Program-made: the position numbers and the translations under genes | Shown here: positions 1-64,000 of the stretch, one piece after another | Layout: each line of letters opens with the position of its first letter | Numbering within the stretch: the stretch's first letter is position 1 | Notes under the pieces: model-generated | The model's database searches: none | Told to the model about the DNA's origin: nothing | What the model saw: only the letters and a program-made list of their open reading frames with translations | Assembly (NCBI GenBank): GCA_946407705.1 | Contig: CAMJPC010000006.1 | Coordinates: 43,753 to 107,752 of the forward strand | Length of the DNA: 64,000 bases | Reading direction: 5' to 3' | From: an uncultured Clostridia bacterium | GTDB taxonomy: Bacteria; Bacillota; Clostridia; Saccharofermentanales; Saccharofermentanaceae

Positions 1-319
1 GGAAATCATCCAAAGTCTTGCGCCACTCTTCTGCCGTCAGCATTCCCTCATCGCCGTAGATACTGCCGTAGCAGTTAGTAGCCATAGGCTTTGATTCGTC
101 AGCCTGAGTCTTATAGAGGATAGGCTGAACCATCTGAGCAGCCTTCTGTTCAAGCGTCAGCGTTCCAACGATCTCTTCCGGAGTCATGGTCGCGTACCAC
201 TGGTACTTGTACTGATATTTTCCCTTGGGGAACTTTTTCGTTCCATTAGGATTTGCTGTGCATGCAGTTGTCGTAAAAAGCATTACTGCAAGCATAATTT
301 TGGCAATAGTTTTCTTCAT
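1..319 (-). CDS. Glycoside hydrolase family 3 (beta-glucosidase-like) lipoprotein, N-terminal part, truncated by window edge
   Basis: Not in the ORF track; hand translation gives MKKTIAKIMLAVMLFTTTAC (signal peptide and lipobox) ... MTPEEIVGTLTLEQKAAQMVQP, matching the typical GH3 N-terminal MTLEEKxGQMxQ motif. AAGGGGG RBS lies upstream. Confidence 0.7.
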   Translation of the reverse strand, partial: MKKTIAKIMLAVMLFTTTACTANPNGTKKFPKGKYQYKYQWYATMTPEEIVGTLTLEQKAAQMVQPILYKTQADESKPMATNCYGSIYGDEGMLTAEEWRKTLDDF

Positions 320-358
320 AAAGGCAGAGTCCCCCTTAGCAAATTGATTTTTCGGGTA

Positions 359-2131
359 TTATTTCCAGGAATTTACGGCTTTTATCGTTTCTTCAGCCGA
401 TTGTTTAGCATAGGCGTCATCAAACGTCCTGCTGTAACTGTTACCATCCAAAATGATCAGTTTTCCGTTTCGCACGGTATTTACTGCTTTTTCTGCAGGT
501 CGTGAGCTTGGAAGAAGCGTGCCCCATATAACCGCGACAGGCACTTTGCAATCCTTCAGGAAATCGTAGGTATAAACTGAGAATTTCGGTTCTTCAGAGA
601 ATGTATATTCCCCGATATCAGGCTCAACCAGGATTACTCCTTTGAGTTCATCCTGTCTGTCAGTTCCTGTATAAGAAGCAACGAATCCTCCGGCCTGATG
701 TCCCCACAGATACAGCATTTCGAGATCTACATCAGGAACATATTTCAATTCATCCATTACGGCATAAAGATCAAGTACATATTCAAATGTAAGATTGCCG
801 TGCTGAATCGGCGAATAATACTCAGTTCCGGATGTATTAGTGTCGAAAAGAACAGCCGCGTAACCATTTTCGTTGAAATAGTTTGCCATCTTCTCATATC
901 CGGCATTCTTCTCATCGCTCTGACCGTCAAGAGCCTTGCATATAACGATAGTCTTGAAAGGACCTTCACCCTTGGGGAGCATTATCTTTCCTTCGATCGG
1001 GAATCCGTTGCGGTTGAAGATTATCTGCTTCTCGGTATCGGTTATCGTAATTATTTCAGGCTTCTTAACCGTGTAATTAAACGGTGCGTCTCTCTGAACA
1101 GAGACATCACCTGTAAGCAGTTCGTCTGCCTTTGAATTAAGACCAAGAGTTGCTGCTACAAACAGGAGCGTAGCTACTATCATTACGCTGGTAAACTTCG
1201 TTCCCTTCTTGTAGCTGATGATATTTTTAACCCTGTGTGTGACTTCGGCTTTGCAGAACCTGCCGTTGCTGAATCCGAGTGGTATTACGAGGTACTTTTT
1301 ATTATTGCTTCTTTTAGCGTAATTAACGATCGAGATCGCATATGCCTGCTTGAGTTCGGTAGTCATTTTAGAGACTGTCGACTCATCGCAGCTCATCTCG
1401 AGATCCTGCTCATAAAGCGCATAAGAAAGCCATACAAAAGGATTGAACCAATGGATCGCAACGATAACTGTGCCAAGAATCTTACCGAGCCAGTCACCAT
1501 GTCTTATATGAGTTCTCTCATGCATGAGGATATATTCTCTCTCAGAATTGTCGAGCACTTCGGGAAGATATATCTTCGGAACGAAAAGACCGAATACGAA
1601 CGGTGAGCTTACTTTCTCTGATTCATATACATTCTTATCGATCTTTACTGCATCCTTTAGCTTAATCTTAAGCAGGACAAAACGCACAGCGGTATACAAA
1701 GCAACAACCGCAAAGCCAATAAACCATAAGGTTGCAAGAATCACTTTAACATTCGGAATTGCTCTTACTTTTTCATTATGAGCTTCAGTTACCATTGCTT
1801 CGCGGCGTTCTTCAGAAGCTTCAAGAGCAGCTATTTCATTATTTGTTTTAATTAACGCGGCATCAGCTTTTTCAACACCGTTATCTTCAAACACCTTTGC
1901 TTCCTGGATCTGCGTGGTAATGGCTTCGGTATGTAAAGGAATGTAATTAAATACGCTGATTACGGATTGTATATTTATCGGGAGAAGGAGCCTTACGGCT
2001 ACTACAGCCCAGAGGATCATGATGAATCTCTTTGACCTTTTGCGCAGGAGAAATCTGAACAGGATAGTAGCAAGGACTACTACGCTGCCCATGATAGACA
2101 TCTCAAGCACTTTAAGGAAAAGATCCGTCAC
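359..2131 (-). CDS. BlaR1/MecR1-type M56 metalloprotease sensor-transducer with a C-terminal degenerate alpha/beta-hydrolase domain
   Basis: N-terminal TM segments, SSPFVFGLFVPKIYLP, zinc motif HERTH, HWFNP and EMSCDE are all M56 features. After a TM helix comes an esterase-like domain (GKIMLPKGEGPF, YLWGHQAGG). Start overlaps the upstream BlaI-family stop. Confidence 0.9.
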   Translation of the reverse strand: MTDLFLKVLEMSIMGSVVVLATILFRFLLRKRSKRFIMILWAVVAVRLLLPINIQSVISVFNYIPLHTEAITTQIQEAKVFEDNGVEKADAALIKTNNEIAALEASEERREAMVTEAHNEKVRAIPNVKVILATLWFIGFAVVALYTAVRFVLLKIKLKDAVKIDKNVYESEKVSSPFVFGLFVPKIYLPEVLDNSEREYILMHERTHIRHGDWLGKILGTVIVAIHWFNPFVWLSYALYEQDLEMSCDESTVSKMTTELKQAYAISIVNYAKRSNNKKYLVIPLGFSNGRFCKAEVTHRVKNIISYKKGTKFTSVMIVATLLFVAATLGLNSKADELLTGDVSVQRDAPFNYTVKKPEIITITDTEKQIIFNRNGFPIEGKIMLPKGEGPFKTIVICKALDGQSDEKNAGYEKMANYFNENGYAAVLFDTNTSGTEYYSPIQHGNLTFEYVLDLYAVMDELKYVPDVDLEMLYLWGHQAGGFVASYTGTDRQDELKGVILVEPDIGEYTFSEEPKFSVYTYDFLKDCKVPVAVIWGTLLPSSRPAEKAVNTVRNGKLIILDGNSYSRTFDDAYAKQSAEETIKAVNSWK

Positions 2132-2511
2132 TTCTTATCGTCCTCCGTATGCGCCTTGATGAGCTTGATCAATGCTTCAGCATCCTCATCACTCAACGAT
2201 TTCTTGTTGCCGAGGAATGACGCGACGAACATAGGAAGAGAACCGGAAAAGCTCTCCTCGACTATCTGATTACTCTCTGAAATGAGAACATCCTCTTTAG
2301 GGATAAGCACACTGACTATCGTATCTTCGTTCTTAACAAAGCCCTTGGCTATCAGTTTTCTAAGAATGGTATATGTGGTCGATTTATTCCAATCGTTTAT
2401 CTCATTAGCCAGTTTAACAAGCTTACCGGATTCAACAGGAGCTTCTTTCCATATGATCTCCATAAGCTTCTTTTCTGCTTCAAACAACGTCAACTCTTGC
2501 ATTAATATCAC
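2128..2511 (-). CDS. BlaI/MecI/CopY family repressor
   Basis: LFEAEKKLMEIIW...WNKSTTYTILRKLIAKGFV...FSGSLPMFVASF...LSDEDAEAL; directly upstream of the M56 gene. Confidence 0.92.
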   Translation of the reverse strand: MILMQELTLFEAEKKLMEIIWKEAPVESGKLVKLANEINDWNKSTTYTILRKLIAKGFVKNEDTIVSVLIPKEDVLISESNQIVEESFSGSLPMFVASFLGNKKSLSDEDAEALIKLIKAHTEDDKK

Positions 2512-2523
2512 CTCAACAAAACG

Positions 2524-2576
2524 GTTTATCAGAATAAACCTATGGTTAGTTTATCTCGATAAACCGCTTATGTCAA
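2524..2576 (-). promoter_or_regulatory. Sigma-A promoter (TTGACA-17-TAAACT) with two GTTTAT-N4-ATAAAC palindromic operators
   Basis: -35 at 2571-2576 and -10 at 2548-2553 on the minus strand. Palindromes at 2524-2539 (GTTTATcagaATAAAC) and 2549-2564 (GTTTATctcgATAAAC). Confidence 0.8.
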
Positions 2577-2589
2577 TATGATTTTCAGC

Positions 2590-3381
2590 TTAATTGATCG
2601 CAGGATTATAGCAGATTACGCTTTTGTCATGCGGGCTGTACTTCTTCCCTTCAACAAGCTTGAACTCATGCTGCTTGGCAACGCCACCGAACCATTCATA
2701 GGGCTTGTCATCAGATGTCTTTCCTTCACTAATCTCAATTGCACCCTGTCGCAGGCATCTGATGAGCGAAATATCATCGAAATCCCTTGCGTGACCATGA
2801 AGAATGAAGTCAGCCTTTTCTTCTAGGAAAATGATCCTGTCCAAAGCTTTAACGTATTCAGCAAGAGGCGGACAACCATCAAGCATCATCCAAAGATGGT
2901 GGTTGATCGAGTCTCCTGTAAACAGGATCCTGTCCTCCTTAAGGAGCAGAACTATTCCACCCTGCGTATGTCCGGGGAGCTCATAAACCTCAAGAGTCTT
3001 ACCGCCCAGATCAATGACATCTCCTTCCTTGATCAGCTTGAACGGAGGCATTGAAAAGCCATACGTCTCACAAGCCTTAACAAAATCCGGGTGCTTAACA
3101 AATGACTCAGCCATCTCAAGATCCTTAGGATGGATATAAGCCTCATCAAAATACACGTTACCGAAAATGTGATCAGGATGACCATGTGTATTGATTACAA
3201 CGATCGGTTTATCAGTGAACTTTCTGATGAAACTCTTGATATCAGTGAAACCGTTCATTGTATCGATCACGGCAACCTTTTCCTCTCCTTCCACCACAAA
3301 ACCAGTGGCGAGATGTCCCTCATCCAAAAGATAGAGATAAGGCTTAAGCTGCTTCGGGAAAAGCTCCAGTTTCTCTTCCAT
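2590..3381 (-). CDS. MBL-fold metallo-hydrolase
   Basis: THGHPDH motif, PGHTQG and FTGD. Start moved to the ATG at 3381, behind a GGGAGGA RBS. Confidence 0.88.
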   Translation of the reverse strand: MEEKLELFPKQLKPYLYLLDEGHLATGFVVEGEEKVAVIDTMNGFTDIKSFIRKFTDKPIVVINTHGHPDHIFGNVYFDEAYIHPKDLEMAESFVKHPDFVKACETYGFSMPPFKLIKEGDVIDLGGKTLEVYELPGHTQGGIVLLLKEDRILFTGDSINHHLWMMLDGCPPLAEYVKALDRIIFLEEKADFILHGHARDFDDISLIRCLRQGAIEISEGKTSDDKPYEWFGGVAKQHEFKLVEGKKYSPHDKSVICYNPAIN

Positions 3382-3472
3382 ATATAGATCCTCCCTTAAA
3401 CAATACAAAGCACGATAATTATATCAATAACCGGTAATGATATGGGGACAATTCAGTACAAGCTAAAAGAAA

Positions 3473-3500
3473 AGCACCTTCCGCAAAAACAGAAGGTGCT
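3473..3500 (-). terminator. Intrinsic terminator downstream of tRNA-Ala
   Basis: AGCACCTTC/GAAGGTGCT inverted repeat followed by a T-run on the minus strand. Confidence 0.7.
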
Positions 3501-3509
3501 ATATTTACT

Positions 3510-3585
3510 TGGTGGAGACGAAGAGGATCGAACTCTCGACCTTACGGATGCGAACCGTACGCTCTCCCAGCTGAGCTACGCCCCC
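3510..3585 (-). tRNA. tRNA-Ala (anticodon CGC)
   Basis: GGGGGCGTAGCTCAGCTGGGAGAGCGTACGGTTCGCATCCGTAAGGTCGAGAGTTCGATCCTCTTCGTCTCCACCA: cloverleaf, GTTCGA T-loop, encoded CCA. Confidence 0.96.
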
Positions 3586-3635
3586 GCGCGTGAGAGATTA
3601 TAACATAACACTACGGTTCGTGCGAGTACGAAGCC

Positions 3636-3902
3636 TTATGCGTACATTCCCCTAAACATGTCGATTACCTGGGCTACAAGGCCTGTAGCAACAAGGATAG
3701 CCATGATGATCACCATGATGACCAGGAAGCAGAAATAAGATCTTGCGAAATTCCTCTTATTAATGTTCTTGGTGCCGCCAAGTGCAAATACGATCAGGAT
3801 GATGGTACCTACTACCGGGATCGAAAAAAGGATCTCCAGACCGAAGTATCCCCACATGGATATCGGACGGTATTTCTCGGGAATGTTATTAATATCAGAC
3901 AT
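3636..3902 (-). CDS. Small two-TM membrane protein
   Basis: 88 aa, two hydrophobic helices, GGAGGGG RBS; ISMWGYFG...SIPVVG motif. Confidence 0.75.
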   Translation of the reverse strand: MSDINNIPEKYRPISMWGYFGLEILFSIPVVGTIILIVFALGGTKNINKRNFARSYFCFLVIMVIIMAILVATGLVAQVIDMFRGMYA

Positions 3903-3972
3903 AATCCCCTCCTAAAAAATGTTTGATTTACAGAGTATAGCACGATTACCCCGTTTGTAGTAGCATTTACAC

Positions 3973-4047
3973 GGAAGCTTAGCTCAGCGGGAGAGCATTC
4001 CCTTCACAGGGGAGGGGCCGCGGGTTCAAACCCCGCAGTTTCCACCA
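3973..4047 (+). tRNA. tRNA-Val (anticodon CAC)
   Basis: GGAAGCTTAGCTCAGCGGGAGAGCATTCCCTTCACAGGGGAGGGGCCGCGGGTTCAAACCCCGCAGTTTCCACCA: cloverleaf with encoded CCA. Confidence 0.95.
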
Positions 4048-4052
4048 AACTG

Positions 4053-4088
4053 AAACTCCCCGTTACCATTGGCGTAACGGGGAGTTTT
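4053..4088. terminator. Bidirectional intrinsic terminator
   Basis: AAACTCCCCGTTAC/GTAACGGGGAGTTT inverted repeat between the convergent tRNA-Val and lipoprotein genes. Confidence 0.8.
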
Positions 4089-4113
4089 ATAGTTCTATAG
4101 CGGGAAAAACAGA

Positions 4114-4806
4114 TCAGGCATAAGCCGTTCCGGTCAGATTGATATATACATTACCTTTTCCGTTTTCGTTAACGTAACCGCCGACACCTAATTCCTTTTT
4201 TTTCTTAAGCTTGAAGATAGCGTATTCGGTCGGCGCTTTATTCGTCTTGAACTGAGGTTTGCCCGCAATTGCTTTAGCCTTGTTAAAGAGAGTTATATAA
4301 TTTGCGTGAACAGAATCCCTGTCACTTCCCGAATCGGAAAAAGCGAGCCAATTGACTTTGTTCTTTGTCTTTTTCCTCTTTCCGAGCGAGATGGTAAGCG
4401 AATTGAGCGGAATACCTTCAACTGAAATGTTGAGATCATAGAAACGGTTTTCGTGTCCGTCAACAATACTGGTTGATGTGCAATCAAGGATCACATCGAA
4501 ATAGTCGCTGAGTTTCTTCTCAGCAGCCTCAATGGTCAGACCTACTGTTGAATTCATCAGTGAATATATGCTCTTAAATGTATAGTCCTGCTGAGGAGCC
4601 GCTGTAGTAGTTGTCGTAGGCTCCGTCGTTGTTTCGGTAGTCGTCTCGGCAGTAGTTGTTGTCGTTGTTGTTTCCTGCTCCGTCGTGGTTGTTGTAGGTT
4701 CAGTCTGCGAAGCGGTAGTCTCAGCAGGTTTTGCCGAGCATGAGCAAAACGTTGCCAGCATCACAAAAACAAGTACTAAAGAAACACTTTTGATCAGTCT
4801 TTTCAT
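4114..4806 (-). CDS. Hypothetical lipoprotein with Thr/Glu-rich linker
   Basis: Signal peptide ending FCSC, poly-Thr linker, then a basic globular domain of about 155 aa. Start set at ATG 4806 behind a GGAGGGT RBS. Confidence 0.75.
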   Translation of the reverse strand: MKRLIKSVSLVLVFVMLATFCSCSAKPAETTASQTEPTTTTTEQETTTTTTTAETTTETTTEPTTTTTAAPQQDYTFKSIYSLMNSTVGLTIEAAEKKLSDYFDVILDCTSTSIVDGHENRFYDLNISVEGIPLNSLTISLGKRKKTKNKVNWLAFSDSGSDRDSVHANYITLFNKAKAIAGKPQFKTNKAPTEYAIFKLKKKKELGVGGYVNENGKGNVYINLTGTAYA

Positions 4807-4835
4807 TCTCACCCTCCTGTAAAAGATTCCATATC

Positions 4836-6719
4836 CTATTTTGTTTCTTCAACTGACTCTACTGTTATTTTCGGGCCCTGATCACCCTTATCGAAATTAC
4901 CCGTTATTCCGTCTCCCGTATTAGGAACGAAAGCCGAATAGATAACGTCAATGATGAAAAACACGAGAAGAACGGCCTCGACCGGGATAAGTATCTTCTG
5001 CTGGGCTTTTCTGATCATATTATCAAGAAGCGGCGCCAGAACATATATGAATGCCATTCCTGCAGCACCGAAAACGAAAAGTCCTTCCGCACAGACCCTG
5101 CCGTCGATATTGAAGAAATACCCTGAATAATCCCACCATTTCTTGTCGAAGATTGTTTCCAGAGCCCATCCACCGAAATACTCGACTACTCCGCACAAGA
5201 TAACGGTCGCAATAAGATGGAGCACAGGCCTGCGCCTTAATACAAACAAGAATATCAATACGATCAGTCCGCCGACGCCGTATATCGGGAGCCACGGTCC
5301 GTGAAGCACGCCGCGGTTGATTATCTTGCCCTGCTGGACATAATAGAAAAACAGTTCCCATACCCAGCCGAACATTGCAAAGATAAAGAACAATGCCGCA
5401 AGCGAAGGCAACGAATAATGGCGCATGTAATGAATATGTGCCAAAGACTTGAGTTTTCGCTGTTCGGGGATCGGAGACAGTCTTGAAGGATAGCTCTCCC
5501 CTTCTGCTTCATTCTTGTAAGCGAGGAGCTTAACACGGCGTTCTTCGTCAGCCTCATATTCCATCTCGTCCTTGGTGTTCCAGAGAACGACACCGAAATG
5601 ATCGGCTATGAACTTGTTCCTGCCTTTAAGACCGTCCAGTGTAGGTTTTTCGGCATCGAGCTCTCCCAACACATCCGCATACGCATCAGTAAGCCTGTTA
5701 TTGTCTGCCTTTGCAAACAGATAGATATCGTTGAGCTGGTCGACTCCCTCAATCTCATTTTGCTTTGCTGCTTCCCTGACCCTTGCATAGAACTCGGAAT
5801 AGATGCAGAGCTTATACGGGTTGGTATACAGGATGCCGAATACGCCGAGAGTGAAAATATTCAGTATGTTCCAGCCCAAAATACTGATAATGGTCTTAAA
5901 CAGAGTCCATTTGTTGCCTCTCATCATCCTCCACGAAAGCTTAAGGGCTTCTATGGTCTTGATGTCCGGATTTTCGGCGATAATGTAAGGCACAAGGAAA
6001 AATCCGAACCTGACTACCGGATAAAGGACGATAGTCAGAGACGACGCAAATTCGATCATCCACAAAAGTCCCATGGTAACAGCCGATCTCGCCCACCTCT
6101 TCATGCGTATGAAGAAAAGGTAGCGTGAAACCGGGATCTTCTTATAGATCCTGCCTTCAAGGAAAATCCTTCTGATTATGGCAACGAAAAGATTACGTAC
6201 AAACAGCCAGTAAGTAAACGAGACAAGCGCCAGTATGGTAACTATGGCAATATTGGCTGCACGCGGGTCTCCCACTATGCCGGATATGGTTGAATACATA
6301 TGCGAAAAGAATGTATCGCCGGCAACAAAATCGATTATCTGATTGAGAACGCCCTTACTCCTTCCGAAAACCTCAGAACCTTCAGGGCTCGTTATCTTAC
6401 GGTTAAATTCCTCCAGCTGCTTTTCAACATTAGTGCGGAAAACGCCGGCATCATTATCCAATGCCTTAACGCCTTCTTTGATCTTTTCTCCGGTCTCGGG
6501 ATCAACGTTCACCTGAATGGATGTATCGGCGAACATATCAAAGAACGTAGAACGCATGTTGATCAGATAGTCAGAGGTGATGAACTCGGCATCCATGAAC
6601 ACAGCAAGAAGACAGGCCACTACAAAGAACAGATAGTGACGCTTCAAGCTTCCACGGGCATCACGCTTGAGCATACGGATGCCGTATTCCATTTTATTTT
6701 TCTTTTTTTCTTTGGACAT
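4836..6719 (-). CDS. Polytopic membrane protein: DUF975-like N-terminal part plus C-terminal CmpB/TMEM229-like (putative ABC permease) domain
   Basis: LVPYIIAENPDIKTIEALKLSWRMMRGNKW (DUF975-like); GWVWE...NRGVLHGPWLPIYG...WWDYS...GRVC (CmpB-like). Confidence 0.75.
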   Translation of the reverse strand: MSKEKKKNKMEYGIRMLKRDARGSLKRHYLFFVVACLLAVFMDAEFITSDYLINMRSTFFDMFADTSIQVNVDPETGEKIKEGVKALDNDAGVFRTNVEKQLEEFNRKITSPEGSEVFGRSKGVLNQIIDFVAGDTFFSHMYSTISGIVGDPRAANIAIVTILALVSFTYWLFVRNLFVAIIRRIFLEGRIYKKIPVSRYLFFIRMKRWARSAVTMGLLWMIEFASSLTIVLYPVVRFGFFLVPYIIAENPDIKTIEALKLSWRMMRGNKWTLFKTIISILGWNILNIFTLGVFGILYTNPYKLCIYSEFYARVREAAKQNEIEGVDQLNDIYLFAKADNNRLTDAYADVLGELDAEKPTLDGLKGRNKFIADHFGVVLWNTKDEMEYEADEERRVKLLAYKNEAEGESYPSRLSPIPEQRKLKSLAHIHYMRHYSLPSLAALFFIFAMFGWVWELFFYYVQQGKIINRGVLHGPWLPIYGVGGLIVLIFLFVLRRRPVLHLIATVILCGVVEYFGGWALETIFDKKWWDYSGYFFNIDGRVCAEGLFVFGAAGMAFIYVLAPLLDNMIRKAQQKILIPVEAVLLVFFIIDVIYSAFVPNTGDGITGNFDKGDQGPKITVESVEETK

Positions 6720-6733
6720 GAGGATATATTAAC

Positions 6734-6763
6734 AAAAAAGGCCTCTCCATTAAAGGAGAGGCC
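6734..6763 (-). terminator. Intrinsic terminator after the SDR gene
   Basis: GGCCTCTCC/GGAGAGGCC stem followed by a T-run on the minus strand. Confidence 0.7.
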
Positions 6764-6785
6764 GTAAAAAGATTTTTATACCGGA

Positions 6786-7559
6786 TTACATTGCAGTGTA
6801 GCCGCCGTCAACAGGAAGGTTGACGCCAGTAACGTATGTTGTAGCGGGAGATGCGAGGAAGCAGACAGCTGTATCGAGCTCGCCTTCGTTTCCGTATCTC
6901 TCGAGAGGGATCATGGTCTTAGCATTAGCCTGGAAGAACTCAGAATCGAGTGTCTCCTTGGTAAGAGGGCTGTAGAAATAGCCGGGGCAGATAGAGTTAA
7001 CTGTGATACCGTACTTACCCCACTCTGCAGCAAGTGCTCTGGTAAGGTTAACAACACCGCCCTTAGCTGCGTGATAAGGAGAAGCAGGTGCAACCTTGTT
7101 GCCTACGAGACCATACATAGAGGAAATGTTGATGACACGTCCGAACTTTGCGGGGATCATTGCCTTCTTTGCAATAGAACGTGCGAGTCTGAAGGTACCG
7201 AAGAGATCGATGTTGATCTCGTTGTAGAACTGCTCGTCTGTAATATCTTCAGCAGGCGCAACAGCACCTGTACCGGCATTGTTTACGAGGATATCGATCC
7301 TTCCCATCTTTGCAAGGATCTCATCAACTGCAGCTTCAACTGCATCTGTATCAGTGATGTCGCACTTAACTGCGAGAGTCTTAACACCATAAGTCTTCTC
7401 GATGTCAGCTGCAACCTCATCGATAAGGTTCTGACGACGGGCGATCGCAACAATATCGCATCCCTGTCCTGCCAGAGCTTTTGCCATCTGAACACCGAGT
7501 CCTGTGGAGCATCCTGTAATTACTGCCACTCTTCCCTTGAAATCGAAAATGTTAGCCAT
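6786..7559 (-). CDS. Classical SDR oxidoreductase (gluconate 5-dehydrogenase-like)
   Basis: TGCSTGLG Rossmann motif, NNAG, YHAAK catalytic motif, PGYF. Confidence 0.9.
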   Translation of the reverse strand: MANIFDFKGRVAVITGCSTGLGVQMAKALAGQGCDIVAIARRQNLIDEVAADIEKTYGVKTLAVKCDITDTDAVEAAVDEILAKMGRIDILVNNAGTGAVAPAEDITDEQFYNEINIDLFGTFRLARSIAKKAMIPAKFGRVINISSMYGLVGNKVAPASPYHAAKGGVVNLTRALAAEWGKYGITVNSICPGYFYSPLTKETLDSEFFQANAKTMIPLERYGNEGELDTAVCFLASPATTYVTGVNLPVDGGYTAM

Positions 7560-7814
7560 ACCCGTACCGCCTTTATAGATTTTTTGTTAGGAGTTTCCTA
7601 ACTCCAATGAGATTATACAAAAGCCCCGTGCTTTCATTAAGTCAAAAAACGTTTCTTTTTAGGGATTTTTGACCGTCCAAGTGATGTTTCCATTAAAAAA
7701 TCATCTCGTTTGTATATTTTGAGGCCATAATGATTTTCAATTCAAACGAAAAAGAGTTACCGCCCGTGAAATGGTATAATAGTTTAACTATCATATAAAT
7801 CAGGAGGACATCCC

Positions 7815-8174
7815 ATGAAGTTTTTTAAAGGTAAGTGCGGAACTGTTGTAACCAAGCTTTTCGAGATGGAATGCGAAGGAGGTCCTCTTGAAGAACTTAT
7901 CCCCAATACCACTGACGCAGCCGGCGAAAAGCACGTACCCGTCATCGCCGTTAACGGTCAGGAAGTAACAGTAACCGTTGGTGAAGTTGCTCATCCCATG
8001 ATGGATGCCCACTACATCACTTTTGTTGCTCTTGAAACAGACAAGGGTTCTGTCATCAGACAGCTTAAACCCGGCAGCGATCCCGTAGCCGTCTTCACTA
8101 TTGCAGCTGATGAGAAGGTCATTGCCGCATACGAATACTGCAACCTCCACGGTTTGTGGATGGCTAAAGCTTAA
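7815..8174 (+). CDS. Superoxide reductase (desulfoferrodoxin family) with degenerate N-terminal iron site
   Basis: EKHVP, HPM...HYI and EYCNLHGLW centre-II ligands; CAGGAGG RBS. Confidence 0.9.
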   Translation: MKFFKGKCGTVVTKLFEMECEGGPLEELIPNTTDAAGEKHVPVIAVNGQEVTVTVGEVAHPMMDAHYITFVALETDKGSVIRQLKPGSDPVAVFTIAADEKVIAAYEYCNLHGLWMAKA

Positions 8175-8196
8175 TACATAAGGCACGCAGCCGTTC

Positions 8197-9753
8197 ATGC
8201 AGAATCCCGGGATCACAGATAAGAGCAAGCTTACAAAGTTTGAATTAGCTTTCCTGATAATTGCTGCGACAGTCACTATAACTGTCGTATCGACATCATC
8301 GCCTCTTTATCCGTTTAATCCCTGGGATGACGCGAATTGTTTCTTTACCGTAGGCAGAGGAATAAAACATGGTCTTGTTCCATACAGGGACCTTTATGAA
8401 CAGAAAGGTCCCCTGCTCTACTTTATCTATGCGTTTGCCGCTCTGATAAGTGAGACGTCCTTTATTGGCGGATGGATAGTGGAATGCATCATGGCTTCCC
8501 TGTTTGCCATATTCTCATGGAAAACGGTAAAGTTATTCGTAGAACCATGCAAATTTGCAATCACCCTAATGCCTGTCATTCTCGGGCTCACTTATACTAC
8601 CAGGCTGTTTAACTTCGGCGGAAATGCCGAAGAGCTCTGTTTTCCGCTCCTTACGATAGCTCTTTATTTCGGATTCAAAGCCATATCTAATGGTGACGGC
8701 CTTCCCACAAACATTGAAGCTGTCCTTTGCGGAGTCTTTACGGCAGCATTGTTCTGGATCAAGTATACGTTCATAGGATTCATGGCCGGCTTCTGCCTTT
8801 ATATTCTTGTCCTTACAATTAAGCGTATGGACTTTAAAAAGCTCTGGTCGCTCGTATGGAGATTCATTTGCGGATTCCTGATGCTGACTGCACCCATCCT
8901 CATCTATTTCCTTTTGAACAAGTCACTTTACTATTTATGGGAAGCATATTTCTATAATAATATTTTCTTATATCATTCAGGACACGTATCTTCAGGTCTC
9001 TCTTCTATACCTGTAATCAAGAACATCTACATCCCGCTTTACTGCACCATCGGAATATCAACAAGATATCCGAAATTCGGAGTGATGCTTCTTCTTTCAC
9101 TCCTTTCCCTGTTATTCATCAACAAAGGAAAGCGCAAAAAGTCATGGTTTCTCTTTGCCGTTACGTTTGCCTTGACCATAGGCGTGGTATTTACGAGAAA
9201 CTCCTTTATCTATTATTACGTATACATCCTTGCATATAGTTTCGGTCTAATCCTGATACCTTTGACCAAGGGCATGAATAATCTCAAAAAGGTATTCAAA
9301 GAAAACCCCAAATTCATGCAGGGCCTTGTTTCAGGCTTTCTCTTGATCTGCTATGTAGTCGTTCTTCTCCTGAACAAAAACACTTATCTGTTCCTTCAGA
9401 AGAAGGATTACCTCGCACAGTTCAGATATGCAGATATAATCAACCAGACACCTAATGCAAAGATACTTACTTATGATGTCATGGATTCCGGTTTCTATAC
9501 TTCCGCAGGACTTCTTCCCCAAAACAGATTCTTCTGTTTCTTAAACATCGAATCCAACTATCCTGCCATCCTTGAAGAACAGAACAGACTGATCGCAGAG
9601 GGATATTTCGATTACATCATCACATCCTATTTCTGTGAAGCCGTCTGGGATAATTACGAGATGATACGTGAAGAGACCGACGATTATGTCGATTACACAG
9701 GTATAAAAGCCAAGGATTGTTACAGGCTGTATAAAAGGATTCAAACAACCTGA
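8197..9753 (+). CDS. Polytopic GT-C-fold (PMT-like) glycosyltransferase
   Basis: DDANCF...PYRDLYEQKGPLLY in the first loop, E(E)L and KYT motifs, about 11 TM helices and a C-terminal external domain. Confidence 0.65.
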   Translation: MQNPGITDKSKLTKFELAFLIIAATVTITVVSTSSPLYPFNPWDDANCFFTVGRGIKHGLVPYRDLYEQKGPLLYFIYAFAALISETSFIGGWIVECIMASLFAIFSWKTVKLFVEPCKFAITLMPVILGLTYTTRLFNFGGNAEELCFPLLTIALYFGFKAISNGDGLPTNIEAVLCGVFTAALFWIKYTFIGFMAGFCLYILVLTIKRMDFKKLWSLVWRFICGFLMLTAPILIYFLLNKSLYYLWEAYFYNNIFLYHSGHVSSGLSSIPVIKNIYIPLYCTIGISTRYPKFGVMLLLSLLSLLFINKGKRKKSWFLFAVTFALTIGVVFTRNSFIYYYVYILAYSFGLILIPLTKGMNNLKKVFKENPKFMQGLVSGFLLICYVVVLLLNKNTYLFLQKKDYLAQFRYADIINQTPNAKILTYDVMDSGFYTSAGLLPQNRFFCFLNIESNYPAILEEQNRLIAEGYFDYIITSYFCEAVWDNYEMIREETDDYVDYTGIKAKDCYRLYKRIQTT

Positions 9754-10967
9754 AAAATGTAGCACTTGAGATATTGGGTCTCAGGTACGCTCATAAGTAC
9801 GGGATGATCCGGTGCCTGCCCTCTTGCTTCGATCAATCTCAAGGAAACTGACGCATCCCTTGCAGCAGAAATCAGCATCTTCTTAAAAAGATCATCAGTC
9901 ATGAAATGTGAGCATGAGCAGGTCGTAAGATAACCGCCTCTGGGAAGAACTTTCATTGCCCTCAGATTGATCTCTTTATATCCCCTGCCTGCAGCCTCGA
10001 TTGTCTGTCTCGACTTGGTAAAAGCAGGCGGATCAAGGATTATATAATCAAAAGAGTGATCCTTGCGTTCAGCCATACCGGTAAGAAGATCAAATACATC
10101 AGCACAAACAAAATCCATTCTCCCGTCAAGACCATTCCGAACAGCATTTTCTTTTGCCATATCTACAGCCTGCTGAGATATATCGACACTTGTTACGTGA
10201 GAAGCACCTGCCAATGCGCAGTTCAATCCGAAAGAACCGGTATGTGTGAAGCAATCGAGTACTTTCCTGCCCGGTGCAAGTTTGGCCGCTGCTGACCTGT
10301 TATATTTCTGATCAAGAAAAAATCCAGTCTTCTGCCCTTCAGCAACATCAACGAGGTACTTTACACCATTCTCACATATCTCAGTAACTGCGGAATCAGG
10401 TATGTTGCCAAAACCTTCATACCATCCTTTTACTACAGGAAGACCTTCCTTTTCTCTTAATGAAAGATCATTCCTTTCATATATTCCTTTAATGTTTACG
10501 CCGTTCTCTTCAAGGCTTTCTTTAAGAGCACGGTAAATATCCTCTTTGATCAGCTCAACGCCTAAACACGCAGTCTGTACAGAAAGAAGATCCTCATACC
10601 TGTCCACAGTAAGTCCGGGGATAAAATCCGATTCACCGTGAACAAGTCTGCAACATCTGAAATCCTGTTCAGGCAGAATATCTTTACGGTAACGAACACT
10701 ATAGCTGATGCGTCTTTTCCAAAAGGCATAATCAAACTTATCGTTTGCATTGCGTGAGACTATTCGTATGCGGATCTTTGATCCCGAATTGTAGAATCCG
10801 GTTCCCTGCCAGCTGTTTCCCTCAAAGCAGTCTATCAAGCAGCCGTCTTCCGGATTACCATCCAAAGATAAGACTTCATCAGCGTAAACCCACGGATGTC
10901 CGTTCTTAAGGCTGAAAGCGGCTTTAGACGTAATTGATGCTCTAGGATAGACTCTTTCCTGCTTCAT
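9741..10967 (-). CDS. rlmI: 23S rRNA m5C1962-type methyltransferase (RlmI family)
   Basis: PUA-like GHPWVY, GQKTGFFLDQ, VLDCFTHTGSFG, ILDPPAF, YLK. Start taken at ATG 10967. Confidence 0.85.
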   Translation of the reverse strand: MKQERVYPRASITSKAAFSLKNGHPWVYADEVLSLDGNPEDGCLIDCFEGNSWQGTGFYNSGSKIRIRIVSRNANDKFDYAFWKRRISYSVRYRKDILPEQDFRCCRLVHGESDFIPGLTVDRYEDLLSVQTACLGVELIKEDIYRALKESLEENGVNIKGIYERNDLSLREKEGLPVVKGWYEGFGNIPDSAVTEICENGVKYLVDVAEGQKTGFFLDQKYNRSAAAKLAPGRKVLDCFTHTGSFGLNCALAGASHVTSVDISQQAVDMAKENAVRNGLDGRMDFVCADVFDLLTGMAERKDHSFDYIILDPPAFTKSRQTIEAAGRGYKEINLRAMKVLPRGGYLTTCSCSHFMTDDLFKKMLISAARDASVSLRLIEARGQAPDHPVLMSVPETQYLKCYIFQVV

Positions 10968-10969
10968 TA

Positions 10970-11458
10970 TTATGCCCACGGATCCATAGTTTTAGGTATT
11001 CTTATGTCAGAAAGGATCATCTCTTCCTCGATGAACCATTCACCGGTCGATGGCTTAAGTCTCATCCTTATCATTCTGGGAGAATCGGCTCCTGAAGATC
11101 TCATGAATACTCTTATTCTTCCGTTATCCTCGGATGCAGCATCCTTTTCGGGAATAACCGTATAAGGCATGGACGGTGTATAGTCATTATCAGGCGAAGT
11201 ACCCGCAAAATAAGATCTGATGACATAATCCTTACCGTCGCTCAATCTGTCCTTGATAAATTGCTTCTCATAAACTGAAACACCGCCGGGCCCCTTAAGA
11301 AACTCAAGCATGGATATCGCAAGATCAGGGTTATCCTTGTAGTTCATCATTGCAGCCACGAAAAGAGCAGCACCGTACTCAGGTTCTTTAAGACTTGCCT
11401 CGGGCATTGTCTTTAGTTCATCCAAGCTCGAAGGAATCCTGTCAAAGCTGATAATCAT
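10970..11458 (-). CDS. Conserved hypothetical protein (DUF6935-like)
   Basis: GGAGGA RBS; RSYFAGTSPDNDY and SSGADSPR motifs. Family name recalled from memory, unverified. Confidence 0.65.
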   Translation of the reverse strand: MIISFDRIPSSLDELKTMPEASLKEPEYGAALFVAAMMNYKDNPDLAISMLEFLKGPGGVSVYEKQFIKDRLSDGKDYVIRSYFAGTSPDNDYTPSMPYTVIPEKDAASEDNGRIRVFMRSSGADSPRMIRMRLKPSTGEWFIEEEMILSDIRIPKTMDPWA

Positions 11459-11548
11459 CTGTTTATCCTCCCGGAACACATTTATGAAATTATAGCACAG
11501 TGACTGAAGCCAAAATACAAACTGTCACCGGGAGTAAAAAAACAGCGA

Positions 11549-14500
11549 TTATTCCCCGAATTTAAGCTGACTTCCCTTAGCAGTCTTAATAACCTTAATC
11601 TGCTGAGATTCAGGAATGCTTTCGATCAGTTCTTCTCTATGGCTGATTACACCGACAAGTTTATTTGCACCCGTCAGGTTCTCAAGAGTCTCGATAGTAC
11701 TATCCATAGACTTCTTATCGAGCGTTCCAAAGCCCTCGTCTACAAACAATGCATCCATCTGAACGCCACCTTTGCTCGACGAGACAGTATCAGAAAGTCC
11801 GAGAGCAAGGCTGAGAGAAGCTTTAAAGCTCTCACCACCGGAAAGGTTACCTACAGGCTTCTTATGGCCTGTGTGATAATCCATAACCTCAAGATCAAGG
11901 AAGTTACTGCTTCTCTTTCCAAGTGAATCCTTGCGGCGAAGTTCAAACTGACCATCACTCATAGGGAGGAGACGCCTGTTAGCAGCAGCAATTATCCCGT
12001 CAAAACCAGCAGCCTGAATATACTGCTCAAGAGTAATCTTTCCATTGCCGGAAGTGCCACGTGCCAAATCATAAAGTCTCTTGCACAGGTTGTACTCCTT
12101 AAGAGATTTTTCAAAACCGGATTTCTGATTGGCTATGTTTGTTCTCTTTTCTTTGTTGATCGAGATTCGGTTATTAATCTTATTACTTAACACACGTATT
12201 TCGTTAACAGCCTTATCCTGTTCGGCACAAAGAGTTTTCAAAGCCTCAAGATCAATAATCTTTCTGTCCTTAGCATCCTCTTTAGCCTGCTGCAACTGAG
12301 TCTTAACAGTAGCCGCTTCCTGTTTATAGTCATTGATCTTCTTTTCAGTTTCAGAGAGTTCTTCTTCAGAGACGACAAATGACTTCATTTCTTCAACCGT
12401 ATCAAACTTCAGCTCGGCAAGTTTCTTTTCGAATGCAGCCTTATATTGATCATCATCAATCTTCTGAGAACTAAGAGTGTCATTCAAAGTCTTAAGTGAA
12501 GCCTCTACAGAAGCATATTCTTTTTCCGCGTTAGTTTTGGCCAGAGCTGCTTCTTCAAGAGTTTTATTGATCTCTGTAATATTCTTATCAATCTTCTTTT
12601 TCTCTTCAGATGCCTTAGCCCAGTTCTCATAGCTGAGTGTGGCAAGAGTATTCAGAACAGCTGATGTTTCAGCCATTGCAGTCTCAGTAGAGTTCTTGCT
12701 TTCAGAAAGCTTCTGCTTTCTGTTATCAAGTTCTCGTTTCTTATCTCCTGAAGCAAGCTCAAGTTCTTTGCGTGCTTTATCATACAGCTCGCATTTTTTT
12801 GCCAGTTCAATTTCAAGAGCCATAATGTTCTTGAGTTTCTCATCAAGACCTTTATCGGCTTCACCAAGCATGATCAAGAGTTCTTCAAGATTCTTGCCTG
12901 CGGAATCCTTCTCAAAGGGACTTCCTGTCAAAACATCAAGAATACTGCCTCTCATCTGCTCCTCATATTCTTCAAGAAGCGTTTTTGCTTTTTCTGCAGC
13001 AAGATTTGCAGATGCTTTCTTTTCCTGAGCAACAGACTCTTTTTCTTTGAATTCTTCTAACTGCTCTTCAGAAATGTCAGTATCAGAAATCACCGCAAGA
13101 TTGGGGTGATGGGTAGAACCGCAGACAGGACATGCCTGGCCTTCCTGCAGATCCTTTGCAAGAATACCCGCTTTATTGCCTTCAAATATCTTCTCAGCCT
13201 GGATACGTTCGGCATTCATCTGCTCATAATCATCAAAAGCTTTCTTAAAGACTTCCTGCTTATTCATAAGAGCTTTCTGACGCTTGCTTCTTTCTTTAAC
13301 GCCGGAATTAAGAATACCCTTTATATCTTCAGATGAACTCTTCAGTTCTTTTCCTTCAGCCCTGACTTTTTCAAGTTCAACGGGCTTATTACCATTGTCC
13401 GCAACAATCTTCTGAAGCTCAGTAATTCTGGCATTAAGCTCTTTCTCTTCAACAGTGATCTCAGCTTCAGTCTCTTTATCTTTTTTTGCAGTTTCCTCAA
13501 GTTTCTTCAAAGAGAGAATAAGTTCATCTCTCTGCTTATACTTGGATTCCTCCTCACCGATCTTATCAGAGAGTTTCTTTAATCTTTCAAGTTCAGGCCG
13601 TTGCTTTTCAGCTTCAGCAAGACTAAGTTTGGATTCTTCAGTCTTCTTTTCTGCTTTACCCTTTTCTTCCAGCTTCTTGCTTATCTGCTTTTCAGTAGAG
13701 GCTACTTCTTCATTCTTCTTTTTCCACGTTACATAAGTTGGATTAACTTCACGGGAAGCCGACTTCTGACGATTCAGAAGCGTTTCTGCATCAAGCATTT
13801 CGGTCTTGCGTTCCAAAAGCTTCTCCTGTTCTTTCTGAAGCTTTTCAACTCTCTCAATAAAGCCGTTATTTGTAGCTGCTGTAGCAAGACTATCATTATT
13901 CTTTTTAAGCGTTTCCTCAGCCTTCTTCAATTCGGCTTCTACATCGGTTTGCCTTGCCATATCTGACTCTACAATCGTGTCAATTGCAGCGATCATCTCG
14001 TCGATATTCCATGCACTTTCGGTGATCCTCGCTTTATTCTGAAGATCAGTAAGCACTTCAATATTCTCATCTTGAGGATCAGCAGTTACATCCAGAAAAT
14101 ACTGTACGATACTCTTCCTTACATCACCCGCTTCAGTCTCATTCTTCTTCATACGGAGCATAAGTCTGCTCTCCATATCCTTATATCCGCTGGTGTTAAA
14201 GATTGTACGCAGTATCTGTGTTCTGCGTTCAGTATTCGCATTGATCAAATCCCAGAATTCACCCTGAGCGATCATGGCGATCTGTTTAAACTGCTTATCA
14301 TCGATCTTAAGCAATTCTTTGATCTTAGTGTTTACATTGGTTATCTTTTCTTCCGGCGCCTTACCTTCCTCATAAAGGATCGCTTTCTCTTTCTCCTTTA
14401 TAAGTCCTTCGCCGCGCTGCTTTTCACGCTCATAGGCAGGCTCTCTGTAAACATGATAATTACGTCCCTGATGGGAGAAATAGAAATCAACATAACTCTT

Positions 14501-14728
14501 CTGACTGGGATCAGCATATTCACTTCTTAAGTGTTCCTTATCTCTGTATGTGCCGCTGGTCTCACCGTATAAAGCAAAGCATATTGCATCGAAGATCATT
14601 GTCTTACCAGCACCGGTGTCACCGGTTATAAGGAAAAGACCCTGTTCCTTGAACTTCTCAAAATTGATCTCCGGCATTAATCCGGCATATGGTCCAAACG
14701 AGCTAATTATCAACTTAATCGGCTTCAT
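11549..14728 (-). CDS. sbcC: SbcC/Rad50 ATPase
   Basis: Walker A GDTGAGKT, Zn-hook CPVCGS, LSGGE signature, FVDEGFG Walker B, long coiled coils. Confidence 0.95.
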   Translation of the reverse strand: MKPIKLIISSFGPYAGLMPEINFEKFKEQGLFLITGDTGAGKTMIFDAICFALYGETSGTYRDKEHLRSEYADPSQKSYVDFYFSHQGRNYHVYREPAYEREKQRGEGLIKEKEKAILYEEGKAPEEKITNVNTKIKELLKIDDKQFKQIAMIAQGEFWDLINANTERRTQILRTIFNTSGYKDMESRLMLRMKKNETEAGDVRKSIVQYFLDVTADPQDENIEVLTDLQNKARITESAWNIDEMIAAIDTIVESDMARQTDVEAELKKAEETLKKNNDSLATAATNNGFIERVEKLQKEQEKLLERKTEMLDAETLLNRQKSASREVNPTYVTWKKKNEEVASTEKQISKKLEEKGKAEKKTEESKLSLAEAEKQRPELERLKKLSDKIGEEESKYKQRDELILSLKKLEETAKKDKETEAEITVEEKELNARITELQKIVADNGNKPVELEKVRAEGKELKSSSEDIKGILNSGVKERSKRQKALMNKQEVFKKAFDDYEQMNAERIQAEKIFEGNKAGILAKDLQEGQACPVCGSTHHPNLAVISDTDISEEQLEEFKEKESVAQEKKASANLAAEKAKTLLEEYEEQMRGSILDVLTGSPFEKDSAGKNLEELLIMLGEADKGLDEKLKNIMALEIELAKKCELYDKARKELELASGDKKRELDNRKQKLSESKNSTETAMAETSAVLNTLATLSYENWAKASEEKKKIDKNITEINKTLEEAALAKTNAEKEYASVEASLKTLNDTLSSQKIDDDQYKAAFEKKLAELKFDTVEEMKSFVVSEEELSETEKKINDYKQEAATVKTQLQQAKEDAKDRKIIDLEALKTLCAEQDKAVNEIRVLSNKINNRISINKEKRTNIANQKSGFEKSLKEYNLCKRLYDLARGTSGNGKITLEQYIQAAGFDGIIAAANRRLLPMSDGQFELRRKDSLGKRSSNFLDLEVMDYHTGHKKPVGNLSGGESFKASLSLALGLSDTVSSSKGGVQMDALFVDEGFGTLDKKSMDSTIETLENLTGANKLVGVISHREELIESIPESQQIKVIKTAKGSQLKFGE

Positions 14729-15872
14729 TTATAACACCTGCCTCTCTAGCGACCTCTCTCATCACAGCCATCTCCTCTTCACTGATATCCGTACCGTAAA
14801 CCTGCTTATAGAAATCGCTTATCAATTCACCAAACGTTCTGTTTTCAGCGATCTGGGAAATGTCGACCTGCTCGACTTCTCTCGTACGTGAGTTATCAAA
14901 ATCGACCTTTACCGTATTCGGATACGTCTGCTGGAAAATGCCTACAGCATCATTAATGATGTCCTCATCAGTCAGAGTCGCGTAGATGAAATCCTCAGGA
15001 GAACTGACATTTTCTTTACTAAGAAGTTCCTTCATTGTTCCTCTGATGTGTCTTACGTCACGAAGCGGTCTTAAGGGAACCAGTTCAATGTTTATGTCAT
15101 CTTTACCGTTAATAGTGATCAACGGCACAGACTTCTCGTCGTTCACATCCTTTAACGAATACTTCAACGGAGTGCCGGAATATCTGCAATTATCTCTTCC
15201 GACTCTCTGGGGAGAATGGATGTGACCCAATGCAACATAATCGAACTTATCAAAACAGTCATATCCGATCTTCTCAACAGTTCCTACATTCAATGTGCCA
15301 ATACTCTCAGAACCGCTTAACGAAGGATCCTCGCCCTTACCTGCGACGAACTGGTGAGAAATGATCACATTACACTTGTTCTCATCGATCCCGGCTTTAT
15401 CGATGATCACCTTTACAGCATCCTCATAGGATTCGATCTTTGAATCCGGGCAGTAATGCTTAACCTGAGACGCTTTTACAAAAGGAAGCATATAGATCTC
15501 AACTTCTGTATCACCAACTTTGAGCGTGTGATGATCAAGCTGTCCTTTATATATGGCGGAAATAAAGATACCCTGTTTCTCAAATGTCCAGCTGCCATAG
15601 TTAAGCCTGTCATCCGAGTCATGGTTACCGCTTATCATGTAAGTCTTAACGTTTCTTGAAGAAAGCTCGCTCAGAAACGAATCCAAGAGATTGACTGCGG
15701 CTTCACTAGGGATGGATTTATCATATATATCTCCTGCGATCATTACGGCATCAACCTTTTCTTTGTCGATAAGCTCAATGATCTGTTTCAGAATAAACTT
15801 CTGATCGTCGATCAGATCGAAATCCCCAAGACTCCTGCCCAGATGAAGGTCTCCCAGATGAATCAGCTTCAT
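14715..15872 (-). CDS. sbcD: SbcD/Mre11 nuclease
   Basis: DLHLG, AGDIYD, GNHD, SHQF and LGHIH metallophosphoesterase motifs; overlaps the sbcC start. Confidence 0.95.
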   Translation of the reverse strand: MKLIHLGDLHLGRSLGDFDLIDDQKFILKQIIELIDKEKVDAVMIAGDIYDKSIPSEAAVNLLDSFLSELSSRNVKTYMISGNHDSDDRLNYGSWTFEKQGIFISAIYKGQLDHHTLKVGDTEVEIYMLPFVKASQVKHYCPDSKIESYEDAVKVIIDKAGIDENKCNVIISHQFVAGKGEDPSLSGSESIGTLNVGTVEKIGYDCFDKFDYVALGHIHSPQRVGRDNCRYSGTPLKYSLKDVNDEKSVPLITINGKDDINIELVPLRPLRDVRHIRGTMKELLSKENVSSPEDFIYATLTDEDIINDAVGIFQQTYPNTVKVDFDNSRTREVEQVDISQIAENRTFGELISDFYKQVYGTDISEEEMAVMREVAREAGVINEAD

Positions 15873-16007
15873 ACAAAACTCCCTTAATATCGAATGCTAG
15901 GCTTTACCTTTGGATATAAACAATATCCCCTTTTACTTGAATTATACATCGTACAAAAAACAGTTAAGTGCTATTATTCGGACTCAAAAAGAATGAATAA
16001 TCTGCTT

Positions 16008-16042
16008 TCCCGGCAAGAAACACGGAGAAAAACTTGCCGGGA
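16008..16042 (-). terminator. Hairpin downstream of the two-gene HTH cassette
   Basis: TCCCGGCAAG/CTTGCCGGGA 10-bp stem. Confidence 0.55.
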
Positions 16043-16063
16043 TTCAGCAGAAAACTCATATGA

Positions 16064-16297
16064 TCAGGCACTCATCTTGTCTGATGCCACGAACGGGATC
16101 CTGGTAGCACTATATCTGTCAAACTCACTGAGGATCGACTTTACACGCTTTGCACCGAGGCCTACGACCGAGCAACACTCACTGACGGTCATTTTATTGG
16201 CACGGCAGTATACAACAACCGCTGCATCAATTATTCCGCGCGTTACTGCTGTCTCAGAAACAGCCTTCCAAAAAGCATCATTAAGCATCTCATTCAT
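16064..16297 (-). CDS. Small hypothetical protein, possible HTH
   Basis: GAGGAGGTGG RBS; MTVSECCSVVGLGAKRVKSIL resembles an HTH. Confidence 0.6.
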   Translation of the reverse strand: MNEMLNDAFWKAVSETAVTRGIIDAAVVVYCRANKMTVSECCSVVGLGAKRVKSILSEFDRYSATRIPFVASDKMSA

Positions 16298-16311
16298 TTA
16301 AAGCCACCTCC

Positions 16312-16662
16312 TCAGCAGTATTCAGCAAGCGATATATCAAATCTTTCAAGATAGTATTTCCTGATACACTCACAGAACTCTCTGATATACCTTCTGACAG
16401 TTCTGTTGTTGTAAAACTCGAGATTAGATATCCTGTCAATCGTGATATTACCCGTAAGATAACGCAGAGCTATCCTGGACTTCTCACTGCCGGTCTTCAT
16501 AGAAGCGCAGTTGAGCGCGTCATTCCAATGGTTAACGATAAGCATGTAATCAGATCTTGATTCAGCATAACCGTTGGCAGCCATAGATGAAGTCAGCATA
16601 TCAATGGCATCACGTTTGAACGCTATATCTTTTACGGTACAGTTAAAAATCCTCATTTTCAC
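16312..16662 (-). CDS. ArpU/RinA-like (sigma region-4-like) HTH protein
   Basis: C-terminal RIALRYLTGNITIDRISNLEFYNNRTVRRYIREF resembles the ArpU/RinA HTH. Start is GTG 16662 or ATG 16656. Confidence 0.55.
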   Translation of the reverse strand: MKMRIFNCTVKDIAFKRDAIDMLTSSMAANGYAESRSDYMLIVNHWNDALNCASMKTGSEKSRIALRYLTGNITIDRISNLEFYNNRTVRRYIREFCECIRKYYLERFDISLAEYC

Positions 16663-17008
16663 TTTCCTTTCTCATCCTGATCAGCAAAGACAGTTTCCGA
16701 AGACTGAAATAGAGGGTTTTAAGCACGCTCTTCGCAGTTAAGACTGCAAAAAGTGAGTATAAGACCCAAGGCATCATCTGCCCCCAATCGACTATATTCA
16801 GTTATTCGGAAGTCATACTGCGATCAGCAGCACGCGCCTCTCAATACCGGAGCTATCCTTGCCGAAGTAAACTGTAACTCTTCAAACTACCTAAAAAATG
16901 ATTTCCCAGAAACGTCAAATAAACTAAAAAACCTACTTAAATACAACCAGACGTTTCCCTTAACCGACAGTTACGTAATGATAAGCTCCTTTCTGAAGTT
17001 TTGAGTTC

Positions 17009-17036
17009 AATATACCACTATGAGTTATAAAATCAA
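17009..17036 (-). promoter_or_regulatory. Candidate sigma-A promoter for the 16064-16662 cassette
   Basis: TTGATT-16-TATATT with a TG extension on the minus strand. Confidence 0.45.
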
Positions 17037-17226
17037 TAGGAATTCGAAAATTTGTTCCTACAATCTGTAGTGATTATGCTAGACTATCTTTCAATCTACA
17101 TCAAGATATAGTGTTTACAGCACTTTCAAGAAATGAGGGTTTCAAAAGGCCTGTTGTATAGGCATTCTTCAAAGAAGAACGCTGAAAAGCCCCCGCAAAT
17201 ATGAGTTTTTTGTTTGGGTTTAGGAA

Positions 17227-17901
17227 CTAGATCCTATCGATCCGGTATCCTCTCCCTCTGACTGTCTGGATCAGTCCGCCCTTTCCTCCAAGCTGCAGCC
17301 TGAGCTTTTGGATCTGGATATCGACGACTCTGATATTGCCCTTATACTTTTCACCCCATACTTTTTTCAGGATGGTTTCTCTGCTGACAGCGTTGGGTTT
17401 GTTTTCGAGAAGCAACCGGAGAATATCCGTCGCTTTATCTGAAAGATAAACCACGTGTCCGTCAAGAGTTGTAAGTCCCGTCAGCTGATTCATTCTCAGA
17501 CCGCAACATTCGAGTGTGGGCATCTGATAATTGTCTTCACCCCTCAGATGTTCTAGTATCTTCTCCCAGATCTCTTCGGGTGATATCGGCTTGATCATGA
17601 ATTCGTATGTGCCAAGCGCATATGCAAATCTCACATCATCAAACTCGTTCATCGAGGTTATGTAGATGATCGGACAGGTGCTGTTCTCCATGATCCTTCT
17701 GCATAGATCTATGTCTGAATCACCTGAAAGATTCTGATCCACAAATATAAGATCATAGACACCTTTTTTGATCTTATCGAGTCCGTCGTTGCAATTGCCA
17801 GCCGTATCAAAAGTAATCAAATCGTTTCCAATTTCAGCAAAATAAGCTTTTACGTTCTCCTTAAAACCGAACGTATCTTCAATCAAAAGTATTCTTTTCA
17901 A
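17227..17901 (-). CDS. OmpR/PhoB-family response regulator
   Basis: Receiver ILLIED...FVD...ITS...KP; winged helix VSRETIL...RVVDIQIQKLR...TVRGRGY. TTG start. Confidence 0.88.
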   Translation of the reverse strand: MKRILLIEDTFGFKENVKAYFAEIGNDLITFDTAGNCNDGLDKIKKGVYDLIFVDQNLSGDSDIDLCRRIMENSTCPIIYITSMNEFDDVRFAYALGTYEFMIKPISPEEIWEKILEHLRGEDNYQMPTLECCGLRMNQLTGLTTLDGHVVYLSDKATDILRLLLENKPNAVSRETILKKVWGEKYKGNIRVVDIQIQKLRLQLGGKGGLIQTVRGRGYRIDRI

Positions 17902-17930
17902 AATAATCGGTCCTCTTTTATAAAAATATA

Positions 17931-17950
17931 GACCCGGGAAAACCCGGGTC
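17931..17950 (-). terminator. Terminator after glnA
   Basis: GACCCGGG/CCCGGGTC stem followed by an AT-run. Confidence 0.6.
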
Positions 17951-17976
17951 CTAATGATTTGGTTTGTTTAAAGGAC

Positions 17977-19404
17977 TCAGAGATCATAATACATCTCATA
18001 CTCCATAGGTGTCGGCATGGCTATATGTCTCTTGAGATCCTTTCGCTTATTATTGATCCAGAGTTCAATGAGTTCCTTCGGGAATACTCCGCCTGCTCTG
18101 AGGAACTCGTTATCTGCCGCAAGAGCCTTGATAGCAGAGCCAAGAGACTTAGGCAATCCCTTGATCTTTGCCTTCTCTTCGTCAGACAGATTGAACAGAT
18201 TGAAATCATACGGACCAAAACCTTCGGCAACCGGATCGATCTTATTCTTGATACCATCAAGACCGGCCATTAGAATTGCCGCATAGCAATAATACGGATT
18301 ACATGTCGCATCAGGATTACGCAGCTCGAATCTCTTCTTATCGGGAGTTTTTGCATAAGCAGGGATCCTGATGACTGAACTGCGGTTAGCTGTTGCAAAA
18401 CCGATAGTAACAGGCGCTTCGAAACCCGGAAGCAATCTCTTATATGAGTTTGTTGAAGGGTTGGAGAAAGCGCATATTGCAGCAACATGCTTAAGTACTC
18501 CGCCAATAAAATAAAGTGCAGTCTGTGACAATCCGGAATATCCGTTCTCGTCATAGAAGACGGGTTTTCCGTCCTTGAACATCAGCATATGGACATGCAT
18601 TCCTGATCCTGCCTCACCATATATCGGTTTGGGCATGAAGGTTGCAGTTCTTCCTTCCCTGACAGCCTCATTCTTTATTATGTATTTAGCAAGCATGGTC
18701 TTATCAGCCATCTCGGTCATTGTTCCGAATTCGACTTCAACTTCCATCTGTCCGGGACCGCCAACCTCATGATGGTGATACTTAACAGCTATGCCCTGCT
18801 CTTCCATGAGCATAGTAACACGGCTTCTGAAGTCATAATGGATATCCTGTGGAGGAGCGATGTGATAACCGCCCTGATGAGGTGTCTGGAATCCGTTGGC
18901 ATCAGAACATCCGCTGTTCCAGAAAGCCTCCTCGGTATCTATAGAGAACCCTGATTCATCAGGACTGTTGGAGAACGAAGCCGAATCGAAAACATAGAAT
19001 TCAAACTCAGGGCCGAGCAGATAAGTATCTGCAACGCCGAGTTCCTTCATGTATTCTTCAGCTCTTTTGCATACGTTCCTGGGTTCCTGATCAAAGGGTT
19101 TATTGTCGTCCTTGCCGATGATACGAACATCACCGATCATGGAAAGCGTTTTGATCTCAGGGAAAGGATCTATCGCAGCACTCGAAAGATCCGGTATAAA
19201 TACCATGTCGCTTTTTTCGACAGGCGCAAAGCCATAGTTGCTCCCGTCAAAACCAATACCGTTCTTCATGGTATCCTCACTGAACCGTTGAGCCGGTATC
19301 GTGAGATGATGCCATCTTCCGTTGATGTCGATCATTCTGAAATCGATCATTTCGATCTCATTGTCAGAAATGAAGTTCAACACATCTTCTGCCGTCTTAA
19401 ACAT
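17977..19404 (-). CDS. glnA: Glutamine synthetase type I
   Basis: FDGS, GPEFEF, HHEV, FMPKP, GSGMHVH, NRS..IRIP and RFELR motifs. Confidence 0.96.
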   Translation of the reverse strand: MFKTAEDVLNFISDNEIEMIDFRMIDINGRWHHLTIPAQRFSEDTMKNGIGFDGSNYGFAPVEKSDMVFIPDLSSAAIDPFPEIKTLSMIGDVRIIGKDDNKPFDQEPRNVCKRAEEYMKELGVADTYLLGPEFEFYVFDSASFSNSPDESGFSIDTEEAFWNSGCSDANGFQTPHQGGYHIAPPQDIHYDFRSRVTMLMEEQGIAVKYHHHEVGGPGQMEVEVEFGTMTEMADKTMLAKYIIKNEAVREGRTATFMPKPIYGEAGSGMHVHMLMFKDGKPVFYDENGYSGLSQTALYFIGGVLKHVAAICAFSNPSTNSYKRLLPGFEAPVTIGFATANRSSVIRIPAYAKTPDKKRFELRNPDATCNPYYCYAAILMAGLDGIKNKIDPVAEGFGPYDFNLFNLSDEEKAKIKGLPKSLGSAIKALAADNEFLRAGGVFPKELIELWINNKRKDLKRHIAMPTPMEYEMYYDL

Positions 19405-19570
19405 AGTCGTTCCTCCGCTTTTTAGGATACAAACGTAAGGTCATTCATTTCAGAATGACTGCAACGGTCCCCGTTTGACCGCTGCGACAGTAACTGCGAT
19501 GAATATTTAGTTGTCTGGATTATTATATCAAAAATTAAATATTCTTAACACTTATCCGCAAAAATGTGTG

Positions 19571-20029
19571 TTAATTACGTTCTGAAAGCGCTTTCCAAAA
19601 ACCGTTTAAACCTATAACGAGATCATTGTAAGTCTCATCAAAATTATCCGTGTACCAAGGATCTGCTATGCTTCTGCTAAGTCCTGCAAATTCAAGCATC
19701 TGATAGATCTTGCCGTCAGGATCGCCGCCTGCGATACGCTTCATATTTGAGACATTGTAGGAGTCCATCCCGATAAGATAATCGTACTTATCGTAATCTT
19801 CACGTGTCATCTGTCTGGCGCGGTGAGGAATGACTGGAATTCCGACCTCTCTAAGCTTCTGAACCGTTCCGTAATGAGGACCGTTTCCGATCTCCTCCCT
19901 GCTGGTGGCAGCGGAATCTATATAAAACTCATCAGCCACCCCCATTTTATTGACCATATCCTGAAGCATACACTGAGCCATAGTGCTTCTGCATATATTG
20001 CCGTGACATACGAATAATACTTTTATCAT
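19571..20029 (-). CDS. Low-molecular-weight protein-tyrosine phosphatase
   Basis: VCHGNICRS P-loop and DPWY. Confidence 0.92.
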   Translation of the reverse strand: MIKVLFVCHGNICRSTMAQCMLQDMVNKMGVADEFYIDSAATSREEIGNGPHYGTVQKLREVGIPVIPHRARQMTREDYDKYDYLIGMDSYNVSNMKRIAGGDPDGKIYQMLEFAGLSRSIADPWYTDNFDETYNDLVIGLNGFWKALSERN

Positions 20030-20640
20030 TGCTTATCCTTTGCTAACAGTTTTACGATTTCCCCGTAATCTCCCATAAAGCGGAATGCATTAAGACCGGC
20101 TTTGCGGGCTCCGGAACAGTTCTCTTCCCTGTCATCGATAAACAGGCATTCTCCGGGATTTAAAGAGTACTTTTCCAGGAAAGCATTATATATCTCGAGA
20201 TCAGGTTTGAGCATAAGGTAATCCGACGAAACGAAAACGCCGTTAAAGAAATCCAACGGCAAAAAGCGCGGAAAATAATCATAGAAAAGATCACTCGCGT
20301 TAGACAAAACATAGATGCCATAGCCGTTTCCCTTTACGTATTCGCAAAACTCTTTCGCGCCGGTTAACGGCTTCATGCAGATATCCCATCTGTCGGCACA
20401 ATCGCTTAACGCCTTGTGATACTGCTCAGGAACACGTACTTTTACCAGATCATATCTGTCCTTGTCCTTAATGTCGCCTCTGTCACCCAATGCCCATTCG
20501 GGGCCGTTAAACAATTCTTTCCGGATTACTTCTTTCTCTCCATCTGACGAACAGAATTCATTCAAAACGAAATCCGGATTAAAATCCAGCAGGACATTTC
20601 CCATGTCGAGCACGATGTTTTTGATCATATTTGCTTTCAC
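20026..20640 (-). CDS. HAD-family phosphatase
   Basis: DMGNV, LSN, KP and FIDD motifs. Confidence 0.88.
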   Translation of the reverse strand: MKANMIKNIVLDMGNVLLDFNPDFVLNEFCSSDGEKEVIRKELFNGPEWALGDRGDIKDKDRYDLVKVRVPEQYHKALSDCADRWDICMKPLTGAKEFCEYVKGNGYGIYVLSNASDLFYDYFPRFLPLDFFNGVFVSSDYLMLKPDLEIYNAFLEKYSLNPGECLFIDDREENCSGARKAGLNAFRFMGDYGEIVKLLAKDKQ

Positions 20641-20641
20641 T

Positions 20642-21052
20642 TTATTTCAGATTTTCGGGTCCGAAGCTCTCGGGCAAGAGTTCTTCAAGCTTCATTTCCC
20701 TATAATCGGATTCGCTTCTGGCCATTACGACTTTCAGATCTTTCGGATCCGAAAACTCTCTTAATACCTGTCTGCAAATGCCGCAAGGAGAAGTATATCC
20801 GCCGTCGTTTCCATTGGAATCCCTGCTTACAATGGCGATAGACCTGATGCGTCTCTCCCCGCATGAAGCTGCTTTTGCAACCGCATTACACTCAGCGCAG
20901 ATTCCTGCAGGATATGAAGCGTTCTCAACATTAACACCGGAATAGATCTTGCCAGAACCGGCAAGAACAGCCGCAGCGACATGAAACCCGGAATAAGGCG
21001 CATAGGAATTACCCAAAACATCAAGAGCACTTCTGATCAGTTCTTCATTCAT
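20642..21052 (-). CDS. cdd: Cytidine deaminase
   Basis: YAPYS, NVENASY, CAE and PCGICRQ zinc motifs. Confidence 0.93.
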   Translation of the reverse strand: MNEELIRSALDVLGNSYAPYSGFHVAAAVLAGSGKIYSGVNVENASYPAGICAECNAVAKAASCGERRIRSIAIVSRDSNGNDGGYTSPCGICRQVLREFSDPKDLKVVMARSESDYREMKLEELLPESFGPENLK

Positions 21053-21155
21053 GGTAAGCGTTGCCTCCTCCTTTGATATTTTAATCGAAGTTACTTCCGC
21101 ATTCTATTAACAAATCGGAAAAATGTGCTAAACTATCTCCGATATCTCAAAGAAA

Positions 21156-21322
21156 GGGCGCACAAAGATGCATTGGATCACACCTAACATACAGCTTATG
21201 AATGGTTTCTATGCAGCTTCTGCTAGGAGAAGTGCGCCCATTTTCAGGTAAAATACCTAGTTTTTCCATACTGATCTAAAGTGCTCTTCTCCTTTGAATC
21301 ATTACTTTCAAAGGAGTTTTTT
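21156..21322 (+). promoter_or_regulatory. Attenuator leader with mutually exclusive helices
   Basis: 21156-63/21232-39 (GGGCGCAC/GTGCGCCC), 21225-32/21286-93 (AGGAGAAG/CTTCTCCT), and 21289-98/21307-16 (CTCCTTTGAA/TTCAAAGGAG) followed by T6. Confidence 0.7.
21168..21251 (+). CDS. Putative 27-aa leader peptide (MHWITPNIQLMNGFYAASARRSAPIFR)
   Basis: AAAGGG SD at 21153-21158, ATG at 21168, TAA at 21249; embedded in complementary segments upstream of the MFS gene. Confidence 0.6.
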   Translation: MHWITPNIQLMNGFYAASARRSAPIFR

Positions 21323-22417
21323 ATGACCGTTTCAAAAATCAAAAACCAGCTCAAAAGGCTGTATTTATCCAACTTCATTTCGAATATCTCCATTGCCGGT
21401 GCCGCATGGGTTCTGCTTCTGGTAAATGACGGATATTCCCTTATACAAGTCGGCCTGGCAGAGACCGTCTTCCATATCGTAAGTCTGACATTCGAGATAC
21501 CTTCAGGCGTATTCGCTGATACTTTAGGCAGAAAAAAGTGCCTGTTGCTCAGCAGTTTTGCCGCTCTCATATCAGCTTTCGTAAGAGGCTTTTTACCGGG
21601 CTTCGGATTCGTCCTGGTCTCAATAGCCTTCTCTGCCCTGTCTTATAATTTCGCTTCAGGATCTGACAGTGCACTTGCTTACGATTCGCTTCTTGAAGAA
21701 AAACGTCAGGATGAGTACGACAGATACATATCGACTCAGACAATCATTTACCGTGTCGCAGGAGGAATAGCAACGCTTGCTGCCGGCCTTGCAGTAACCA
21801 TGGGCACACGAAATGCCCAGATACTTTCAATTGGTTTGGCGCTGATCAACATGGTCGTGTTGTCGGGACTTAAAGAGAATCTTGTCATCACGCGCAAGAA
21901 AGATGTCACCCTTGCGAAAAGGTTCAAAGACACATATAAAGGCGCGTTCAGGTTCCTTAAAGGCAATACGCGTGTGGCAGGGCTCATATTCCGCAACGCA
22001 TTAGTCGGTGCCGTGGATGTCCTTTTGCTGTTCTTCCTTCAGGCTAAACTGCCTATGACAGGCATACCTGATTGGTTATTGGGCCCCCTCCTCTTCTTTA
22101 TGTCTTTAGGAGGCATTCTTGGCGCAAAGATATCTTATAAAGCAGCCAAATACACATTGAAGAAGCTGTTTGTAATCTGTCTCGTCATTGCACTCGCCGG
22201 ACTCGTGACCGAGTTTACCGGCATCTGGCAGCTTATGACCATTGGCGGTTTCCTGACTTCATTCGCAGACGACCTGCTTCAGATAAGATCCGACGTAGAA
22301 CTCAATTCAATGGTTCCGCCCGAACAGAGAGCCACACTGATTTCAGTGAACTCGTTTTGTTTCTCGGTGATAATGATCGTCTTATCACCTTTGGCAGGAT
22401 GGGTGTTTTCGTTGTAA
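21323..22417 (+). CDS. MFS transporter (efflux-type)
   Basis: FEIPSGVFADTLGRKK motif A, many TM helices, QRATLIS. True start is ATG 21323 after the AAAGGAG SD. Confidence 0.88.
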   Translation: MTVSKIKNQLKRLYLSNFISNISIAGAAWVLLLVNDGYSLIQVGLAETVFHIVSLTFEIPSGVFADTLGRKKCLLLSSFAALISAFVRGFLPGFGFVLVSIAFSALSYNFASGSDSALAYDSLLEEKRQDEYDRYISTQTIIYRVAGGIATLAAGLAVTMGTRNAQILSIGLALINMVVLSGLKENLVITRKKDVTLAKRFKDTYKGAFRFLKGNTRVAGLIFRNALVGAVDVLLLFFLQAKLPMTGIPDWLLGPLLFFMSLGGILGAKISYKAAKYTLKKLFVICLVIALAGLVTEFTGIWQLMTIGGFLTSFADDLLQIRSDVELNSMVPPEQRATLISVNSFCFSVIMIVLSPLAGWVFSL

Positions 22418-22421
22418 AAAG

Positions 22422-22456
22422 AAGATACCCGGTAAATCAATTACCGGGTATCTTTT
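22422..22456. terminator. Bidirectional terminator
   Basis: AAGATACCCGGTAA/TTACCGGGTATCTT 14-bp stem between convergent genes. Confidence 0.85.
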
Positions 22457-22470
22457 AATTCTGTTCCGTA

Positions 22471-25400
22471 TCAGCTGTTATCGTCAGGAGCTCTGAACTG
22501 ACCCTGGTCAACGAGTCTGAGGAATGCATCGACTACTTCTTCATCAAGCTGGGTTCCCCTGACCTCTTTAATGATCGACAATACCTTGGAGAAAGGCATT
22601 CTGTTTCTGTAAGGTCGGTTGGAATACATTGCATCGAACGTATCCGCAACCGCGATGATCCGGGCCACCAGCGGAATATCTTTGTGAGCAAGGCCATTAG
22701 GATATCCCTTTCCATCCGGACGTTCGTGATGGGCACCGGCACCGATCGCAAGTTCAGGCATGATGCTGATATCCTTCAGCGTATCGTAACCCAAAGCCGA
22801 GTGAGACTGGATGATCGCATACTCCTCATCGTTAAGCTTACCGGGTTTGTTCAGAACGCCGTCATCAATACCGATCTTGCCGATATCGTGGAGAAGAGCT
22901 ATGTTGTAGTACTTCTCGACAGTATCGTCATCACAGCCCATCTCCCTGGCGAGCATGGCCGTGTAATGGGCAACTCGAATCGAATGGCCCCTGGTATATT
23001 TATCCTTCATATCGATTACTCGTGCGAAGGCTTCAACGACTTCCCTGATGAACTTTTTCTGCTCATTGTTCTTTTCGATGAGTTTCTCTGTTCTTCTGTT
23101 GATGTATTTCTTGAGGAATACGGAAGCTACTGCAATCAAAACAACAAGAACAGCAATGTTAAACCAGAAATACTCATAGAAATGAAGCTGTTTGTCAATG
23201 ACAACATTGAAGTCAAAAGTCTGACCGTTATGCGGATCGACAATATGCATTTTGTAATGATATCTTCCGCCCTTCAGGTTTGTGTAGTCGACAGGCTGCA
23301 GATTGGTTCTGGGAACCGTTATAGATGTCTTGTCAAAACCTTCAAGCAGGTATGTAACCTCAGGATTGATCAGCGAATAATTAAATACAAAGCTGTGGAT
23401 AGTAAGCTTTCTGGTTGACGGACTGATAGTGAAACTGCCGTCCGCATTCGGATATACAAGAACACCATCAGCCTCAACGAAAGGAACTGCTGCTTTTACG
23501 ATGCTTGCAGAATCAGTCGACTTATCGATGTTTACTCTGGTAACACCGCTCGTACAAGCAATGTAAAGGAAACCGTCAGATGTCAGTTCGCTGTAGGAAT
23601 TCGATGTCGCTATTCCGGGAAGACCATTATAGATTCCATAGAAAAGATACTTGAATGTCTTGCCGCTCAAGATGTCTTCGGTCTTTGCAACATAAATGCC
23701 GTTACTGCTCAATACCCACATATCATCTTTAGCATTCTGATAAAGATCGAAATTGTTGAGATACGGGAATGTTCTGACGTTCTTAACCTTGTAATCCGAA
23801 TCAAGGTATTCGATCGAGTTGCTCGTTACGAGCCACATGATATCTCTCTTTTTGTCCTTCTTGACTCTCATTACAACGTCAGAAGTGAGACCGTCATTGA
23901 TGGTAATGGCTTTTACGCCGGAATCGTTTATGACATAAACACCGCCGCCATCAGTTCCGATGACCATATCACCGTTATCCATCTGGGATGCGGTCAGGAT
24001 CTCGGTATTAATAATTCCGTCTTTCTCATTGTAAACCTTGGTAACCTTGCTGTTTTCGACAATCGCAAGACCACCGGTGCAGCAGACCATAAGTGCACCG
24101 TCAGCACGCTCGAAAACAGTCCTGACTCTGTCAGACGGAAGTCCTTCTTCAGATCTGATCTTCCAGATCCTGCCATTCTTCAGACCTATAAGACCGTAAT
24201 CACCGAAAGTCGAGAACCAAATAACGCCTTTGCGGTCTACGTTGATCGACCTGATCTTGCTCGTGGACAAAAGCGTAATGAGATCCTTATCCTCATCACC
24301 ATCCCTGACCATGAGTTCATTCAGGACTTTACCGCCCTTGATTACGATCAGACCGGTATTCTTTGTGCCGATGTAAAGACTGTCATCATAAACGCATGTT
24401 GTATAAACAACGCCCTCAGCAAGACCATATTTACTGAAGATATCAGAGAACTGGTTCGGTACGATCTTCATAACGCCCTGCTGTGAAGATACATACCAAA
24501 GGTTATGGTCGTGATCCGCCATCATGTTTTCAACAGATGTCGTCATGGGCACATCATCTATCGGAGTGAAGTCGTAATCCGTAAAGAAACCTGTACCCTT
24601 ATCAGTACATACCCACATGGAACCGTTGATGATCTCTATGGAATTGATGCTCTGCATACTGCCGGTCAGGAATCTTCTTGAGAGCGAGAACTCACCTGAA
24701 ATAAAGCTTCCGTAGTAGATCGTAGTATCAGAATCGCCGATATAAAGATATCCGGGATTCTCCTCATCAGGCATCAGCGATCTTGCGCCTTCGATATTAA
24801 GTGCTTTAACGTCGTAGAAACCGGTAACCTTAAGGTTTTTCATCGTGAAAACGCAACCATCAACCGTAACGCCGTAAATGGTAGCATTGGCCGAAGATGA
24901 TTTTAATACCCTTACCGATCTGTTAGACAGATTCTCATCTTCAATCGTATGAAGCTTAAGGTCTTTATCTAAATAGCAGATACCGGCGGCGGTTCCGACG
25001 ATTATGTTGCCGGTAACGTCCTCACATATGCTTCTTACTGATAAGGATTTAAGTCCTTCCTCGCGGCCAAAACGCTTGAACTTACCCTTCTCCATTACGG
25101 CTATGCCGCTGTCATTGGTTCCGATCCAAAGCCTGTCTGATGAATCAACGAAAAGACTTACAACGCTGGAAATGCCGGCATCAGTACTGAGATTAACAAA
25201 GGTGTTACCGTCATATCTGATAAGACCGCTGTAGCTTCCTATCCAGATAAAGCCCTCACTTGTCTGGGTAATAGCGTTAGCTTCAGACGTAGGAAGGCCG
25301 TTCCTATTATCGTAAACGACCGCGGAATACCCTTCGTTAGCATGGATCGGGTCTACCCTGACATCAGTTCCGTTCTTGTTATTATTCTCGTCAGCGAGTA

Positions 25401-25509
25401 CTATATGTTCGCCAAAAGCGCTTGAAGCCAAAACCGAAGTTAACAGAAGCAGACAAAGGCTGCACACGCAAAGCTTCAGAAAAGAATTATATAAACGTTT
25501 TCCAACCAT
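22471..25509 (-). CDS. Membrane HD-GYP phosphodiesterase with extracellular two-component-regulator propeller and Y_Y_Y domains
   Basis: Signal peptide, repeated GL.S..V..I..D..G.LWIGT propeller blades, Y_Y_Y domain (YLLEGFD...YTNLKGGRY), TM helix, then YTRGHS, LLHDIGK, HHERPDGKGYP and ADTFDAM. Confidence 0.9.
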   Translation of the reverse strand: MVGKRLYNSFLKLCVCSLCLLLLTSVLASSAFGEHIVLADENNNKNGTDVRVDPIHANEGYSAVVYDNRNGLPTSEANAITQTSEGFIWIGSYSGLIRYDGNTFVNLSTDAGISSVVSLFVDSSDRLWIGTNDSGIAVMEKGKFKRFGREEGLKSLSVRSICEDVTGNIIVGTAAGICYLDKDLKLHTIEDENLSNRSVRVLKSSSANATIYGVTVDGCVFTMKNLKVTGFYDVKALNIEGARSLMPDEENPGYLYIGDSDTTIYYGSFISGEFSLSRRFLTGSMQSINSIEIINGSMWVCTDKGTGFFTDYDFTPIDDVPMTTSVENMMADHDHNLWYVSSQQGVMKIVPNQFSDIFSKYGLAEGVVYTTCVYDDSLYIGTKNTGLIVIKGGKVLNELMVRDGDEDKDLITLLSTSKIRSINVDRKGVIWFSTFGDYGLIGLKNGRIWKIRSEEGLPSDRVRTVFERADGALMVCCTGGLAIVENSKVTKVYNEKDGIINTEILTASQMDNGDMVIGTDGGGVYVINDSGVKAITINDGLTSDVVMRVKKDKKRDIMWLVTSNSIEYLDSDYKVKNVRTFPYLNNFDLYQNAKDDMWVLSSNGIYVAKTEDILSGKTFKYLFYGIYNGLPGIATSNSYSELTSDGFLYIACTSGVTRVNIDKSTDSASIVKAAVPFVEADGVLVYPNADGSFTISPSTRKLTIHSFVFNYSLINPEVTYLLEGFDKTSITVPRTNLQPVDYTNLKGGRYHYKMHIVDPHNGQTFDFNVVIDKQLHFYEYFWFNIAVLVVLIAVASVFLKKYINRRTEKLIEKNNEQKKFIREVVEAFARVIDMKDKYTRGHSIRVAHYTAMLAREMGCDDDTVEKYYNIALLHDIGKIGIDDGVLNKPGKLNDEEYAIIQSHSALGYDTLKDISIMPELAIGAGAHHERPDGKGYPNGLAHKDIPLVARIIAVADTFDAMYSNRPYRNRMPFSKVLSIIKEVRGTQLDEEVVDAFLRLVDQGQFRAPDDNS

Positions 25510-25609
25510 AGTTTTTATTCAAAGCGACCTGTTATTCAGATCAGCAATAAACCAATTCACAACGTGATTATAACACTCGGGACCGCCAAACAATAACAAG
25601 AATTATAAC

Positions 25610-26239
25610 TTAATAAAAACTTTTGATGAATATCTCAATTCCGATGACAATAAGGATGATTCCGCCTATGATTGTAGCCTTGTTCGAGAACCGCCCGCCC
25701 ACTTTCCTGCCGAAAATAAGTCCGATCACGCACAAGCCAAAAGTAACGGCTCCGATTATCGCCGAGGAAAGAAATGCCGCAGAAGCCCTGTATTCAGCAA
25801 TCGTAAAGCCGACCGACAAAGCATCGATGGATGTGGCCAGACCCTGAAGCATCAAAACCGCAAATGTCAGTTTCTTTGGTTCTGTCTCAGCAGTTTTAGC
25901 TGCACTCTCATCTTCAGGCTCCTTTTTCGAGAATCCTTCCACGAGCATTTTACTGCCTATTCCAACAAGAAGAACCAGAGCGATCCAAGGAATAAACGGC
26001 TGAAAAGCCTTAAAACTTTCTGCTATGGAATGGACGCAGAACCAACCGATCAGAGGCATGGCGAACTGGAACAAAGCATATACACCGGCGATCGCAAATA
26101 CCCTTCTTTTGCGCATCATTGGTTCAGCCAGGCCGTTTGCTATCGAAACAGAAAATGCATCCATGGCAAGTCCAACGCCGAGCAGGCACGAATTAATGAT
26201 AAGCGGAATGCCGATTAATATGCCTGCACTTGACTCCAC
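25610..26239 (-). CDS. mntP: Manganese efflux pump MntP family
   Basis: GLAMDAFSVS and ATSIDALSVG repeats; GTG start. Confidence 0.88.
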   Translation of the reverse strand: MESSAGILIGIPLIINSCLLGVGLAMDAFSVSIANGLAEPMMRKRRVFAIAGVYALFQFAMPLIGWFCVHSIAESFKAFQPFIPWIALVLLVGIGSKMLVEGFSKKEPEDESAAKTAETEPKKLTFAVLMLQGLATSIDALSVGFTIAEYRASAAFLSSAIIGAVTFGLCVIGLIFGRKVGGRFSNKATIIGGIILIVIGIEIFIKSFY

Positions 26240-26426
26240 GAAATGATATCTCCCGTTATCTCATAGATATTTGTTTTCGCATTTTACCGCAAACATCTGT
26301 TTTAGTCGATTTGCCATTTAAATCTTTATACTTTTTTTACTTTGAATAATGGAGAGCTGTAGTAAACCTTGCTATAATCCTAATTACCGAATTAAATCAC
26401 TCTACGCCTTGGGGGGCGCTCAGTTT

Positions 26427-27098
26427 ATGAATATCGACGAAGCAATCAAAGAAAGACATATGGTCAGGGTTTATAAGAAGCAGCCGATCCCTGCTGATGT
26501 ATGCAAGCAGCTGAACGAAAGGATCAAAGCTCTCAACGAAGGTCTCGATGTCTTTATGTCACTGGTAACCAATGATTCCAGTGCTCTCAACACTGCCGTT
26601 AAGATCGGCTTTACCAAGAACGTTAACAATTACATCGTCCTTTCAGGAAAGAACGAATCTGATCTCGAAGAGAAACTCGGCTATGGCGGAGCTGACCTGA
26701 TGCTTTTCGCGCAGACGCTCGGCCTTAACACCTGGTGGGTAAGCGAACAGTTTAACAAGGGCAAAGCCAGAGATAACGGCGGCATTCCCGGTTCAAACCT
26801 GATAAAGGGCATCATCGTTATCGGATACGGTGAGAACAACGGCGTGCCTCACAAATCCAAGAGTACTTTTGACGTATCAAAATTCGACGGTGCTACTCCT
26901 CCTTTCTGGTTCATCAGAGGAGTCGGAAGCGCTCTCCTCGCTCCCACCGCCAACAACCGCCAGGCTTTCAAGATCGAAGGTCACGACAACAAAGTAACCA
27001 TCACCTGCTCTAAAGGCAGATACTCGGGACTTGAACTGGGTATCATTAAGTATTTCTTTGAAGTCGGCGCAGGCAGAGAAAACTTCATCTACGAATAA
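26427..27098 (+). CDS. Nitroreductase family protein
   Basis: IKERHMVRVY, LGLNTWW and LAPTANNRQ. Start set to ATG 26427 behind the GGGGGG RBS. Confidence 0.85.
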   Translation: MNIDEAIKERHMVRVYKKQPIPADVCKQLNERIKALNEGLDVFMSLVTNDSSALNTAVKIGFTKNVNNYIVLSGKNESDLEEKLGYGGADLMLFAQTLGLNTWWVSEQFNKGKARDNGGIPGSNLIKGIIVIGYGENNGVPHKSKSTFDVSKFDGATPPFWFIRGVGSALLAPTANNRQAFKIEGHDNKVTITCSKGRYSGLELGIIKYFFEVGAGRENFIYE

Positions 27099-27117
27099 AT
27101 CTGAAAACAGGCAAATT

Positions 27118-27149
27118 AAAAGGACCATACATAACGTATGGTCCTTTTT
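27118..27149. terminator. Bidirectional terminator
   Basis: AAAAGGACCATAC/GTATGGTCCTTTT stem. Confidence 0.8.
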
Positions 27150-27218
27150 GTTTGCTTTGGATAAGTGAATTCCCACGCGGTTGAATTAAAAAATATATTC
27201 AAAAAGTTAGTTTTTGTA

Positions 27219-28796
27219 TTATTTTGCAATGTCTGTCGCGCGAATTTCACGTATTACATTGACCTTTATCTGGCCGGGATAGTCAAGCTCATCTTCGATC
27301 TTCTTGCAGATCTCATGAGCCTTAAGCGCCATCTCATCATCAGAAACCTTGTCGGGAGAAACGATAACTCGGATCTCACGGCCGGCCTGAATCGCAAAGC
27401 TCTTCTCAACACCCTCAAAGCTCGTAGCGATTTCTTCAAGTTTCTCGATTCTCTTAATGTATGTCTCGAGATTCTCTCTTCTCGCTCCAGGACGAGCAGC
27501 TGAAATCGCATCTGCTGCGGCTACGAGCACTGCTTCCGCACATGTCGGCTCTACATCGCCGTGGTGCGCTTCAATGCAGTTGATGACATCAGGATTCTCG
27601 TGGTACTTCTTGGCAATCTCAACACCGAGCTGTACGTGTGTTCCTTCCTGCTCGAAGTCGACTGACTTACCAATATCGTGGAGTAATCCTGCCCTCTTTG
27701 CCAGATTGCTGTCCAGACCCAACTCATCGGCCATCATAGAAGCAATCCAAGATACTTCAATTGAATGCTGAAGTACATTTTGTCCATATGATGTTCTGTA
27801 GTGAAGTCTTCCCAGAAGCTTGATGATCTCCGGATGAAGATTCATGACTCCTGTGTCGAAGGAAGCCTTCTCACCCTCTGCCTTAATCGTCTGATTGAGT
27901 TCTTTCTTGGCCTTGTTAGACATTTCCTCGATCCTTGCGGGATGGATTCTTCCGTCTGCAACCAGCTTCTCAATCGTGAGTCTCGCGATCTCTCTTCTGA
28001 TAGGATCAAACGAGGACAATACGATAGCTTCGGGAGTATCGTCAATAATAAGGTCGACACCTGTTATGGTCTCAATGGCACGGATGTTACGTCCTTCACG
28101 ACCGATGATTCTTCCCTTCATCTCGTCGTTCGGGAGATTTACAACCGATACCGTAACCTCTGAAACGTAGTCGGATGCGTAACGCTGAATCGCGTTGACG
28201 ATGATGTCTTTAGCGACCTTGTCCGCATTCTGCTTCGTTTTCTCTTCCATCTGCTTGAGCATTACTGCCATATCATGCGTATATTCACGCTTTGCTTCTT
28301 CAAGTACGAGGCTCTTTGCTTCGGCTACCGTAAGACCGGAAACATTTTCAAGTTCCACCTTCTTACGTGATTCGTAATCCTTAGCGCGGGCTTCGAGTTC
28401 CGCAACATTCTGCTGCCTCTTCTCGATTTCCTCCTGCTTGCGTTCACAACCCTGCTCCAAGCGGATGATATTTTCTTCTCTCTGCTCAAGTTTGTTGCGT
28501 TCTTTTGCAAGTTCCTGTTTGATGTCCCTGGCCTCACGTTCCAGTTCGGAACGGACCCTGGCGGCTTCTTCCTTTGCCTGCAAAAGCAAATCGCGTTTGT
28601 TATTCTCTGCCTCTTTCCTGGCATTTGCAGTCTGCATATCCAAGTCTTCTTTAGACTTCGCTATATCCTCCGCAAGTTTTTTCTGTTTTCTTGATACACC
28701 GGAAACAAAATATAATGCGGAACTTACAATACCCAGGATGAGACCAACAACGCCCACGATTATCACAACAATTAAACCAAAACCTTGTTGTGGCAC
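27219..28796 (-). CDS. rny: Ribonuclease Y
   Basis: N-terminal TM helix, coiled coil, KH domain ([11 protein letters not shown]) and HD domain (LLHDIGK). True start is GTG 28796 after GGAGGTGA. Confidence 0.95.
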
Positions 28797-28866
28797 GTTG
28801 GTACTCACCTCCAAAATATATTTAGTTGTCAAAGAACGTTTACATGGCTCTGACAAGCCAACAATT

Positions 28867-28908
28867 ATTTTAGGAATAAAATATCCTTGTGTCAACATTT
28901 GTTACAAT
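28867..28908. promoter_or_regulatory. Back-to-back promoters for rny and the RluA-family gene
   Basis: Minus strand: TTGACA (28890-95)-17-TAAAAT (28867-72). Plus strand: extended -10 TGtTACAAT (28900-08), 6 nt before the ATG. Confidence 0.65.
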
Positions 28909-28914
28909 ATAGAT

Positions 28915-29820
28915 ATGAAAATCGACTATTTCATTGAACAACAATACGAAAAGTGCGAAATCCGTTCAATTCTTGCCCGGAAATACAAAATGAGCGGCAC
29001 CATGATAAAGAAGCTCAAGATGTACGGAACGGTCGAACTTAACGGCGTCCATGCACGCGTTGTTGACCTTGTTTCCGCAGGAGAGCGGCTTTATTGTGAG
29101 TATGAAGACAACTCGGGGGCTCTTAACCGGAACCCCAATATACCCATACTTTTCGAAAACGGATCATACGCAGTGGTCGATAAGCCTGCCGGCATGGTCA
29201 CACACCCGGGACACGGCCACCTCGACGACTCTCTCCTCACCCACCTGTCAGACCATCCCCTTCATCCGGTAATGCGTCTTGACCGTGAGACATCCGGACT
29301 GATCATCATTGCCAAAGACGGCTATACTCACAACACTCTTTCTGCCCACGCGGATATAGTTAAAAAATACAAGGCCCTTACCTACGGCAAATGGGCTGAG
29401 GACCACGGAACCATCAACGTTCCAATAGCCAGAAGGCCCGGTTCTGTAATGATAAGAGACTGCGTCACCGATGGAACCGGACGTGATTCGGTTACTCACT
29501 ATTCAGTGCTTGAATACTTCCCTGACAAAGACATTTCACTGGTCGAATACAGACTCGAGACAGGAAGGTGCCATCAGATCAGGGTACACTCACTTTACAT
29601 GGGACATCCTCTGGTCGGAGACGGTTTTTACGGGCCGAATTCCATCGATAATCCTTCAGAGAAGTTTCCTCAGTCTTCAGTGCTGGATAAGGCAGTCGGC
29701 CGTGTCGCGCTTCACGCATACAGCCTGAAGTTTAATGATCCTTTGGAAAACGACGTCATAAGGGAATTCGAAAGTCCCCTTCCTCAAGATATCGCAGGTC
29801 TTACAGGAAAGATTGGATAA
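28915..29820 (+). CDS. RluA/RluD-family pseudouridine synthase
   Basis: VVDKPAGMVTHP, RLDRETSG and LETGRCHQIRVH. True start is ATG 28915 (MKIDYF); the ORF-track extension overlapping rny is spurious. Confidence 0.9.
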   Translation: MKIDYFIEQQYEKCEIRSILARKYKMSGTMIKKLKMYGTVELNGVHARVVDLVSAGERLYCEYEDNSGALNRNPNIPILFENGSYAVVDKPAGMVTHPGHGHLDDSLLTHLSDHPLHPVMRLDRETSGLIIIAKDGYTHNTLSAHADIVKKYKALTYGKWAEDHGTINVPIARRPGSVMIRDCVTDGTGRDSVTHYSVLEYFPDKDISLVEYRLETGRCHQIRVHSLYMGHPLVGDGFYGPNSIDNPSEKFPQSSVLDKAVGRVALHAYSLKFNDPLENDVIREFESPLPQDIAGLTGKIG

Positions 29821-31507
29821 GATCCCTGGCAAGCCTGACCGAAGATTCCCCGTTGCCGCCTGAAAGAAGTCTAGAAACTTCGTTTATGCGGGCTTCATTA
29901 TCGAGGAGAGCACATTCAGTTACCGTATTCCCGGATACAACGCGCTTGGTCAGCATGAAATTGCAGTCGGCAGCTGCCGCTATCTGAGCGGTATGAGTAA
30001 CGCAGAGTACCTGATGTCCTTCGGCAATTGACTTAAGCTTTTTCGCTATCGCGGCAGAAGCCTTGCCTGACACACCCGTATCGATCTCATCGAAGATCAG
30101 GGTCGGCGTGTTATCGCTCCTGCTCAGCACGTTCTTAATGGCGAGCATGATCCTGGAAGCCTCACCGCCTGAGATGATTGCGGACAAAGCTCTCGCCTCC
30201 TGTCCCGGATTGGCACTGAACTTGAATGCTATGTCATCAATTCCCGAAGCCGAGAAGAATCTTGTCTTCTCTCTTCTTGTAAAATCAACCTCAAATACCG
30301 CATTAGGCATCTCAAGGTCACTTAATTCTTTGACTATGGCAGATGAAAGCTTCTTTCCCGCCGCTTTCCTGGCTGCCGACAATTCCTCAGCACAAGCGAG
30401 CAGCTTTTTCTCAACGGCAACTCTCTTCGTCTTGAGTTCAGAAAGCAGATCCTTATTTGCATCAATTTCAGAAAGTTCTGCAGCAGATTTGGCGGCAAAC
30501 TCGTTTATCTCCGCAATGCTCTGACCGTATTTGCCCTTGAGGTCGTATAGAAGTCCGATCCTCTCCTCGGTCTTTCCGCGGAGTTCGGGATCATAGTTCA
30601 TCTCATCGAGTATCCTTGCTATATCCGCCCCGAGTGCTTCAAGATCAAGCGCGATTGCATTGGCACGGGCAGAAAGGCTCGTATATGAAGCGTCGTGGGA
30701 TGCCACCTTGGCAAGTTCCCTTGCTGCAAAAGAAGTATCAGAAGCTGCTCCCTGCGATGAATTGCCTTCACTTCCGTCGCCGCCCTCAAGAACTGAAAGA
30801 ACCTCAGAAAGTACGGAACAAGTGGACTCATTTAACTGGAGTTTCTTTCTTGTCTCGATGAGTTCTTCTTCCTCACCGTCCTTAAAAGCTGCGTCACCGA
30901 TCTCTTTTACAACGAATTCAAGATACTCCCTGCGCCTGTCAAGATAATCAGGAGAAGACGAAATGCCCTTTATTCTGAGAACGATCTGCTTGTATTCATC
31001 AAGAAGCTCGGTGTATTCGTCATGAAGCTTCGTGATCTTGGCACCGCCATAGCTGTCAAGATATCCGGAATGGCTCTTCTCATCAAAGATCTTCTGGGTA
31101 TCATGCTGGCCGTGTATGTCCACAAGAAATGAAGCCACGTCTTTAAGCAGCTGAAGCGTTACGCCGATACCGTTGACTCTTGCCATGCTCTTACCGTTAA
31201 CATAGATCTGGCGTGAGATCATGAGCATGTCTTCTTCACAGGTGATGCCCTGAGCCTCAAGCATCTTGTCCAGTTCTGAACGGTTCTTCAGGTCCGTCAT
31301 GTCAAAGCAGGCTTCAACAAAGCAGGACTGTGAACCTGACCTGACAAGAGTTTTGGAAGCCTTAGCACCAAGGATCAGGCTTATTGCATCAACAATAAGG
31401 CTCTTACCCGCTCCGGTCTCACCGCTGATGCAGTTTAGTCCGTAAGAAGGTTCGAAAACTATATTTGAGATTACGGCGAAATCCCTTATCTCAAGGCGGA
31501 GCAGCAT
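29801..31507 (-). CDS. recN: DNA repair protein RecN
   Basis: GETGAGKS, SGGEASR, IFDEIDTG, CVTH. Confidence 0.95.
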   Translation of the reverse strand: MLLRLEIRDFAVISNIVFEPSYGLNCISGETGAGKSLIVDAISLILGAKASKTLVRSGSQSCFVEACFDMTDLKNRSELDKMLEAQGITCEEDMLMISRQIYVNGKSMARVNGIGVTLQLLKDVASFLVDIHGQHDTQKIFDEKSHSGYLDSYGGAKITKLHDEYTELLDEYKQIVLRIKGISSSPDYLDRRREYLEFVVKEIGDAAFKDGEEEELIETRKKLQLNESTCSVLSEVLSVLEGGDGSEGNSSQGAASDTSFAARELAKVASHDASYTSLSARANAIALDLEALGADIARILDEMNYDPELRGKTEERIGLLYDLKGKYGQSIAEINEFAAKSAAELSEIDANKDLLSELKTKRVAVEKKLLACAEELSAARKAAGKKLSSAIVKELSDLEMPNAVFEVDFTRREKTRFFSASGIDDIAFKFSANPGQEARALSAIISGGEASRIMLAIKNVLSRSDNTPTLIFDEIDTGVSGKASAAIAKKLKSIAEGHQVLCVTHTAQIAAAADCNFMLTKRVVSGNTVTECALLDNEARINEVSRLLSGGNGESSVRLARDLIQSFL

Positions 31508-31510
31508 CTA

Positions 31511-31996
31511 TTACACCGTCCCGTCCGGAGATGTTCCGCGATCCATCATGTCGGAGATCGTCATTACGAGAGCTTTCGCTTCATCAATACCGCTTGCGGC
31601 ACAGAATACCGTATCGTCACCTGCGATGGTGCCGACCACATCCTGCAGATGCATTGAATCAAGTGCCGAAGCAGCTGCCTGCGCCATTCCGGGAAGTGTT
31701 TTGATGACAAGGATGTTCATTGCAGCCTGGACTGAAACAAGGCTGTTGGAGAAAACCGCAAGAAGCCTTCCGGGAGCAACATCGCCTGTCCTGTCGAGGA
31801 CAGCGTACTTAGTGGACTTATTAGGAAGCGTTATCTTTATGATCCCGAGCTCCTTGATATCCCTTGAACATGTTGCCTGGGTAGCCTCAAAACCCGCTTC
31901 GCGCACGAGCTTGGTCAGGTCTTCCTGGGTTGAGATGTCCTTTTCACGTATAAGCTTGAGAATTAACTCTTGTCTTGCATTCTTACCTGTTTTCAT
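31511..31996 (-). CDS. argR: Arginine repressor
   Basis: TQATCSRD, KTLPG and GTIAGDDT. Confidence 0.93.
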   Translation of the reverse strand: MKTGKNARQELILKLIREKDISTQEDLTKLVREAGFEATQATCSRDIKELGIIKITLPNKSTKYAVLDRTGDVAPGRLLAVFSNSLVSVQAAMNILVIKTLPGMAQAAASALDSMHLQDVVGTIAGDDTVFCAASGIDEAKALVMTISDMMDRGTSPDGTV

Positions 31997-32855
31997 AGAA
32001 AGATCCTCTCTGAACGATCTTCTTTCTTACGTCACTGAAGAAGTTGTCGCTCTTGAGCGTCGCAGTCTTCAGCACCTTGGAAAAGCGCTTGATAACGATT
32101 GAATCATACGGTTCGAGATCAACAAAGTTCCTGCCGTCGGGACAGATCATGGGTGCGGACTCGAAATCATCGAGATCAACGCGTATCACGCTGTCTGGAC
32201 CCGTCACATAGGTCAGCCCGTTGAATGTATGAGAGCATATCGGCGTAACGATGATATCCTTCATCTCGGGCATAAGGAGCGGGCCGCCTGCAGCAAGCGA
32301 GTATGCTGAAGAACCGGTAGCCGTTGCTATGATGAGACCATCTCCATAGAACTTCTCTATCTTCTGGCCGTCAATCGTAAGTGTGAGCCTTGTAACGTGC
32401 GGCTTTGCACCTCTGACGATCATTATGTCGTTAAGGCATTCTTCTGAACCCTTGAGAGATCCGTCCTTCGAAAAGACCTGAACCTCAAGCTGTGTTCTTT
32501 CAAGGATCTTATACTCACCTTTAACGAGAGCCGTGATGTCTTTCTCAAGATCATCAACATTGATCTCGGTAAGGAATCCGATGGAGCCCTTGTTAACACC
32601 GATGAACTCGGTATCAAGTTCTCTGTATTTCTCAACCACCGAAAGGAATGTTCCGTCGCCGCCGATCGAAATGATAGTCTTGAGCGGTATCTTGCCGAAG
32701 TTCTCGAAAACAGTTCCTTCGGGAGCATCAAACTCCCCTTCGAACTCCTTGGCAAAAACAGGCGTGCCGCCGCAAGCGAGGATTATCTCCGCTGTCTTAC
32801 GGGCCACTTCATAGCCGGCATCCCTGTTATCATTCGAATGTATTCCGTAATTCAT
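31983..32855 (-). CDS. nadK: NAD(+) kinase
   Basis: GGDGT, GSIGFL, LND, DGLIIAT.TGSSAYSLAAGGP. Confidence 0.93.
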   Translation of the reverse strand: MNYGIHSNDNRDAGYEVARKTAEIILACGGTPVFAKEFEGEFDAPEGTVFENFGKIPLKTIISIGGDGTFLSVVEKYRELDTEFIGVNKGSIGFLTEINVDDLEKDITALVKGEYKILERTQLEVQVFSKDGSLKGSEECLNDIMIVRGAKPHVTRLTLTIDGQKIEKFYGDGLIIATATGSSAYSLAAGGPLLMPEMKDIIVTPICSHTFNGLTYVTGPDSVIRVDLDDFESAPMICPDGRNFVDLEPYDSIVIKRFSKVLKTATLKSDNFFSDVRKKIVQRGSFYENR

Positions 32856-32940
32856 ATCCTTATCCGAATCCTTGAATTAAGATCATCAGTATCTAATAAT
32901 ACTAACACATTCTGATAATTAAACAGCAATTTGAATAAAA

Positions 32941-34830
32941 TTACATTTCGCCCAATACTTTGGATACTCTGGAAGCTACGGAATCAGCGTCAAGGCCCGC
33001 CATTTTAAGCTGTTCCGCAGGCGATGCGGCCCTGATCATGGGATCGGGAACGGCGATATTATAGACATGGCACGGGCAGTTATGCTCAACAAATCCGCTG
33101 GAAACAGCCTCGCCAAAGCCACCGCTCAATATTCCCTCTTCGATCGTAAATACGTTTTTGATACCTGAGATCATGCGGATGATCTCGTCGTAAGGAACCG
33201 GCTTGATCAGCGCGAGGTTGATATGGATTCCGTTGTAACCCTTCTCCTTAAGGATCCCCACTGCCTTATCAGCTTCAGAACATATCCTTCCAACGGAAAT
33301 GATCGCGTAATCCGTTCCCGTTCCGCAGGACAGATGAGGCAGGATGCAGTCTTCAGGATCTTCATAAAGGCAACCGGAAACCTCAAACGGAGAAGATCCG
33401 CGGGGATATCTTACCGCAACAGGACCTGTGCATTTGTTGATCGCATAATCAAGACAGTAACGCAGATCCTTATAGTCTCTTGGAGACAGAACGGTAATGT
33501 TGACCATTGAATTCAAATAAGAAATATCAAGCAAACCGTGATGCGTGTGACCGTCGCTTCCGACGAATCCCGCACGGTCTATTGCGAAAACCACATGGCT
33601 GTTCATGAAGCAGACGTCGGAGATCATTTCATCATAAGCTCGCTGGAGAAATGATGAATAGATGGCAACGACAGGAGTAAATCCGGATACCGCAAGGCCG
33701 CCAGCCATTGTTACGCAGTGTTCCTCTGCGATTCCGCAGTCAAAGAATCTGGTCGGGAACTTCATTGAGAAATTCTCAAGGCCTGTTCCCTGCGTCATAG
33801 CGGCACTGATGGCGACAACGTTACGGTTCTGCGAAGCAATCTCGCAGAGCGCACCTGCAAAAGCAGTCGTATAAGAGCTTTTCGAGCCTCCGACTACGCC
33901 AGTCTGCAGATCGAAAGCGCCTACTCCGTGGTAATTGGAAGGATTGCGTTCCGCATGACCGTAACCCTTTCCCTTCTTGGTAAGCACATGGATGATGACC
34001 GGTGCCTTAATGTCTTTAACCGCATCAAAAGCCTTGATGAGATTCTTAATGTCGTGACCGTCAACGGGCCCATAGTAAACAAGTCCGAGGTCCTCGAATA
34101 TGGAAGGCTTCTTACGGTAAAGAAGGAACCTGAAGAAATCCTTGAGAGCGATGATTATCCTGATGAGTCCCCTTCCGAAGAATCCGAGCTTACGGAGGAA
34201 AGATTCCGTTGTAGCCTTAGCCGAAATGTATCCGCTCGAGATACGGAGTTTTGAAAGATAGTGCGACAGTCCTCCGACATTACGGTCGATGCTCATCTCA
34301 TTATCATTCAGGATGATCAGCATCTTGGTCTTCGAGTGCCCCGCGTCGTTTATGGCTTCATATGCAAGACCGCCAGTGAGCGCGCCGTCACCTATTACCG
34401 AGATAACGTAATTGTCTTCCTTCCTGAGATCTCTTGCACGGGCCATGCCCAAGGCAGCTGATATGGATGTGGAACTGTGTCCGGTATCAAAGCAGTCGTA
34501 TTCTGACTCGCTGATCCTGGGGAATCCCGATATGCCGCCCTTCTGTCTTAATGTATCGAACTCATTGAAACGTCCCGTTAAGATCTTATACGAATAAGAC
34601 TGGTGGCCTACGTCGAAAACGATCTTGTCTTTTGTGTAATCGAAAACAGAAAGCAGCGATACGGTCAGTTCGACCACACCGAGATTACTCGCGAGATGGC
34701 CGCCGTTCACGGAAACCGTGTTAAGTATCTTATCCCTGAGTTCAGCGCAGAGCTGTACACGCTCCGAATCCGTCATGGTCTTCAGAGTTGAAGGTGTAAG
34801 ATCTTTTTTGCCTAATATCTTATATTCCAT
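32941..34830 (-). CDS. dxs: 1-deoxy-D-xylulose-5-phosphate synthase
   Basis: GGHLASNLG, FDVGHQ, GHSSTS, GDGALTGG...NDN, IAEEH and DRAG. Confidence 0.96.
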   Translation of the reverse strand: MEYKILGKKDLTPSTLKTMTDSERVQLCAELRDKILNTVSVNGGHLASNLGVVELTVSLLSVFDYTKDKIVFDVGHQSYSYKILTGRFNEFDTLRQKGGISGFPRISESEYDCFDTGHSSTSISAALGMARARDLRKEDNYVISVIGDGALTGGLAYEAINDAGHSKTKMLIILNDNEMSIDRNVGGLSHYLSKLRISSGYISAKATTESFLRKLGFFGRGLIRIIIALKDFFRFLLYRKKPSIFEDLGLVYYGPVDGHDIKNLIKAFDAVKDIKAPVIIHVLTKKGKGYGHAERNPSNYHGVGAFDLQTGVVGGSKSSYTTAFAGALCEIASQNRNVVAISAAMTQGTGLENFSMKFPTRFFDCGIAEEHCVTMAGGLAVSGFTPVVAIYSSFLQRAYDEMISDVCFMNSHVVFAIDRAGFVGSDGHTHHGLLDISYLNSMVNITVLSPRDYKDLRYCLDYAINKCTGPVAVRYPRGSSPFEVSGCLYEDPEDCILPHLSCGTGTDYAIISVGRICSEADKAVGILKEKGYNGIHINLALIKPVPYDEIIRMISGIKNVFTIEEGILSGGFGEAVSSGFVEHNCPCHVYNIAVPDPMIRAASPAEQLKMAGLDADSVASRVSKVLGEM

Positions 34831-34848
34831 CTACCGCTATTCTCAGAT

Positions 34849-35790
34849 TCAGCTGTCTCTGGTCTCCAGATAATCTATCAGGACAGTGTATTCGTCAGTA
34901 TCATAGCCCTTTTGCTTCAGGTCTGACAAAACAAGTTTTGCCGACTCTATCTCAAGGGAGAGCTTTTTCCCGGCACCGTCTTTGCCAAGGAGAGTTACGA
35001 AAGTCGCCTTGGAGTCTCTTAAGTCCTTACCGGTATTCTTTCCGAGAATGGAAGGATCAGACTCGACATCAAGGATATCGTCCCTGATCTGGAAAGCAAG
35101 TCCGATGTGTTCAGCAAGCTTCTTAAGAAGAACCGCTGTCTCATCTTTTTCAGCCTGTTCTTCGGAAAGACCCTTTATCAGATAGTAAGGCGTTACGACG
35201 GCAGACTCGATAAGAGCACCGGTCTTCTTTCTCTGAAGCTCATAAAGAAGTTCAAGACCTATGGTCTTTCCTTCGGAATCAAGGTCTATGCTCTGGCCGC
35301 CGACCATACCGTCAAGACCCGCATTCCTGCACATGAAATAAGATGCATACAGATATCCGGGATTCTCGATGGCTTTCTTAAAAAGCCTCTCACACGCCGT
35401 ATTAAGCAGAAGATCACCTGCCAGCGTAGCGATGCCTTCACCGTAGACTTTATGGCATGTAGGCTTTCCTCGTCTTAAGTCATCGTTATCCATGGCCGGA
35501 AGGTCATCATGGATAAGCGAATATGTATGGATCATCTCAAGCGTGGCTGCATAATACAAAACGTCGGCCAGCTTTGTATCAGAGCAGCCGATCATACGCG
35601 CGGTAAGTCTCATCATTAACGGACGGAGCCTCTTACCGCCCGCTTTCAGGCTGTACATGGAAGCTTTGACCGTGATGTCATCCTGTTTGTCTTTTGCAAA
35701 TACCGATTCCAGTTCCGGATCAAGCCACTCACCGGTCTCTTTTGCAAACTCACCGATAGTCATTAATATATCTCCCGTCTTTTCAGACAT
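34849..35790 (-). CDS. ispA: Farnesyl/geranyl diphosphate synthase
   Basis: GGKRLRP, HDDLPAMDNDDLRRG, KKTG and FQIRDDILD. Confidence 0.93.
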   Translation of the reverse strand: MSEKTGDILMTIGEFAKETGEWLDPELESVFAKDKQDDITVKASMYSLKAGGKRLRPLMMRLTARMIGCSDTKLADVLYYAATLEMIHTYSLIHDDLPAMDNDDLRRGKPTCHKVYGEGIATLAGDLLLNTACERLFKKAIENPGYLYASYFMCRNAGLDGMVGGQSIDLDSEGKTIGLELLYELQRKKTGALIESAVVTPYYLIKGLSEEQAEKDETAVLLKKLAEHIGLAFQIRDDILDVESDPSILGKNTGKDLRDSKATFVTLLGKDGAGKKLSLEIESAKLVLSDLKQKGYDTDEYTVLIDYLETRDS

Positions 35791-36022
35791 CGCTCTCTTC
35801 GATATTCAGCGGATCTTCACCGCCCGTAGCCTTATTGACCTCAGATATCTTCTGGGTAACCTCGCGGAGTTTCTTATCACAGTATGCCGCAAGCTCGTTT
35901 CCCCTTTTGTAAAGCTGAAGGGATTCATCGAGCGTAACCTTGCCCTCGTTCAGACGGGCAACGATCTGCTTAAGTTCTTCCAGAGCCTCTTCATAGCTCA
36001 TCTTTTCTTTCTTATCAGGCAT
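35783..36022 (-). CDS. xseB: Exodeoxyribonuclease VII small subunit
   Basis: SYEEALEELKQIVARL...LDESL.LY.RG; located between xseA and ispA. Confidence 0.93.
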   Translation of the reverse strand: MPDKKEKMSYEEALEELKQIVARLNEGKVTLDESLQLYKRGNELAAYCDKKLREVTQKISEVNKATGGEDPLNIEESDV

Positions 36023-36024
36023 GG

Positions 36025-37242
36025 TTAAGAAGTCCTCCTGTTATCAAATGAAGTATCGATTATCTCACCGGTTGCCTTGCCGTCGGCAAACACAATTCCT
36101 ATAACGTCGCCCTTCTTAAGTGAAGATGCGGATTCCACGGCCTTTCCGTCAGCGTCACTGACATATGAATAGCCTCTCTTAAGTACGTTTGTCGGATTAA
36201 GCGATTCAAGTCTGCCCTGCAATGTTTTCTGATCTCCGGAAAGCTTGGTAACCTTTGCTTCCATTGCAGTCTTCATCTCAGCCCGGTACTTGTCCACAAC
36301 AAGAAGCTGCTGTTTTGCGAAGAATGCCGGAGTATGAAGCGCCTTATGATTAGCGAGCATATCAAGTATGCTTCGCTTTGAACCGATATAAGAATTGACA
36401 GCGATATCAAGGCTGAGGGCAAGGTTATCGACCATGTTCTTCTGGTCATCGTAGGATGCCATTACCTGCTCGGCCGCAGCAGTCGGAGTAGCGGCCCTGA
36501 GGTCTGCCACATAGTCGATTATCGTATAATCAGGCTCGTGGCCGATGGCCGAGATTACAGGTATCTCTGAAGCGAAAACCGCTCTCGCGATCCTTTCGTC
36601 GTTGAATCCGAATAGATCCTCGTAAGAACCGCCGCCTCTGGCAACTATGATTACATCAACGTTTTTCTTATCATTAAAGTAATTCACGCCTTCAGCTACT
36701 TCAGGCGGACAGTTCTCTCCCTGAACACTTGCAGGATACAAAAGCAGATCGAAGTAAGGGTTCCTCTTCCTTAAAGTATTGACGATGTCGGAGATTACAC
36801 GTCCCGAAGCGGATGTAACCACGCCGATCCTTTTTGGAAGGACAGGCAGAGGCTTCTTGTGTTCGGGCGCAAAGAGACCTTCTTTCGAGAGCCTTTCAAA
36901 AAGCTGCTTATATTGCTCGTGAAGATCGCCCTTCCCCGCTTCCTTGATGGTAAGTACCTGCATCTGAAGTTTGCCGCTTGGAGCATAGAAATCCATGCAT
37001 CCGGTAACGGTTACCTTCATGCCTATTGCCGGGGTGAACGAAGCGTATGCGATGTATCTCGAGAACATGACGCAGCCCATTACGGCTTCTGCGTCCTTGA
37101 TGGTGAAATATGCATGTCCCCTGGAAGAAATAGTATAAGCGGAGATCTCCCCTGTTACGCTGAAATCAGAGAGATACTCGCTGCCCGTAAGGTAGCTCTT
37201 GATATAGTTATCAAGCTGGCTTACAGACTTGAACTCAACCAT
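36025..37242 (-). CDS. xseA: Exodeoxyribonuclease VII large subunit
   Basis: OB fold (GHAYFTIKD), RGGGSYEDL, IGHEPD, ATPTAAAE. Confidence 0.95.
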   Translation of the reverse strand: MVEFKSVSQLDNYIKSYLTGSEYLSDFSVTGEISAYTISSRGHAYFTIKDAEAVMGCVMFSRYIAYASFTPAIGMKVTVTGCMDFYAPSGKLQMQVLTIKEAGKGDLHEQYKQLFERLSKEGLFAPEHKKPLPVLPKRIGVVTSASGRVISDIVNTLRKRNPYFDLLLYPASVQGENCPPEVAEGVNYFNDKKNVDVIIVARGGGSYEDLFGFNDERIARAVFASEIPVISAIGHEPDYTIIDYVADLRAATPTAAAEQVMASYDDQKNMVDNLALSLDIAVNSYIGSKRSILDMLANHKALHTPAFFAKQQLLVVDKYRAEMKTAMEAKVTKLSGDQKTLQGRLESLNPTNVLKRGYSYVSDADGKAVESASSLKKGDVIGIVFADGKATGEIIDTSFDNRRTS

Positions 37243-37245
37243 TCG

Positions 37246-37644
37246 TCAAAGACTCTTTTCGAAAGAACTCAAAACGCCGTTGATGTAAGATGCGGAATTG
37301 TCCGTGCCGTATTTCTTGGCAAGCTTGACAGCCTCGTTGATGGATACCGACGTAGGGATCTCATCAAGCTTAGTAATCTCATATACTGCAATTTCCAGGA
37401 TGATCCTGTCTGTGAGCGGAAGTCTCTCGAGCTTCCACTTCTTAAGGAAAGGCGCGAAAAGATCATCGATCTCATCACGCATATTGATGACACCGTAGAT
37501 CAGATCGATGAAATATGACTCATCACCTGCCAGTTCCGGATTATTCTCTTTAAACAGGTCGATCTGGCCCGCAACGGGATCGTTCCTGAAAAAACTCTGG
37601 AAAAGGAATTCCATTGCGAGTTCTCTTGTCTCAATTCTGCTCAT
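37246..37644 (-). CDS. nusB: Transcription antitermination factor NusB
   Basis: W.LERLP.TDR.IL, INEAVKLAKKY, YINGVL. Confidence 0.94.
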   Translation of the reverse strand: MSRIETRELAMEFLFQSFFRNDPVAGQIDLFKENNPELAGDESYFIDLIYGVINMRDEIDDLFAPFLKKWKLERLPLTDRIILEIAVYEITKLDEIPTSVSINEAVKLAKKYGTDNSASYINGVLSSFEKSL

Positions 37645-37877
37645 CTGACCCTCCCAGGCGGCAGGATACGATCAAGGAATTTCTTGAATTTGCTCGTATC
37701 GCTGAAAAGGAATGATCCGACGAAGAATCCCACCGCGGTAAATAGAATAATAAACAGCGTTTTGAAAAAGCCGAATATGCAAAGGAGAACTCCGGTAACG
37801 AAGAAAAAGAAGGCGAATACCGTACCCGCCTTCGAGTTGCGCATCTTCTCGAACAGCTTGGAGAGGAAACGTTCCAT
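37641..37877 (-). CDS. DUF2273 small membrane protein
   Basis: GFFKTLFIILFTAVGFFVG; conserved position between amaP and nusB. Confidence 0.8.
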   Translation of the reverse strand: MERFLSKLFEKMRNSKAGTVFAFFFFVTGVLLCIFGFFKTLFIILFTAVGFFVGSFLFSDTSKFKKFLDRILPPGRVR

Positions 37878-37880
37878 GTG

Positions 37881-38435
37881 TTACCTGCTCTCGACTTTTG
37901 CAGTGGTGGCCTCAACCTTTGCCACCTTAACGAAAACCGACTCTACAACAACGCCGGTATATCTCTCGATATCCTTTTTAACCTTTTCCTGAACCTTAGC
38001 CATAGAAGCAGGAATCTCAACATTCGAATAGAGCTCAGTGGAAAGGTTGATCTTAATGGCACCGTTCTTTGCAGGTGCAACGTGACATCTTGCGCTCTTG
38101 ATTCCGACCTGTGCAGACTTAGCAGCGTTAAGAGCAATGCTCTCAATGGCGTCAGCTCCGATGTCGACAGAACCGATGTCCGTCTTTCTTAATCTTGTCC
38201 TGTTGAGTCTTCCGTAAGTGACCGAATTCGAAATTGAAACGATCGATGAGATGAAGAACAGCATAAGGACAGCGAAATAGATGTATTTGCTTACGGGACC
38301 GGTAACTACGGAAGAAAGCGGAGAGATGATGTCCGCAAAAATGCCATCGTCAATCAATGCATACAAAAGCACAACCGAAATGATCGCGATAAAGACCGAA
38401 TAGATAAACATCAGGACTCTGATAAAGCCATTCAT
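37881..38435 (-). CDS. amaP: Alkaline shock response membrane anchor AmaP
   Basis: Two TM helices plus an Asp23-like C-terminus (IPASMAKVQEKVK.DIE.YTG); conserved synteny. Confidence 0.8.
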   Translation of the reverse strand: MNGFIRVLMFIYSVFIAIISVVLLYALIDDGIFADIISPLSSVVTGPVSKYIYFAVLMLFFISSIVSISNSVTYGRLNRTRLRKTDIGSVDIGADAIESIALNAAKSAQVGIKSARCHVAPAKNGAIKINLSTELYSNVEIPASMAKVQEKVKKDIERYTGVVVESVFVKVAKVEATTAKVESR

Positions 38436-38803
38436 TATTCTTTCTCCTTTACCCCGCAGACATAAACGTCCACACTTTCAACCGAGAGACCGGTGAAGCG
38501 TTCTACATCGTGCTTCACCTTCTCTTGTACCAGCCAGGCGACCTCGGGAATGATCTTCCCGTAACTGATCACCGGATAAACGGTTATGGATACCGTACTG
38601 TCGTCGGTATCATCGAACACAACCCTGACGCCCTTACCTTCATGTACAACGCCTGCCTTCTCTTTGAGAGCTACGGCAAACGAAGGAACAAGTGACACTA
38701 CGCCGTCGATTTGAAGCGCTGCTTCCGAGGCGTACTGTGCGACAAACCCCTGTGTCATGGAGCGGTCGCCCTTGATCGATTCGGGGCTCAGGTTATCTGG
38801 CAT
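38435..38803 (-). CDS. Asp23/Gls24 family envelope stress protein
   Basis: GKGVRV, YG.IIPEVA..VQEKVK..VE.FTGL.V..VDVYV. Confidence 0.88.
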   Translation of the reverse strand: MPDNLSPESIKGDRSMTQGFVAQYASEAALQIDGVVSLVPSFAVALKEKAGVVHEGKGVRVVFDDTDDSTVSITVYPVISYGKIIPEVAWLVQEKVKHDVERFTGLSVESVDVYVCGVKEKE

Positions 38804-39361
38804 TTATGCTCTCTCTAAATACTCGCCCGTTCTTGTGTCAACGCGGATCTTCTCACCCTGGTTAACGAAGAGAGGAACCTTAACAACTGCGCCTGTCTCA
38901 AGTGTAGCGTACTTGTTGGCGTTGTTGGTCGTATCGCCTCTTACGCCGGGCTCGCACTCTGTGATCTCGAGCTCAACAGTGATGGGAAGTTCAACCTGGA
39001 AGATGTCACCCTTATAGGAAACAACCTTGCAGACCATCTCTTCCTTAAGGAACTTTGTTCCGTCACCGATCTTGTCAGAGTGGATAGGTGTCTGCTCATA
39101 AGTATCGGTATCCATGAAGTAGTAGAGATCGCCGTCAGCATAGATATACTGCATGTCGCGTCTCTCAAGCTGAGCCTGCTCAAACTTCTCGTTAGGGTTG
39201 AAAGATCTTTCAACAACGGAACCTGTCTTGACGTTCTTGTATTTTGTTCTTACAAAAGCTGCGCCCTTACCCGGCTTTACGTGCTGGAACTCAACGACCT
39301 GATAAACCTGGCCGTCCATCTCAAAACACAAACCATTTCTAAAATCTCCTGCGCTGATCAT
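38804..39361 (-). CDS. efp: Elongation factor P
   Basis: [32 protein letters not shown]. Confidence 0.97.
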
Positions 39362-39440
39362 AAAATCGCTCCTTTAAATAATTATATTAATGCTAAACTA
39401 AGTAATTTTACTTGAAAGGCCGATTTCTTGCAAGTATTTG

Positions 39441-39938
39441 TCAGAAGTGTCCAATGAGTCTGACGAGCTTTTCGGGAATACGCTTAAGAGCAACGTACCA
39501 GATCTCCTTGGGATACAGCTTTTCGACGAGAAAAGAGCGTACTCCCGCAAGATTGCCGGCAATAACATCGGTAAACACCTGATCACCCACCATAACTGCA
39601 TCTTCTTTTTGAGCGCCCATCATTTCCAAAGCACGTCTTACTCCGACCGGCTCAGGCTTTCTGGCATAGGTTACGCATGGAATATCAAGAGCCTGGGCAA
39701 TGCCCTTGCTCCTTCCCGATCTGGCATTTGAAACAAGGCAGCATCTGATGCCGGCTTCCTGTATCTCCTTGACGCACTCGATGGAATAATCAGTCGGAGC
39801 GGTCGCGTGATCGGGACCCAGAGTATTGTCAAAATCAAGCAGGGCTACAGTTATGCCCTCACTCTTTAAGCTGACCCACGGGATCATCTTTACTGTGGTG
39901 TATACCCTCTCGGGCTTCATCGCTTTAAAAACGTTCAT
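39441..39938 (-). CDS. yqeG: YqeG-family HAD IIIA phosphatase
   Basis: LDFDNTL, LVSN, ARKP and MVGDQVFTDVIAGN. Confidence 0.88.
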   Translation of the reverse strand: MNVFKAMKPERVYTTVKMIPWVSLKSEGITVALLDFDNTLGPDHATAPTDYSIECVKEIQEAGIRCCLVSNARSGRSKGIAQALDIPCVTYARKPEPVGVRRALEMMGAQKEDAVMVGDQVFTDVIAGNLAGVRSFLVEKLYPKEIWYVALKRIPEKLVRLIGHF

Positions 39939-40060
39939 CAGGTCTCATACCGCCGGTTTGTTCTTGAGAAATAATATATTCTAAAGGCCGAAAAGTAAAC
40001 AATCGGCATTTATGATATTATATTATGGTTGTTTAAAAAGAGTAAGGAGTAAAACCCGTT

Positions 40061-41413
40061 ATGAAGATCACTAAATTCGGCGGCTCATCGCTCGCCAATG
40101 CTTTCCAGATACAGAAAGTCTGCAACATCGTTTTGTCAGATGAAGACCGTAAGGTCATGGTCGTTTCCGCACCGGGCAAGCGCACTAAAGACGATACAAA
40201 AGTAACCGACCTGCTCATTGCGGTAGCCAAAGCCCGCATGGCCGGTGAACCTTTCGAAGATGAACTCAAGAAGGTAATCGAACGCTACGAGGAGATCGCA
40301 GATGAACTCAATGTAAAGGAAGTACTTCCCGACATCGAGAACAGGCTCACATCCGTAGCTTCCGCAGATTACACCAACGACAACAAGTACCTTGATTCCG
40401 TCAAGGCCATGGGTGAAGATTGCTGCGCCAGACTCGTTTCCTTCTACCTCACTTCTACCGGTCACAAGGCAAAGTACTGCAATCCCGCCGAGTGCGGTCT
40501 TTACTTGAAGCACGATGAAGCAGGCAAAGCCGTGATCCTTGATGAGACTTACGATAATCTCGCAAAGCTTAAGGATGAGACAGACTGCCTCCTCGTCTTC
40601 CCCGGATTCTACGGCGTTTCTAAAGAAAACGAGATCATCACGTTCTCCAGAGGCGGATCCGACATCACAGGTTCGATCCTTGCCGCAGCTCTTAATGCTG
40701 AGGTTTACGAGAACTGGACAGACGTTGACAACGTTTTCGCCGTTAACCCGAACCTCGTAAAGAATCCGTTCCCCATCACAGAGATCACATATGACGAAAT
40801 GCGTGAGCTTTCTTATGCAGGATTCAACGTCCTTCACGAGGAAGCTATCTTCCCTGTCTTCAAGAGCGGAATCCCTCTCAACATCAGGAATACCAACAAT
40901 CCTACGGCAAAGGGCACATGGATCGTTTCAAAGAGAACACACTATGATTCACTCGTAACAGGTATCGCAGGTGACAAAGGCTTCTGCACCGTTACGGTAA
41001 GCAAATACATGATGAACCGTCAGGTCGGCTTCCTTGCAACGCTCCTTGAGATATTTGCAGATGAAGCGATCTCCATCGACCACATTCCTTCGGGAATCGA
41101 CACGGTTACCATCGTAATCCGCAAGAAGTACTTCACAGCCGAGAAGGAAGCGATCATCGTAGATCGTATCCAGAAGGAACTCGGCGCCAAGGTAAGCGTT
41201 GACCGCGATCTCGCGATCGTAATGATCGTCGGTGAAGCCATGGCAAATTCAGTAGGTATCATGGCAAGAGCCGCTTCCGCCCTTTCCAACGCAGGCATCA
41301 ACCTGAGGATCGTTAACCAGGGCGCTTCCGAGATCTCCATGATGTTCGGTGTATCCGAGTCTTACTGCTCATATGCCGTAAGAGTACTTTACAAGGAACT
41401 CTTCAGATACTGA
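40061..41413 (+). CDS. Aspartate kinase (YclM/AK-III-like)
   Basis: KFGGSS, VVSAPG, FSRGGSDITG, ENWTDV and C-terminal ACT domains. Confidence 0.93.
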   Translation: MKITKFGGSSLANAFQIQKVCNIVLSDEDRKVMVVSAPGKRTKDDTKVTDLLIAVAKARMAGEPFEDELKKVIERYEEIADELNVKEVLPDIENRLTSVASADYTNDNKYLDSVKAMGEDCCARLVSFYLTSTGHKAKYCNPAECGLYLKHDEAGKAVILDETYDNLAKLKDETDCLLVFPGFYGVSKENEIITFSRGGSDITGSILAAALNAEVYENWTDVDNVFAVNPNLVKNPFPITEITYDEMRELSYAGFNVLHEEAIFPVFKSGIPLNIRNTNNPTAKGTWIVSKRTHYDSLVTGIAGDKGFCTVTVSKYMMNRQVGFLATLLEIFADEAISIDHIPSGIDTVTIVIRKKYFTAEKEAIIVDRIQKELGAKVSVDRDLAIVMIVGEAMANSVGIMARAASALSNAGINLRIVNQGASEISMMFGVSESYCSYAVRVLYKELFRY

Positions 41414-41440
41414 TAACGGAAGATATTTCAAAGCAACAAA

Positions 41441-41466
41441 AAAGCGGCGCCTTATGACGCCGCTTT
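41441..41466. terminator. Bidirectional terminator
   Basis: AAAGCGGCG/CGCCGCTTT stem. Confidence 0.75.
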
Positions 41467-41483
41467 ATTTATTTCGTTATGGA

Positions 41484-43250
41484 TTACTCGTCTGCCTTAG
41501 GCTGCTCGGGAGTTTCAGGCTTAGGAGCTTCAGTTGCCTTTGTGGTCTCAGCAGGTTTAGCTGTTTCCGTAGGCTTTGAAGTCTCAGTAGGCTTAGCTGT
41601 CTCAGTGGGCTTTGACGTTTCTGTAGGCTTAGCAGTCTCCGTCGGAGCCGGAGCCTCAGTCTCGGTAGCTGTCGGCTTAGGTGTGGGAGTAGCGGTTGCC
41701 TTCTTAGGCTTAGGAGTAGGCGTAGGATCATCTTCACCTTCGCCCTCACCTTCAGTTTCTGACTCTGAAGTCTCGGACGTCTCGCTTGTCTCTGCAGCAC
41801 CGGCTTTATCAGTGGTATCAGGAACACTTTCAGAAGGGGTCTCTTCAGGAACCATACCGGCGTTGGGATCCTTCGCTGTAAGCTGAGCCATCATGCAGTA
41901 TCCGACAAGATTGTTGGGAGCCACGATGACCTGAGCGAAGTTCGGATCGTTTGTAGGCTGCATCGTTACGACATCACCCTTATGAAGCGTAGCGATGACG
42001 GTAGAATTCAAAGACGGCTGTGAATATACCTTTGTGCCGTCACCCGTAGCATAGTAAACGGAACCTACGGCTGCGCTGGGCATTGTCTCGGGCGCGTTAG
42101 CCTCCATGAAATCCCTGATGTTGAATACAAGGAACATAACGCCGAATCCGAGAATGAGACAGAGAACGAAGATGATTATCGGCATTACGATCGTAGCGAT
42201 CTTGGTGCCTGTGGAAGTACGTGCTTCCTCTACAGGTGCTTTTTCTTCCTCCTCTTCTTCCTCTTCAACCTTACCGGAATTAAGGCTGCCCGGCTTGAAA
42301 TCGATGGTATCATCAGCATCCTCGTCTTCGTCGACGGGAGGTTCAAACGGCGTGAAATTGTTCTTCTCTGCGGGAGCAACTGCTGCAGCAGGAGCAATTG
42401 CAGCTTCAGTCTTCAGATCACTTCTGATTACAGCGTCTCCGGGAAGCAGGAATGTGGATTCGACCTTAAGGTCAATTATGGTAAGGCCTGACTTAACACC
42501 GTGATTAACTGCGGCATTAATGATCTCTTTAGCCTTTGATTCAGTTGAAATGGGCTTTACGATGATGGAATTACGCATCTGGGCAGGCATTCCTCTGGAA
42601 ATACCAAGTCCCATGAGGATGATCTCATCGTTGTCCTTAAGCTTTAGGTGAACCTTCTTCTCAGGCTTAAGATCACCTTCTTGAGGCATCTTTCCAAGAT
42701 ACTGGGTAAGGTTCATGCTCTCCGGATTATCCTTCTCATCGGCAGCGCTGATGGAACCCATCTGGGCATAACGGTGAGCAACCGTCTGCTCTTCGGTAAG
42801 GACCATGATCTTCTTGTCACGGAAAAGGACTGCCTTTGTAATACCGAGGTGTACAACGCGGAGTATGTCACCCTCGATAACGAGCATAGTCATCGAAGTC
42901 TTGAACTGCTTGCCCTTGTTGATTCCGAAGTTGCAGACTCTTACGTTGAGAGTGTTTACTACGAGGTTCGAAAAAGACTCAAAATCAAGAACAGGCTGAT
43001 TTGCAGTTGAAGCTACGATCTTTTCGAGTTCCGCATTGAGTTCAAGATTGAGTTCTGCAGAAAGATTGTCAGGACCGATCGTAGAGAAAATCGCACAGAT
43101 CTGGATAGGAGATGTTGAACGTGCCGTTCTGAGGAACTCATTGGGGAAATCCTCGATCTTACGCGAAAGCGTCAGAAAGAACACGTTCTCCTGCGGTTTA
43201 TTCTGTTCCTGATTAGTCTCAGCTATACAGGTTGCTACTGTTTTGCTCAT
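41484..43250 (-). CDS. PP2C-fold (degenerate) - TM - SH3b - P/T/E/K-rich tail membrane protein
   Basis: PP2C-like order of elements (TSMT, HLG.TKA, LTEEQTV, LTQYLG, L.D.D.IIL), acidic linker, one TM helix, SH3b (VYSQPSLNSTVIATLHKGDVV...VGY), repeat tail. Confidence 0.8.
   Translation of the reverse strand: MSKTVATCIAETNQEQNKPQENVFFLTLSRKIEDFPNEFLRTARSTSPIQICAIFSTIGPDNLSAELNLELNAELEKIVASTANQPVLDFESFSNLVVNTLNVRVCNFGINKGKQFKTSMTMLVIEGDILRVVHLGITKAVLFRDKKIMVLTEEQTVAHRYAQMGSISAADEKDNPESMNLTQYLGKMPQEGDLKPEKKVHLKLKDNDEIILMGLGISRGMPAQMRNSIIVKPISTESKAKEIINAAVNHGVKSGLTIIDLKVESTFLLPGDAVIRSDLKTEAAIAPAAAVAPAEKNNFTPFEPPVDEDEDADDTIDFKPGSLNSGKVEEEEEEEEKAPVEEARTSTGTKIATIVMPIIIFVLCLILGFGVMFLVFNIRDFMEANAPETMPSAAVGSVYYATGDGTKVYSQPSLNSTVIATLHKGDVVTMQPTNDPNFAQVIVAPNNLVGYCMMAQLTAKDPNAGMVPEETPSESVPDTTDKAGAAETSETSETSESETEGEGEGEDDPTPTPKPKKATATPTPKPTATETEAPAPTETAKPTETSKPTETAKPTETSKPTETAKPAETTKATEAPKPETPEQPKADE
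41538..41645 (-). repeat. Six imperfect 18-bp coding tandem repeats (PTET[A/S]K)
   Basis: Units such as ctttgaagtctcagtagg and cttagctgtctcagtggg, varying mainly at synonymous positions. Confidence 0.85.
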
Positions 43251-43460
43251 ATATCTTCTCCCTAATATTGAACAAGCGCATCTGACAAAGCGTTAAGCCG
43301 TCAGACATCACTACTCATTTTATATATTTAAAGCAACAGTATTATATCACCTCTTCGCGTATTTCCAATTTTTTTGTTAAAGAATGGACAAATTGCCTAA
43401 TTTGACCTGTTTTTGCCTCATTTTTTAGTTATCTCGCAAATAATGCGAAAACATAAGAAA

Positions 43461-43492
43461 ACCGCCCGTTCCCAAAACGGGAACAGGCGGCT
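43461..43492 (-). terminator. Terminator after gdhA
   Basis: CCGCC(C/T)GTTCCC/GGGAAC(A/G)GGCGG stem followed by a T-run on the minus strand. Confidence 0.75.
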
Positions 43493-43516
43493 GTAGTTTT
43501 AATGACTAATCAGCGA

Positions 43517-44938
<1,422 letters not shown>

Positions 44939-45068
44939 TCATTTTCGGGTTTGTTCGGTCTGTATAACAGCACACGGGAAATCCATAACGGGTAAATAAT
45001 AATACAAGCATTTGAGGCATGCAAGAGGAAATTAAAAAATGAAAGTTCGGAAGTCCGAACTTTCATTT

Positions 45069-45545
45069 TCAAGTCTGTGTCTGATTGTTTGCCGTTGTTG
45101 CGGCAGTTGTCGGCGGTATGCTCGGAGCCGTCTCCTCCGCATCTTTCTTATCGGAGAACGGATCGTTCTTTACGAGCTCCGTCCAAGAGCTGAATCCGAA
45201 CATCTGCCTTATCTCATCGTAATTGAATATTGACAGCGTGCGGTCAAGCACGATAAATAACAACAAAAAGAAGATCAGCGCAAGGAGTCCTCTTCTCAGG
45301 ATCATCATCCTGCGTTCCGCGTTATATCTCTCATCCACATATTTCCTCGTGGTGTAGCCGACAACGACATAAACGCGGCTGATATCCTTGCGGGGCGGCC
45401 TGTCGCGGAACTCGCGCCATGACCTTCTGATACGCCCGAATATCCTCGACGGAATACTCTTGATGAGTCTGACCGTAGCGCGCCATGAAGCACCAAAGAA
45501 ATCAGATATAACGTCAGAAGTCTTTCTGTCGCTTGAACCAGCCAA
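45069..45545 (-). CDS. Hypothetical single-TM protein
   Basis: AGAAAGGCGG RBS; Arg-rich N-terminal part and one hydrophobic helix. Confidence 0.65.
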   Translation of the reverse strand: MAGSSDRKTSDVISDFFGASWRATVRLIKSIPSRIFGRIRRSWREFRDRPPRKDISRVYVVVGYTTRKYVDERYNAERRMMILRRGLLALIFFLLLFIVLDRTLSIFNYDEIRQMFGFSSWTELVKNDPFSDKKDAEETAPSIPPTTAATTANNQTQT

Positions 45546-45612
45546 GAAATACGCCGCCTTTCTGCTTTGATTCGCCTATTATATCATTATTGCAAAGATC
45601 AAAGAAGAATCG

Positions 45613-46167
45613 TTATTTATCCCGGATCAGCTTGATATCGTTACGCTCAGCGAACAGTACGGCGAGATCACTCAAAGCCTTGTCTCTCTTCCTGAAGAAC
45701 GTCGACCTCGAAAAATGCATGTCTTTGCAGATCGTTTGCAACGGTACTTTTATATAGTATTTCAAATATAATACCTTAGAGTACGGATTTCTCAATGACA
45801 CAAGGAGCGTAAGAAGCGCAACGGCGTCTCTCTTTTTCCTGATGAGCTCCTTATACTCTGCCCGCATCGCTGCTATGTATTTGTCAAAGCCGGCACAAAA
45901 ATCGATCATCTCGGCAGTCATGTCACACTCACGCTTGGGCATACCGGAAAAATCCGTCACTTTTGCAGGTGCGCACTCTGCAGCATAAAGACTCATCAAG
46001 AGCTTACGCTTCTCTTCTTTTGTCTTCTTGATATCAGCAAGGAAATCCGTAGCTTTATCAGATGAAGTGTTCACGTCGCTGTATAACGATGTAAGTTTCG
46101 CCACTAAAAACTTCTTAAGCGCCTTCACGGTCATGCGCTTTTCAACCTTATATACTAAGTCCTTCAT
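45613..46167 (-). CDS. ArpU/RinA (DUF1492-like) HTH protein
   Basis: Coiled-coil middle region and C-terminal VLYLKYYIKVPLQTICKDMHFSRSTFFRKRDKAL HTH; AGGGGGT RBS. Confidence 0.7.
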   Translation of the reverse strand: MKDLVYKVEKRMTVKALKKFLVAKLTSLYSDVNTSSDKATDFLADIKKTKEEKRKLLMSLYAAECAPAKVTDFSGMPKRECDMTAEMIDFCAGFDKYIAAMRAEYKELIRKKRDAVALLTLLVSLRNPYSKVLYLKYYIKVPLQTICKDMHFSRSTFFRKRDKALSDLAVLFAERNDIKLIRDK

Positions 46168-46190
46168 TTTCTTACCCCCTTTCGCTTATA

Positions 46191-46250
46191 CAAACAATTG
46201 TTTGACATGCCATACATTAATGTTAAAATGGCATTAAAGAAAATATGTTT
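46191..46250 (+). promoter_or_regulatory. lexA promoter with two SOS-box-like sites
   Basis: TTGACA (46202-07)-16-TAAAAT (46224-29) with a TG extension. CAAACAATTGTTTG palindrome at 46191-46204; GAAAATATGTTT at 46239-46250. Confidence 0.7.
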
Positions 46251-46261
46251 GGAGGCGCAAA

Positions 46262-46903
46262 ATGGCCCGATTCAGCGACAATAAATCAATCGAACGAGTT
46301 TATGACTACATCTGCGACTACATCAGAGTCAACCAGATTTCACCTTCCGTCCGCGACATCTGTGCCGGAGTTGGTCTTAAGTCCACTTCCTCCGTCCATA
46401 CTTATCTTAAGGAACTGGACAACGAAGGAAGGATCGAATACAGACCGGGACTTCGAAGAGCCATTATCATCAAGCAGTATGACGATGAGCCCGCCCCCAA
46501 GGTTACTTCATTAAGTGATTGCAGACCTGTTTACTGCGTCGGTAAGATTACCGCCGGTGTTCCGATACTTGCCACCGAAGATTACAGCGACCGTTTCTTC
46601 ATCAGCAAATCAGTGATCGGCGATGCCGAGTGCTTCATGCTGAAGGTCAAGGGCAACAGTATGATCAATGCTCATATCCTGGATGGTGATTATATCTTGG
46701 TCCGCAAGCAGAACTTCTGCGATGAGGGAGATATAATCGCTGCCCTGATCGATGACGAAGCGACTGTTAAGAGATTCGGCAAAAAGGACGGTAACCCGTA
46801 TCTGTTCCCCGAGAATGACAACTACTCACCAATTCCTTTCAACAAGGAGGGATGCAAGATTCTCGGCAAAGTAGTTGGTCTGCACCGATATAATATTAAT
46901 TAG
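46262..46903 (+). CDS. lexA: SOS repressor LexA
   Basis: PSVRDIC..VGLKSTSSV HTH, Ala-Gly cleavage site (ITAGVP), Ser (KGNSM) and Lys (TVKR) catalytic dyad. Confidence 0.95.
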   Translation: MARFSDNKSIERVYDYICDYIRVNQISPSVRDICAGVGLKSTSSVHTYLKELDNEGRIEYRPGLRRAIIIKQYDDEPAPKVTSLSDCRPVYCVGKITAGVPILATEDYSDRFFISKSVIGDAECFMLKVKGNSMINAHILDGDYILVRKQNFCDEGDIIAALIDDEATVKRFGKKDGNPYLFPENDNYSPIPFNKEGCKILGKVVGLHRYNIN

Positions 46904-47046
46904 TTCTGCCCTCCTTTCTCACCTTGAACAGTTGAAAATTGGTGATACTCCTAATTTAGCAGGCACTGGTGAGACTTTTCAAGGAAACTGGAGTTTTGTA
47001 TCAAAAGTTGAGACTATTTCGGGCAGTCTTTGATAATGTAAAACGA

Positions 47047-48006
47047 TTAACCTATCCGGCAGCTGTTAAGTACATACTCAGCTGCCGTTTCTTTTATATC
47101 TGAAGGAATGAATTCAATGCCTTCTCCCATGTGTCTGAACCATGTAAGCTGACGCTTTGCGTAATGACGTGAACCGAGCTTTATCTTATATACTGTCTCA
47201 GATATGTCTTCATCTCCTGAGAAATACTTTTCGAATTCCTTATAACCTATCGCCTGGAAGCATGTCGTCCCCTTTGCTTTCTCATTCTGATAGAGCATTC
47301 TGGCTTCTTTTTCCAGACCCAGATCCATCATGATATCAACCCTGCGGTTTATTCTGTCATACAATATGCTTCTGTCGATATCAGGCATGAATGCCCTGAA
47401 CTTGAAAGCAGGACCTTCATTCTTGGATTTCCTGTTCTTCTCGGAGAATCTCACGCCTGTAGATCTTTTTACGGCGAGGGCACGTACGACCCTTCTGACG
47501 TTGTTCGGATGAATGAGCTTGGCGGCTTCGGGGTCTTCTTCAACAAGCAAAGAATAAAGCTGATCCCTGCCCTCTTTCTCGCAGATACCGTAATAGTAGT
47601 CTTCCGCTTCACTTACTTCGGCATCGTCCTCTTCACCGTAATTGATGCCGTAAAGAAGTGCCGAAATATACTGGCCCGTGCCGCCGCAAACCACAGGAAG
47701 ATTGCCTCTTTCCAGGATGCCGTTAATCGCTTCTTTAGCCATGTTTATGTAATCGAAAACCGAAAAGCTTTCACCCGGATCCACAATGTCCGTCATGTGA
47801 TGAGGGATCTCAGCCAATTCTTCTTCCGAATCCTTGGCTGTACCTATGTCAAGACCGCGGTATATCTGCATGGAATCCGCAGATACCAGTTCGCCTCCCG
47901 TCAGACGGCAGATATCCAGCGCAATGGCACTCTTGCCGCTGGCCGTAGGACCCGTGACTATGGGAATATATTCGTACTTTCCAAGATACGGACCGGGATT
48001 GATCAT
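47047..48006 (-). CDS. miaA: tRNA dimethylallyltransferase
   Basis: GPTASGKS, SADSMQIYRGLDIGTAK, CGGTG.Y, YAKRQLTWF. Confidence 0.96.
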   Translation of the reverse strand: MINPGPYLGKYEYIPIVTGPTASGKSAIALDICRLTGGELVSADSMQIYRGLDIGTAKDSEEELAEIPHHMTDIVDPGESFSVFDYINMAKEAINGILERGNLPVVCGGTGQYISALLYGINYGEEDDAEVSEAEDYYYGICEKEGRDQLYSLLVEEDPEAAKLIHPNNVRRVVRALAVKRSTGVRFSEKNRKSKNEGPAFKFRAFMPDIDRSILYDRINRRVDIMMDLGLEKEARMLYQNEKAKGTTCFQAIGYKEFEKYFSGDEDISETVYKIKLGSRHYAKRQLTWFRHMGEGIEFIPSDIKETAAEYVLNSCRIG

Positions 48007-48014
48007 GGTTCTTC

Positions 48015-49949
48015 TCAGACGATCCTCTTAAAGTTCTTCTCGAAATCGGTACGTGAAACGCTGAAGAATGTTGGCCTTCCGTGCGCACAGTGGTAAGGAT
48101 CCTCAAGTCTGGTCATCTTATCAATCAGCGAAAGAGCCTGTTCCTCCGTGATAACGTCTCCCGCCTTGATCGCGGCCTTGCAGGCAGTCGTCTGGATCAA
48201 GTGGTACCAGATGTCAGTCTTTGCAGGGATCTCTCGCTTAAGATCGGAGAGGATTCCGGCAAATACCTCAGGTGCTTTATCCGCACTTCCCATTGGCACA
48301 GCCCTTAAAGCTATCTCCCTGTCGCCGAGCATCTCGATCTCAAATCCGTTATCGGTAAACCTTTCCAATGCGCCTTCAATGAAGGAATAATCTGATGCAG
48401 ATACCTTCATCACCGAAGGAACGAGCATGTGTTCCGTTACGGAGACGCTTTTTGAAGGATCTTTCTTAGCCATGAACTCTTCGTAGAGGACTCGCTCATG
48501 CGCAGCGTGCTGATCAACGAAATAACATGTATCCGTTGTCTGCATTACTATGTATGTATTGAAAAGGATTCCCGTAAACCTTGCGCCTGCAAGCTTTTCG
48601 ATATCGGTGAGTTCCTTCTCTTCTTCTTTTGTGACCGGTTGAACCGCAAGGATCTCAGGTTCCTTAATTGCCTCAGTTACGGGAGCCTCCGAAGCAACCT
48701 CGTTCTCTTTCTGTCCGCTTATTGCCGAAGCATCAGGCTTAAAACCCGAAAGGATCTTAAGAAGCTCATTTGCAGACGCGGCGTCACCTGCGGCAGGAAC
48801 GGGTTCAGGCTTGGACTTCAGTTTGTGTGAGCCGGAGAGTTTTCCGCCGGCGCTTATGTCATAACGAAGCTGCTTGTCTTCATATGAGACTTGCTTTTCG
48901 GCGGGAGCCTGTTCTATTTCAAGATCACCGGAAGATATTCCTTTAAAGGTGCTTCCTGTCGATCCCGTTGAAGTGATGGCTTCTCTGATTCCGTGAAGCA
49001 CTAGTCTGAACACGTCATTATCGGACGCGAACTTAACTTCCGCCTTCTGCGGATGAACATTTACATCGACTGTTCCGGGAGCGCAGTAGATCATGAGGAA
49101 GCATACCGGGAACTTGTTCTTCATTACTGCATTTTTATATGCTTCATCGATGGCTGCTGATATGGTCTTGCTCCTTATAAGCCTGTCATTGACATATACG
49201 CACTGAAGACCTCTGTTGCCCCTGACAAAGCGGGGTATTCCCGTGAATCCCTCGATCCTCATGTCTCCCTGCTGATAGTTAACCGGAACGAGATTTGTCG
49301 CGGTGTCTTTGCCGTAAACCGCATATACAGCATCCTGTACCAGGCCTGATCCCGGAGTTGTAAACTGTACTGCTCCGTCCTTTATCAGCTTTATCGATAT
49401 CTGCGGATTAATAATGCTAAGCTTCTCGACAAGACCCGTGATATACATTCCTTCTGTTGAATCCTTCTTCAGGAACTTATATCTGGCCGGGAAATTCTTG
49501 AACAGGTTTCTGACTTCCACGGTGGTTCCCTGGGGGCAGCTTGCGTCCGAGATGTCAGTAAGACTTCCGTCCTCATAAGTGACTCTCGTTCCCTTGTCGT
49601 CACCCTGGGATGTGGTGAGCGTCACGTCAGCGCACGAAGCGATCGATGCAAGAGCTTCGCCTCTGAATCCCATTGTTGAAAGATCGTATATGTCTTCGAT
49701 CGTCTTAAGCTTTGAAGTTGCATGAATGAGGAAAGCCTTCTCAGCATCTTCCCTGTCCATTCCGCAGCCGTTATCCGTAACTCTGATGAGCGAGATGCCG
49801 CCGCCTGCGAATTCTATCCTTATCCTGTTGGCTCCGGAGTCGACTGCGTTATCAAGGAGTTCCTTAACAACTGAGACGGGACGCTCAATGACTTCACCCG
49901 CCTTGATCGCATTCGCGGTACGGCTGTCAAGGACGTTAATTCTGCCCAT
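48015..49949 (-). CDS. mutL: DNA mismatch repair endonuclease MutL
   Basis: GEVIERP, DNGCG, MGFRGEAL, DVNVHPQK, DQHAAHER, ACK and CAHGRP. Confidence 0.96.
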   Translation of the reverse strand: MGRINVLDSRTANAIKAGEVIERPVSVVKELLDNAVDSGANRIRIEFAGGGISLIRVTDNGCGMDREDAEKAFLIHATSKLKTIEDIYDLSTMGFRGEALASIASCADVTLTTSQGDDKGTRVTYEDGSLTDISDASCPQGTTVEVRNLFKNFPARYKFLKKDSTEGMYITGLVEKLSIINPQISIKLIKDGAVQFTTPGSGLVQDAVYAVYGKDTATNLVPVNYQQGDMRIEGFTGIPRFVRGNRGLQCVYVNDRLIRSKTISAAIDEAYKNAVMKNKFPVCFLMIYCAPGTVDVNVHPQKAEVKFASDNDVFRLVLHGIREAITSTGSTGSTFKGISSGDLEIEQAPAEKQVSYEDKQLRYDISAGGKLSGSHKLKSKPEPVPAAGDAASANELLKILSGFKPDASAISGQKENEVASEAPVTEAIKEPEILAVQPVTKEEEKELTDIEKLAGARFTGILFNTYIVMQTTDTCYFVDQHAAHERVLYEEFMAKKDPSKSVSVTEHMLVPSVMKVSASDYSFIEGALERFTDNGFEIEMLGDREIALRAVPMGSADKAPEVFAGILSDLKREIPAKTDIWYHLIQTTACKAAIKAGDVITEEQALSLIDKMTRLEDPYHCAHGRPTFFSVSRTDFEKNFKRIV

Positions 49950-52629
49950 TCTCTTCTCCCTTCACCATCGTATTGAGTTCATAAAGGATATTCATGGCTT
50001 CGATCGGAGTAAGTCTTGATACATCAAGGTTCTTGATCATTGCCCTGATCTTGTCCTCCTTCTGATAAAGGACATTTTCTGGATTGAAGAAGGATTCCTG
50101 TCCGGGTATCGCGGCTGAAGACAGTTGTGTTCCGCCTCCGGGCGCACCTTCGGTATTGCCCATTACCTTAAACTTTCCGATACGTTCAAGTTCAGAAAGG
50201 ATCGATTTCGAGCGCTTAAGGACATCCTCGGGAAGACCTGCAAGACGTGCAACCTCGATACCGTAACTGTCAGACGTTCCGCCTGCGGAGATCTTATGGA
50301 GGAATCTGACGCTGCCGTCATTCTCGCTTACTTCAACGTGACAGTTAAACACGCCGCGGTTCAGTCTCTCCATCTGGTTTAATTCGTGATAATGTGTCGC
50401 GAAAACAGTTCTCGCGTAAAGAACGCCCGGATCGACTATGTACTCGATCGATGCCCACGCGATGGAAAGTCCGTCATAGGTACTCGTTCCACGCCCAACC
50501 TCATCCAGGAGCAGAAGGCTTCGTCTTGTGGCGTTCTTAAGGATGTAAGACATCTCTTTCATCTCGACCATGAACGTAGACTGTCCCGTTGAGATATCAT
50601 CAGACGCACCGATCCTCGTGAAGATGTGATCGACAAGACCTATCCTTGCTGATGTTGCCGGAACGAATGAACCTATCTGTGCCATGAGCACGATAAGTGC
50701 CGCCTGTCTCATGTATGTTGACTTACCGGCCATGTTGGGACCCGTAAGTACCATAAGCCTCTTCTCGCTGTCCAGAAGAATATCGTTCGGAACGAAAGAT
50801 TCCCCCTCCGAAGCCATCATCTTCTCTACAACGGGATGTCTTCCCGCCTTGATATCGATGTCTTCAGACATGTCAACTTCAGGCCTTACATAGTTCTCGC
50901 TCTCCGCAAGTTCTGCCAAAGCCGTTATGCAGTCCGTCATTGCGACAGCGGAAGCAGTTCCGAACAGTCTCTTTGACTCTCCCAAAACGCGGTCCCTTAT
51001 CTGTGTGAAGAGTTCGTATTCGAGCGCGACTCTTCTTCCCGAAGCGGATACTATCTTCTGCTCGAGTTCCTTGATCTGAGGTGTGATGTATCTTTCGTTG
51101 TTTACCAGAGTCTGCTTGCGCTCATATTCCGGCGGAACCTTGTCTGACTGGCTCTTCGGAATATCGATGTAGTAACCGAATACCTTGTTGTAGCTGATCT
51201 TAAGAGTCTTTATTCCGGTCCTCTCGCGCTCACCTGCTTCAAGCTTCAATATGTACTCTCTAGCATTAGTAGCTATGTCATTAAGTTCGTCGCACTCGGC
51301 GTTGTAACCGCGTTTGATTATGCCGCCCTCCTTAACCGGGATCGGCGGATCTTCGGCAATGCTCTTTTCGAGCAGTTCATGTATGTCTTCCATCGGATCA
51401 AGAAGTTCCTTGATATCCGCAAAAATGCCTTTTGAGAAAGTGGATACCCTTTCCTTTACGAAAGGAAGTTTTGCAAGGGAATTCCTGAGCGAAAGCAGGT
51501 CTCTTGCATTGCAGGTACCGAGCGATACCTTGCCCGCGAGACGCTCGATGTCATAAAGACCGGTAAGGCTCTCGATGATCTCCTGTCTTGCAATGTACTT
51601 GTCCAGGGCTTCCTCAACGGCATCGAGACGCTTGTTTATCGAAGCTACGGAAATGAGTGGCTCTTCAACCCATTTGCGGAGAAGTCTTCCGCCCATTGCA
51701 GTCTTTGTTCTGTCGATCGCCCAGAGAAGCGATCCTCTCTTCGTCTTTCCCCTTATCGTCTGTGTAAGCTCAAGATTGGTCCTCGTCGCATGATCAAGTT
51801 CCATGGAATCGGAGATCTTATAGCAGTGAATGTCCTTCAGGTGCTTTACCTTCTCGGTCTGCGTCTCTGCAGCATAGAGGATCAGGGCTCCGCAGGCTGA
51901 GATCAGGAGCGACGGATCGCTGTAAAGCTTGAGGTTATCGGGACGGATGTCCGTCTTTTCGATGCTGTCACGCGAGAAATCCCTGTCGTTTCTGAATGTC
52001 AGAACGATATTAGTGCCCGTCTTAATTGTCTGGCAGCAAATAGTATCTTCAAACGCACGGTTGCAGATTATCTCAGAAGGCTGGTACTTGCTTACCAGGT
52101 TGATTAGATGCTCGCTGTTATCGGGAAGCGTGAGCTGGGTGGCTTCAAACTCGCCTGTTGAAATGTCCGCGCAGGCAACACCGAACTGCGTTCCGATGCA
52201 GCAGATGCTCATGAGATAATTGTTCTTACGGTCGTCTAATGCGTCGGTTACCGTTCCCGGAGTAAGTATCCTTATAAGTCCGCGCTTTACGAGGCCCTTG
52301 GCAAGCGACGGATCTTCGAGTTGTTCGCAGATCGCTACCTTCCTGCCCTCACTTACGAGCCTGTCGGCATATGTCTGATATGCATGGAACGGTATTCCGC
52401 ACATCGGGGCTCTTAAACCGTTTCCGCAGTCCTTTCTCGTGAGGACGAGCTCAAGTATCCTGGCACCTTCGATGGCGTCATCAAAAAACATTTCGTAGAA
52501 GTCTCCGAGTCTGTAGAACAGGAACGCGTCTCCAACCTGTTTCTTCATCTCGGCATAGTGCTGCATCATGGGAGACAGTTCTTCTGTCTTCATGTCAGCA
52601 AGTCTTAAAAGCCCGTCATTATTCTCCAT
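49936..52629 (-). CDS. mutS: DNA mismatch repair protein MutS
   Basis: FYRLGDFYEMF, TGPNMAGKSTYMRQ, DEVGRGTST, SYGIEVA. Confidence 0.97.
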   Translation of the reverse strand: MENNDGLLRLADMKTEELSPMMQHYAEMKKQVGDAFLFYRLGDFYEMFFDDAIEGARILELVLTRKDCGNGLRAPMCGIPFHAYQTYADRLVSEGRKVAICEQLEDPSLAKGLVKRGLIRILTPGTVTDALDDRKNNYLMSICCIGTQFGVACADISTGEFEATQLTLPDNSEHLINLVSKYQPSEIICNRAFEDTICCQTIKTGTNIVLTFRNDRDFSRDSIEKTDIRPDNLKLYSDPSLLISACGALILYAAETQTEKVKHLKDIHCYKISDSMELDHATRTNLELTQTIRGKTKRGSLLWAIDRTKTAMGGRLLRKWVEEPLISVASINKRLDAVEEALDKYIARQEIIESLTGLYDIERLAGKVSLGTCNARDLLSLRNSLAKLPFVKERVSTFSKGIFADIKELLDPMEDIHELLEKSIAEDPPIPVKEGGIIKRGYNAECDELNDIATNAREYILKLEAGERERTGIKTLKISYNKVFGYYIDIPKSQSDKVPPEYERKQTLVNNERYITPQIKELEQKIVSASGRRVALEYELFTQIRDRVLGESKRLFGTASAVAMTDCITALAELAESENYVRPEVDMSEDIDIKAGRHPVVEKMMASEGESFVPNDILLDSEKRLMVLTGPNMAGKSTYMRQAALIVLMAQIGSFVPATSARIGLVDHIFTRIGASDDISTGQSTFMVEMKEMSYILKNATRRSLLLLDEVGRGTSTYDGLSIAWASIEYIVDPGVLYARTVFATHYHELNQMERLNRGVFNCHVEVSENDGSVRFLHKISAGGTSDSYGIEVARLAGLPEDVLKRSKSILSELERIGKFKVMGNTEGAPGGGTQLSSAAIPGQESFFNPENVLYQKEDKIRAMIKNLDVSRLTPIEAMNILYELNTMVKGEENGQN

Positions 52630-54100
52630 CAGTAAAACGCTCCATCACGCCGTCGACCGAATAAGGTCTGGAATACTGGATATCAACATTGCAAAGGCGT
52701 CCTTCGAGGGAATCCTCGCAGAAACCTTCCTGATTCCTTATCTCATCGGGGATAGTGAAATTGACCAGATGATTGGTAATGGTCCTCCCCGTATAGACTC
52801 CGTTGCCTGCCTTGCTGATGCCTTCGATAAGGACCTCTTTGGTCTGGCCGACAAGTCTCTTGCAGGATTCTTCAGAAAGAGCATTCGTAAGTTCGGTAAG
52901 CCTTCCGAATCTCTCCGTGACCACGTCAGACGGTATCTGATCCGGGAATTCGGCAGCCTTTGTACCCGGCCTGATCGAATACTGGAATGTAAAGCATGCG
53001 TCAAAAGCAGCCCTCTTGCATATCTCCAGCGTCTTTACGAAGTCTTCTTCGGTCTCGCCCGGGAATCCTACGATGATGTCCGTGGTAAGGGATCCGCCCT
53101 TGACCATATTCCTGAAATTATCAGCAATCCTCATGTACCCTTCAGCGGTATAAGGCCTGTTCATGCGCTTAAGTACGGCATCCGAACCTGACTGAAGCGC
53201 AAGATGCAGGTGTTTTTCCACATTCGGACGTTCGGCCATTATCTTGATGACCCTGTCTGACAGGTCCTTCGGATGCGATGACATGAATCTTATCCTCGAG
53301 AACTCAGTGATCTTTGAAGCCTCATCAAGGATGTCCGCAAAGGTCTTTCCGTCCTCATTGCCCTTACCGTATGAATTGACGTTCTGGCCAAGGAGCATGA
53401 CCTCCCTGTAACCCTGGGACGCAATATCCTCAAGTTCCTTCATTATCTCACTGAAGCTTCTGGACCTCTCTCTTCCTCTTGCATAAGGTACGATGCAGTA
53501 AGTGCAAAAGTTATTGCATCCGTACATTATGGGAACGAGCGCCCTGAAGCGTCTCTGTCTTTCGATGGGGAAATAGCTGTCTTCCGCGATGTAGTCCTCA
53601 CCGCAGATACTGACCGAAAGCTTCTGCTTTCTTACTGCATCTCTTAAGAGGATCGGGAATCTGTGCAGCTGCTGAGGATCGAAAACAAGATTAACGTAAG
53701 GATAGGAACTCTTTATCTTGTTGACGTTCTCCGGAACCTTCATCATGCAGCCGCAAACCGCTATAACCGATGTGTCACCGTTCTTGCAGAAGCTCTTAAA
53801 CACGCCCAGATTGCCGAAAAGGTGCTTATCGGCGTTCTCTCTTACCGAGCATGTGTTCATCACAACGACATCCGCAGGAGCAAGTTCCCCGCTTTGGCTG
53901 CTCTTTTCGAGCCCCATGTCAGAGAGCATTCCCGCAAGTTTCTCACTGTCAGACTCGTTTAGCTGACAGCCGTAAGTTAAAAGGTTATATGTTAAGGGTC
54001 GTCCCTTTTCCTTTGACAGTTCGGAGAAAAACCCTTTAAGCTCCTCGAGAGCCGTCTCAAACCCTGCTCTTTCGGAATTGTCTACCCTGATTACACTCAT
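52619..54100 (-). CDS. miaB: tRNA-i6A37 methylthiotransferase
   Basis: TYGCQLN, NTCSVRENA, radical SAM CNNFCTYC and C-terminal TRAM domain. Confidence 0.93.
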   Translation of the reverse strand: MSVIRVDNSERAGFETALEELKGFFSELSKEKGRPLTYNLLTYGCQLNESDSEKLAGMLSDMGLEKSSQSGELAPADVVVMNTCSVRENADKHLFGNLGVFKSFCKNGDTSVIAVCGCMMKVPENVNKIKSSYPYVNLVFDPQQLHRFPILLRDAVRKQKLSVSICGEDYIAEDSYFPIERQRRFRALVPIMYGCNNFCTYCIVPYARGRERSRSFSEIMKELEDIASQGYREVMLLGQNVNSYGKGNEDGKTFADILDEASKITEFSRIRFMSSHPKDLSDRVIKIMAERPNVEKHLHLALQSGSDAVLKRMNRPYTAEGYMRIADNFRNMVKGGSLTTDIIVGFPGETEEDFVKTLEICKRAAFDACFTFQYSIRPGTKAAEFPDQIPSDVVTERFGRLTELTNALSEESCKRLVGQTKEVLIEGISKAGNGVYTGRTITNHLVNFTIPDEIRNQEGFCEDSLEGRLCNVDIQYSRPYSVDGVMERFTDGE

Positions 54101-54218
54101 CTGTGTTCCTCTTTCTTTTTTACCTTGCTAATTATACAAGAAAAACCCGTAAGAAGAATAAATTTGTATTTTAAGATTAAAGTTATAAAATATAGAGTTG
54201 AAACTTAAAGGGGAACAT

Positions 54219-55649
54219 ATGTCAGGAATGATCAAAAACACAATAAAAATGCTTACCTCCGCCATTTTGGCCGGAGTTATCATGCTTGCTGTTTTTCCGG
54301 TTGACGTCCATGGTGACGATCTCATCCCGGATAACCCCGACGACGGAATCATCACGGTAAACGAACAGCAGACGGATCTTTTAAACGAAAAACACGACAA
54401 CTGGCCCTCCATTAACGCGGCCGCTTATATCCTTTACGATGCCACCAGCGGTTCGATCCTTCTCGGCAAGGACTACGAGACCCAGAAAGAGCCTGCTTCC
54501 ATGACCAAGATCATGACGATCCTTCTGGCTCTCGAGCGTCTCAGCATGAGCGAGACGGTTACGATCAACGCTGCAATGGCCAAAGAGATCAAGAACCTCG
54601 AGAAGGACTATGTCCGTCTCGGTCTTCAGGAAGGAGAAGAGATCACCGTCAAGGATCTCGTCTACGCTTCAGTCCTCAAATCGGCTAACGACTGCTGCAT
54701 TGCACTCGGCATGCACATGGCAGGAACCGAGGCAGAATTCTGCAAGATAATGAACGAGAAGGCCGAAGAGCTTGGATGCAGAAATACCCACTTCACTTCC
54801 TGTTTCGGCTATGCCAAGCCCGATAACCTCACCACGGCTTACGATCTCAGCCTTATTCTCAACGAAGCCGTAACAAACACCGAGTATTCGAAGATCGCCA
54901 AGACTTATACATATAAGATCAGTGCAACCAACAAATACAGCAGCACAAGAGAGCTTACGAACGCAAACAGGTTCATAAGTACCGCTGACTTCAAGTACGA
55001 CCACTATGCGGGCGGCAAAACCGGTTACACGGATTCCGCAGGATACACGCTCTGCGCCGCTGCCAAAAAAGATAACCGCGTCCTTATCGGCGTTCTTTTC
55101 AACTCCGGCAGCTCCGTAATCAGATACAGAGACATGATCAAGCTTTTCGACTACGGTTATACGGCCTTCACTACCGTTCCGATCACCGAAGCCGAATTCA
55201 CTCCACTCATAAACGACACCAGAAACCAGATGGTCAGACTGATGTCAGAGACCAACCTCTACATCTCCGAGATGAAGACTGCCCTGACTTCCCACGTTAC
55301 GACCACTTCAAGCAGAGCGCAGCTCGGAAGCTCGAACAAGATCGACCTTTCCAAGACCACGATCGATTCGCAGGCCGAGGAACAGACGCTCGAGATACCG
55401 CTGTGCAAGGTGTATTCCGACAAGACGTACGTGGTCGGAAAACTCGTGGTCAAGATAGAGCAAAAAGCCGGCGTCATTGAGATCAATCCTAAAAAGAAGA
55501 CTCATCTGACGGACGTGCGGCGTGTCCTGATCACCTTTGCGATACTATCGGGAATGATACTGCTGATAATAGTGATAATGCTCATCTTCCGTGCCAACAT
55601 AATTAAGCGGCGAAGGAACGAATCAACAAGAAGAGCGAATATGCTTTAA
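54219..55649 (+). CDS. D-alanyl-D-alanine carboxypeptidase (peptidase S11) with C-terminal TM anchor
   Basis: SxxK (PASMTK), SxN (KSAND) and KTG motifs. Start taken at ATG 54219. Confidence 0.92.
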   Translation: MSGMIKNTIKMLTSAILAGVIMLAVFPVDVHGDDLIPDNPDDGIITVNEQQTDLLNEKHDNWPSINAAAYILYDATSGSILLGKDYETQKEPASMTKIMTILLALERLSMSETVTINAAMAKEIKNLEKDYVRLGLQEGEEITVKDLVYASVLKSANDCCIALGMHMAGTEAEFCKIMNEKAEELGCRNTHFTSCFGYAKPDNLTTAYDLSLILNEAVTNTEYSKIAKTYTYKISATNKYSSTRELTNANRFISTADFKYDHYAGGKTGYTDSAGYTLCAAAKKDNRVLIGVLFNSGSSVIRYRDMIKLFDYGYTAFTTVPITEAEFTPLINDTRNQMVRLMSETNLYISEMKTALTSHVTTTSSRAQLGSSNKIDLSKTTIDSQAEEQTLEIPLCKVYSDKTYVVGKLVVKIEQKAGVIEINPKKKTHLTDVRRVLITFAILSGMILLIIVIMLIFRANIIKRRRNESTRRANML

Positions 55650-55659
55650 ACAAAAAAAG

Positions 55660-55683
55660 AAGGCTCCGACCGGAGCCTTTTTT
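55660..55683. terminator. Bidirectional terminator
   Basis: AAGGCTCCG/CGGAGCCTT stem flanked by A and T runs. Confidence 0.75.
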
Positions 55684-56512
55684 ACTGCCTTATTGCACCG
55701 ACGACACAGAACAGACCGAACATCACGGCGTCACAGGCAACTATCGTTGCTCCCGTCGGAGTACCCGCTATGATCGATATTATGATTCCCGCGAGCGCGC
55801 AGAATACAGAGAAAACAGCCGATGAGACCGTAACAGCCTTGAAGCTCTTGAATACCCTCATCGATGCCATTGCCGGGAAAATAACGAGCGCCGATATGAG
55901 GAGCGAACCTACGAGGTTCATAGCAAGAACAATAATGACCGCGATGATAACAGCAATCAGGAGATTGTACATTCCGGTACGTACGCCCGTAGCCTTTGCG
56001 AAAGTCTCATCAAAAGTGACGGCAAAGATCTTGTTATAGAAAAGAATGAATACGACTACTACAAATATCGAAAGAATGAAGCACAGCAGTACCGATTCCT
56101 TGGACAAGGTCAGGATCGAGGTCGATCCGAACAGTGTACTGCATACGTCTCCCGCAAGATTCGAAGCTGTCGAGAATTTGTTCATCAGAAGATAGCCGAA
56201 CGCAAGAGATCCTACCGAAAGCATCGCTATTGCCGCATCGCCCTTTATCGCAGCATTCTTGCCGAAAGCAAGGAGCAATATCGCTGCAAGCACAGTAACC
56301 GGCAGTATGATAAGCGTGTTATTCGTAATCTTAAGTACAGAAGCAATGGCCAGAGCGCCGAATGCCACGTGAGACAATCCGTCACCTATATAAGACATTC
56401 TCTTGAGAACGAGAGTCACGCCCAGAAGAGATGAGCAGAACGCAATAAGAACGCCGACTATAATGGCGTATCTTACGAAGGGATATGACAGATATTCAAT
56501 TAACAATTCCAT
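55682..56512 (-). CDS. Metal (Zn/Mn) ABC transporter permease, ZnuB-like
   Basis: GDGLSHVAFG, LFGS, GSLLISALVIFPA, PTGATIV. Start moved to ATG 56512. Confidence 0.9.
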   Translation of the reverse strand: MELLIEYLSYPFVRYAIIVGVLIAFCSSLLGVTLVLKRMSYIGDGLSHVAFGALAIASVLKITNNTLIILPVTVLAAILLLAFGKNAAIKGDAAIAMLSVGSLAFGYLLMNKFSTASNLAGDVCSTLFGSTSILTLSKESVLLCFILSIFVVVVFILFYNKIFAVTFDETFAKATGVRTGMYNLLIAVIIAVIIVLAMNLVGSLLISALVIFPAMASMRVFKSFKAVTVSSAVFSVFCALAGIIISIIAGTPTGATIVACDAVMFGLFCVVGAIRQ

Positions 56513-56513
56513 G

Positions 56514-57221
56514 TCAGCCCTCCCCGTTTTCCGCAAGGATGGAGAATTCATTGCCCTCTCCGCTCGCGAAATACTCATTCTTCTCAACAAAGCGGGGATC
56601 GTTCTTGATATGGAGAATGTGCGAAGCATATTTCTTCGCAGCCGCTATGTCATGGGAGATCATAATGATGGTCATCCCTTCCCTGTTAAGCTTTTCGACA
56701 AGGCCGTAAAACTCCTCGGTAACAAACGGATCGAGACCTGCAACGGGCTCATCCATCAGAAGAACCTTGGTCGCAGCGCATAAAGTTCTCGCAAGAAGGA
56801 CTCTCTGCTGCTGTCCGCCTGATAAGTCCCTGTAACATCTCGAAGCAAGATCATCCACACCGAATCTCTTCATGGCTTCAAGCGCGGTCTTCTTCTGTTT
56901 GCCCGTGTAAAAAGGCTTAAAGCCCAAACGGCCGACAAAACCGGAAAGCACTATCTCTTTTACCGATGCCGGAAAATCGCGCTGAACGACCGTCTGCTGC
57001 GGAAGATAACCTATCTCCGAAAGCTTTAATCCGTCAGTCACCACTTCTCCGTTAAGAGGCTTTCTGAGACCCAGGAGCGTACGCATGAGCGTAGTCTTTC
57101 CCGTACCGTTCTCGCCGATCACGAAAACATAATCGCCCTCGTTTATATCGAACGAAAGATCGCGGTATAAGACCAGGTCGCTATAACCGATAGTAAGATC
57201 TTTAGCTGAAATTAGCGCCAT
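56514..57221 (-). CDS. Metal ABC transporter ATPase, ZnuC-like
   Basis: GENGTGKT, LSGGQQQR and LMDEP. Start ATG 57221 overlaps the Fur-family stop. Confidence 0.92.
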   Translation of the reverse strand: MALISAKDLTIGYSDLVLYRDLSFDINEGDYVFVIGENGTGKTTLMRTLLGLRKPLNGEVVTDGLKLSEIGYLPQQTVVQRDFPASVKEIVLSGFVGRLGFKPFYTGKQKKTALEAMKRFGVDDLASRCYRDLSGGQQQRVLLARTLCAATKVLLMDEPVAGLDPFVTEEFYGLVEKLNREGMTIIMISHDIAAAKKYASHILHIKNDPRFVEKNEYFASGEGNEFSILAENGEG

Positions 57222-57655
57222 CAAGTACCAGCTTTCGCGGAGGCGCACTTATCGCAATGGCCGTAGAATACAGTACGCTTAGGATCCAGAACAAATCCGT
57301 GTTCCATCCTCACATGCGCGAAAAAGCCGTTGATCTCATCACAGCTCAAATGGAACAGTTTGCCGCAGTCCTCGCATTTCATGTGGTAGCAGGTACCGCT
57401 GCAGCAGTTATCAACGCCTATGAATTCATAGCAGGCAGGCGACTTATCGTCGATCAGGTACTTGTTTACCAGACCGTCGCTCGTAAGACGGTCAAGGCGT
57501 CTATAAATGGTCGCGGCACCGATATTGATGCCCTGAGATCTGAAGTGATCTTCTATATCCTGTGCAGTCAGATGCTTTCCGCCATTGTCCTGCATGAACT
57601 TCAGTATCTCGGCGGACTGCTTGGTGTTATATGTGCCTTTGTTGTTGCCTGCCAT
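57221..57655 (-). CDS. Fur/Zur-family metalloregulator
   Basis: HLTAQDI, ATIYRRL, H..CEDCG and GHCDKC. Confidence 0.92.
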   Translation of the reverse strand: MAGNNKGTYNTKQSAEILKFMQDNGGKHLTAQDIEDHFRSQGINIGAATIYRRLDRLTSDGLVNKYLIDDKSPACYEFIGVDNCCSGTCYHMKCEDCGKLFHLSCDEINGFFAHVRMEHGFVLDPKRTVFYGHCDKCASAKAGT

Positions 57656-57676
57656 CAGCTTATCTCCATGAAATGA

Positions 57677-57730
57677 TTCAAATGAATTTGAAAATCAATA
57701 TCATTTTACTTGGATATGCTTCAAAGTCAA
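57677..57730 (-). promoter_or_regulatory. Promoter with Fur-box-like site
   Basis: TTGACT-16-TAAAAT; 7-1-7 box TGAAAAT-C-AATATCA (57689-57703) and palindrome TTCAAAT-GA-ATTTGAA (57677-57692). Confidence 0.6.
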
Positions 57731-57745
57731 GGCATTATTCAACTG

Positions 57746-58063
57746 TTATCTGATATGTATTCCCTGAACGGTATAACGGCCGTCATAAATGCATATTCCA
57801 AAGAAAAAGATCTGCTTTCCCTTCACCGTATGCCCGTTCATCCTGCCCGATGCACTTTTCCCGTTTTGGGGAATACCTTCCTTCGTGTGAGGTTCGATAC
57901 TGATCTTGTTCCAATCAACAACTTGGACTATCGAAAAAAAAGAGCTATAACCCCGGGTTCCGCCGTCAGCCGCCTTGGCAACGCTTAAGGGATTCGGCAC
58001 TAAGCAAGGAATCAAGAACAAGATAACAACTGCGATTATGACAGCTTTGGTTTTAGTCTTCAT
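57746..58063 (-). CDS. Small membrane-anchored hypothetical protein (DGGT motif)
   Basis: GGAGGA RBS before MKTKTKAVII; N-terminal hydrophobic helix. Confidence 0.65.
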   Translation of the reverse strand: MKTKTKAVIIAVVILFLIPCLVPNPLSVAKAADGGTRGYSSFFSIVQVVDWNKISIEPHTKEGIPQNGKSASGRMNGHTVKGKQIFFFGICIYDGRYTVQGIHIR

Positions 58064-58086
58064 ACGTATCCTCCTATCTGCGTCCT

Positions 58087-58728
58087 TCAGTGATACAGAA
58101 ATATACCGAAGCCGAAATAAACAACTCCCATCACGACAATATCCACAACGCACAAGAGCACATACCATTGTTTCTTTACCAACAGACGAGTAAAAAAGAA
58201 TCCTGCCACGGCAAAGCAAAGACCGAAGGCAATCACGGGAGTGAAGTCCTTCCAAAAGACGCTGCGTCCCATCAACTTGGTCGCTTTTTCAGCTTCAATA
58301 ATGGTCTGCTCGAGCTGCTTTTGTTCGGCAAAGCAGTCAAAGCCGGCTTCCAGTGACATTACTCCCATTTCCTTCGCTCTGCTTGACTTATCCGGATCGT
58401 TCAGCCTTTTGAATCTTTCGAAGTTCTCTTTATTTTCCGAATAATAGAAATTAACACCATACGTGCTTGTGTTATCAACACGATGGATAAGGATCATACT
58501 AATGCTGTAAGGTATGACTGCTGTTCCTTCAGACAGATGCACCATGTCATTTTCATAAACACAGTCCGTGTCTTTGATGACCGTAAGGAGCATCCCTTCA
58601 GGTATCTGAGGGAATCTTACATAATGTCTTGCGTCGTTTGCGGCGACTTCATATCCGCTAATGAAAAAGACCGCGATTTCGATCAGAAGAAGAATATATG
58701 CTGCTATGGTCTTGCCGTTGATATTCAT
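58087..58728 (-). CDS. Three-TM hypothetical protein (cassette type B, copy 2)
   Basis: Paralog of 59201-59830 (FP.IPEGM, YSENKE.FERF.RLN, FDCFAEQ.QLE); ATGA overlap with the upstream gene. Confidence 0.8.
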   Translation of the reverse strand: MNINGKTIAAYILLLIEIAVFFISGYEVAANDARHYVRFPQIPEGMLLTVIKDTDCVYENDMVHLSEGTAVIPYSISMILIHRVDNTSTYGVNFYYSENKENFERFKRLNDPDKSSRAKEMGVMSLEAGFDCFAEQKQLEQTIIEAEKATKLMGRSVFWKDFTPVIAFGLCFAVAGFFFTRLLVKKQWYVLLCVVDIVVMGVVYFGFGIFLYH

Positions 58729-59159
58729 TTTGAGGCCTCCGTGATACCCAAAGCGCGGTTTATCTCTTCATTGATGCTTTCTATTTCTTCAGGGCTGCGG
58801 CTGTGATCTACTATCAAGGGCTCAGTATGAGTATGATGGTTGTAACTATACATCGACACCCCCAAAAAGACCGGTAATTCAAGAACAGATACGATGAGAC
58901 AGAAAAGACAGCCTTTGAAGTTTCTTTGAAGATATCTTGCTTCAGTTAATCCCAAGCCTGAAAAGAAAGCTGCTGCCATCGGACCGGTAAACATCAGTAA
59001 CATAAGCAGTTTATCCATCGGTTCAATAATAGATCTAAGGACGCTGGGCAAATATTCGCCGGCAAAATACAGACCGTAAATAGCGAGCGGGATAAGCGTC
59101 GCGATCAGTGCCGGTAGGAAAAACGGATTCTTTTCTCTTGGATTATTCATATCATTCAT
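58725..59159 (-). CDS. Small three-TM hypothetical protein (cassette type A, copy 2; DUF4190-like)
   Basis: Paralog of 59827-60240 (NPFFLP.LI...P; C-terminal E.ESI.E..N..L). Confidence 0.75.
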   Translation of the reverse strand: MNDMNNPREKNPFFLPALIATLIPLAIYGLYFAGEYLPSVLRSIIEPMDKLLMLLMFTGPMAAAFFSGLGLTEARYLQRNFKGCLFCLIVSVLELPVFLGVSMYSYNHHTHTEPLIVDHSRSPEEIESINEEINRALGITEASK

Positions 59160-59200
59160 GTTCTCACCCGCTGCCTGAGCCCTTCAGATTAAAGACAGAT

Positions 59201-59830
59201 TTAGCTGATAAAACCAAATAAGATGACAAAAAAACCGATTATATCCACGACGTATAAGAATGAGTGCCATTTCAACATCGAAAACGCATATGTAAGGAAT
59301 AAACCTATCACAAGCAAGCACACACCTTTGATGATCACAGGCTCAAACTCTTCTTTGAAAGCGCTCTCATGCATTGCTTTGGTCTTTTCTTCTGCCGCAT
59401 TATATATTGCTTCAAGCTGCTCTTGCTCGGCAAAGCAGTCAAAGGCTGCATCAAACATAACGACTCCCATATCACTTGCGTTCATTAACTTATCCGCAGT
59501 GTTCAGTCTTTCGAATCTCTCGAAAACCTCTTTGTTTTCTGAATAAAAGAAATAAACACCGCGGTTATGGATTCCGTAGGGTTTGACGACCGTTCCGGAA
59601 GAAAAGTGTACCGTATCGCGGCCATATTCTTTTAAGTCCATATCTTTAATGAAAGTGATATGCATCCCTTCAGGAATCTCAGGAAACTGTATGGGGCCGT
59701 GACTTGCAGAACTGGCAGCAGCACTATGTCCGCAAAGAAAAAATACCGCTACATCGATGATGAACAGAATAAAAGCTAATATCGTCTTGCCGGATGTTCC
59801 GTTTTCGCTATAGCCGGCAGTCATATTCAA
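59201..59830 (-). CDS. Three-TM hypothetical protein (cassette type B, copy 1)
   Basis: Paralog of 58087-58728; start overlaps the upstream stop. Confidence 0.8.
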   Translation of the reverse strand: MNMTAGYSENGTSGKTILAFILFIIDVAVFFLCGHSAAASSASHGPIQFPEIPEGMHITFIKDMDLKEYGRDTVHFSSGTVVKPYGIHNRGVYFFYSENKEVFERFERLNTADKLMNASDMGVVMFDAAFDCFAEQEQLEAIYNAAEEKTKAMHESAFKEEFEPVIIKGVCLLVIGLFLTYAFSMLKWHSFLYVVDIIGFFVILFGFIS

Positions 59831-60240
59831 GTTTCCCCTTCCGGTTTGTCTTTCAAGGTGTGGTTTACTATTTCTTTAATGCTTTCTCTCTCAGCAATCT
59901 GTTCCGAGCTGAGAGTGTGAGGCGCTATCGAGCCACAATGATCATGACTGCCTGTCGGTCTTGAAAAATAGACCGACAAACTTACAACCAACAATACGTC
60001 AATAAGAGATAAGACGAGACAGAAAGAACATCCTGTGCCCGGCGCATCCGTTTTTCTTGCAATGACTAATCCCACGATCGAGAAAACAAGTGCTGCCAAC
60101 GAAGTGATCACTATCAAAGGGTACACTTCAAAAAATCCAACGAATCCTCCGTACAGAAAACCGACCGGTAAAAAAGCCGCCAGGATCAAAGATGGTAAGA
60201 AAAACGGATTTATCTCTTTTTCATAATCCATTAGTTCCAC
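59827..60240 (-). CDS. Small three-TM hypothetical protein (cassette type A, copy 1; DUF4190-like)
   Basis: AGGAGGTGG RBS; paralog of 58725-59159. Confidence 0.75.
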   Translation of the reverse strand: MELMDYEKEINPFFLPSLILAAFLPVGFLYGGFVGFFEVYPLIVITSLAALVFSIVGLVIARKTDAPGTGCSFCLVLSLIDVLLVVSLSVYFSRPTGSHDHCGSIAPHTLSSEQIAERESIKEIVNHTLKDKPEGET

Positions 60241-60249
60241 CTCCTTATC

Positions 60250-61389
60250 TCACGCCACCGGTTCCAGGCAAAACTTGCCTTTCTTATATTCTTCTCCGCC
60301 CCACTCTACTACCGTTAATCCTTTTCGCACGGCCGGATTTATGCATCCAAGCTCCTGCGGTCTGATATTTACCTTCTCTTTTGAAGGATACCAAAGCATG
60401 TTGACTCTGATAACGGTATCAGGTTCAGGCGATACCTTCATTGATGCGGCATTCTCATATGCCGTGGTCTGGAATGTTATGACGTTATACTTATTGCCTT
60501 CCAATTGAGGGAGCCAGTATCCGATAAAGTCAGCGGACTCGATATCAGACAGGCCGAGCTGCTTTAATGCCGTCTCCAAAAAAGTTTTTGTGTCTTCCCC
60601 CTTAACACAGAAGCCACGGCTCAGATCGGGCTTTATCACCAGATCGGCTTCCCAATAAAGGAAGGGATATTTGTTGCCGTTTTTGTCTGTAAGAGTGCCG
60701 TCAGGTGAAGCCGTAACGGTCCAGCCGTTCTTCCGGTTAAACAAAGGATAAGTCTTGGTCAATCTGCCGTTCAGAGCCAGACTGACACTGACTTCTGTCT
60801 CCGTTTTCGGATAAAGGTAAATAACAGGAGCCCTCGCTTTTGAAATATAAGTAGCAAAAAAAGAACCAATGCCCCAGAATAACAAAAGCGTGACCACAAA
60901 AGTTACGATGTTGCCCACCATGCCGAATTCACTGTCAATCAACCAATAAACGAACAAGCCGATCAGGAAACATATTCCTCCTGCTATGGCGCTTTTTATA
61001 AAGCCCTTCCTTACATCCTGAAGTCTCATTTGCTTCACAGCCTCATGCAATTCCAAGCTGTTGGCGGCATCGTTAATGTAGTATTTGTGGCTAATAAAAA
61101 TCCCCGTATCAGGATCAGTAAAAGATACTTCGCCTCTGGACATGATCATATTCACTTGAAACCTCTTGCCTGCGGGAAATGTTGTATCCTCGTCTGAGAT
61201 TTCATGGTCAAACCAGATCTCCCCATTGTATCTATATAGCCAGTCGCTGTCACAACTTGCGGACTGACTGCTGACATAAAGAACCGTAATACAGATGACA
61301 AGCGCATCTAATATGGCAAACAGCATAATGGTGGTTCTGGAAAGCTTTGTTGCCTTGTTCATGCCAATCGTACCATCCTCTCCGGTCAT
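60250..61389 (-). CDS. Membrane protein with B-like N-terminal module and C-terminal PVIYLYP...EWGG domain
   Basis: APVIYLYPKTETEVSV, W.VTASPDG, YPFLYWE, FIGYWLP and VVEWGG. Start uncertain; may be the MNKATK ATG. Confidence 0.8.
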   Translation of the reverse strand: MTGEDGTIGMNKATKLSRTTIMLFAILDALVICITVLYVSSQSASCDSDWLYRYNGEIWFDHEISDEDTTFPAGKRFQVNMIMSRGEVSFTDPDTGIFISHKYYINDAANSLELHEAVKQMRLQDVRKGFIKSAIAGGICFLIGLFVYWLIDSEFGMVGNIVTFVVTLLLFWGIGSFFATYISKARAPVIYLYPKTETEVSVSLALNGRLTKTYPLFNRKNGWTVTASPDGTLTDKNGNKYPFLYWEADLVIKPDLSRGFCVKGEDTKTFLETALKQLGLSDIESADFIGYWLPQLEGNKYNVITFQTTAYENAASMKVSPEPDTVIRVNMLWYPSKEKVNIRPQELGCINPAVRKGLTVVEWGGEEYKKGKFCLEPVA

Positions 61390-61419
61390 GGTATCCGCGA
61401 ATCCCCGCCGAAAACACTT

Positions 61420-62313
61420 TCAGGATACGGAAACGGTCCTTTTACGTGTTCCGATAGCGATCACGATCCCGTAGAAAACGCAGAGCGCTTCGTTGAGCGG
61501 CATCGCGAAAAGCATCATCTCAGGTATTACGAACGCTTCCTTGTACGCTCCGCCGAATATCAGGTACGCGATCATGTTGACTGCCAGAAGGACCGCGGCC
61601 GTCAGCACATACATGAACAGGCTGACCATCCTGCCGGAGATAAGGAATCTGTATACGTAGTATGCGAGAAGGAATGAAAGTCCCGCGCAGATCATGGAGC
61701 AGAGGGCAAACATAATCCCGTATCCTGAGTTTAAGGGCTTGGTGACCGGTTCTGCCGCGATGCGGCTCTCAAAGCCGAGAAGTACGAGGATGAGGTTTGC
61801 AAGGCCCCTGTAGATAAAGAAAACGACTCCCAGGACTCCTGTTTTCGATATCGGGAGTTCATTGTGGATCGTCTTGATCATGGAGGAGATCAAGGTGATG
61901 GAGATGAACGCGCTGACAAAGATGTCTATTATCGAAAGGAACGGGAAATACCAGTGATCTATGGTAAACAGTTCTTCAACAAAGCAGTCCCTGAGCCACC
62001 AGCAGGATAAGAACCATGAGCCGAGGCTTATAGCGACACAAAGAGCTATCACCATAGTCTCGATCTTGCCGGCAAGCCTTCCGTATGATTTGGCCCTCTG
62101 CTCGATCTTCATCGATTCATCGTCAGCCATCAGGGTGTCTACTGTCGTATCCAGAACGTCAGCCAGGTTCTTGGCAGTGACGAGATCGGGGTAGCGTGAA
62201 CCGCCCTCCCATCTTGATACAGTCTGTCTTGTTACGAAAAGAAGGTCAGCCAGATTCTGCTGGGTCATCCCCTTCGCTTCTCTCAGCTCTTTTATCTTTT
62301 CACCGAAATCCAT
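61420..62313 (-). CDS. XRE-family HTH regulator fused to a multi-TM domain
   Basis: FGEKIKELR...TQQNLA...VTRQTVSRWE.G.RYPD followed by about 6 TM helices; GGAGGGTGA RBS. Confidence 0.88.
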   Translation of the reverse strand: MDFGEKIKELREAKGMTQQNLADLLFVTRQTVSRWEGGSRYPDLVTAKNLADVLDTTVDTLMADDESMKIEQRAKSYGRLAGKIETMVIALCVAISLGSWFLSCWWLRDCFVEELFTIDHWYFPFLSIIDIFVSAFISITLISSMIKTIHNELPISKTGVLGVVFFIYRGLANLILVLLGFESRIAAEPVTKPLNSGYGIMFALCSMICAGLSFLLAYYVYRFLISGRMVSLFMYVLTAAVLLAVNMIAYLIFGGAYKEAFVIPEMMLFAMPLNEALCVFYGIVIAIGTRKRTVSVS

Positions 62314-62469
62314 TACCGTCACCCTCCGCGTCTGCTTGATGCCTTCAGTGTGTCATTGTCCGCACAAAATTGAAAGCACCACACCGGTTTTTGTGCGCAC
62401 CGTTTTGGTAACACCTTTATTTTCAAGGGTTTCCGGCACATTCCTTTTGAATCCCATATGATCTCCCGC

Positions 62470-62853
62470 TTAATAACAATTAAGAATGAACAAACCAAGT
62501 TTGAATGTCTTATTTAAGAATTCAGAGCCGAACACAGCGCCAATGCTACCCAAAAATGCCATCAGTCCCGATAAAACAATGGAGATCAAGATAACCCACC
62601 AGCGCCACTCCTTAACGGTCTTATATCCTATGACAAGATAAACGACAGTCAGGATAAGATACAGAACCATTCCCCCCAAAATGATCATGCCTTCCAGAGT
62701 CTCATCACTGTTGTGGTAAAAATCAAAACTGGCATTCTTCAACACTAAATACCACACAACCACAGATACGATAAATGACCAAAGGATCTGGATAAAAAAA
62801 TAAACTGATTTTTTCATTATCTTCCCCTGCCTGTTTTTCTTAAGCCCTTTCAT
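62470..62853 (-). CDS. Small multi-TM hypothetical protein
   Basis: Three or four hydrophobic helices; likely start MKKSVYFF. Confidence 0.6.
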   Translation of the reverse strand: MKGLKKNRQGKIMKKSVYFFIQILWSFIVSVVVWYLVLKNASFDFYHNSDETLEGMIILGGMVLYLILTVVYLVIGYKTVKEWRWWVILISIVLSGLMAFLGSIGAVFGSEFLNKTFKLGLFILNCY

Positions 62854-62885
62854 TATACCAAGTATTGCCGTATGTCAAAAATAAA

Positions 62886-62918
62886 TGAGACTGCCTCAAG
62901 ATAACCGAGACAGTCTCA
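62886..62918 (-). terminator. Terminator after the lipoprotein gene
   Basis: TGAGACTG/CAGTCTCA stem followed by a T-rich run on the minus strand. Confidence 0.6.
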
Positions 62919-62945
62919 AATCTTCCGTCAGCCGGAAAACAATTC

Positions 62946-63734
62946 TTATCCGAATATTTCATGCTCCATAGTCGTCATGTTAAAACATCTCATGCTGTCC
63001 GAACCGCTAAACTGCGAATCTGCCGAATAGCAGATGGGACATAAAACACCGGGTGTTCCGTCAGGCATAACGAACGGCGTGATCTTATCGTATTTTACCG
63101 ATGCGAGTGTCTTATCAAGATCATAACTTGAAGGATTTTTCTCACAGTATTTTTTCAGGATTTCGGTTGTCTTTGCGAAAAAAGCTTCGTCGGTCATGCC
63201 AAGACGCTTAGTGACCTCACTGTCTTCAAGGGTCTTCAGTGTATCGAGATCGTAGTTAAACACATCACGGGTAAAATAATCAGTAAATGTCTCACTTGCA
63301 CAGATTATGATGGACAGAGTGTTGTCTTTAACGCCCCAGAAGATTTTGGTAGACATGCCGTTAGCATGATCTTCATTCACTTCAAGCTTGTAGTTCTCCT
63401 TGATGTATTTGCTGAGTGATTCATTGATCTCAGTTGCTTCCTTACCGTCTACGGTGATCTTCGGAACAACCATTGTATACTCGCTCTCGCCTTCAAGAGA
63501 TTTCACCAAAGTGATCAGCTCAACTTTGACCTTGTGGGAACCGGTAGCGGCCTCACTTGATTTGACATCACCGGTTGTTGCCTCTGAAGGCGCTGTTGTA
63601 TCCGTCGTTGCTTCTGTCGTCACTTCCGTTGTTGTTGCCTGATTCTCAGTTGCAGGTGTCTTTTTGCTGCTGACACAGCCCGTAGCCATGAGCGACAGGC
63701 AAAGTGCCGTTGATATTAAAGCTGTTTTCTTCAT
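62946..63734 (-). CDS. Hypothetical lipoprotein with Thr-rich linker (possibly RsiV/DUF3298-like fold)
   Basis: Lipobox ATGC, TTEA-rich linker, LSIII...FNYDLDT.KTL segment; AGGAG RBS. Confidence 0.7.
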   Translation of the reverse strand: MKKTALISTALCLSLMATGCVSSKKTPATENQATTTEVTTEATTDTTAPSEATTGDVKSSEAATGSHKVKVELITLVKSLEGESEYTMVVPKITVDGKEATEINESLSKYIKENYKLEVNEDHANGMSTKIFWGVKDNTLSIIICASETFTDYFTRDVFNYDLDTLKTLEDSEVTKRLGMTDEAFFAKTTEILKKYCEKNPSSYDLDKTLASVKYDKITPFVMPDGTPGVLCPICYSADSQFSGSDSMRCFNMTTMEHEIFG

Positions 63735-63855
63735 TTTATGTCACTCCTAAAGATTTGTTTTATTCAGGTTTACAGGCTTCATATTATATCAGTGGCCGAA
63801 AAGGCAATATCCGTAATTCTGCAGTATTTTTCCGGTAAATACTCTTATGCCTTTG

Positions 63856-63999
63856 TTATTTGCGTATGTATTGCCACCCGCAGTAGCGGTCTATGATCTC
63901 AGATAAAGTACATGTCTCATCAAGCGGGTTATATAGAAGAATGTACGCTATATCGTGGGTAACATCATTTTGCATGACTATCAGATAGCTTTTACGGGT
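63856..63999 (-). CDS. C-terminal fragment of a hypothetical protein entering from beyond the window
   Basis: Open frame TRKSYLIVMQND...CGWQYIRK-stop to the window edge. Confidence 0.4.
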   Translation of the reverse strand, partial: TRKSYLIVMQNDVTHDIAYILLYNPLDETCTLSEIIDRYCGWQYIRK

Positions 64000-64000
64000 C

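Follow-up and report, generated by a model that had tools for sequence, protein, structure and literature searches.

The question that this locus of a rumen bacterium raises is whether a regulatory pair of the BlaI/BlaR type can govern a surface glycosidase of family GH3 and, if so, what kind of signal such a circuit would sense. The window, i.e. the whole stretch of 64,000 nucleotides that was analysed, carries the candidate module at its very start. The span of 1 to 2,576 proposed for it in the earlier note was right, though it covers no more of the GH3 gene than its initial 106 codons. The features are as follows.

2548..2576, minus strand: sigma-70-type promoter, TTGACA (2576-2571), 17 nt, TAAACT (2553-2548), 10/12 matches
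2548..2565, minus strand: putative operator 1, palindrome GGTTTATCGAGATAAACT, with the -10 box as right half
2523..2540, minus strand: putative operator 2, palindrome GGTTTATTCTGATAAACC, lying 3' of the -10 box and 5' of the ribosome-binding site
2128..2502, minus strand: blaI-like repressor gene, 124 aa from the ATG at 2502 (PF03965, E = 9.6e-20)
359..2131, minus strand: blaR-like sensor-protease gene, 590 aa (M56, PF05569, plus Hydrolase_4/FrsA-like)
362..1129, minus strand: sensor domain with a cinnamoyl/feruloyl-esterase-like fold (AF2 model, Foldseek and profile against PDB)
320..358, minus strand: blaR-GH3 spacer, 39 nt, with ribosome-binding site AAGGGGGA and without a hairpin (scans)
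1..319, minus strand: GH3 lipoprotein gene, 5'-terminal 106 codons, running off the window (full gene C6:41627-44071)

Taken together, the locus is probably an operon of three genes (blaI, blaR-like and GH3) that represses itself and belongs to the non-canonical BlaIR systems.

Promoter, operators and regulatory genes

A single promoter with twin operators had been claimed for the locus, and this was borne out, as TTGACA-17-TAAACT is accompanied on the minus strand by two GTTTAT-N4-ATAAAC palindromes. The promoter ranks first among the 4 promoter-like sites in the 3.6 kb scanned and is kept at an identical position in 9/9 orthologous and sister loci inspected. The operators are conserved together with it across 9 related loci. 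Lying at blaI's own promoter, the two palindromes are putative operators of BlaI in the position expected for autoregulation. The strict motif occurs only 2 times in the 2.67-Mb genome, both at this promoter. When up to two mismatches were allowed in the genome-wide search, the sole further genuine operator pair belonged to a blaI paralogue on contig C23, and a two-mismatch, non-palindromic pair on contig C4 looks like chance. The half-site of the C23 system is GTTTAA and differs from GTTTAT, which implies insulated circuits. As the strict motif is unique to the blaI promoter, GH3 would be the sole non-regulatory gene of the predicted regulon. A wider BlaI regulon was considered and rejected, since neither the strict nor the two-mismatch search gave a site near the paralogous GH3 and S12 genes or elsewhere. 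Paired inverted repeats are bound by BlaI_0696 and BlaI_1845 of C. thermocellum, with a GTCTAT/GACTAT-type half-site, four-protomer sites and small self-contained regulons (PMC8457756). The present locus is similar in its paired repeats and small regulon, the binding here being predicted. Unlike it, the C. thermocellum operons encode BlaR1-like and hypothetical proteins, and neither a pseudo-esterase sensor nor a glycosidase as cargo is mentioned for them (PMC8457756).

The ORF caller puts the start of blaI at the GTG at 2511. The ATG at 2502 is the more probable start, given its GAGGTGA ribosome-binding site and the uniform length of 124 aa among the orthologues. The winged-helix Penicillinase_R domain (PF03965) spans residues 11-119 of the product. 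With 38-40 bits against cut-offs of 122-250 for the NCBIfam BlaI/MecI/CopY models, the protein stays below equivalog identity. The claimed 4-nt overlap of blaI and blaR (GTGA), like the claimed hairpin-free gap of 39 nt before GH3, is present, with all three genes on the minus strand. The M56 domain of the blaR product covers residues 7-279 (E = 2e-44), with the zinc-protease motif HERTH (HExxH) at 204-208, and Pfam places a Hydrolase_4/FrsA-like domain at residues 337-507. Hydropathy gives TM-like segments at ~5-27, 36-58, 128-152 and 314-331 in BlaR1 order. The predicted layout thus begins with three TM segments at the N-terminus, followed by the M56 zinc protease in the cytoplasm, TM4 (~314-331) and an extracellular pseudo-esterase (~335-590). 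The match to the NCBIfam BlaR1 model ends at model position 321/585, with a score far below the cut-off. Non-canonical BlaIR systems are defined by a PF03965 gene immediately followed by the gene of an M56 protein that lacks a TP domain (PMC13492132), and this is the arrangement found here. It should be noted that only ~6% of M56 proteins have a penicillin-binding domain (PMC13492132), and that the majority of annotated BlaR proteins are devoid of one.

With BlaI/BlaR1 of S. aureus and B. licheniformis and with MecI/MecR1, the locus shares the PF03965 repressor, the M56 protease with its HExxH motif, the TM order, a blaI gene followed by an overlapping blaR gene, palindromic promoter operators for putative autoregulation and an extracellular C-terminal sensor. 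It differs from them in the half-site (GTTTAT here, TACA/TGTA there), in a sensor that is an alpha/beta-hydrolase pseudo-esterase and not a class-D-like penicillin-binding domain, and in a cargo that is a GH3 glycosidase and not a beta-lactamase or PBP2a gene. Both proteins also score well short of the NCBIfam cut-offs for BlaI and BlaR1.

Linkage of the GH3 gene to the module

The central claim of the earlier note was that the BlaI/BlaR-type circuit is wired to GH3. It is upheld by conservation of the neighbourhood, of the spacer and of its ribosome-binding site, by the absence of a terminator or second operator, and by RNA over the junction. The synteny search that had been proposed for BlaI, M56-hydrolase and GH3 was run, and the lack of conservation named there as counter-evidence was not seen. 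The order BlaI, M56/hydrolase, (PF00144), GH3 recurs in 10 further loci with BlaR identity as low as 55%, and the flanks of these loci differ wherever length allows comparison. Two of the ten came from a reverse search begun at GH3; a scan of genome contigs for more loci gave 5 matches, of which 2 were useful. An MBL-fold gene upstream and an Orn/DAP decarboxylase gene downstream were rejected as parts of the module, both being absent beside the 10 related loci.

Could GH3 nevertheless be transcribed from a separate promoter that lies within the 3' part of blaR, outside BlaI control? The scans found neither a terminator-like nor a promoter-like site on the minus strand in the 39-nt spacer, which is too short for a promoter, and the consensus scan gave no same-strand promoter-like site within 690 nt upstream of GH3. 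Scans of the locus also gave no second operator for GH3. The spacer is near-identical, ribosome-binding site included, in three other loci without the S12 gene, and the adjacency of blaR and GH3 is strictly kept across divergent genomes. Rumen metatranscriptome contigs cross the junction at 178-388 and 253-439 with 0 mismatches (runs X24 and X26), and further RNA-library contigs cover blaI, blaR and GH3. These are short Logan contigs of sparse depth that carry no strand information, from metatranscriptomes possibly containing DNA, so the junction contigs could be DNA carry-over. The consensus scans, for their part, are crude. Independent transcription is nonetheless unlikely. RNA depth was dropped as an expression measure, the contigs being too sparse beyond presence. 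In one sub-clade the spacer is 122 nt long, and inspection by eye shows in it an AT-rich hairpin with a T-run behind it, which the scan did not pick up. Read-through may therefore be partial there.

A different objection is that the ancestral cargo was a PF00144 gene (beta-lactamase/DD-peptidase/esterase family) answering cell-wall antibiotics, with GH3 lying merely downstream and functionally untied. BlaIR systems are classically linked with beta-lactamases, and in 3/10 related loci a PF00144 lipoprotein gene stands directly 3' of blaR, between it and GH3. The wording that the switch controls GH3 rather than a beta-lactamase therefore holds for the present locus, where GH3 is the sole cargo, and not for these three relatives. 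Across all loci the constant member is GH3 (11/11) as against PF00144 (3/11), and the spacer with its ribosome-binding site is conserved. The tail domains of GH3 and of the PF00144 lipoproteins are also homologous, a point in favour of a joint function, and the sensor lacks a penicillin-binding fold and a serine for acylation. That GH3 is a simple passenger is thus quite improbable. Three PF00144 genes are found elsewhere in this genome.

The sensor domain, the cargo and the candidate ligands

The AF2 model of the sensor (pLDDT 82.6) has 7z2u, 3pf8 and 2wtm as its leading Foldseek matches (TM ~0.7), and the sensor profile run against PDB leads to LJ0536 (E = 5.6e-15). By sequence, profile and fold, the closest relatives are cinnamoyl, feruloyl and chlorogenic-acid esterases, the best matches being LJ0536 (3pf8), the L. 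buchneri FAE (7z2u) and the rumen enzyme Est1E of Butyrivibrio (2wtm). Unlike these enzymes, the sensor is fused to an M56 protease, its triad is replaced and ~29 lid residues are absent. At the GxSxG nucleophile site it reads GHQAGG, with Gln in place of Ser. Ser106, Asp197 and His225 of LJ0536 align to Gln, to Leu or a gap (no Asp) and to Tyr. Gln is the residue at the nucleophile position throughout the GH3-linked clade, and the Ser-Asp-His triad is lost across the whole clade; a free-standing paralogue in the same genome retains it. The gap of ~29 residues relative to LJ0536 falls in the inserted lid, the part gripping the phenolic ring. From these alignments the sensor is judged to be a catalytically dead esterase. 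As all triad residues are replaced and the lid is partly missing, it could bind a ligand without hydrolysing it. The domain is an alpha/beta-hydrolase and not a penicillin-binding fold with an acylatable serine, and we infer that such binding would be non-covalent.

The GH3 product is a lipoprotein with the signal MKKTIAKIMLAVMLFTTTAC, and its full-length form in the genome has 814 aa with PF00933 and PF01915. It consists of an ExoI-type catalytic core and a PsbP-like tail of ~180 aa. The motifs of the nucleophile Asp (MSDS) and the acid/base Glu (GEDAYAEW) align with those of 5m6g and ExoI. Like barley ExoI, Pseudoalteromonas ExoP and the 5m6g beta-glucosidase, the protein has a two-domain core with KHF-GDG, the SD nucleophile and GE..YAE acid/base motifs. 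It differs from these three in being a lipoprotein, in having SDS instead of SDW and in its extra C-terminal tail. Compared with a beta-glucosidase it scores 285 bits, compared with YbbD (NagZ type) 97 bits, and it reads KHFFGDG where NagZ would have the dyad motif KH(F/I)PGHG...D(S/T)H. On these comparisons the predicted activity is of the ExoI/beta-glucosidase type, xylosidases included among the similar enzymes, and clearly not of the NagZ type. Muropeptide rescue, with PF00144 and GH3 acting as AmiE and NagZ do in B. subtilis, was rejected on the same motif and scores. The tail has the PsbP/DcrB/LpqN-like fold known from envelope lipoproteins. A role as a carbohydrate-binding module was discarded, as there were no Pfam matches and the fold is not CBM-like. 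As a point against the operon reading, a second GH3-with-tail paralogue, on contig C3 of this genome, has no BlaIR system adjoining.

What the sensor binds may come from plant matter or from the envelope of the cell that carries it. A plant hydroxycinnamate ester, phenolic glycoside or esterified oligosaccharide could bind the pseudo-esterase, and the surface beta-glucosidase would then be induced to harvest it. The esterase kin of the sensor, Est1E among them, the type of the GH3 enzyme, the source in sheep and cattle gut, and a sister clade of the sensor linked at 5 loci to paired CUT1-type sugar ABC permeases all agree with this nutrient signal. On the other hand, the lid is short by ~29 residues, so that the resemblance to esterases says little on the ligand, and the triad is gone as well. 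The module also comes without other carbohydrate-use genes (binding protein, ATPase, more glycoside hydrolases). The S12 co-cargo of three loci resembles DD-peptidases and beta-lactamases, and another sister clade (clade B) has an Acyl_transf_3 membrane acyltransferase gene after blaR. A nutrient signal can be put forward only tentatively.

The same co-cargo and acyltransferase fit an envelope signal roughly equally well; in this reading the dead esterase would monitor the cell's own ester-decorated or glucosylated wall polymer, or damage to it, and the outputs would remodel that polymer. Precedents in the family are beta-lactams and CenIR of Clostridioides difficile, which controls the envelope genes Cwp6 and Ldt1 (PMC13492132). 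The S12 (PF00144) co-cargo keeps the SxxK, YxN and H-x-G motifs of DD-peptidases and esterases intact, and FmtA is among its PDB matches. An Acyl_transf_3 gene is also nearby in two other loci, in addition to clade B. The closest BlaR paralogues bear NlpC/P60 sensor domains, S12-with-tail genes adjoin OmpR-type two-component systems, and the tail common to the cargo has a fold of envelope lipoproteins. A distant GH3-with-tail gene without an adjoining BlaIR system has MBOAT and DHHW/ALGX genes near it. Set against these points are the scores that separate the GH3 from NagZ, the fact that a wall polymer with terminal beta-glucose is not known for the organism, and the CUT1 permease link, which suits uptake better. 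An envelope signal is likewise a possibility to be held with reserve.

With either kind of signal the proposed course of events would be the same. Dimers of BlaI on the two palindromes, over the -10 box and just downstream of it, would keep the operon nearly shut. The membrane protein, with its BlaR1 layout of 4 TM segments, cytoplasmic M56 zinc protease and extracellular dead alpha/beta-hydrolase, would bind a non-beta-lactam ligand without covalent attachment. Binding could activate the protease, which would cleave BlaI and de-repress the operon. More sensor would then be made, together with the sole cargo, a surface-anchored GH3 lipoprotein of the predicted ExoI/beta-glucosidase type.

Implications for BlaIR-type systems

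The switch family to which the locus belongs can govern things besides antibiotic resistance. CenIR (PMC13492132), BlaIR of Mycobacterium and PvmSR of Pseudomonas share with the present pair the lack of a penicillin-binding domain and targets other than beta-lactamases. The C-terminal region of CenR is short and for the most part disordered, and the CenIR regulon consists of ~12 dispersed genes (PMC13492132), whereas the sensor described here is folded and enzyme-derived and its regulon is predicted to coincide with the operon. The inducer of CenIR was not found by the authors of that study (PMC13492132), and the present locus offers a folded sensor instead. It is thus a tractable case, with a sensor of traceable enzymatic ancestry, a one-operon regulon and an output enzyme that can be assayed, and it could reveal how an M56 protease is switched without covalent acylation. 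Such loci in rumen metagenomes should not be annotated as beta-lactam resistance determinants. It is conceivable, if rather doubtful, that a pseudo-esterase receptor on a BlaR-type protease is the first non-canonical BlaIR system in which both the signal class (an ester-bearing glycoside or glycopolymer, bound uncleaved) and the direct output can be read. If so, that output would be a surface GH3, alone or joined by an S12 hydrolase sharing its PsbP-like tail, and one sensor would have been re-plugged onto three outputs, i.e. a glycosidase, sugar ABC permeases and an acyltransferase. BlaIR modules would then be general plug-in sensors of carbohydrate and envelope chemistry in rumen Clostridia.

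Organization and transcription of the module

The window (contig C6:43753-107752) belongs to a 2.67-Mb assembly of 31 contigs that originates from sheep and cattle gut metagenomes; among named organisms, Saccharofermentans and 'Clostridiales bacterium' MAGs are closest to it. An earlier note had claimed a promoter with twin operators, a 4-nt overlap of blaI and blaR, and a GH3 gene on the same strand behind a hairpin-free spacer of 39 nt. Every one of these details was borne out.

Features of the module (window coordinates)
2576-2571 and 2553-2548, minus strand: promoter, TTGACA and TAAACT separated by 17 nt; top promoter-like site of the first 3.6 kb
Minus strand: operator 1, 18-bp palindrome GGTTTATCGAGATAAACT, its right half being the -10 box
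Minus strand: operator 2, 18-bp palindrome GGTTTATTCTGATAAACC, downstream of the -10 box and upstream of the ribosome-binding site
From 2502 (probable ATG start), minus strand: blaI, 124 aa; PF03965, E = 9.6e-20
Minus strand: blaR-like gene, GTG start within the GTGA that terminates blaI; 590 aa
Minus strand: blaR-GH3 spacer, 39 nt, with ribosome-binding site AAGGGGGA
Minus strand: GH3 gene, starting after the spacer and running past the window edge; 814 aa in the genome, PF00933 and PF01915

The blaI start is most likely ATG 2502 and not the GTG 2511 of the ORF caller, since the predicted protein has 124 aa in every orthologue. Hairpin and promoter scans of the blaR-GH3 spacer revealed neither feature. 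The GH3 N-terminus is a lipoprotein signal whose last residues are ...LFTTTAC.

Short contigs matching this strain were found in four rumen metatranscriptome runs. Two of them run without a mismatch from the blaR stop codon across the spacer into the GH3 start, at window 178-388 (run X24) and 253-439 (run X26); others map to blaI, to blaR and to several portions of GH3. These contigs are few and strandless, and metatranscriptome libraries can include DNA; they are supportive, not proof, of a single blaI-blaR-GH3 transcript.

Upstream, a gene for an MBL-fold hydrolase without signal peptide (2590-3408, minus strand) ends 13 nt ahead of the blaI -35 box, and the two are not separated by a terminator. 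One RNA contig (2565-2823) extends from it into the blaI promoter; the adjacency of this gene to blaI is not kept in relatives. The peak RNA depth of the region is at a tRNA-Ala(CGC) gene (3510-3585, minus strand), just 3' of which lies a terminator-like hairpin (3500-3473).

Conservation and predicted regulon

Contigs with orthologues of the M56 protein were retrieved at 82, 77, 64, 57 and 57% identity, and two loci were added, one holding the sole clear orthologue in 40 related genomes and one from a search of genome contigs. BlaI, the M56/hydrolase protein and GH3 (807-822 aa) were encoded in this order on one strand in all seven loci examined. A reverse search from GH3 orthologues gave two further sequence types (three contigs), each with BlaI and M56/hydrolase upstream. 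The synteny search proposed in the earlier note thus recovered the trio in 10 further loci. Flanking genes differ wherever there is enough flank for comparison: a two-component system, a cupin regulator, MurJ and C39-ABC exporters in relatives, the MBL-fold gene and an Orn/DAP decarboxylase in the window genome. Therefore the module travels as a unit. It is rare with this sensor, as only some 40 clusters were found among 5.8 billion proteins, and every one of them came from a herbivore gut.

The promoter and both palindromes stand at unchanged spacing in 9/9 related loci inspected. Four loci, the window's among them, have GH3 immediately after blaR, and their 39-nt spacers and AAGGGGGA ribosome-binding sites are near-identical. 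The sub-clade at about 57% identity has a spacer of 122 nt (retrieved loci L053:8804-8925 and L036:11250-11374). That of L053 includes an AT-rich hairpin with a T-run behind it (AAAGATC...GATCTTTGGTTTT); the terminator scan did not call this element, which may act as a partial terminator or as an attenuator.

Genome-wide, the strict operator motif has two matches, both at the blaI promoter of the module. With up to two mismatches allowed, the genome scan gave one other convincing pair and no operators near the remaining GH3 or S12 genes. The regulon predicted from these scans is limited to the operon, with GH3 as its sole non-regulatory gene. The other pair lies at a paralogous blaI on contig C23 and has identical architecture with GTTTAA half-sites, not GTTTAT, suggesting that the two circuits are parallel and insulated from each other. 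The C23 blaI/blaR pair (C23:12033-13950; L005:8033-9951) encodes a BlaI 78% identical to that of the module and an M56 protein with an NlpC/P60 C-terminal domain.

The sensor domain

The blaR-like protein has an M56 domain (residues 7-279, E = 2e-44) with HERTH at 204-208, a Hydrolase_4/FrsA-like alpha/beta-hydrolase domain (337-507) and TM-like segments by hydropathy at about 5-27, 36-58, 128-152 and 314-331. Its predicted layout is that of BlaR1, with the C-terminal domain extracellular. A PDB sequence search with residues 330-590 gave ferulic-acid and cinnamoyl esterases as top matches. The structures nearest to the AlphaFold model of the sensor (pLDDT 82.6), at TM about 0.7, are the L. buchneri ferulic acid esterase, the cinnamoyl esterase LJ0536, a Thermoanaerobacter lipase, a chlorogenate esterase and Butyrivibrio Est1E. 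A profile from 12 sensor domains aligned over the full length of LJ0536 (E = 5.6e-15). In this alignment the nucleophile Ser106 (GHSQGG) falls on Gln (GHQAGG), the GADH His on Tyr (GNSY), the GTDD Asp has no counterpart, and the lid insertion is shorter by about 29 residues. Gln occupies the nucleophile position throughout the GH3-linked clade. With its triad lost, the sensor is a pseudo-enzyme; at most it binds a ligand, and acylation as in BlaR1 by a beta-lactam is impossible. A free-standing 474-aa paralogue (C1:337323-338747; L061:5324-6748; 37% identity), adjoining a sodium:solute symporter gene, retains the Ser-Asp-His triad (GHSFGG, THD, GADH) and is likely an active relative of the dead sensor.

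Two sister clades, alike in M56/hydrolase architecture at lower identity, have other neighbours. BlaR proteins of about 48% identity stand beside an Acyl_transf_3 membrane acyltransferase (two loci), and those of 30-43% identity beside a CUT1-type (UgpAE/MalFG-like) ABC permease pair (five loci, two in the same genus); the latter keep the nucleophile Ser and have Asn for His. Outputs of three kinds, all extracytoplasmic or located in the membrane, are thus linked to one type of sensor. The acyltransferase-linked version (L069, the contig of P0033; L067) shares a contig with a MobA/MobL relaxase gene and a DDE transposase gene, and at least this version may be on a mobile element.

Cargo, possible ligands and proposed control circuit

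The top matches of the GH3 enzyme are a beta-glucosidase from Saccharopolyspora (5m6g, 285 bits), ExoP and the barley enzyme ExoI; against NagZ/YbbD it gives only 97 bits. Its motifs are KHFFGDG, the nucleophile MSDS and the acid/base GEDAYAEW. A plant-derived ester or glycoside is a possible, still tentative, ligand; it would agree with the esterase ancestry of the sensor, the beta-glucosidase type of the cargo, the sugar permeases of a sister clade and the rumen habitat.

It had been suggested that the switch serves a GH3 glycosidase rather than a beta-lactamase. This stands at the window locus and needs amending for 3/10 relatives, where a 561-572-aa PF00144 lipoprotein gene is also present, between blaR and GH3. 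The SxxK, YxN and H-x-G motifs of this partner are intact, and the protein is similar to DD-carboxypeptidases, to D-peptidases and to esterases of family VIII. That PF00144 and GH3 form an AmiE plus NagZ muropeptide pair is ruled out by the beta-glucosidase and ExoI matches of GH3 and its KHFFGDG.

GH3 and the PF00144 partners are homologous over their last ~180 residues (34-36% identity, E = 1e-24 to 1e-30). A Pfam search with this tail gave no match, its model (pLDDT 89.6) is a PsbP/DcrB/LpqN-like sandwich at a modest TM of about 0.5, and a wider protein search found it only on GH3 and PF00144 lipoproteins. By these searches the tail appears to be a domain so far undescribed.

Tail copies in the genome (five: this GH3, a second GH3 on C3 and three PF00144 genes)
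C6:41630-42196: this GH3, residues ~626-814
C3:42150-42722: second GH3
C1:345691-346257: PF00144 gene
C1:347371-347931: PF00144 gene
C2:279411-279980: PF00144 gene

Each of the three PF00144-with-tail lipoprotein genes is in a row with OmpR-type response regulator and histidine kinase genes (C1:345680-351215, L061:13680-19215; C2:277063-281070, L063:4063-8070), which suggests a second, two-component control route for these enzymes. At two loci unrelated to each other (L051:13065-14009; C3:39531-41636, L062:3531-5636), a tailed GH3 gene has an Rce1-like (CPBP) intramembrane protease gene as its neighbour. The ligand could equally be one of the cell's own envelope polymers, a reading as tentative as the plant-derived one; the S12 partner gene, the acyltransferase link, the NlpC/P60-type sensors on the nearest BlaR paralogues, the lipoprotein-type tail and the precedent of CenIR, a non-canonical BlaIR system of Clostridioides difficile (PMC13492132), speak for it.

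Unlike canonical BlaR1/MecR1, the module has no penicillin-binding sensor and no beta-lactamase or PBP2a target, and it can be placed among the non-canonical BlaIR systems, a broad class. According to a 2026 study, only ~6% of M56 proteins have a transpeptidase domain; it listed 254 architectures, and its nine common ones do not include an alpha/beta-hydrolase sensor (PMC13492132). Our literature search found no paper in which a BlaIR system has a sensor of this kind or a glycosidase as its output. It is probable that GH3 is wired to a BlaI/BlaR-type switch. In the model with the best support, BlaI on the twin operators would repress its own operon; ligand bound by the pseudo-esterase would cause the M56 protease to remove BlaI, presumably by proteolysis, as family membership implies. 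Removal of BlaI would then give more sensor and more GH3 at the surface.

Follow-up and report, generated by a model that had tools for sequence, protein, structure and literature searches.

A BlaR1-like membrane protease with a probable pseudo-esterase sensor domain in an uncultured Clostridia bacterium

BlaR1 and MecR1 are the textbook examples of how regulated proteolysis lets a cell sense an antibiotic. What the many M56 homologues that do not bind penicillin respond to is a wider question, and a locus from an uncultured Clostridia bacterium bears on it. The DNA analysed, here called the window, comprises 64,000 nt (GenBank assembly GCA_946407705.1, contig CAMJPC010000006.1, positions 43,753–107,752 of the forward strand). 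At 359–2131 on the minus strand, on which the other parts of its operon also lie, a blaR-like gene encodes a 590-aa protein with an M56 protease, four transmembrane (TM) helices and a C-terminal ectodomain that resembles an esterase. What could such a protein sense, and by what means? Probably, it is a BlaR1-type one-component proteolytic transducer whose penicillin sensor has given way to a catalytically dead α/β-hydrolase from secreted lipoprotein esterases.

The protease half was matched by the Pfam family Peptidase_M56 over residues 7–279 (1295–2113) with 152.4 bits, the Pfam gathering score being 31. Hydropathy places the TM helices at about residues 3–31, 34–58, 124–158 and 311–334, with the protease between TM3 and TM4, the ectodomain after TM4, and a loop of about 65 aa (residues 59–123) at the place of BlaR1 EL1. 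The zinc motif HERTH, a gluzincin HExxH at residues 204–208 (1508–1522), is intact, as the initial annotation had stated. Together with E245 (1397–1399) and D249 (1385–1387) it forms a complete HExxH...E...D set, with Glu at +41 and Asp at +45. The spacing of H204, E245 and D249 is identical to that of H201, E242 and D246 in BlaR1 (PMC9834060). HExxH is kept in 27 of 28 orthologs, the remaining one being a truncated fragment. The NCBIfam profile blaR1_generic reached 89 bits, its cut-off being 400, over an alignment limited to residues 12–326. An SxxK penicillin-binding sensor was not detected in the protein, there being no transpeptidase or β-lactamase Pfam match.

The ectodomain occupies residues 345–590 (362–1099, minus strand) and was matched weakly by the Pfam families Hydrolase_4 and FrsA-like over residues 337–507. 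AF2 modelled residues 350–590 for the most part with a pLDDT of about 85–92, with a few 10-residue blocks at 48–73. The N-terminal half of the full-length model has a pLDDT below 50, and no contact between ectodomain and loop is readable there. Foldseek returned more than 1400 PDB matches at E <= 1e-3, those listed being α/β-hydrolases, with best target TM-scores of 0.68–0.76. At the top stood ferulic/cinnamoyl esterases together with a thermophilic lipase (E 2e-13, target TM-score 0.68–0.73). A phmmer search of the PDB identified 7z2u, the L. buchneri ferulic acid esterase, at E 5e-7. The ectodomain is confidently modelled as an α/β-hydrolase closest to the ferulic/cinnamoyl esterases. An esterase-type fold in place of the penicillin-binding domain had been proposed initially, and AF2 and Foldseek support it over a non-hydrolase fold. 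The free-standing relatives of the ectodomain are lipoproteins, and it is predicted to face outside.

With the L. buchneri enzyme, L. johnsonii LJ0536 (3pf8) and Butyrivibrio Est1E (2wtm), which are its best matches in both sequence and structure at about 20% identity, the ectodomain shares the α/β-hydrolase core and a nucleophile elbow (G-H-x-x-G-G) of the same shape at the same place. Unlike these esterases, it is tethered to a membrane protease and lacks about 31 lid residues between β6 and β7. The lid region, lying between two aligned blocks, measures 14 residues in the ectodomain versus 45 in 7z2u, and the hydrolase profile match is one unbroken stretch in the sensor clade and split in lid-bearing relatives. 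In the nearest esterases a lid insertion shapes the ferulate pocket, and because the ectodomain has none, their ferulate specificity is not transferable to it. The nearest solved structures are the sole basis of the idea that the ligand is a ferulate ester.

Further differences from the esterases lie at the catalytic positions, where Ser is replaced by Gln and His by Tyr, and the acid loop is shortened. Gln479, within WGHQAGG (residues 476–482), was aligned by phmmer with the nucleophile Ser114 of 7z2u (GHQAG versus GESLG); the entry 7z2v is an S114A variant of the same L. buchneri esterase. The Gln codon at 695–697, ctg on the plus strand and CAG on the coding strand, is at least two changes away from every Ser codon. 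The acid loop, IWGTLL (residues 535–540, 512–529), lies opposite 'vygtnd' in 7z2u and opposite GTHDGYGD in the closest intact relatives; it is 4–5 residues shorter and contains no acidic residue. In GNSYSR (residues 563–568, 428–445), aligned with DGADH[SYF] of the intact relatives, Tyr566 stands at the catalytic His position and two residues are inserted. The initial annotation had called all three alterations, and the alignments agree with it. Its fourth, replacement of an oxyanion HG by KALDG, stood in part. The KA of CKALDG does align with the HG of 7z2u, but the change is confined to the sub-clade of the window: the nearest intact relatives have [SCN]-G-L and no HG at this position, and other sensor orthologs retain the Gly (CG.., LG..).

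As read from the sequence, the catalytic triad of the ectodomain is lost, and no alternative triad is visible there. Hydrolysis by non-canonical residues, for example Ser565 of the GNS triplet with His478, would make the protein a cryptic enzyme, which is very improbable. Both residues are invariant throughout the ortholog clade. Nevertheless, the active relatives conserve His478 just as well (GHSxGG) and do not use it for catalysis, the Gly-Asn-Ser triplet is clade-specific, other fused lineages differ at each of these sites, and the acid loop is absent.

Comparison with orthologs, the check that had been suggested for the triad loss, gave a uniform picture. Among 28 ortholog clusters of 47–99% identity, the nucleophile position is Gln in 27 and His in one, with Ser in none (0/28), while the His position is Tyr in 26 and Phe in two. 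Since these substitutions recur in all 28 clusters, they are not due to chance. A single decaying copy was ruled out, as no ortholog contains a stop or frameshift and dN/dS is far below 1. The dN/dS values, which are rough because dS is about 1 in most pairs, are 0.12–0.18 for the ectodomain (ABH) versus 0.13–0.21 for the M56 half. The ectodomain is under purifying selection, as is the M56 half. Across sequences down to 48% identity, 63 of 246 ectodomain columns are invariant, with enrichment in the five former active-site loops (18/41 versus 45/205, one-sided Fisher p = 0.004).

This concentration of invariant residues argues against a purely protein-binding or structural role, in which the dead hydrolase docks a surface protein, the candidates being a catalytically active lipoprotein esterase and the PsbP-like cargo tail, or only stabilizes the transducer while the signal enters elsewhere. 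Neuroligin-type α/β-hydrolase folds do dock other proteins, and the missing lid would suit such a role. So would the much faster divergence of the ectodomain compared with the rest of the operon (47% versus 79–91% identity between the window and ortholog locus L001). In addition, the GH3 and S12 proteins encoded as cargo share a homologous C-terminal domain of about 190 aa, for which structure prediction gives a PsbP/DcrB/LpqN-like fold, typical of envelope protein–protein scaffolds. Nevertheless, sensor-less M56 proteins of 307 aa are encoded in the same genome, and therefore the ectodomain is not required for stability. A docking or structural module is accordingly rated as quite improbable.

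Loss of the triad was also seen outside the orthologs. The full triad is present in none of 31 M56-fused sequences (18 from the alignment and 13 genome copies), which fall into six sub-lineages, and the loss differs in each. Across the fused copies, Q, H, E, D or G occupies the nucleophile position; where S stands there, as in some distant fused paralogs, the His is absent. The same rumen Clostridia also have free-standing lipoprotein hydrolases (P0029, P0031-P0045, L008-L016; C1:337329-338063 in this genome), which share 33–42% identity with the ectodomain, together with a lid-less core, the LDLYAVMD helix and an extracytoplasmic location. Unlike the ectodomain, they keep GHSxGG, the acid loop (GTHDGYGD) and DGADH, as seen in all 12 of the free-standing relatives in the alignment, and have neither an M56 fusion nor an adjacent blaI. 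A 474-aa lipoprotein paralog with the triad intact is encoded in the same genome. The sensor domain probably stems from these free-standing hydrolases. In the tree, one branch (SH-aLRT 96) has all M56-fused domains on the same side, a pattern that fits the hydrolase domain having been recruited into the M56 fusion just once. When searched for hints of substrate, the neighbourhoods of six free-standing active relatives (L008-L016) showed only other lipoproteins of uncharacterised function.

The blaR-like gene is translationally coupled to a blaI-like repressor gene (2128–2502, minus strand; 124 aa from the ATG at 2502; PF03965, 71.5 bits), its GTG start overlapping the blaI stop as GTGA. Residues S95-F96 of the BlaI-like protein align with the MecI cleavage site N101-F102, so that the P1' Phe is retained. 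The gene order of the operon is blaI-blaR-GH3. A sigma-70-like promoter, TTGACA-17-TAAACT, was found at 2548–2576 (10/12 matches), along with two 16-bp palindromes, GTTTAT-N4-ATAAAC, at 2524–2539 and 2549–2564 (span 2524–2564). One copy shares bases with the -10 hexamer, and the second lies ahead of the RBS. The pair is conserved in ortholog loci L001-L004, and there is no further exact copy in the genome. The two palindromes are putative operators of the BlaI-like repressor over the promoter of blaI-blaR-GH3. No terminator was found between this promoter and GH3, including the blaR-GH3 gap. The upstream MBL-fold gene (2590–3408) was dropped as a part of the system because it is not conserved beside the orthologs.

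The GH3 gene starts 40 bp after the blaR stop and encodes an 814-aa lipoprotein; its 5' end occupies 1–319 (minus strand), and the gene runs off the left edge of the window. GH3 lies downstream of the blaR-like gene in 7/7 ortholog loci. Its best matches are exo-1,3/1,4-β-glucanases and barley ExoI (E 1e-86 to 1e-75), with NagZ/YbbD at E 7e-26. The best NCBIfam matches are xylosidase/arabinosidase and BglX, and the NCBIfam β-N-acetylhexosaminidase profile gave 48.9 bits against a cut-off of 207. It reads KHFFGDG, unlike the NagZ motif KHFPGHG...D[ST]H. Going by these matches, the GH3 cargo is of the exo-β-glucosidase type (ExoI/ExoP type). The PsbP/DcrB/LpqN-like fold of the cargo C-terminal domain is uninformative on substrate.

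To our knowledge, every characterised BlaR system responds to wall-active drugs. This signal would favour a cell-envelope or antimicrobial stress sensor, whose dead esterase detects an antimicrobial or a wall fragment such as an O-acylated muropeptide, while the operon remodels or recycles the envelope, loosely like NagZ/AmiE or bla. The cargo of 2/7 ortholog loci and of one sister lineage, which includes an S12/PF00144 protein most similar to DD-carboxypeptidases and D-peptidases, points the same way, as do the AT3 acyltransferases and the transglutaminase-like lipoprotein adjoining other fused lineages and another M56 protein with an NlpC/P60-like ectodomain in the same genome. Nevertheless, the invariant GH3 cargo is far nearer to exo-β-glucanases/ExoI than to NagZ/YbbD in its E values, differs from NagZ in motif and has its best NCBIfam matches elsewhere, sugar ABC permeases repeatedly adjoin fused paralogs, and the SxxK sensor was not found. 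A stress sensor of this kind is considered unlikely. NagZ/AmiE muropeptide recycling, a candidate role for PF00144 and GH3 together, was ruled out for GH3, this being of the ExoI/ExoP type, and figures only within the envelope-stress reading. Since the cargo differs between fused sub-lineages (GH3, S12 hydrolase, AT3 acyltransferase, sugar ABC permeases, transglutaminase-like lipoprotein), gene context does not indicate a single ligand class.

Under the preferred reading of a proteolytic transducer with a dead hydrolase, the ectodomain is probably a non-catalytic ligand-binding sensor gating cleavage of the BlaI-like repressor, and the sensor probably switches on the neighbouring sugar-cleaving enzyme. 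The analysis thus favours the pseudo-esterase ligand-binding receptor that the initial annotation had proposed. The extracellular pseudo-esterase would bind its ligand in the former active-site cleft with no turnover. By analogy with the BlaR1 mechanism (PMC9834060), ligand occupancy may alter the packing of the ectodomain on the extracellular loop and membrane helices and so activate the M56 protease. The protease is predicted to cut the BlaI-like repressor, probably at S95-F96, upon which the repressor would leave the two GTTTAT-N4-ATAAAC operators that cover the single blaI-blaR-GH3 promoter. More sensor and more of the GH3 lipoprotein would then be made, as well as the S12 serine hydrolase in some relatives. 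Derepression of the operon would be proteolytic.

With BlaR1/MecR1-BlaI/MecI of S. aureus and B. licheniformis, the system shares four TM helices with the M56 HExxH...E...D between TM3 and TM4, a C-terminal extracellular sensor, and a neighbouring PF03965 repressor of the winged-helix type, in which a Phe aligns with the P1' of the cleavage site. In both, the operators (putative here) overlap the promoter, and the sensor domain derives from an enzyme and presumably does not turn over its ligand here either. The BlaR1 sensor is a class-D-β-lactamase-like SxxK domain that is acylated; unlike it, the α/β-hydrolase sensor cannot be acylated because it has no nucleophile. In contrast to the bla systems, blaI, blaR and cargo form one operon and no divergon, the operator is GTTTAT-N4-ATAAAC instead of TACA/TGTA, and a GH3 glycosidase serves as cargo. 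Among M56/BlaI pairs, those with BlaR of M. tuberculosis and M. abscessus and with PvmS of P. aeruginosa do not respond to β-lactams (bioRxiv 10.64898/2026.08.03.742534). These have no ectodomain at all, whereas a new one has been added here.

In RsgI of Clostridium thermocellum, extracellular carbohydrate-binding/GH-like modules sense plant polysaccharide, and proteolysis frees a transcription factor for glycoside hydrolases (PMC4711584, PMC10328401). The working mode proposed here is similar to that of the RsgI anti-sigma-I sensors. Nevertheless, RsgI is an unrelated anti-sigma factor with autoproteolysis and RseP, and involves neither M56 nor BlaI. We know of no α/β-hydrolase sensor reported among RsgI systems. 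The α/β-hydrolase fold serves perception rather than metabolism in RsbQ of B. subtilis, plant D14/KAI2, GID1 and neuroligins as well. Catalytic residues have also been lost in GID1 and neuroligins. Unlike the ectodomain, RsbQ, D14 and KAI2 have an active triad and hydrolyse their ligand, and all of these receptors are soluble or adhesion proteins, none of them on a membrane protease. RsbQ is the bacterial precedent for a receptor of this fold (bioRxiv 10.1101/2023.12.05.570042). Literature searches for M56 with α/β-hydrolase or pseudoenzyme sensors, and for BlaI/BlaR with glycoside hydrolases or the rumen, returned nothing relevant, and no earlier description of the architecture combining M56 with a pseudo-esterase was found.

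The locus is tractable, being a compact three-gene operon with a defined promoter, two genome-unique putative operators, an obvious output enzyme and a soluble, well-modelled ectodomain. It also offers a clean natural experiment in pseudoenzyme evolution: the tree fits one recruitment, triad loss differs among the six sub-lineages, and the same genomes retain active paralogs. As for the ligand, an esterified or otherwise decorated plant-glycan fragment is put forward tentatively, as a guess. Should a plant-fibre fragment prove to be the ligand, the system would be relevant to glycosidase regulation in uncultured rumen fibre degraders and could yield an orthogonal, proteolysis-based biosensor part. 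It is possible, with the odds nonetheless leaning against it, that rumen Clostridia have turned a BlaR1 chassis into a nutrient sensor: an esterase was captured once, lost catalysis differently in each lineage, and now serves as a receptor for esterified plant-cell-wall fragments (feruloylated or acetylated oligosaccharides), inducing glycosidases, transporters and acyl-handling enzymes through BlaI proteolysis. If this is true, the strongly divergent, recombining ectodomain alleles would be specificity variants, and the system would be the first of the BlaR type shown to sense a carbohydrate-derived nutrient as well as the first membrane receptor in bacteria to be based on a dead α/β-hydrolase.

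The blaR-like gene spans 359..2131 on the minus strand and encodes a sensor of 590 residues from a GTG start. Pfam assigned residues 7-279 to Peptidase_M56 (152 bits; cut-off, 31) and gave weak alpha/beta-hydrolase matches for residues 337-507 (Hydrolase_4, 30.9 bits; FrsA-like, 24.6 bits). Four membrane segments were located by hydropathy, at about residues 3-31, 34-58, 124-158 and 311-334. The zinc motif described as intact in the initial annotation was indeed present: HERTH forms residues 204-208 and is followed by E245 and D249, at a spacing equal to that of H201, E242 and D246 in Staphylococcus aureus BlaR1 (PMC9834060). With the M56 match, four membrane segments and a complete zinc site, the protein is predicted to have the BlaR1-type layout, in which TM3 and TM4 flank the protease and the C-terminal ectodomain (residues 345-590; window 362-1099, minus strand) is outside the cell. 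As every structural test of the M56/BlaR family was passed except that for the defining penicillin-binding sensor, the protein would, by analogy, operate in the manner of BlaR1 without sensing beta-lactams. The match to the NCBIfam model blaR1_generic reached 89 bits (cut-off, 400) and was confined to the N-terminal half.

The sensor was modeled with AlphaFold2 using 18 homologues as input. The membrane half was poor, while the ectodomain had pLDDT values of about 85-92 across most of residues 350-590, with a few 10-residue blocks at 48-73. The first Foldseek matches in the PDB were feruloyl and cinnamoyl esterases and related lid-bearing alpha/beta-hydrolases, led by the Lentilactobacillus buchneri ferulic acid esterase 7z2u (E 2e-13) and followed by 7q4j, 3pf8, 7xri and Est1E 2wtm, with TM-scores on target of 0.63-0.76. 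The model thus predicts an alpha/beta-hydrolase fold for the ectodomain, as had been proposed. A phmmer search of all PDB chains also placed 7z2u first (E 5e-7), ahead of a thermophilic lipase and the L. johnsonii cinnamoyl esterase LJ0536.

Nevertheless, the ectodomain fails all three catalytic tests for feruloyl esterases, and the lid test as well. In the phmmer alignment, the nucleophile serine of 7z2u (GESLG) falls on Gln479 (GHQAG), encoded by CAG (ctg on the plus strand) at 695-697 within WGHQAGG; the oxyanion HG falls on the KA of CKALDG, and YGTNDFIP on WGT--LLP. The lid is absent, with 14 residues between two aligned blocks against 45 in 7z2u. These alignments bear out the altered elbow and acid positions read from the sequence initially and, in part, the oxyanion position.

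A word-index search retrieved 27 further fused proteins, 47-99% identical over the ectodomain, and one free-standing relative of 344 residues. All 28 fused clusters carry LWGH[Q/H]xGG (27 with Gln and one with His at the nucleophile position, so that Ser occurs in none), a shortened [IVF]WG[TK][LM] acid loop, and [DE]GNS[Y/F] where the catalytic His is expected (26 Tyr, two Phe). The loss at each position, the His loop included, is therefore shared by the orthologs. HExxH is kept in 27 of the 28, the exception being a truncated fragment. No stops or frameshifts were found in the ortholog genes. Decay of a single copy is ruled out by this conservation and the uninterrupted reading frames. Nei-Gojobori dN/dS was 0.12-0.18 for the ectodomain, compared with 0.13-0.21 for the M56 half, 0.04-0.09 for GH3 and 0.02-0.06 for BlaI, all of them rough values because dS is near 1. 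Invariant columns were overrepresented in the five loops of the former active site (18/41 vs 45/205, p = 0.004).

An exhaustive phmmer search of 1.84 billion representative sequences gave 530 matches for the ectodomain, of which the nearest non-fused ones are lipoproteins of 270-480 residues belonging to organisms of the same kind. Each of the 12 free-standing relatives in the alignment keeps GHS[MLFIVY]GG and DGADH, as well as an acid loop that is longer and typically reads GTHDGYGD. The source genome itself encodes an intact paralog (C1:337329-338063, minus strand; 1495-2919 in its locus, L021), a 474-residue lipoprotein in which an N-terminal domain of about 230 residues precedes GHSFGG, GTHDGYGD and DGADH. 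Further free-standing copies each retain the GHSMGG elbow.

Five additional fused sub-lineages (33-42% identity) came from the phmmer search and from scanning 143 genomes of the family; they have GHE, GHD, GQD, GAD, VDD, GAG or GDG at the nucleophile position. Other fused paralogs retain GHS or GYS, with a His loop lacking its His; the proposed loss of Ser thus holds among orthologs but not in some distant paralogs, where Ser persists only without its His. Among fused sequences His is retained in P0030 alone, in which Ser has become Asp. The complete triad occurs in none of 31 fused sequences (18 from the alignment with free-standing relatives and 13 genome copies). A maximum-likelihood tree of the domain places every fused copy on the same side of one branch (SH-aLRT 96), consistent with a single recruitment after which catalysis eroded independently. 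Separately, the orthologs P0009-P0014 and P0016 share a conserved 12-residue tail after the ectodomain, Y-C-E-D-C-N-A-Y-Y-L-D-E, with two Cys; it is missing from the window copy.

The ectodomain has diverged far faster than neighboring parts. Between the window and ortholog locus L001, identity is 47% for the ectodomain, 79% for M56, 87% for BlaI and 91% for GH3. Between ortholog loci L003 and L007, dS is 0.03 for M56, 0.48 for the ectodomain and 0.88 for GH3, a mosaic that suggests recombination breakpoints at domain boundaries. The divergent ectodomains could be specificity variants exchanged by recombination.

Upstream, a blaI-like repressor gene (ATG at 2502, minus strand; 124 residues, PF03965 at 71.5 bits) overlaps the start of blaR by GTGA. 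The sole good sigma-70-type promoter upstream of blaI is TTGACA-17-TAAACT (2576-2548, minus strand; 10/12 matches), and between it and the left edge of the window no terminator-like site was seen on the minus strand. Two 16-bp palindromes, GTTTAT-N4-ATAAAC, cover the spacer and -10 hexamer (2549-2564, minus strand) and precede the RBS (2524-2539, minus strand). The same arrangement is found upstream of blaI, with small variations, in four ortholog loci (L001-L004). These candidate operators differ from those of BlaI, MecI and CopY, which have a TACA/TGTA core. The exact motif has no other occurrence in the 2.67-Mb genome, and the regulon is probably the blaI-blaR-GH3 operon alone. S95-F96 of BlaI aligns with the MecI cleavage site N101-F102, so the P1' Phe is kept.

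Directly upstream of the promoter, on the same strand and with no intervening terminator, lies an MBL-fold hydrolase gene (2590-3408, minus strand; PF00753, 83 bits) that is not conserved beside orthologs. Further along, 4836-6719 (minus strand) encodes a 627-residue membrane protein in which DUF975 is fused to a CmpB-type PF06541 domain (153 bits; 'putative ABC-transporter type IV').

The GH3 gene starts forty bases after blaR and encodes an 814-residue lipoprotein that has both the N-terminal and the C-terminal GH3 domain. Its nearest relatives are exo-1,3/1,4-beta-glucanases and barley ExoI (E 1e-86 to 1e-75), whereas similarity to NagZ/YbbD is much weaker (E 7e-26). An orthologue lies downstream of blaR in all seven ortholog loci, two of which have an S12/PF00144 lipoprotein resembling DD-peptidases in between. 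Labels of the related loci are Saccharofermentans sp., Ruminococcaceae or Clostridiales MAGs, of rumen and gut origin. Both cargo lipoproteins end in a homologous domain of about 190 residues (36% identity, E 4e-30; L001:13494-14048 and L001:11005-11568; approximately C6:41627-42190 in the source-genome GH3, left of the window). This domain matched no Pfam family; its AF2 model (pLDDT 88.8) resembles PsbP, DcrB, LpqN and TiME-type envelope proteins (Foldseek E 8e-6, TM about 0.5).

A tentative first guess at the ligand is an esterified plant-glycan fragment, because hydroxycinnamoyl esterases are the closest enzymes and the one constant output is an exo-beta-glycosidase, in rumen Clostridia that degrade fibre. 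Beside fused paralogs are found two sugar-type ABC permeases with a tautomerase, AT3 acyltransferases, a transglutaminase-like lipoprotein and an S12 hydrolase. This mix would suit nutrient acquisition but envelope remodeling as well, and a sensor of envelope stress is on that account a rival reading, though a rather improbable one.

In BlaR1, an extracellular loop fills the sensor active site and is displaced on acylation by beta-lactam; the domains then shift toward the membrane, and BlaI is cleaved by the protease (PMC9834060). In the analogous scheme proposed here, a ligand would bind in the former active-site cleft of the pseudo-esterase with no covalent chemistry, and occupancy would switch on the M56 protease. 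Once cleaved, the BlaI-like repressor would come off both operators, allowing expression of blaI-blaR-GH3. Sequence, structure prediction and comparative genomics support, as far as they reach, the initial reading of a pseudo-esterase receptor. They show the domain architecture and fold, the loss of the triad, purifying selection, and the operon with its operators; ligand binding, signaling and repressor cleavage are predicted. GID1 and neuroligins are functional analogues. Others are the alpha/beta-hydrolase receptors RsbQ, D14 and KAI2 (bioRxiv 10.1101/2023.12.05.570042) and the RsgI biomass sensors of C. thermocellum (PMC4711584, PMC10328401). Atypical BlaR homologues so far described are those without an ectodomain (bioRxiv 10.64898/2026.08.03.742534), and full-text literature searches turned up no description of an M56/alpha-beta-hydrolase sensor.

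The source genome encodes five M56 proteins, whose ectodomains are NlpC/P60-like, double beta-helix, unassigned, none and pseudo-esterase. The first (C23:12677-13528, minus strand, outside the window) has 505 residues and a C-terminal NlpC/P60 domain (PF00877, 31.9 bits) reading GFDNKGF, where the family consensus is GFDCSG; its catalytic Cys may therefore be lost, which would make it another dead-enzyme ectodomain. The others (C2:319304-320239, plus; C8:89220-90068, plus; C1:141918-142670, minus) comprise a 920-residue protein with two right-handed beta-helix modules (PF13229), one of 575 residues with the unassigned ectodomain and one of 307 residues with none. With such differing ectodomains, M56 is a modular sensor chassis in this genome. 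That makes the pseudo-esterase sensor less singular; to specialists it would be noteworthy and directly testable.

Follow-up and report, generated by a model that had tools for sequence, protein, structure and literature searches.

A candidate ribosome-arrest attenuator in the leader of an MFS transporter gene of rumen and gut Clostridia

The leader and the gene behind it

The window analysed here is a stretch of 64,000 nucleotides from an uncultured Clostridia bacterium, and the locus under study is a gene for a 364-amino-acid MFS transporter (PF07690; 21323..22417, plus strand) preceded by a compact leader on the same strand. The promoter, the Shine-Dalgarno (SD) sequence AGAAAGG, a 27-codon upstream open reading frame (uORF) and the ATG of the MFS gene all lie inside 220 nt, an arrangement that is kept in 73 leaders. 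The promoter is of the sigma-70 type (21107..21134): the extended -10 element TGcTAAACT that the initial annotation had placed at 21126-34 is found there, together with a -35 element TTAACA (21107-12) and a 16-nt spacer, and from its position the start of transcription probably falls near 21141-21143. An equivalent TTGxCA / TGTTATAtT promoter lies 14-21 nt ahead of GAAAGG in 22 of 27 orthologous leaders. The uORF, also annotated with an SD of its own, reads MHWITPNIQLMNGFYAASARRSAPIFR (21168..21251, plus strand; 27 codons plus TAA) and follows AGAAAGG (21151-57), a complement of the 16S rRNA 3' tail in Firmicutes.

Around and within the uORF lie plus-strand segments with more than one potential pairing partner. 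The 5' strand of a long-range helix, P1 (TATCT..GAAAGGGCGCAC, 21143..21163), contains the uORF SD, and its 3' strand (GTGCGCCCaTTTTCaGGTA, 21232..21250) covers codons 22-28. In the core of P1, GGGCGCAC (21156-63) pairs with GTGCGCCC (21232-39, codons 22-24), and the helix can be extended to about 20 bp. Segment 1 (21213..21224, codons 16-19) is the pyrimidine-rich GCAGCTTCTGCT, whose local pairing with segment 2 would restrain the anti-sequestrator. Segment 2 (AGGAGAAGtGC, 21225..21235, codons 20-23) shares 4 nt with the P1 3' strand and is the 5' strand of this anti-sequestrator, in which AGGAGAAG(tGC) is paired with (GCt)CTTCTCCT, that is, with segment 3 (GCtCTTCTCCT, 21283..21293). Segment 3 in turn overlaps the 5' strand of a hairpin formed by segments 3 and 4 (CTCCTTTGAA / TTCAAAGGAG plus T6, 21289..21322; -13.5 kcal/mol). 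This sequestrator is a perfect 10-bp hairpin (21289-98 with 21307-16) followed by T6 (21317-22) and the MFS ATG at 21323; its 3' arm is the MFS SD and its architecture is that of an intrinsic terminator.

The transporter has weak similarity only to the HP1165, TetA(P) and Tet(40) efflux families, the public names of its homologues (n=1338) are limited to "MFS transporter/permease", and comparison by sequence with solved structures gave no match. A bidirectional terminator hairpin at its end (22420..22456), common to the MFS gene and a convergent HD-domain gene, indicates that it is monocistronic; since the upstream neighbour is divergent, the leader hairpin terminates no other gene. The best plasmid-borne relatives of the transporter are only 27-31% identical, and none of 72,556 plasmids carries DNA similar to the leader. 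The MFS gene is a chromosomal core gene in commensal rumen and gut Clostridia, not the cargo of a mobile resistance element.

Within the Saccharofermentans family, 76 of 143 genomes carry the leader upstream of a single subfamily of MFS transporters; it is also found in 8 of 101 genera of another Clostridia family (f30) and in 1 of 101 of a third (f25), always as one copy per genome immediately 5' of the orthologous MFS gene. Co-occurrence is perfect among 36 genomes of same-genus relatives: leader and MFS gene are present together in 26 and are both absent in 10. Eight covariance-model matches (L070-L075, L119 and L120; E 1e-5 to 7e-3) were discarded as spurious, being an SD hairpin and T run before unrelated genes. 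The homologue in Clostridium butyricum is preceded by a Cys-rich uORF, in which the RNA scaffold appears to be reused with an unrelated peptide. Across the 73 distinct leaders compared the whole arrangement recurs, with co-variation in every helix, which shows that the leader is functional rather than a product of chance.

A search of positions 20000-23000 against Rfam at E = 10 returned nothing relevant, only a spurious lncRNA match at 22217-22320, and four leader variants gave no leader-peptide match in NCBIfam and Pfam at the same threshold. Literature searches on MFS arrest or leader peptides of this kind turned up no systems beyond the erm, mef, bmr and mexXY ones already known. By these searches neither the leader peptide nor the leader RNA appears to belong to any family described in Rfam, Pfam or NCBIfam, in accordance with the earlier description of the peptide as a new one.

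Selection on the peptide and on the RNA

Over codons 2-14, column entropy at the three codon positions is 0.44, 0.43 and 0.93, the third position being twice as variable as the first and second. The synonymous fraction in the same stretch is 0.574, compared with 0.146-0.20 in the other plus frames and 0.04-0.39 in the minus frames; column shuffles give 0.26 +/- 0.09 and none of 300 attains the observed value. The uORF frame is also the sole one of the six that is open over these codons in all 66 aligned leaders. An antisense ORF (21147-21269, minus strand) was considered and rejected: most leaders have stops in two of the three minus frames, and the remaining minus frame is interrupted in 3 of 66 leaders and has a synonymous fraction of 0.04, below that of every other frame. 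The leaders share the consensus M-x-W-(I/K)-T-x-N-(I/L/V)-(Q/H)-L-M-x-G. M1, W3 and G13 are invariant in 73 distinct leaders and the spacing from W3 to G13 is fixed across three families; Gly13 is written with all four of its codons and Leu10 with five different ones. Conservation of the peptide among MFS orthologues, proposed as a check by the initial annotation, is thus confined to codons 1-14 (21168..21209, plus strand), here M-H-W-I-T-P-N-I-Q-L-M-N-G-F, a predicted arrest motif that would stall the ribosome with one of residues 13 (Gly) to 15 in the P site. With RNAalifold, codons 1-16 give no conserved structure. Taken together, the substitution patterns indicate that the uORF is translated and is under selection at the amino-acid level. 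Position 12 is N, F or K among the leaders, an alternation that would be unusual in a tight peptide sensor.

Past codon 14, constraint acts on the RNA rather than on the peptide. Frameshifts and early stops shift the stop codon to positions from codon 19 to codon 37, giving peptides of 18-36 residues, and codons 22-28 are devoid of a wobble signature. The nucleotide block of the P1 3' strand is retained where it is untranslated or in another reading frame; likewise, the region encoding A-R-R-S lies outside the uORF in seven leaders and keeps its nucleotide conservation. Segment 2 had been viewed as the A-R-R-S part of the peptide: the region is indeed kept, but as RNA, and the sensing part would instead be the N-terminal 13-14 residues. 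The high conservation of segment 2 and the P1 3' strand can be explained by their need for two pairing partners, one of which is an SD.

Because indels put P1 out of register in raw MAFFT alignments, RNAalifold recovered from these only the core of the SD hairpin and a mini-hairpin of 3 bp. The helices were examined by duplex predictions for each sequence, in which cognate strands were compared with non-cognate permutations, and on a covariance-model-based alignment in place of the raw MAFFT one. For P1, pairing is better between cognate strands than between non-cognate ones (0/5000 permutations); the same holds for the anti-sequestrator by duplex energy (0/5000), and for segments 1 and 2 the energies are -6.96 and -6.34 kcal/mol for cognate and non-cognate strands, respectively (2/5000). 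The anti-sequestrator is paired in 86% and 80% of cells in two alignments, with double changes in 6-7 of its 10 pairs (7 of 10 on 66 leaders). The value of 86%, from the plain alignment, is equalled by none of 500 shuffles and slid controls reach at most 63%; neither the pairing nor the covariation score of the anti-sequestrator is attained by any of 500. P1 and the sequestrator together have double changes at 15 pairs, matched by 0/500 shuffles, and the inner stem of the sequestrator co-varies. Behind this stem a T run of at least 5, mostly longer, is found in all 27 orthologues inspected. Among 1525 SD-bearing gene starts in the same genome only 1.5% have T5 between SD and start, and 0.3% have T6; given that such spacers are rare, the combination of hairpin and U tract is selected.

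The minimum-energy fold in the absence of a ribosome is the OFF state (z = -2.5 relative to shuffles), with a probability of 0.02 that the MFS SD is open. The initial annotation had proposed three competing helices, and each of them is present and co-varies across leaders: an 8-bp helix between the uORF SD region and codons 22-24, which grows into the roughly 20-bp P1; the anti-sequestrator (21225-35 with 21283-93); and the perfect 10-bp helix that buries the MFS SD before T6. Comparative evidence therefore indicates that the helices exist and exclude one another. A fourth element, needed for an erm-like logic, is a small hairpin between codons 17-19 and the anti-sequestrator.

A proposed switch and its alternatives

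Where would a ribosome have to pause to operate this switch? We find, by masking the footprint of a ribosome at successive codons and assuming no pairing across it, that the MFS SD is predicted to open only with the P site on codons 13-15 (0.36, 0.46 and 0.36; at most 0.14 elsewhere). The window is stable for leading edges from +13 to +17 nt, holds in both lineages tested, and coincides with the end of peptide conservation, so that two independent lines point to the same codons. Even in the best position the equilibrium probability of an open SD averages only 0.46, and if P1 is permitted to form across the stalled ribosome the SD never opens (at most 0.09). The model therefore depends on P1 being sterically excluded, on a second ribosome queued at the SD, or on kinetic trapping. 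Given that the uORF SD is inside P1, translation would also have to start co-transcriptionally.

We consider it probable, at roughly 70%, that the leader is a cis-acting, translation-dependent attenuator that controls a monocistronic efflux-type MFS gene through ribosome arrest at codons 13-15. Transcription would start about 10 nt upstream of P1, which would close over the whole 27-codon uORF and its SD, and the P1 5' strand would be followed by four segments: segment 1 (codons 16-19), segment 2 (codons 20-23, AGGAGAAGUGC), segment 3 (GCuCUUCUCCU) and segment 4 (AAGGAG, the MFS SD, with U6). With the uORF untranslated, segment 2 would be held by P1 and by segment 1, and segments 3 and 4 would pair, leading to termination at the U tract or to a buried SD. 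Free translation would have the same outcome, as the ribosome would move onto segment 2 and the P1 3' strand and terminate, whereupon segments 3 and 4 would re-form their hairpin. A ribosome arrested with codons 13-15 in the P site, Trp3 lying about 10 residues behind the peptidyl-transferase centre, would cover segment 1 and leave segment 2 free to pair with segment 3; the terminator/sequestrator would be blocked and the transporter made. We infer that the arrest depends on a small molecule, either an antibiotic or a metabolite exported by the MFS protein. A new ribosome-arrest attenuator in the style of erm and trp is the best reading of the locus, and the earlier proposal of a stalling leader peptide that switches three helices to induce the transporter draws support from peptide selection, helix co-variation, selection on the hairpin with its U tract and the co-occurrence of leader and MFS gene. 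More tentatively, and at somewhat less than even odds, M-x-W-x-T-x-N-(I/L/V)-x-L-x-x-G may be a new ligand-sensing arrest peptide, with Trp at -10, Gly in the P site and a chain of 13-15 residues in the tunnel, which would sense a natural product or metabolite and induce a dedicated exporter, on an older and modular RNA scaffold whose sensor peptide has been swapped.

Other readings can be weighed against the same data. An amino-acid starvation attenuator of the trpL, hisL and leuL class was rejected: MHWITPNIQLMNGF... contains no repeated regulatory codons, and the downstream gene is an efflux-like MFS transporter. The same RNA logic might serve as a general sensor of translation speed, a scheme suggested before for the leaders of bmrB-bmrCD and PA5471.1-mexXY; the conserved N-terminal peptide would slow the ribosome near codons 13-15, and any elongation insult (several antibiotic classes, starvation, loss of rescue factors) would induce the pump with no specific ligand. 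All of the structural evidence fits such a sensor equally, as do the tolerance of position 12 and the absence of a match to drug-specific motifs or to any leader-peptide family. The invariance of W3 and G13, at a spacing fixed over three families, nevertheless suggests a specific interaction with the tunnel over mere slowness, and we regard a speed sensor as unlikely.

Selection at the peptide level and strict co-occurrence with one MFS subfamily would also be expected of a micropeptide acting in trans, for instance as a partner or regulator of the transporter, in which case the helices would form a separate regulatory layer bound by a protein or ligand. This is improbable, given that conservation is limited to the first 13-14 residues, that frameshifts and premature stops make its length range from 18 to 36 residues, and that the peptide has no hydrophobic span suited to membrane association; moreover, the ORF is embedded in co-varying switch helices with which it shares nucleotides, a hallmark of cis-acting leaders. 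The lowest weight of all goes to a riboswitch or protein-binding RNA, in which P1 and its enclosed loop would be an aptamer or protein site, ligand binding would stabilise P1 and turn the gene OFF, and the ORF would be incidental or modulatory. In its favour, P1, anti-terminator and terminator are ordered as in an OFF riboswitch, P1 shows co-variation, and the block GTGCGCC..TTTT..GG is strongly conserved even in C. butyricum, where it is in another reading frame. The two pairing partners of segment 2 and the P1 3' strand account for that conservation, however, and the enclosed loop has no conserved secondary structure but a three-base periodicity with synonymous changes; nor does Rfam give a match even at E = 10.

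The arrest attenuator, if correct, adds to a small class, as known ribosome-arrest peptides are few and most come from model pathogens or resistance plasmids. Its comparative support is unusually complete (73 variants from nature, residues that do not vary, a stall codon predicted by two independent lines and a clean monocistronic output gene), and the leader is therefore directly testable. The identity of the inducer would show what an uncharacterised MFS subfamily does in abundant Clostridia of rumen and gut, and could point either to a new metabolite sensor or to intrinsic efflux that responds to antibiotics in livestock microbiomes. As a covariance-model marker, the leader may also help to annotate the regulon in metagenomes, and reuse of the RNA scaffold, if true, would represent a modular platform with a swappable sensor peptide.

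Relation to known attenuators and arrest peptides

The closest parallels are the ermC / ermB-type translational attenuators and the transcriptional attenuator of mef(E)/mel (PMC4335068; PMC10314930 for msrD), in which, as here, a short SD-bearing leader ORF and four successive segments precede a resistance or efflux gene. In these systems the arrested ribosome masks segment 1, segments 2 and 3 pair, and the SD is freed or the terminator prevented (PMC4335068; PMC10314930 for msrD). Mixed attenuators likewise use one hairpin as both terminator and SD sequestrator. Of the features of drug-inducible attenuators (erm, cat/cml, mef/msr, tet(L)), an SD-bearing uORF and, computationally, mutually exclusive helices are found here, but a known peptide family or arrest motif is not. 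The peptide is unrelated to those of erm and mef, lacking the IFVI, RLR, +x+ and MYLIFM motifs; its conserved part is longer (13-14 residues) and lies at the extreme N-terminus, the entire uORF with its SD is enclosed by P1, an additional long-range helix, and the gene belongs to the chromosomal core rather than to a mobile resistance element.

In trpL, lack of translation gives helices 1:2 and 3:4 and full translation gives 3:4, both with termination, and a held ribosome gives 2:3 and read-through. The three-state logic proposed here is alike, with P1 as the pairing for "no translation, so OFF"; unlike trpL, however, the leader lacks runs of regulatory codons and is not followed by a biosynthetic operon, its peptide sequence is conserved, and the P1 5' strand precedes the start codon instead of lying inside the ORF.

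As for arrest peptides, the SecM motif is FxxxxWIxxxxGIRAGP (PMC10951299, PMC10192921). The distance of +10 from W3 to G13 equals that between W155 and G165 of SecM, and W-I-(S/T) is common to the two peptides, an apparent resemblance in geometry; RAGP and the Pro at the arrest site are absent. As in SecM, TnaC and SpeFL, the conserved sequence would span the upper tunnel and the output would be downstream activation through mRNA refolding. TnaC and SpeFL are conserved peptides that stall only with a small metabolite bound in the tunnel or peptidyl-transferase centre; a ligand may act in a comparable way on the peptide described here, which is conserved with a fixed W-to-G spacing. The signal or transmembrane segment and translocon-reaching chain of force-sensing substrates (SecM, MifM, VemP) are missing from a uORF of 18-36 codons with predicted arrest at residues 13-15; a chain of 13-15 residues cannot leave the tunnel, which excludes a force sensor of the SecM or MifM kind. 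Arrest would occur during elongation, unlike in TnaC where it is at the stop codon, because stop positions vary here. Finally, the bmrB-bmrCD (PMC4191407) and vmlR / lmo0919-type leaders are also Firmicute ribosome-mediated transcription attenuators, with a terminator directly before a transporter or ABC-F gene. Their peptides and RNAs are different, and whereas there is little peptide conservation across families in those leaders, the peptide described here is conserved across at least three families of Clostridia.

Layout and distribution of the leader

On one side of the leader lies the cytidine deaminase gene, divergent from it (minus strand, 20642-21052), and on the other the MFS transporter gene (plus strand, 21323-22417). 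We find in it every feature listed in the initial annotation, namely promoter, uORF, helices, SD and T6, and comparative data support, with refinements, the proposal that they form an undescribed leader-peptide switch. The promoter, assigned by sequence (TTAACA, a 16-nt spacer and TGcTAAACT; 21107-21134), precedes a uORF of 27 codons encoding MHWITPNIQLMNGFYAASARRSAPIFR (21168-21251, stop included), with AGAAAGG just 5' of its start. AGAAAGG is complementary to the very 3' terminus of 16S rRNA in Firmicutes, and its aligned spacing is suitable. An 8-bp helix pairs GGGCGCAC (21156-63) with GTGCGCCC (21232-39). The anti-sequestrator pairs AGGAGAAG(tGC) (21225-35) with (GCt)CTTCTCCT (21283-93), and in the sequestrator 21289-98 and 21307-16 form a 10-bp hairpin without mismatches that hides AAAGGAG, directly followed by T6 and the MFS ATG. 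The minimum-energy fold is the OFF state, combining the sequestrator with P1, the long helix around the uORF and its SD (z = -2.5). The leader has no match in Rfam even at E = 10.

The leader lies about 155 nt upstream of the start in 27/27 orthologous MFS genes from 37 genomes of the genus, and its promoter is also conserved. Among 36 same-genus relatives leader and MFS gene coincide perfectly, both being present in 26 and neither in 10. Using a covariance model of the leader as query, we find that 76 of the 143 genomes of the family (68 Saccharofermentans, 8 of a sister genus) each carry exactly one real copy, and that the leader recurs in 8/101 genera of another, large family of Clostridia and in 1/101 genera of a third. 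These were the only two lineages outside the family to carry it among 400 evenly drawn genomes of the class, and a further 400 drawn evenly from the phylum gave no match beyond the class. Every real match adjoins the same MFS subfamily. Given that the genes flanking the pair are not syntenic among genomes, leader and MFS gene move together as one unit.

The transporter is a 364-aa MFS_1 protein, with only generic names in public sources, whose relatives derive from Saccharofermentans (rumen and gut MAGs, Hungate isolates YAD3003 and AB4001). The efflux models HP1165, TetA(P) and Tet(40) match it weakly, far below threshold, and no solved relative was found by sequence. Between the gene and a convergent Reg_prop/HD-GYP-like gene (1012 aa; 22471-25509, minus strand) lies a bidirectional terminator, a 16-bp perfect palindromic hairpin with T runs flanking it on both strands (22420-22456), and the MFS gene is thus monocistronic. 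Divergent from the leader, the minus strand of 17977-21052 encodes the cytidine deaminase, a HAD hydrolase, a low-molecular-weight phosphotyrosine phosphatase and, further on, glutamine synthetase; this neighbourhood is not kept beside the MFS gene in other species.

Coding signature of the uORF

Codons 2-14 carry a wobble signature, with column entropies of 0.44/0.43/0.93 at codon positions 1/2/3 in 27 leaders, and codons 22-28 of the same leaders lack one. Among the single-nucleotide codon differences that 66 distinct leaders show in codons 2-14, 57.4% leave the amino acid unchanged when read in the uORF frame, as compared to 14.6-20% in the other plus frames, 4-39% in the minus frames and 26 +/- 9% in column shuffles, none of 300 of which match the observed value. 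The uORF frame is also the sole one of six that is open through these codons in all 66. M1, W3 and G13 never vary among 73 distinct leaders, and T5, N7, (I/L/V)8 and L10 hardly do; each of the four Gly codons occurs at Gly13, and Leu10 is encoded by CTT, CTC, CTG, TTA and TTG. RNAalifold did not find conserved structure in codons 1-16. Judging from these substitution patterns, the uORF undergoes translation, and selection acts on the amino-acid sequence of its N-terminus, a candidate arrest peptide. A 5-6 bp hairpin between codons 7-9 and 11-12 (CATTCA/TGAATG or AACAT/ATGTT) can form in some variants and is not conserved. Codon 12 (21201-21203 in the window) reads Asn (AAY), Phe (TTY) or Lys (AAA) in all leaders; a compensating change for its AA-to-TT flip was looked for and none was found.

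Past codon 14 the peptide is variable. In seven leaders the uORF ends at codon 19 (e.g. MHWTTNNVHLMKGYIIAL), and others are frameshifted, giving uORFs of 30-36 residues; the stop position is evidently not critical. The block (G)GGGnTAGTGCGCCyTTTTTyRGG is kept whether translated or not. Therefore the first 13-14 residues would be the sensor and the A-R-R-S region RNA: that region, pointed out in the initial annotation, would serve as an RNA strand of the switch, with the sensor role falling to the N-terminus. The codon-19 stop marks one clade (L027, L066, L067, L068, L130, L133, L134), with TAA directly 5' of the anti-sequestrator strand. Single-T indels distinguish the close relatives L063 and L064, and also L062; they shift the end of the uORF from around codon 29 to codons 33-35.

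Competing helices and the terminator-like hairpin

In a plain MAFFT alignment the anti-sequestrator is 86% paired, with 6/10 pairs changed on both sides; none of 500 shuffles do as well, and slid controls do not exceed 63%. When the 66 leaders are aligned by the model, 80% is paired and 7/10 pairs show double changes. Co-variation is exemplified by GAGAAG/CTTCTC, GGTCAG/CTGACT, GGGTAC/GTACTC and GGTTAC/GTAACT. P1, of up to about 20 bp, encloses the entire uORF from SD through stop codon; together with the sequestrator it has double changes in 15 pairs (0/500 shuffles). Cognate strands form stronger duplexes than strands from other genomes, both for P1 (-16.9 vs -13.7 kcal/mol) and for the anti-sequestrator (-19.5 vs -14.5 kcal/mol; 0/5000 permutations each). 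Segment 2 (codons 20-23, the 5' strand of the anti-sequestrator) also forms a short local hairpin, its AGGAG pairing with pyrimidine-rich segment 1 (codons 16-19). Segment 2 and the P1 3' strand are extremely conserved because two pairing partners are required, one of them an SD. Leaders L058-L065 of the sister genus have 30-45 nt more between the uORF stop and segment 3, the anti-sequestrator 3' strand, and an extra linker hairpin, e.g. AAGCACTTCC...GGAATTCCTGTGCTTTTCG, perhaps a pause element or one more terminator-like structure.

The SD hairpin has energies of -9.5 to -15.2 kcal/mol in 27 orthologues. Five or more T in a row, and in most cases more than five, follow it in 27/27 orthologues inspected and in the additional loci examined. 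Among 1525 SD-bearing gene starts in the genome of the window, T5 between SD and start occurs in only 1.5% and T6 in 0.3%; therefore the U tract is selected. We infer that hairpin and tract act both as intrinsic terminator and as SD sequestrator. In five other genes of this genome the start comes right after a stable hairpin that sequesters the SD and is followed by at least five T, e.g. TTACTCCCGGATTCATTCCGGGAGTTTTTTTATG; these elements may be upstream-gene terminators doubling as RBS, or further attenuators.

Predicted stall site and relation to known systems

A footprint scan placed a masking ribosome with each codon in turn in the P site and calculated how likely the MFS GGAG is to be unpaired, a probability of 0.02 without ribosome. 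With pairs barred from spanning the ribosome, it rises to 0.36, 0.46 and 0.36 at P-site codons 13, 14 and 15 only, stays at or below 0.14 elsewhere and is 0.00 from codon 17 onward. The ON probability at equilibrium is moderate; the ON window persists when the leading edge is set anywhere from +13 to +17 nt, and the distant family shows it too. Peptide conservation ends at this same place (G13, x14), an agreement between independent data of two kinds. A ribosome stalled there would mask segment 1, allowing segments 2 and 3 to pair and leaving segment 4, the MFS SD strand, free. A ribosome at the stop (codon 19 or 28) would cover segment 2 or the P1 3' strand and give OFF, and P1 would be an added lock for the untranslated state. 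If P1 is permitted across the stalled ribosome the scan never turns ON, and steric exclusion, a second ribosome queued on the SD or kinetic trapping would then be required; behind a ribosome at codons 13-15 there appears to be just room for one queued on the SD.

A leader on the Clostridium butyricum CBM588 megaplasmid (NZ_CP132345.1, L121:1190-1455), which the covariance model does not score significantly, precedes an MFS gene whose product (WP_058372225.1) is 31% identical. Its SD is strong and its uORF, MNGLGYKPVCSSSACSKTCCFELLQDYCALF, is rich in Cys; its block CAGGACTACTGCGCCCTTTTTTAGGG, nearly identical to the Saccharofermentans segment 2/P1 3' block, lies in another reading frame and is followed by anti-terminator-like GCAGTAGCTCCT, then a hairpin and a T run. 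This suggests a common RNA scaffold with an unrelated sensor peptide.

Taken together, the comparative sequence data support placing this switch among the leader-peptide attenuators, as a member not described before; it is predicted to control an MFS subfamily, itself uncharacterised, in several families of Clostridia. Its peptide contains no known macrolide, phenicol or other drug motif and matches no described leader family, and since the nascent chain would be 13-15 residues long, force sensing is excluded. The W3-G13 spacing of +10 equals that of W155 to G165 in the SecM arrest sequence FSTPVWISQAQGIRAGP (PMC10192921, PMC10951299), a likeness that is suggestive only. The proposed switch follows the same logic as ermC, in which masking of segment 1 lets 2:3 form and frees segment 4, and P1, as a lock for the untranslated state, resembles the 1:2 pairing of the trp leader.

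Follow-up and report, generated by a model that had tools for sequence, protein, structure and literature searches.

In the rumen genus Saccharofermentans (as delimited by GTDB) the lexA gene is faced, across a short divergent intergenic region, by a gene whose product is related to the late-gene activators of phages. With a probability of roughly 60% we read this gene as that of a domesticated phage late-activator homologue, which sits behind the lexA operator and works as an SOS-induced second-tier regulator of host promoters. A second-tier SOS regulator is the best reading because the gene is chromosomal and phage-free, its product belongs to the Ltr superfamily, it lies under conserved LexA boxes and its pairing with lexA is conserved. 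SOS networks are usually described as a single layer leading from LexA to the effector genes; here, in a genus whose members are abundant Clostridia associated with rumen fibre, a phage-derived sigma-4-type activator appears to be wired directly under LexA in a phage-free setting. If induction were confirmed, the locus would provide a clean example from nature of a host stress cascade that has domesticated the late regulator of a phage, as well as a handle on the damage-switched genes of these organisms of the uncultured majority.

Layout of the shared intergenic region

In the window, i.e. the whole stretch of 64,000 nucleotides that was analysed, the regulator gene and lexA are divergent and separated by a gap of 94 bp (46168-46261). 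The features of the locus are as follows.

45069-45545, minus strand: gene for a single-pass membrane protein (158 aa, TTG start), the ancestral lexA neighbour
45578-45586, minus strand: extended -10 TGATATAAT, part of the membrane-protein gene's own promoter; it falls within the 67 nt that follow the regulator stop codon
45613-46167, minus strand: DUF1492 (LtrB-type) regulator gene, 184 aa; Pfam PF07374 with 28.7 bits (cut-off 21.5)
46175-46179, minus strand: regulator Shine-Dalgarno sequence GGGGG, 7 nt before the ATG, read from the sequence
46191-46204, no strand: LexA box 1, CAAACAATTGTTTG, a perfect palindrome CAAACAA/TTGTTTG with the core AAAC-AATT-GTTT (inverted-repeat and pattern scans)
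46202-46229, plus strand: lexA promoter TTGACA-16-TAAAAT with TG extension (promoter scan, 11/12 matches)
46207-46234, no strand: inverted repeat ATGCCAT-N14-ATGGCAT around ACATTAATGT (arms 46207-46213 and 46228-46234), clade- or species-specific
46239-46250, no strand: LexA box 2, GAAAATATGTTT, immediately before the lexA Shine-Dalgarno sequence GGAGG (pattern scan)
46262-46903, plus strand: lexA, 213 aa; TIGR00498 with 180 bits (cut-off 111), LexA_DNA_bind and Peptidase_S24 domains

This layout corroborates the preliminary description, which had reported the 94-bp divergent gap, a palindrome over the lexA -35, a second site before the ribosome-binding site and an inverted repeat; all four were confirmed in position. 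Box 1 overlaps the lexA -35 hexamer TTGACA (46202-46207); the distance to the start codon of the regulator is 24 nt for box 1 and 72 nt for box 2. Across the genus, the region common to lexA and the regulator spans 85-150 bp and holds two LexA dimer sites ~47 bp apart, and a Shine-Dalgarno sequence of the GGAGG type is found at the same place in the regulator orthologues. The promoter scan and the genus alignment yielded no sigma-A candidate for the regulator that was conserved and consistently placed relative to the boxes. Two candidates, TATAAG after box 1 and TTAACA-18-AACAAT running through box 1, were rejected as weak and unconserved across the genus.

The inverted repeat ATGCCAT/ATGGCAT had been suggested to be the regulator's own operator. 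When its conservation was sought across the genus loci, it turned out to be confined to a few of the closest species, and it overlaps the -10/-35 spacer and hence the core promoter of lexA, which leaves the suggestion unsupported. At the place of window positions 46207-46234, a few relatives (L103, L105, L106) carry a repeat of the form GCCATT-N8-AATGGC around the lexA -10, in one case as GTCATT-N8-AATGAC with both arms changed. Repeats of this type may represent a hairpin or a protein site particular to the clade, or may have arisen by chance; they amount to too little for a conserved site.

Family and fold of the regulator

The regulator begins with helices, which are followed by a conserved loop (YAPAKVTDFSGMPKRECDMT), a long helix and, at the C-terminus, an HTH that resembles sigma region 4. 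The Pfam model DUF1492 is matched not only by the window protein but also by 20/20 of its orthologues, and a comparison with PHROG_36 ('transcriptional regulator') gave a match at 8e-11. The NCBIfam models for RinA (TIGR01636) and ArpU (TIGR01637), in contrast, did not match the window regulator at E <= 1; among the orthologues, sub-threshold ArpU matches were obtained for 6/20 (best 9e-5) and weak NCBIfam matches to ECF sigma factors, restricted to the region-4 part, for 17/20. The label 'ArpU/RinA-like', under which the gene had been described before, is thus appropriate at the level of the superfamily, whereas the exact family is DUF1492/LtrB, whose model the protein passes while failing those of RinA and ArpU. 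DUF1492 corresponds to the LtrB family; experiments on this family and on RinA, ArpU, LtrA and LtrC have established that they activate terS, morphogenesis and lysis operons (Quiles-Puchalt et al. 2013, PMC3753634).

An AF2 model calculated from 20 orthologues reached a pLDDT of 80 overall and of 90-95 over residues 110-170. The loop YAPAKVTDFSGMPKRECDMT is disordered in this model though conserved in sequence, and the C-terminus forms a three-helix bundle, which superposes on sigma region 4 structures of the PDB (ECF sigmas, SigF and FliA) with TMt values of 0.7-0.8 and an rmsd of 1.6-2.9. Full-length Foldseek alignments with ECF sigmas resulted in low TM values (0.27-0.33), and the Pfam domain Sigma70_r2 was found neither in the window regulator nor in its 20 orthologues. 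Among the predicted viral structures of BFVD, the best full-length matches were phage proteins annotated as DUF1492, 'Sigma-70 region 4' and 'transcriptional activator'. Furthermore, hhalign of the regulator family profile against a RinA-like phage-type protein of 144 aa gave a probability of 95%, the alignment extending from the loop motif to the C-terminus. A sequence search of the PDB returned chance-level and weak sigma-4 matches only, and tblastn against 50,697 phage records revealed no close phage relatives.

The clade to which the regulator belongs is isolated: a search of 1.84 billion representative proteins retrieved 62 clusters at E < 1e-10, and beyond these almost all matches cover the sigma-4 region only, a few weak ones (E of 1e-4 or worse) covering more of the profile. 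Within the clade, the recognition helix and the motifs are conserved among the orthologues. From its sequence the regulator is best read as a domesticated homologue of phage late-gene activators (Ltr superfamily, with Pfam DUF1492 as the LtrB type). By homology, it would bind DNA via the sigma-4-like domain and activate transcription.

An unusual member of the representative library, P0064 (424 aa), consists of a DUF1492-type C-terminal half fused to a long N-terminal region of secreted- or repeat-rich-looking character; either a true but odd fusion or mistaken gene calling could explain it.

LexA boxes and probable control of the regulator

In the window the pattern RAAMAWWTGTTY occurs at 3 sites, which give 4 matches since box 1, a palindrome, is matched on either strand; 0.54 +/- 0.80 matches are expected, and 0/100 shuffles reached a count of 4. 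The whole genome contains 11 matches, 9 of which are intergenic though intergenic DNA accounts for ~7% of the genome, a share that rests, like the genome-wide motif statistics, on crude ORF calls. Intergenic sites of the LexA type precede recA (GAACATTTGTTC), uvrB (GAACAATTGTTC), ruvC (AAACATTTGTTC), a 249-aa gene (GAACATATGTTT) and a dinB-like gene for a Y-family polymerase (GAAAATATGTTC, near-identical to box 2), and the two lexA boxes complete the set. The ordinary clostridial LexA operator has the form GAAC-N4-GTT(C/T) (PMC4234289). The boxes of recA and uvrB are canonical GAAC-N4-GTTC sites, and box 1 reads GAACAATTGTTT in most congeners, which is the normal clostridial GAAC-N4-GTTT type. 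A drifted LexA motif, as had been assumed from the window, is therefore not borne out; the two lexA boxes of this genome are weak variants of the normal motif, AAAC being a local variant.

Both boxes are in register at all genus loci examined (sets of 20 and 63). Across the genus box 1 is mostly GAACAATTGTTY, and in most congeners its sequence is of the form GAACAATTGTT(C/T); it also occurs in the sister genera, as CGAACAATCGTTTGACA. Box 2 is nearly invariant within the genus and absent from the sister genera. The regulator gene thereby carries the sequence marks of a LexA regulon member, namely the organism's own motif in its promoter or leader and an operator that is conserved at the orthologues. 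The earlier proposal that the regulator stands under LexA-type boxes in common with lexA is consequently upheld by the genus-wide conserved position of both and by the recurrence of the same motif at recA, uvrB, ruvC and the dinB-like gene.

Two opposing views of these boxes have to be weighed. The presence of box 1 in genera which lack the regulator marks it primarily as the operator of lexA itself, and since it is older than the insertion of the regulator its coupling to the latter could be incidental. In the extreme case the boxes would serve lexA autoregulation only, the regulator would be expressed independently of damage and its adjacency to lexA would be the outcome of a neutral insertion; that a clear, conserved sigma-A promoter of the regulator cannot be aligned to the boxes is in keeping with such a view. 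In the loci L151 and L153, however, box 1 ends 4 nt before the regulator Shine-Dalgarno sequence, so that the transcript has to start at or upstream of the box in these species. As all transcription of the regulator has to start inside the 85-150 bp with the two LexA sites, repression by LexA becomes likely. Box 2, moreover, is found in the regulator-bearing genus only, which likewise speaks against autoregulation as the sole purpose. We regard autoregulation alone as an unlikely explanation and expect with good confidence that LexA represses the regulator gene.

A draft SOS regulon of this genome (contig positions C1:72603, C4:149180, C8:71496, C9:70981, C2:127693, C3:148768, C25:5491 and C25:8172) comprises the boxes of recA, uvrB, the dinB-like gene, ruvC and the 249-aa gene and, by a looser pattern, boxes of dnaN and gyrB. 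The third LexA-type box of the window, GAAAATTTGTTC, is located at 17046-17057 inside a non-coding stretch of 220 bp. Its neighbours are a response-regulator gene (17227-17901, minus strand) and two short ORFs without a Pfam family (16312-16662, minus strand, and 16753-17004, plus strand).

Conservation and origin of the gene pair

The regulator was detected in 89/100 species genomes of the genus; one of these gave two matches and each of the others a single copy. Completeness of the 11 genomes that lack it is 64-91%. No full-length regulator occurs in any other genus searched within the family and order. The arrangement of lexA, the divergent DUF1492 gene and the membrane-protein gene following the latter is collinear in 63/63 loci (named loci, LexA identity of at least 69%). 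At 16/16 sister-genus loci (LexA identity 45-50%) the regulator is missing and lexA faces the membrane-protein gene. Conservation of the divergent pair, which the preliminary description had envisaged for the family, accordingly holds within the genus (63/63 loci, 89/100 genomes) but not across the family (0/16 sister-genus loci). Similarly, the regulator does occupy the lexA-divergent slot assigned to it, yet this slot was not originally its own, since order-wide lexA faces the membrane-protein gene. Because the membrane-protein gene is older and directly lexA-divergent wherever the regulator is absent, the comparison of loci indicates that the regulator was inserted into the space separating the membrane-protein gene from the lexA operator, in the ancestor of Saccharofermentans.

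Pairwise distances of the regulator, lexA and the membrane-protein gene co-vary with r = 0.85-0.91, which argues for vertical inheritance. The regulator is the fastest-evolving of the three, with a dN of 0.35 compared to 0.03 for lexA and 0.14 for the membrane-protein gene. Its dN is well below the dS of the neighbours (~1.2-1.4), and with its own dS saturated the dN/dS ratio of 0.2-0.3 is only a rough value. Being single-copy in the genus, syntenic in 63/63 loci and co-diverged with both neighbours, the gene does not represent a scar recently left by a prophage, in agreement with what had been supposed at the outset.

Phage ancestry, a high rate of amino-acid substitution and the restriction to one genus would also fit a prophage remnant that has lost its function and is decaying, and in several regulator matches, mostly from draft assemblies, the matched range is interrupted by one or two in-frame stops. 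Such a remnant would not be expected to keep its reading frame intact in most of ~90 species together with its motifs and recognition helix, nor to remain in single copy and in synteny, to co-diverge with its neighbours and to show a dN so far below their dS. This explanation is extremely improbable to us.

Phage context and possible targets

As had been noted for the window, no phage genes flank the regulator: its neighbours are lexA, the membrane-protein gene, gdhA, miaA and mutL/mutS, and it does not lie upstream of terS or a late operon. Searches of this genome with PF03354, PF03237, PF04860 and PF05065, which are common Pfam families for terminases, portals and capsids, gave no match. The genus genomes gave 0/41 for TerL_ATPase, 0/41 for Phage_portal, 2/31 for Terminase_6N and 1/31 for the HK97 capsid.

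These counts bear on the reading that the regulator is the damage-triggered master switch of a domesticated phage-derived machine located elsewhere in the genome, be it a GTA, a tailocin or a lysis cassette, comparable to PBSX/Xpf, with DNA damage setting off lysis or the making of particles. All characterised relatives of the regulator activate phage late, packaging or lysis operons (PMC3753634), and GTA-like particles are known from Gram-positive gut anaerobes (PMC12946183). A regulator which is present in ~90% of the species, however, cannot have as its target something that nearly all of them lack; with no phage gene at its flanks, and with the four head and packaging families lacking here and nearly lacking genus-wide, control of a GTA or prophage is decidedly unlikely. 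Divergent phage head or packaging families, or a bare lysis cassette, are possible targets of the regulator.

The comparison with characterised Ltr activators (PMC3753634) gives a corresponding picture. In common with the LtrB/Ltr superfamily, the regulator passes the DUF1492 model, ends in a sigma-region-4-like HTH and contains the P-x-K...G-M-P-K loop; the helix-loop-long helix-HTH layout is likewise shared, as is, putatively, an SOS-sensitive repressor upstream in the control. Unlike the Ltr activators, it is found outside any phage, with no terS or late operon downstream, as a core gene of a bacterial genus. It is also 35-60 residues longer, has a family-specific N-terminus and forms an isolated clade, and its presumed repressor is the host LexA itself instead of a phage CI.

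The downstream membrane-protein gene

The gene which follows the regulator was found in 153/197 genomes of the order, almost always beside lexA. Its product belongs to no Pfam family according to a Pfam search, and no anti-sigma Pfam domain was present; the orthologues have 150-170 aa and share the invariant motifs VYVVVGYTT, NAERRMMI and NDPF. The protein is laid out as a cytoplasmic N-terminus of ~85 residues, one span and a short outer tail. Its AF2 model shows a long helix over residues 67-106 which includes the membrane span, the pLDDT of 68 being too low for a fold search.

With respect to its expression, the element TGnTATAAT is kept before the membrane-protein gene in the genus and in those sister-genus loci (11/16) in which the stretch examined took in the site. 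The terminator scan found no terminator in the 67-nt gap after the regulator gene. Induction of the regulator would therefore read into the membrane-protein gene too, and the regulator transcript probably does read through. In the -35 region of the membrane-protein promoter, two 7-nt repeats (TCTTTGA/TCTTTGC) and a CTTyTTrC element form a weak candidate site for the regulator, whose conservation is limited to the two largest clades. CTTyTTrC combined with the extended -10 was considered as a target motif of the regulator and rejected, as several clades of the genus lack it, no further copy turned up in the genome and it defines no regulon.

Gene order and the layout of the membrane protein resemble those of ECF sigma/anti-sigma pairs, and the two proteins might form such a pair, with the ~85-residue cytoplasmic N-terminus holding the regulator inactive. 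Against this speaks that the membrane protein is far older than its supposed partner, occurs order-wide without it, has kept its own promoter, has the slower evolution of the two and is devoid of an anti-sigma Pfam domain. We judge an anti-sigma-like role to be very improbable.

Proposed mechanism

For the preferred second-tier SOS regulator, the arrangement of the locus suggests the following course of events. In undamaged cells LexA would most likely shut both divergent promoters, with box 1 lying over the lexA -35 and adjoining or covering the regulator promoter or 5' leader, and box 2 lying at the lexA ribosome-binding site. After damage, the RecA-stimulated cleavage of LexA would allow the regulator to be made, which would then, as the transcription factor of a second tier, regulate promoters of the host.

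A precedent for a LexA-repressed regulator of the sigma type is SigN (ZpdN) of the Bacillus subtilis plasmid pBS32, a sigma-type factor which is directly repressed by LexA, induced by damage and forms a second regulatory tier (PMC6751061). A sigma-type regulator placed as a second tier under LexA is what both systems would have in common, in the present case as judged from the DNA sequence. They differ in that the regulator described here is chromosomal, located beside lexA and fixed in a genus, and no sigma-2 domain was detected in it.

The lexA-divergent slot

In Gram-positives the gene divergent from lexA can encode an SOS division inhibitor; YneA, SosA, DivS and ChiZ are such lexA-divergent inhibitors and are small membrane proteins (PMC6851548). 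The regulator holds the same slot and likewise has its operator region in common with lexA. Unlike these inhibitors, it is a cytoplasmic HTH protein, predicted by AF2 to be soluble and all-helical and thus different from the small single-pass membrane proteins of the YneA/SosA class, a class into which a peptide of the sister genera fits better. At 9/16 sister-genus loci an ORF for a single-pass membrane peptide of 35-75 aa with a good Shine-Dalgarno sequence, e.g. MKYYDRMLFIGKWILIISLVLIVLLSATVLKHH..., was found in the lexA-operator slot, between the LexA box and the membrane-protein gene (L158:~3188-3370, L159, L160, L163, L167, L168, L170, L174 and L178); at the other 7/16 loci the slot is empty. 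By position and size, these peptides are analogues of SosA/SidA-type SOS division inhibitors.

A more far-reaching version of the mechanism would make the locus a host SOS timer, in which LexA cleavage leads to the regulator and the regulator to a delayed second wave of host-gene expression, the whole having replaced the membrane-peptide checkpoint of the sister genera. We consider this version doubtful; were it true, the regulator may drive division arrest or an envelope response, possibly via the adjacent membrane protein, and not a phage function.

More generally, the lexA-divergent slot can be viewed as an evolutionary 'socket' which, before one conserved membrane-protein gene, holds nothing, a small membrane peptide, the regulator or further inserts, and it seems to accept insertions repeatedly. 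In one clade (L151:2892-3427 of isolate KHP2, L146, L153, L155 and L157) a further insert of ~180 aa is located between the regulator and the membrane-protein gene, whose sole family match is a weak, sub-threshold one to DUF3846.
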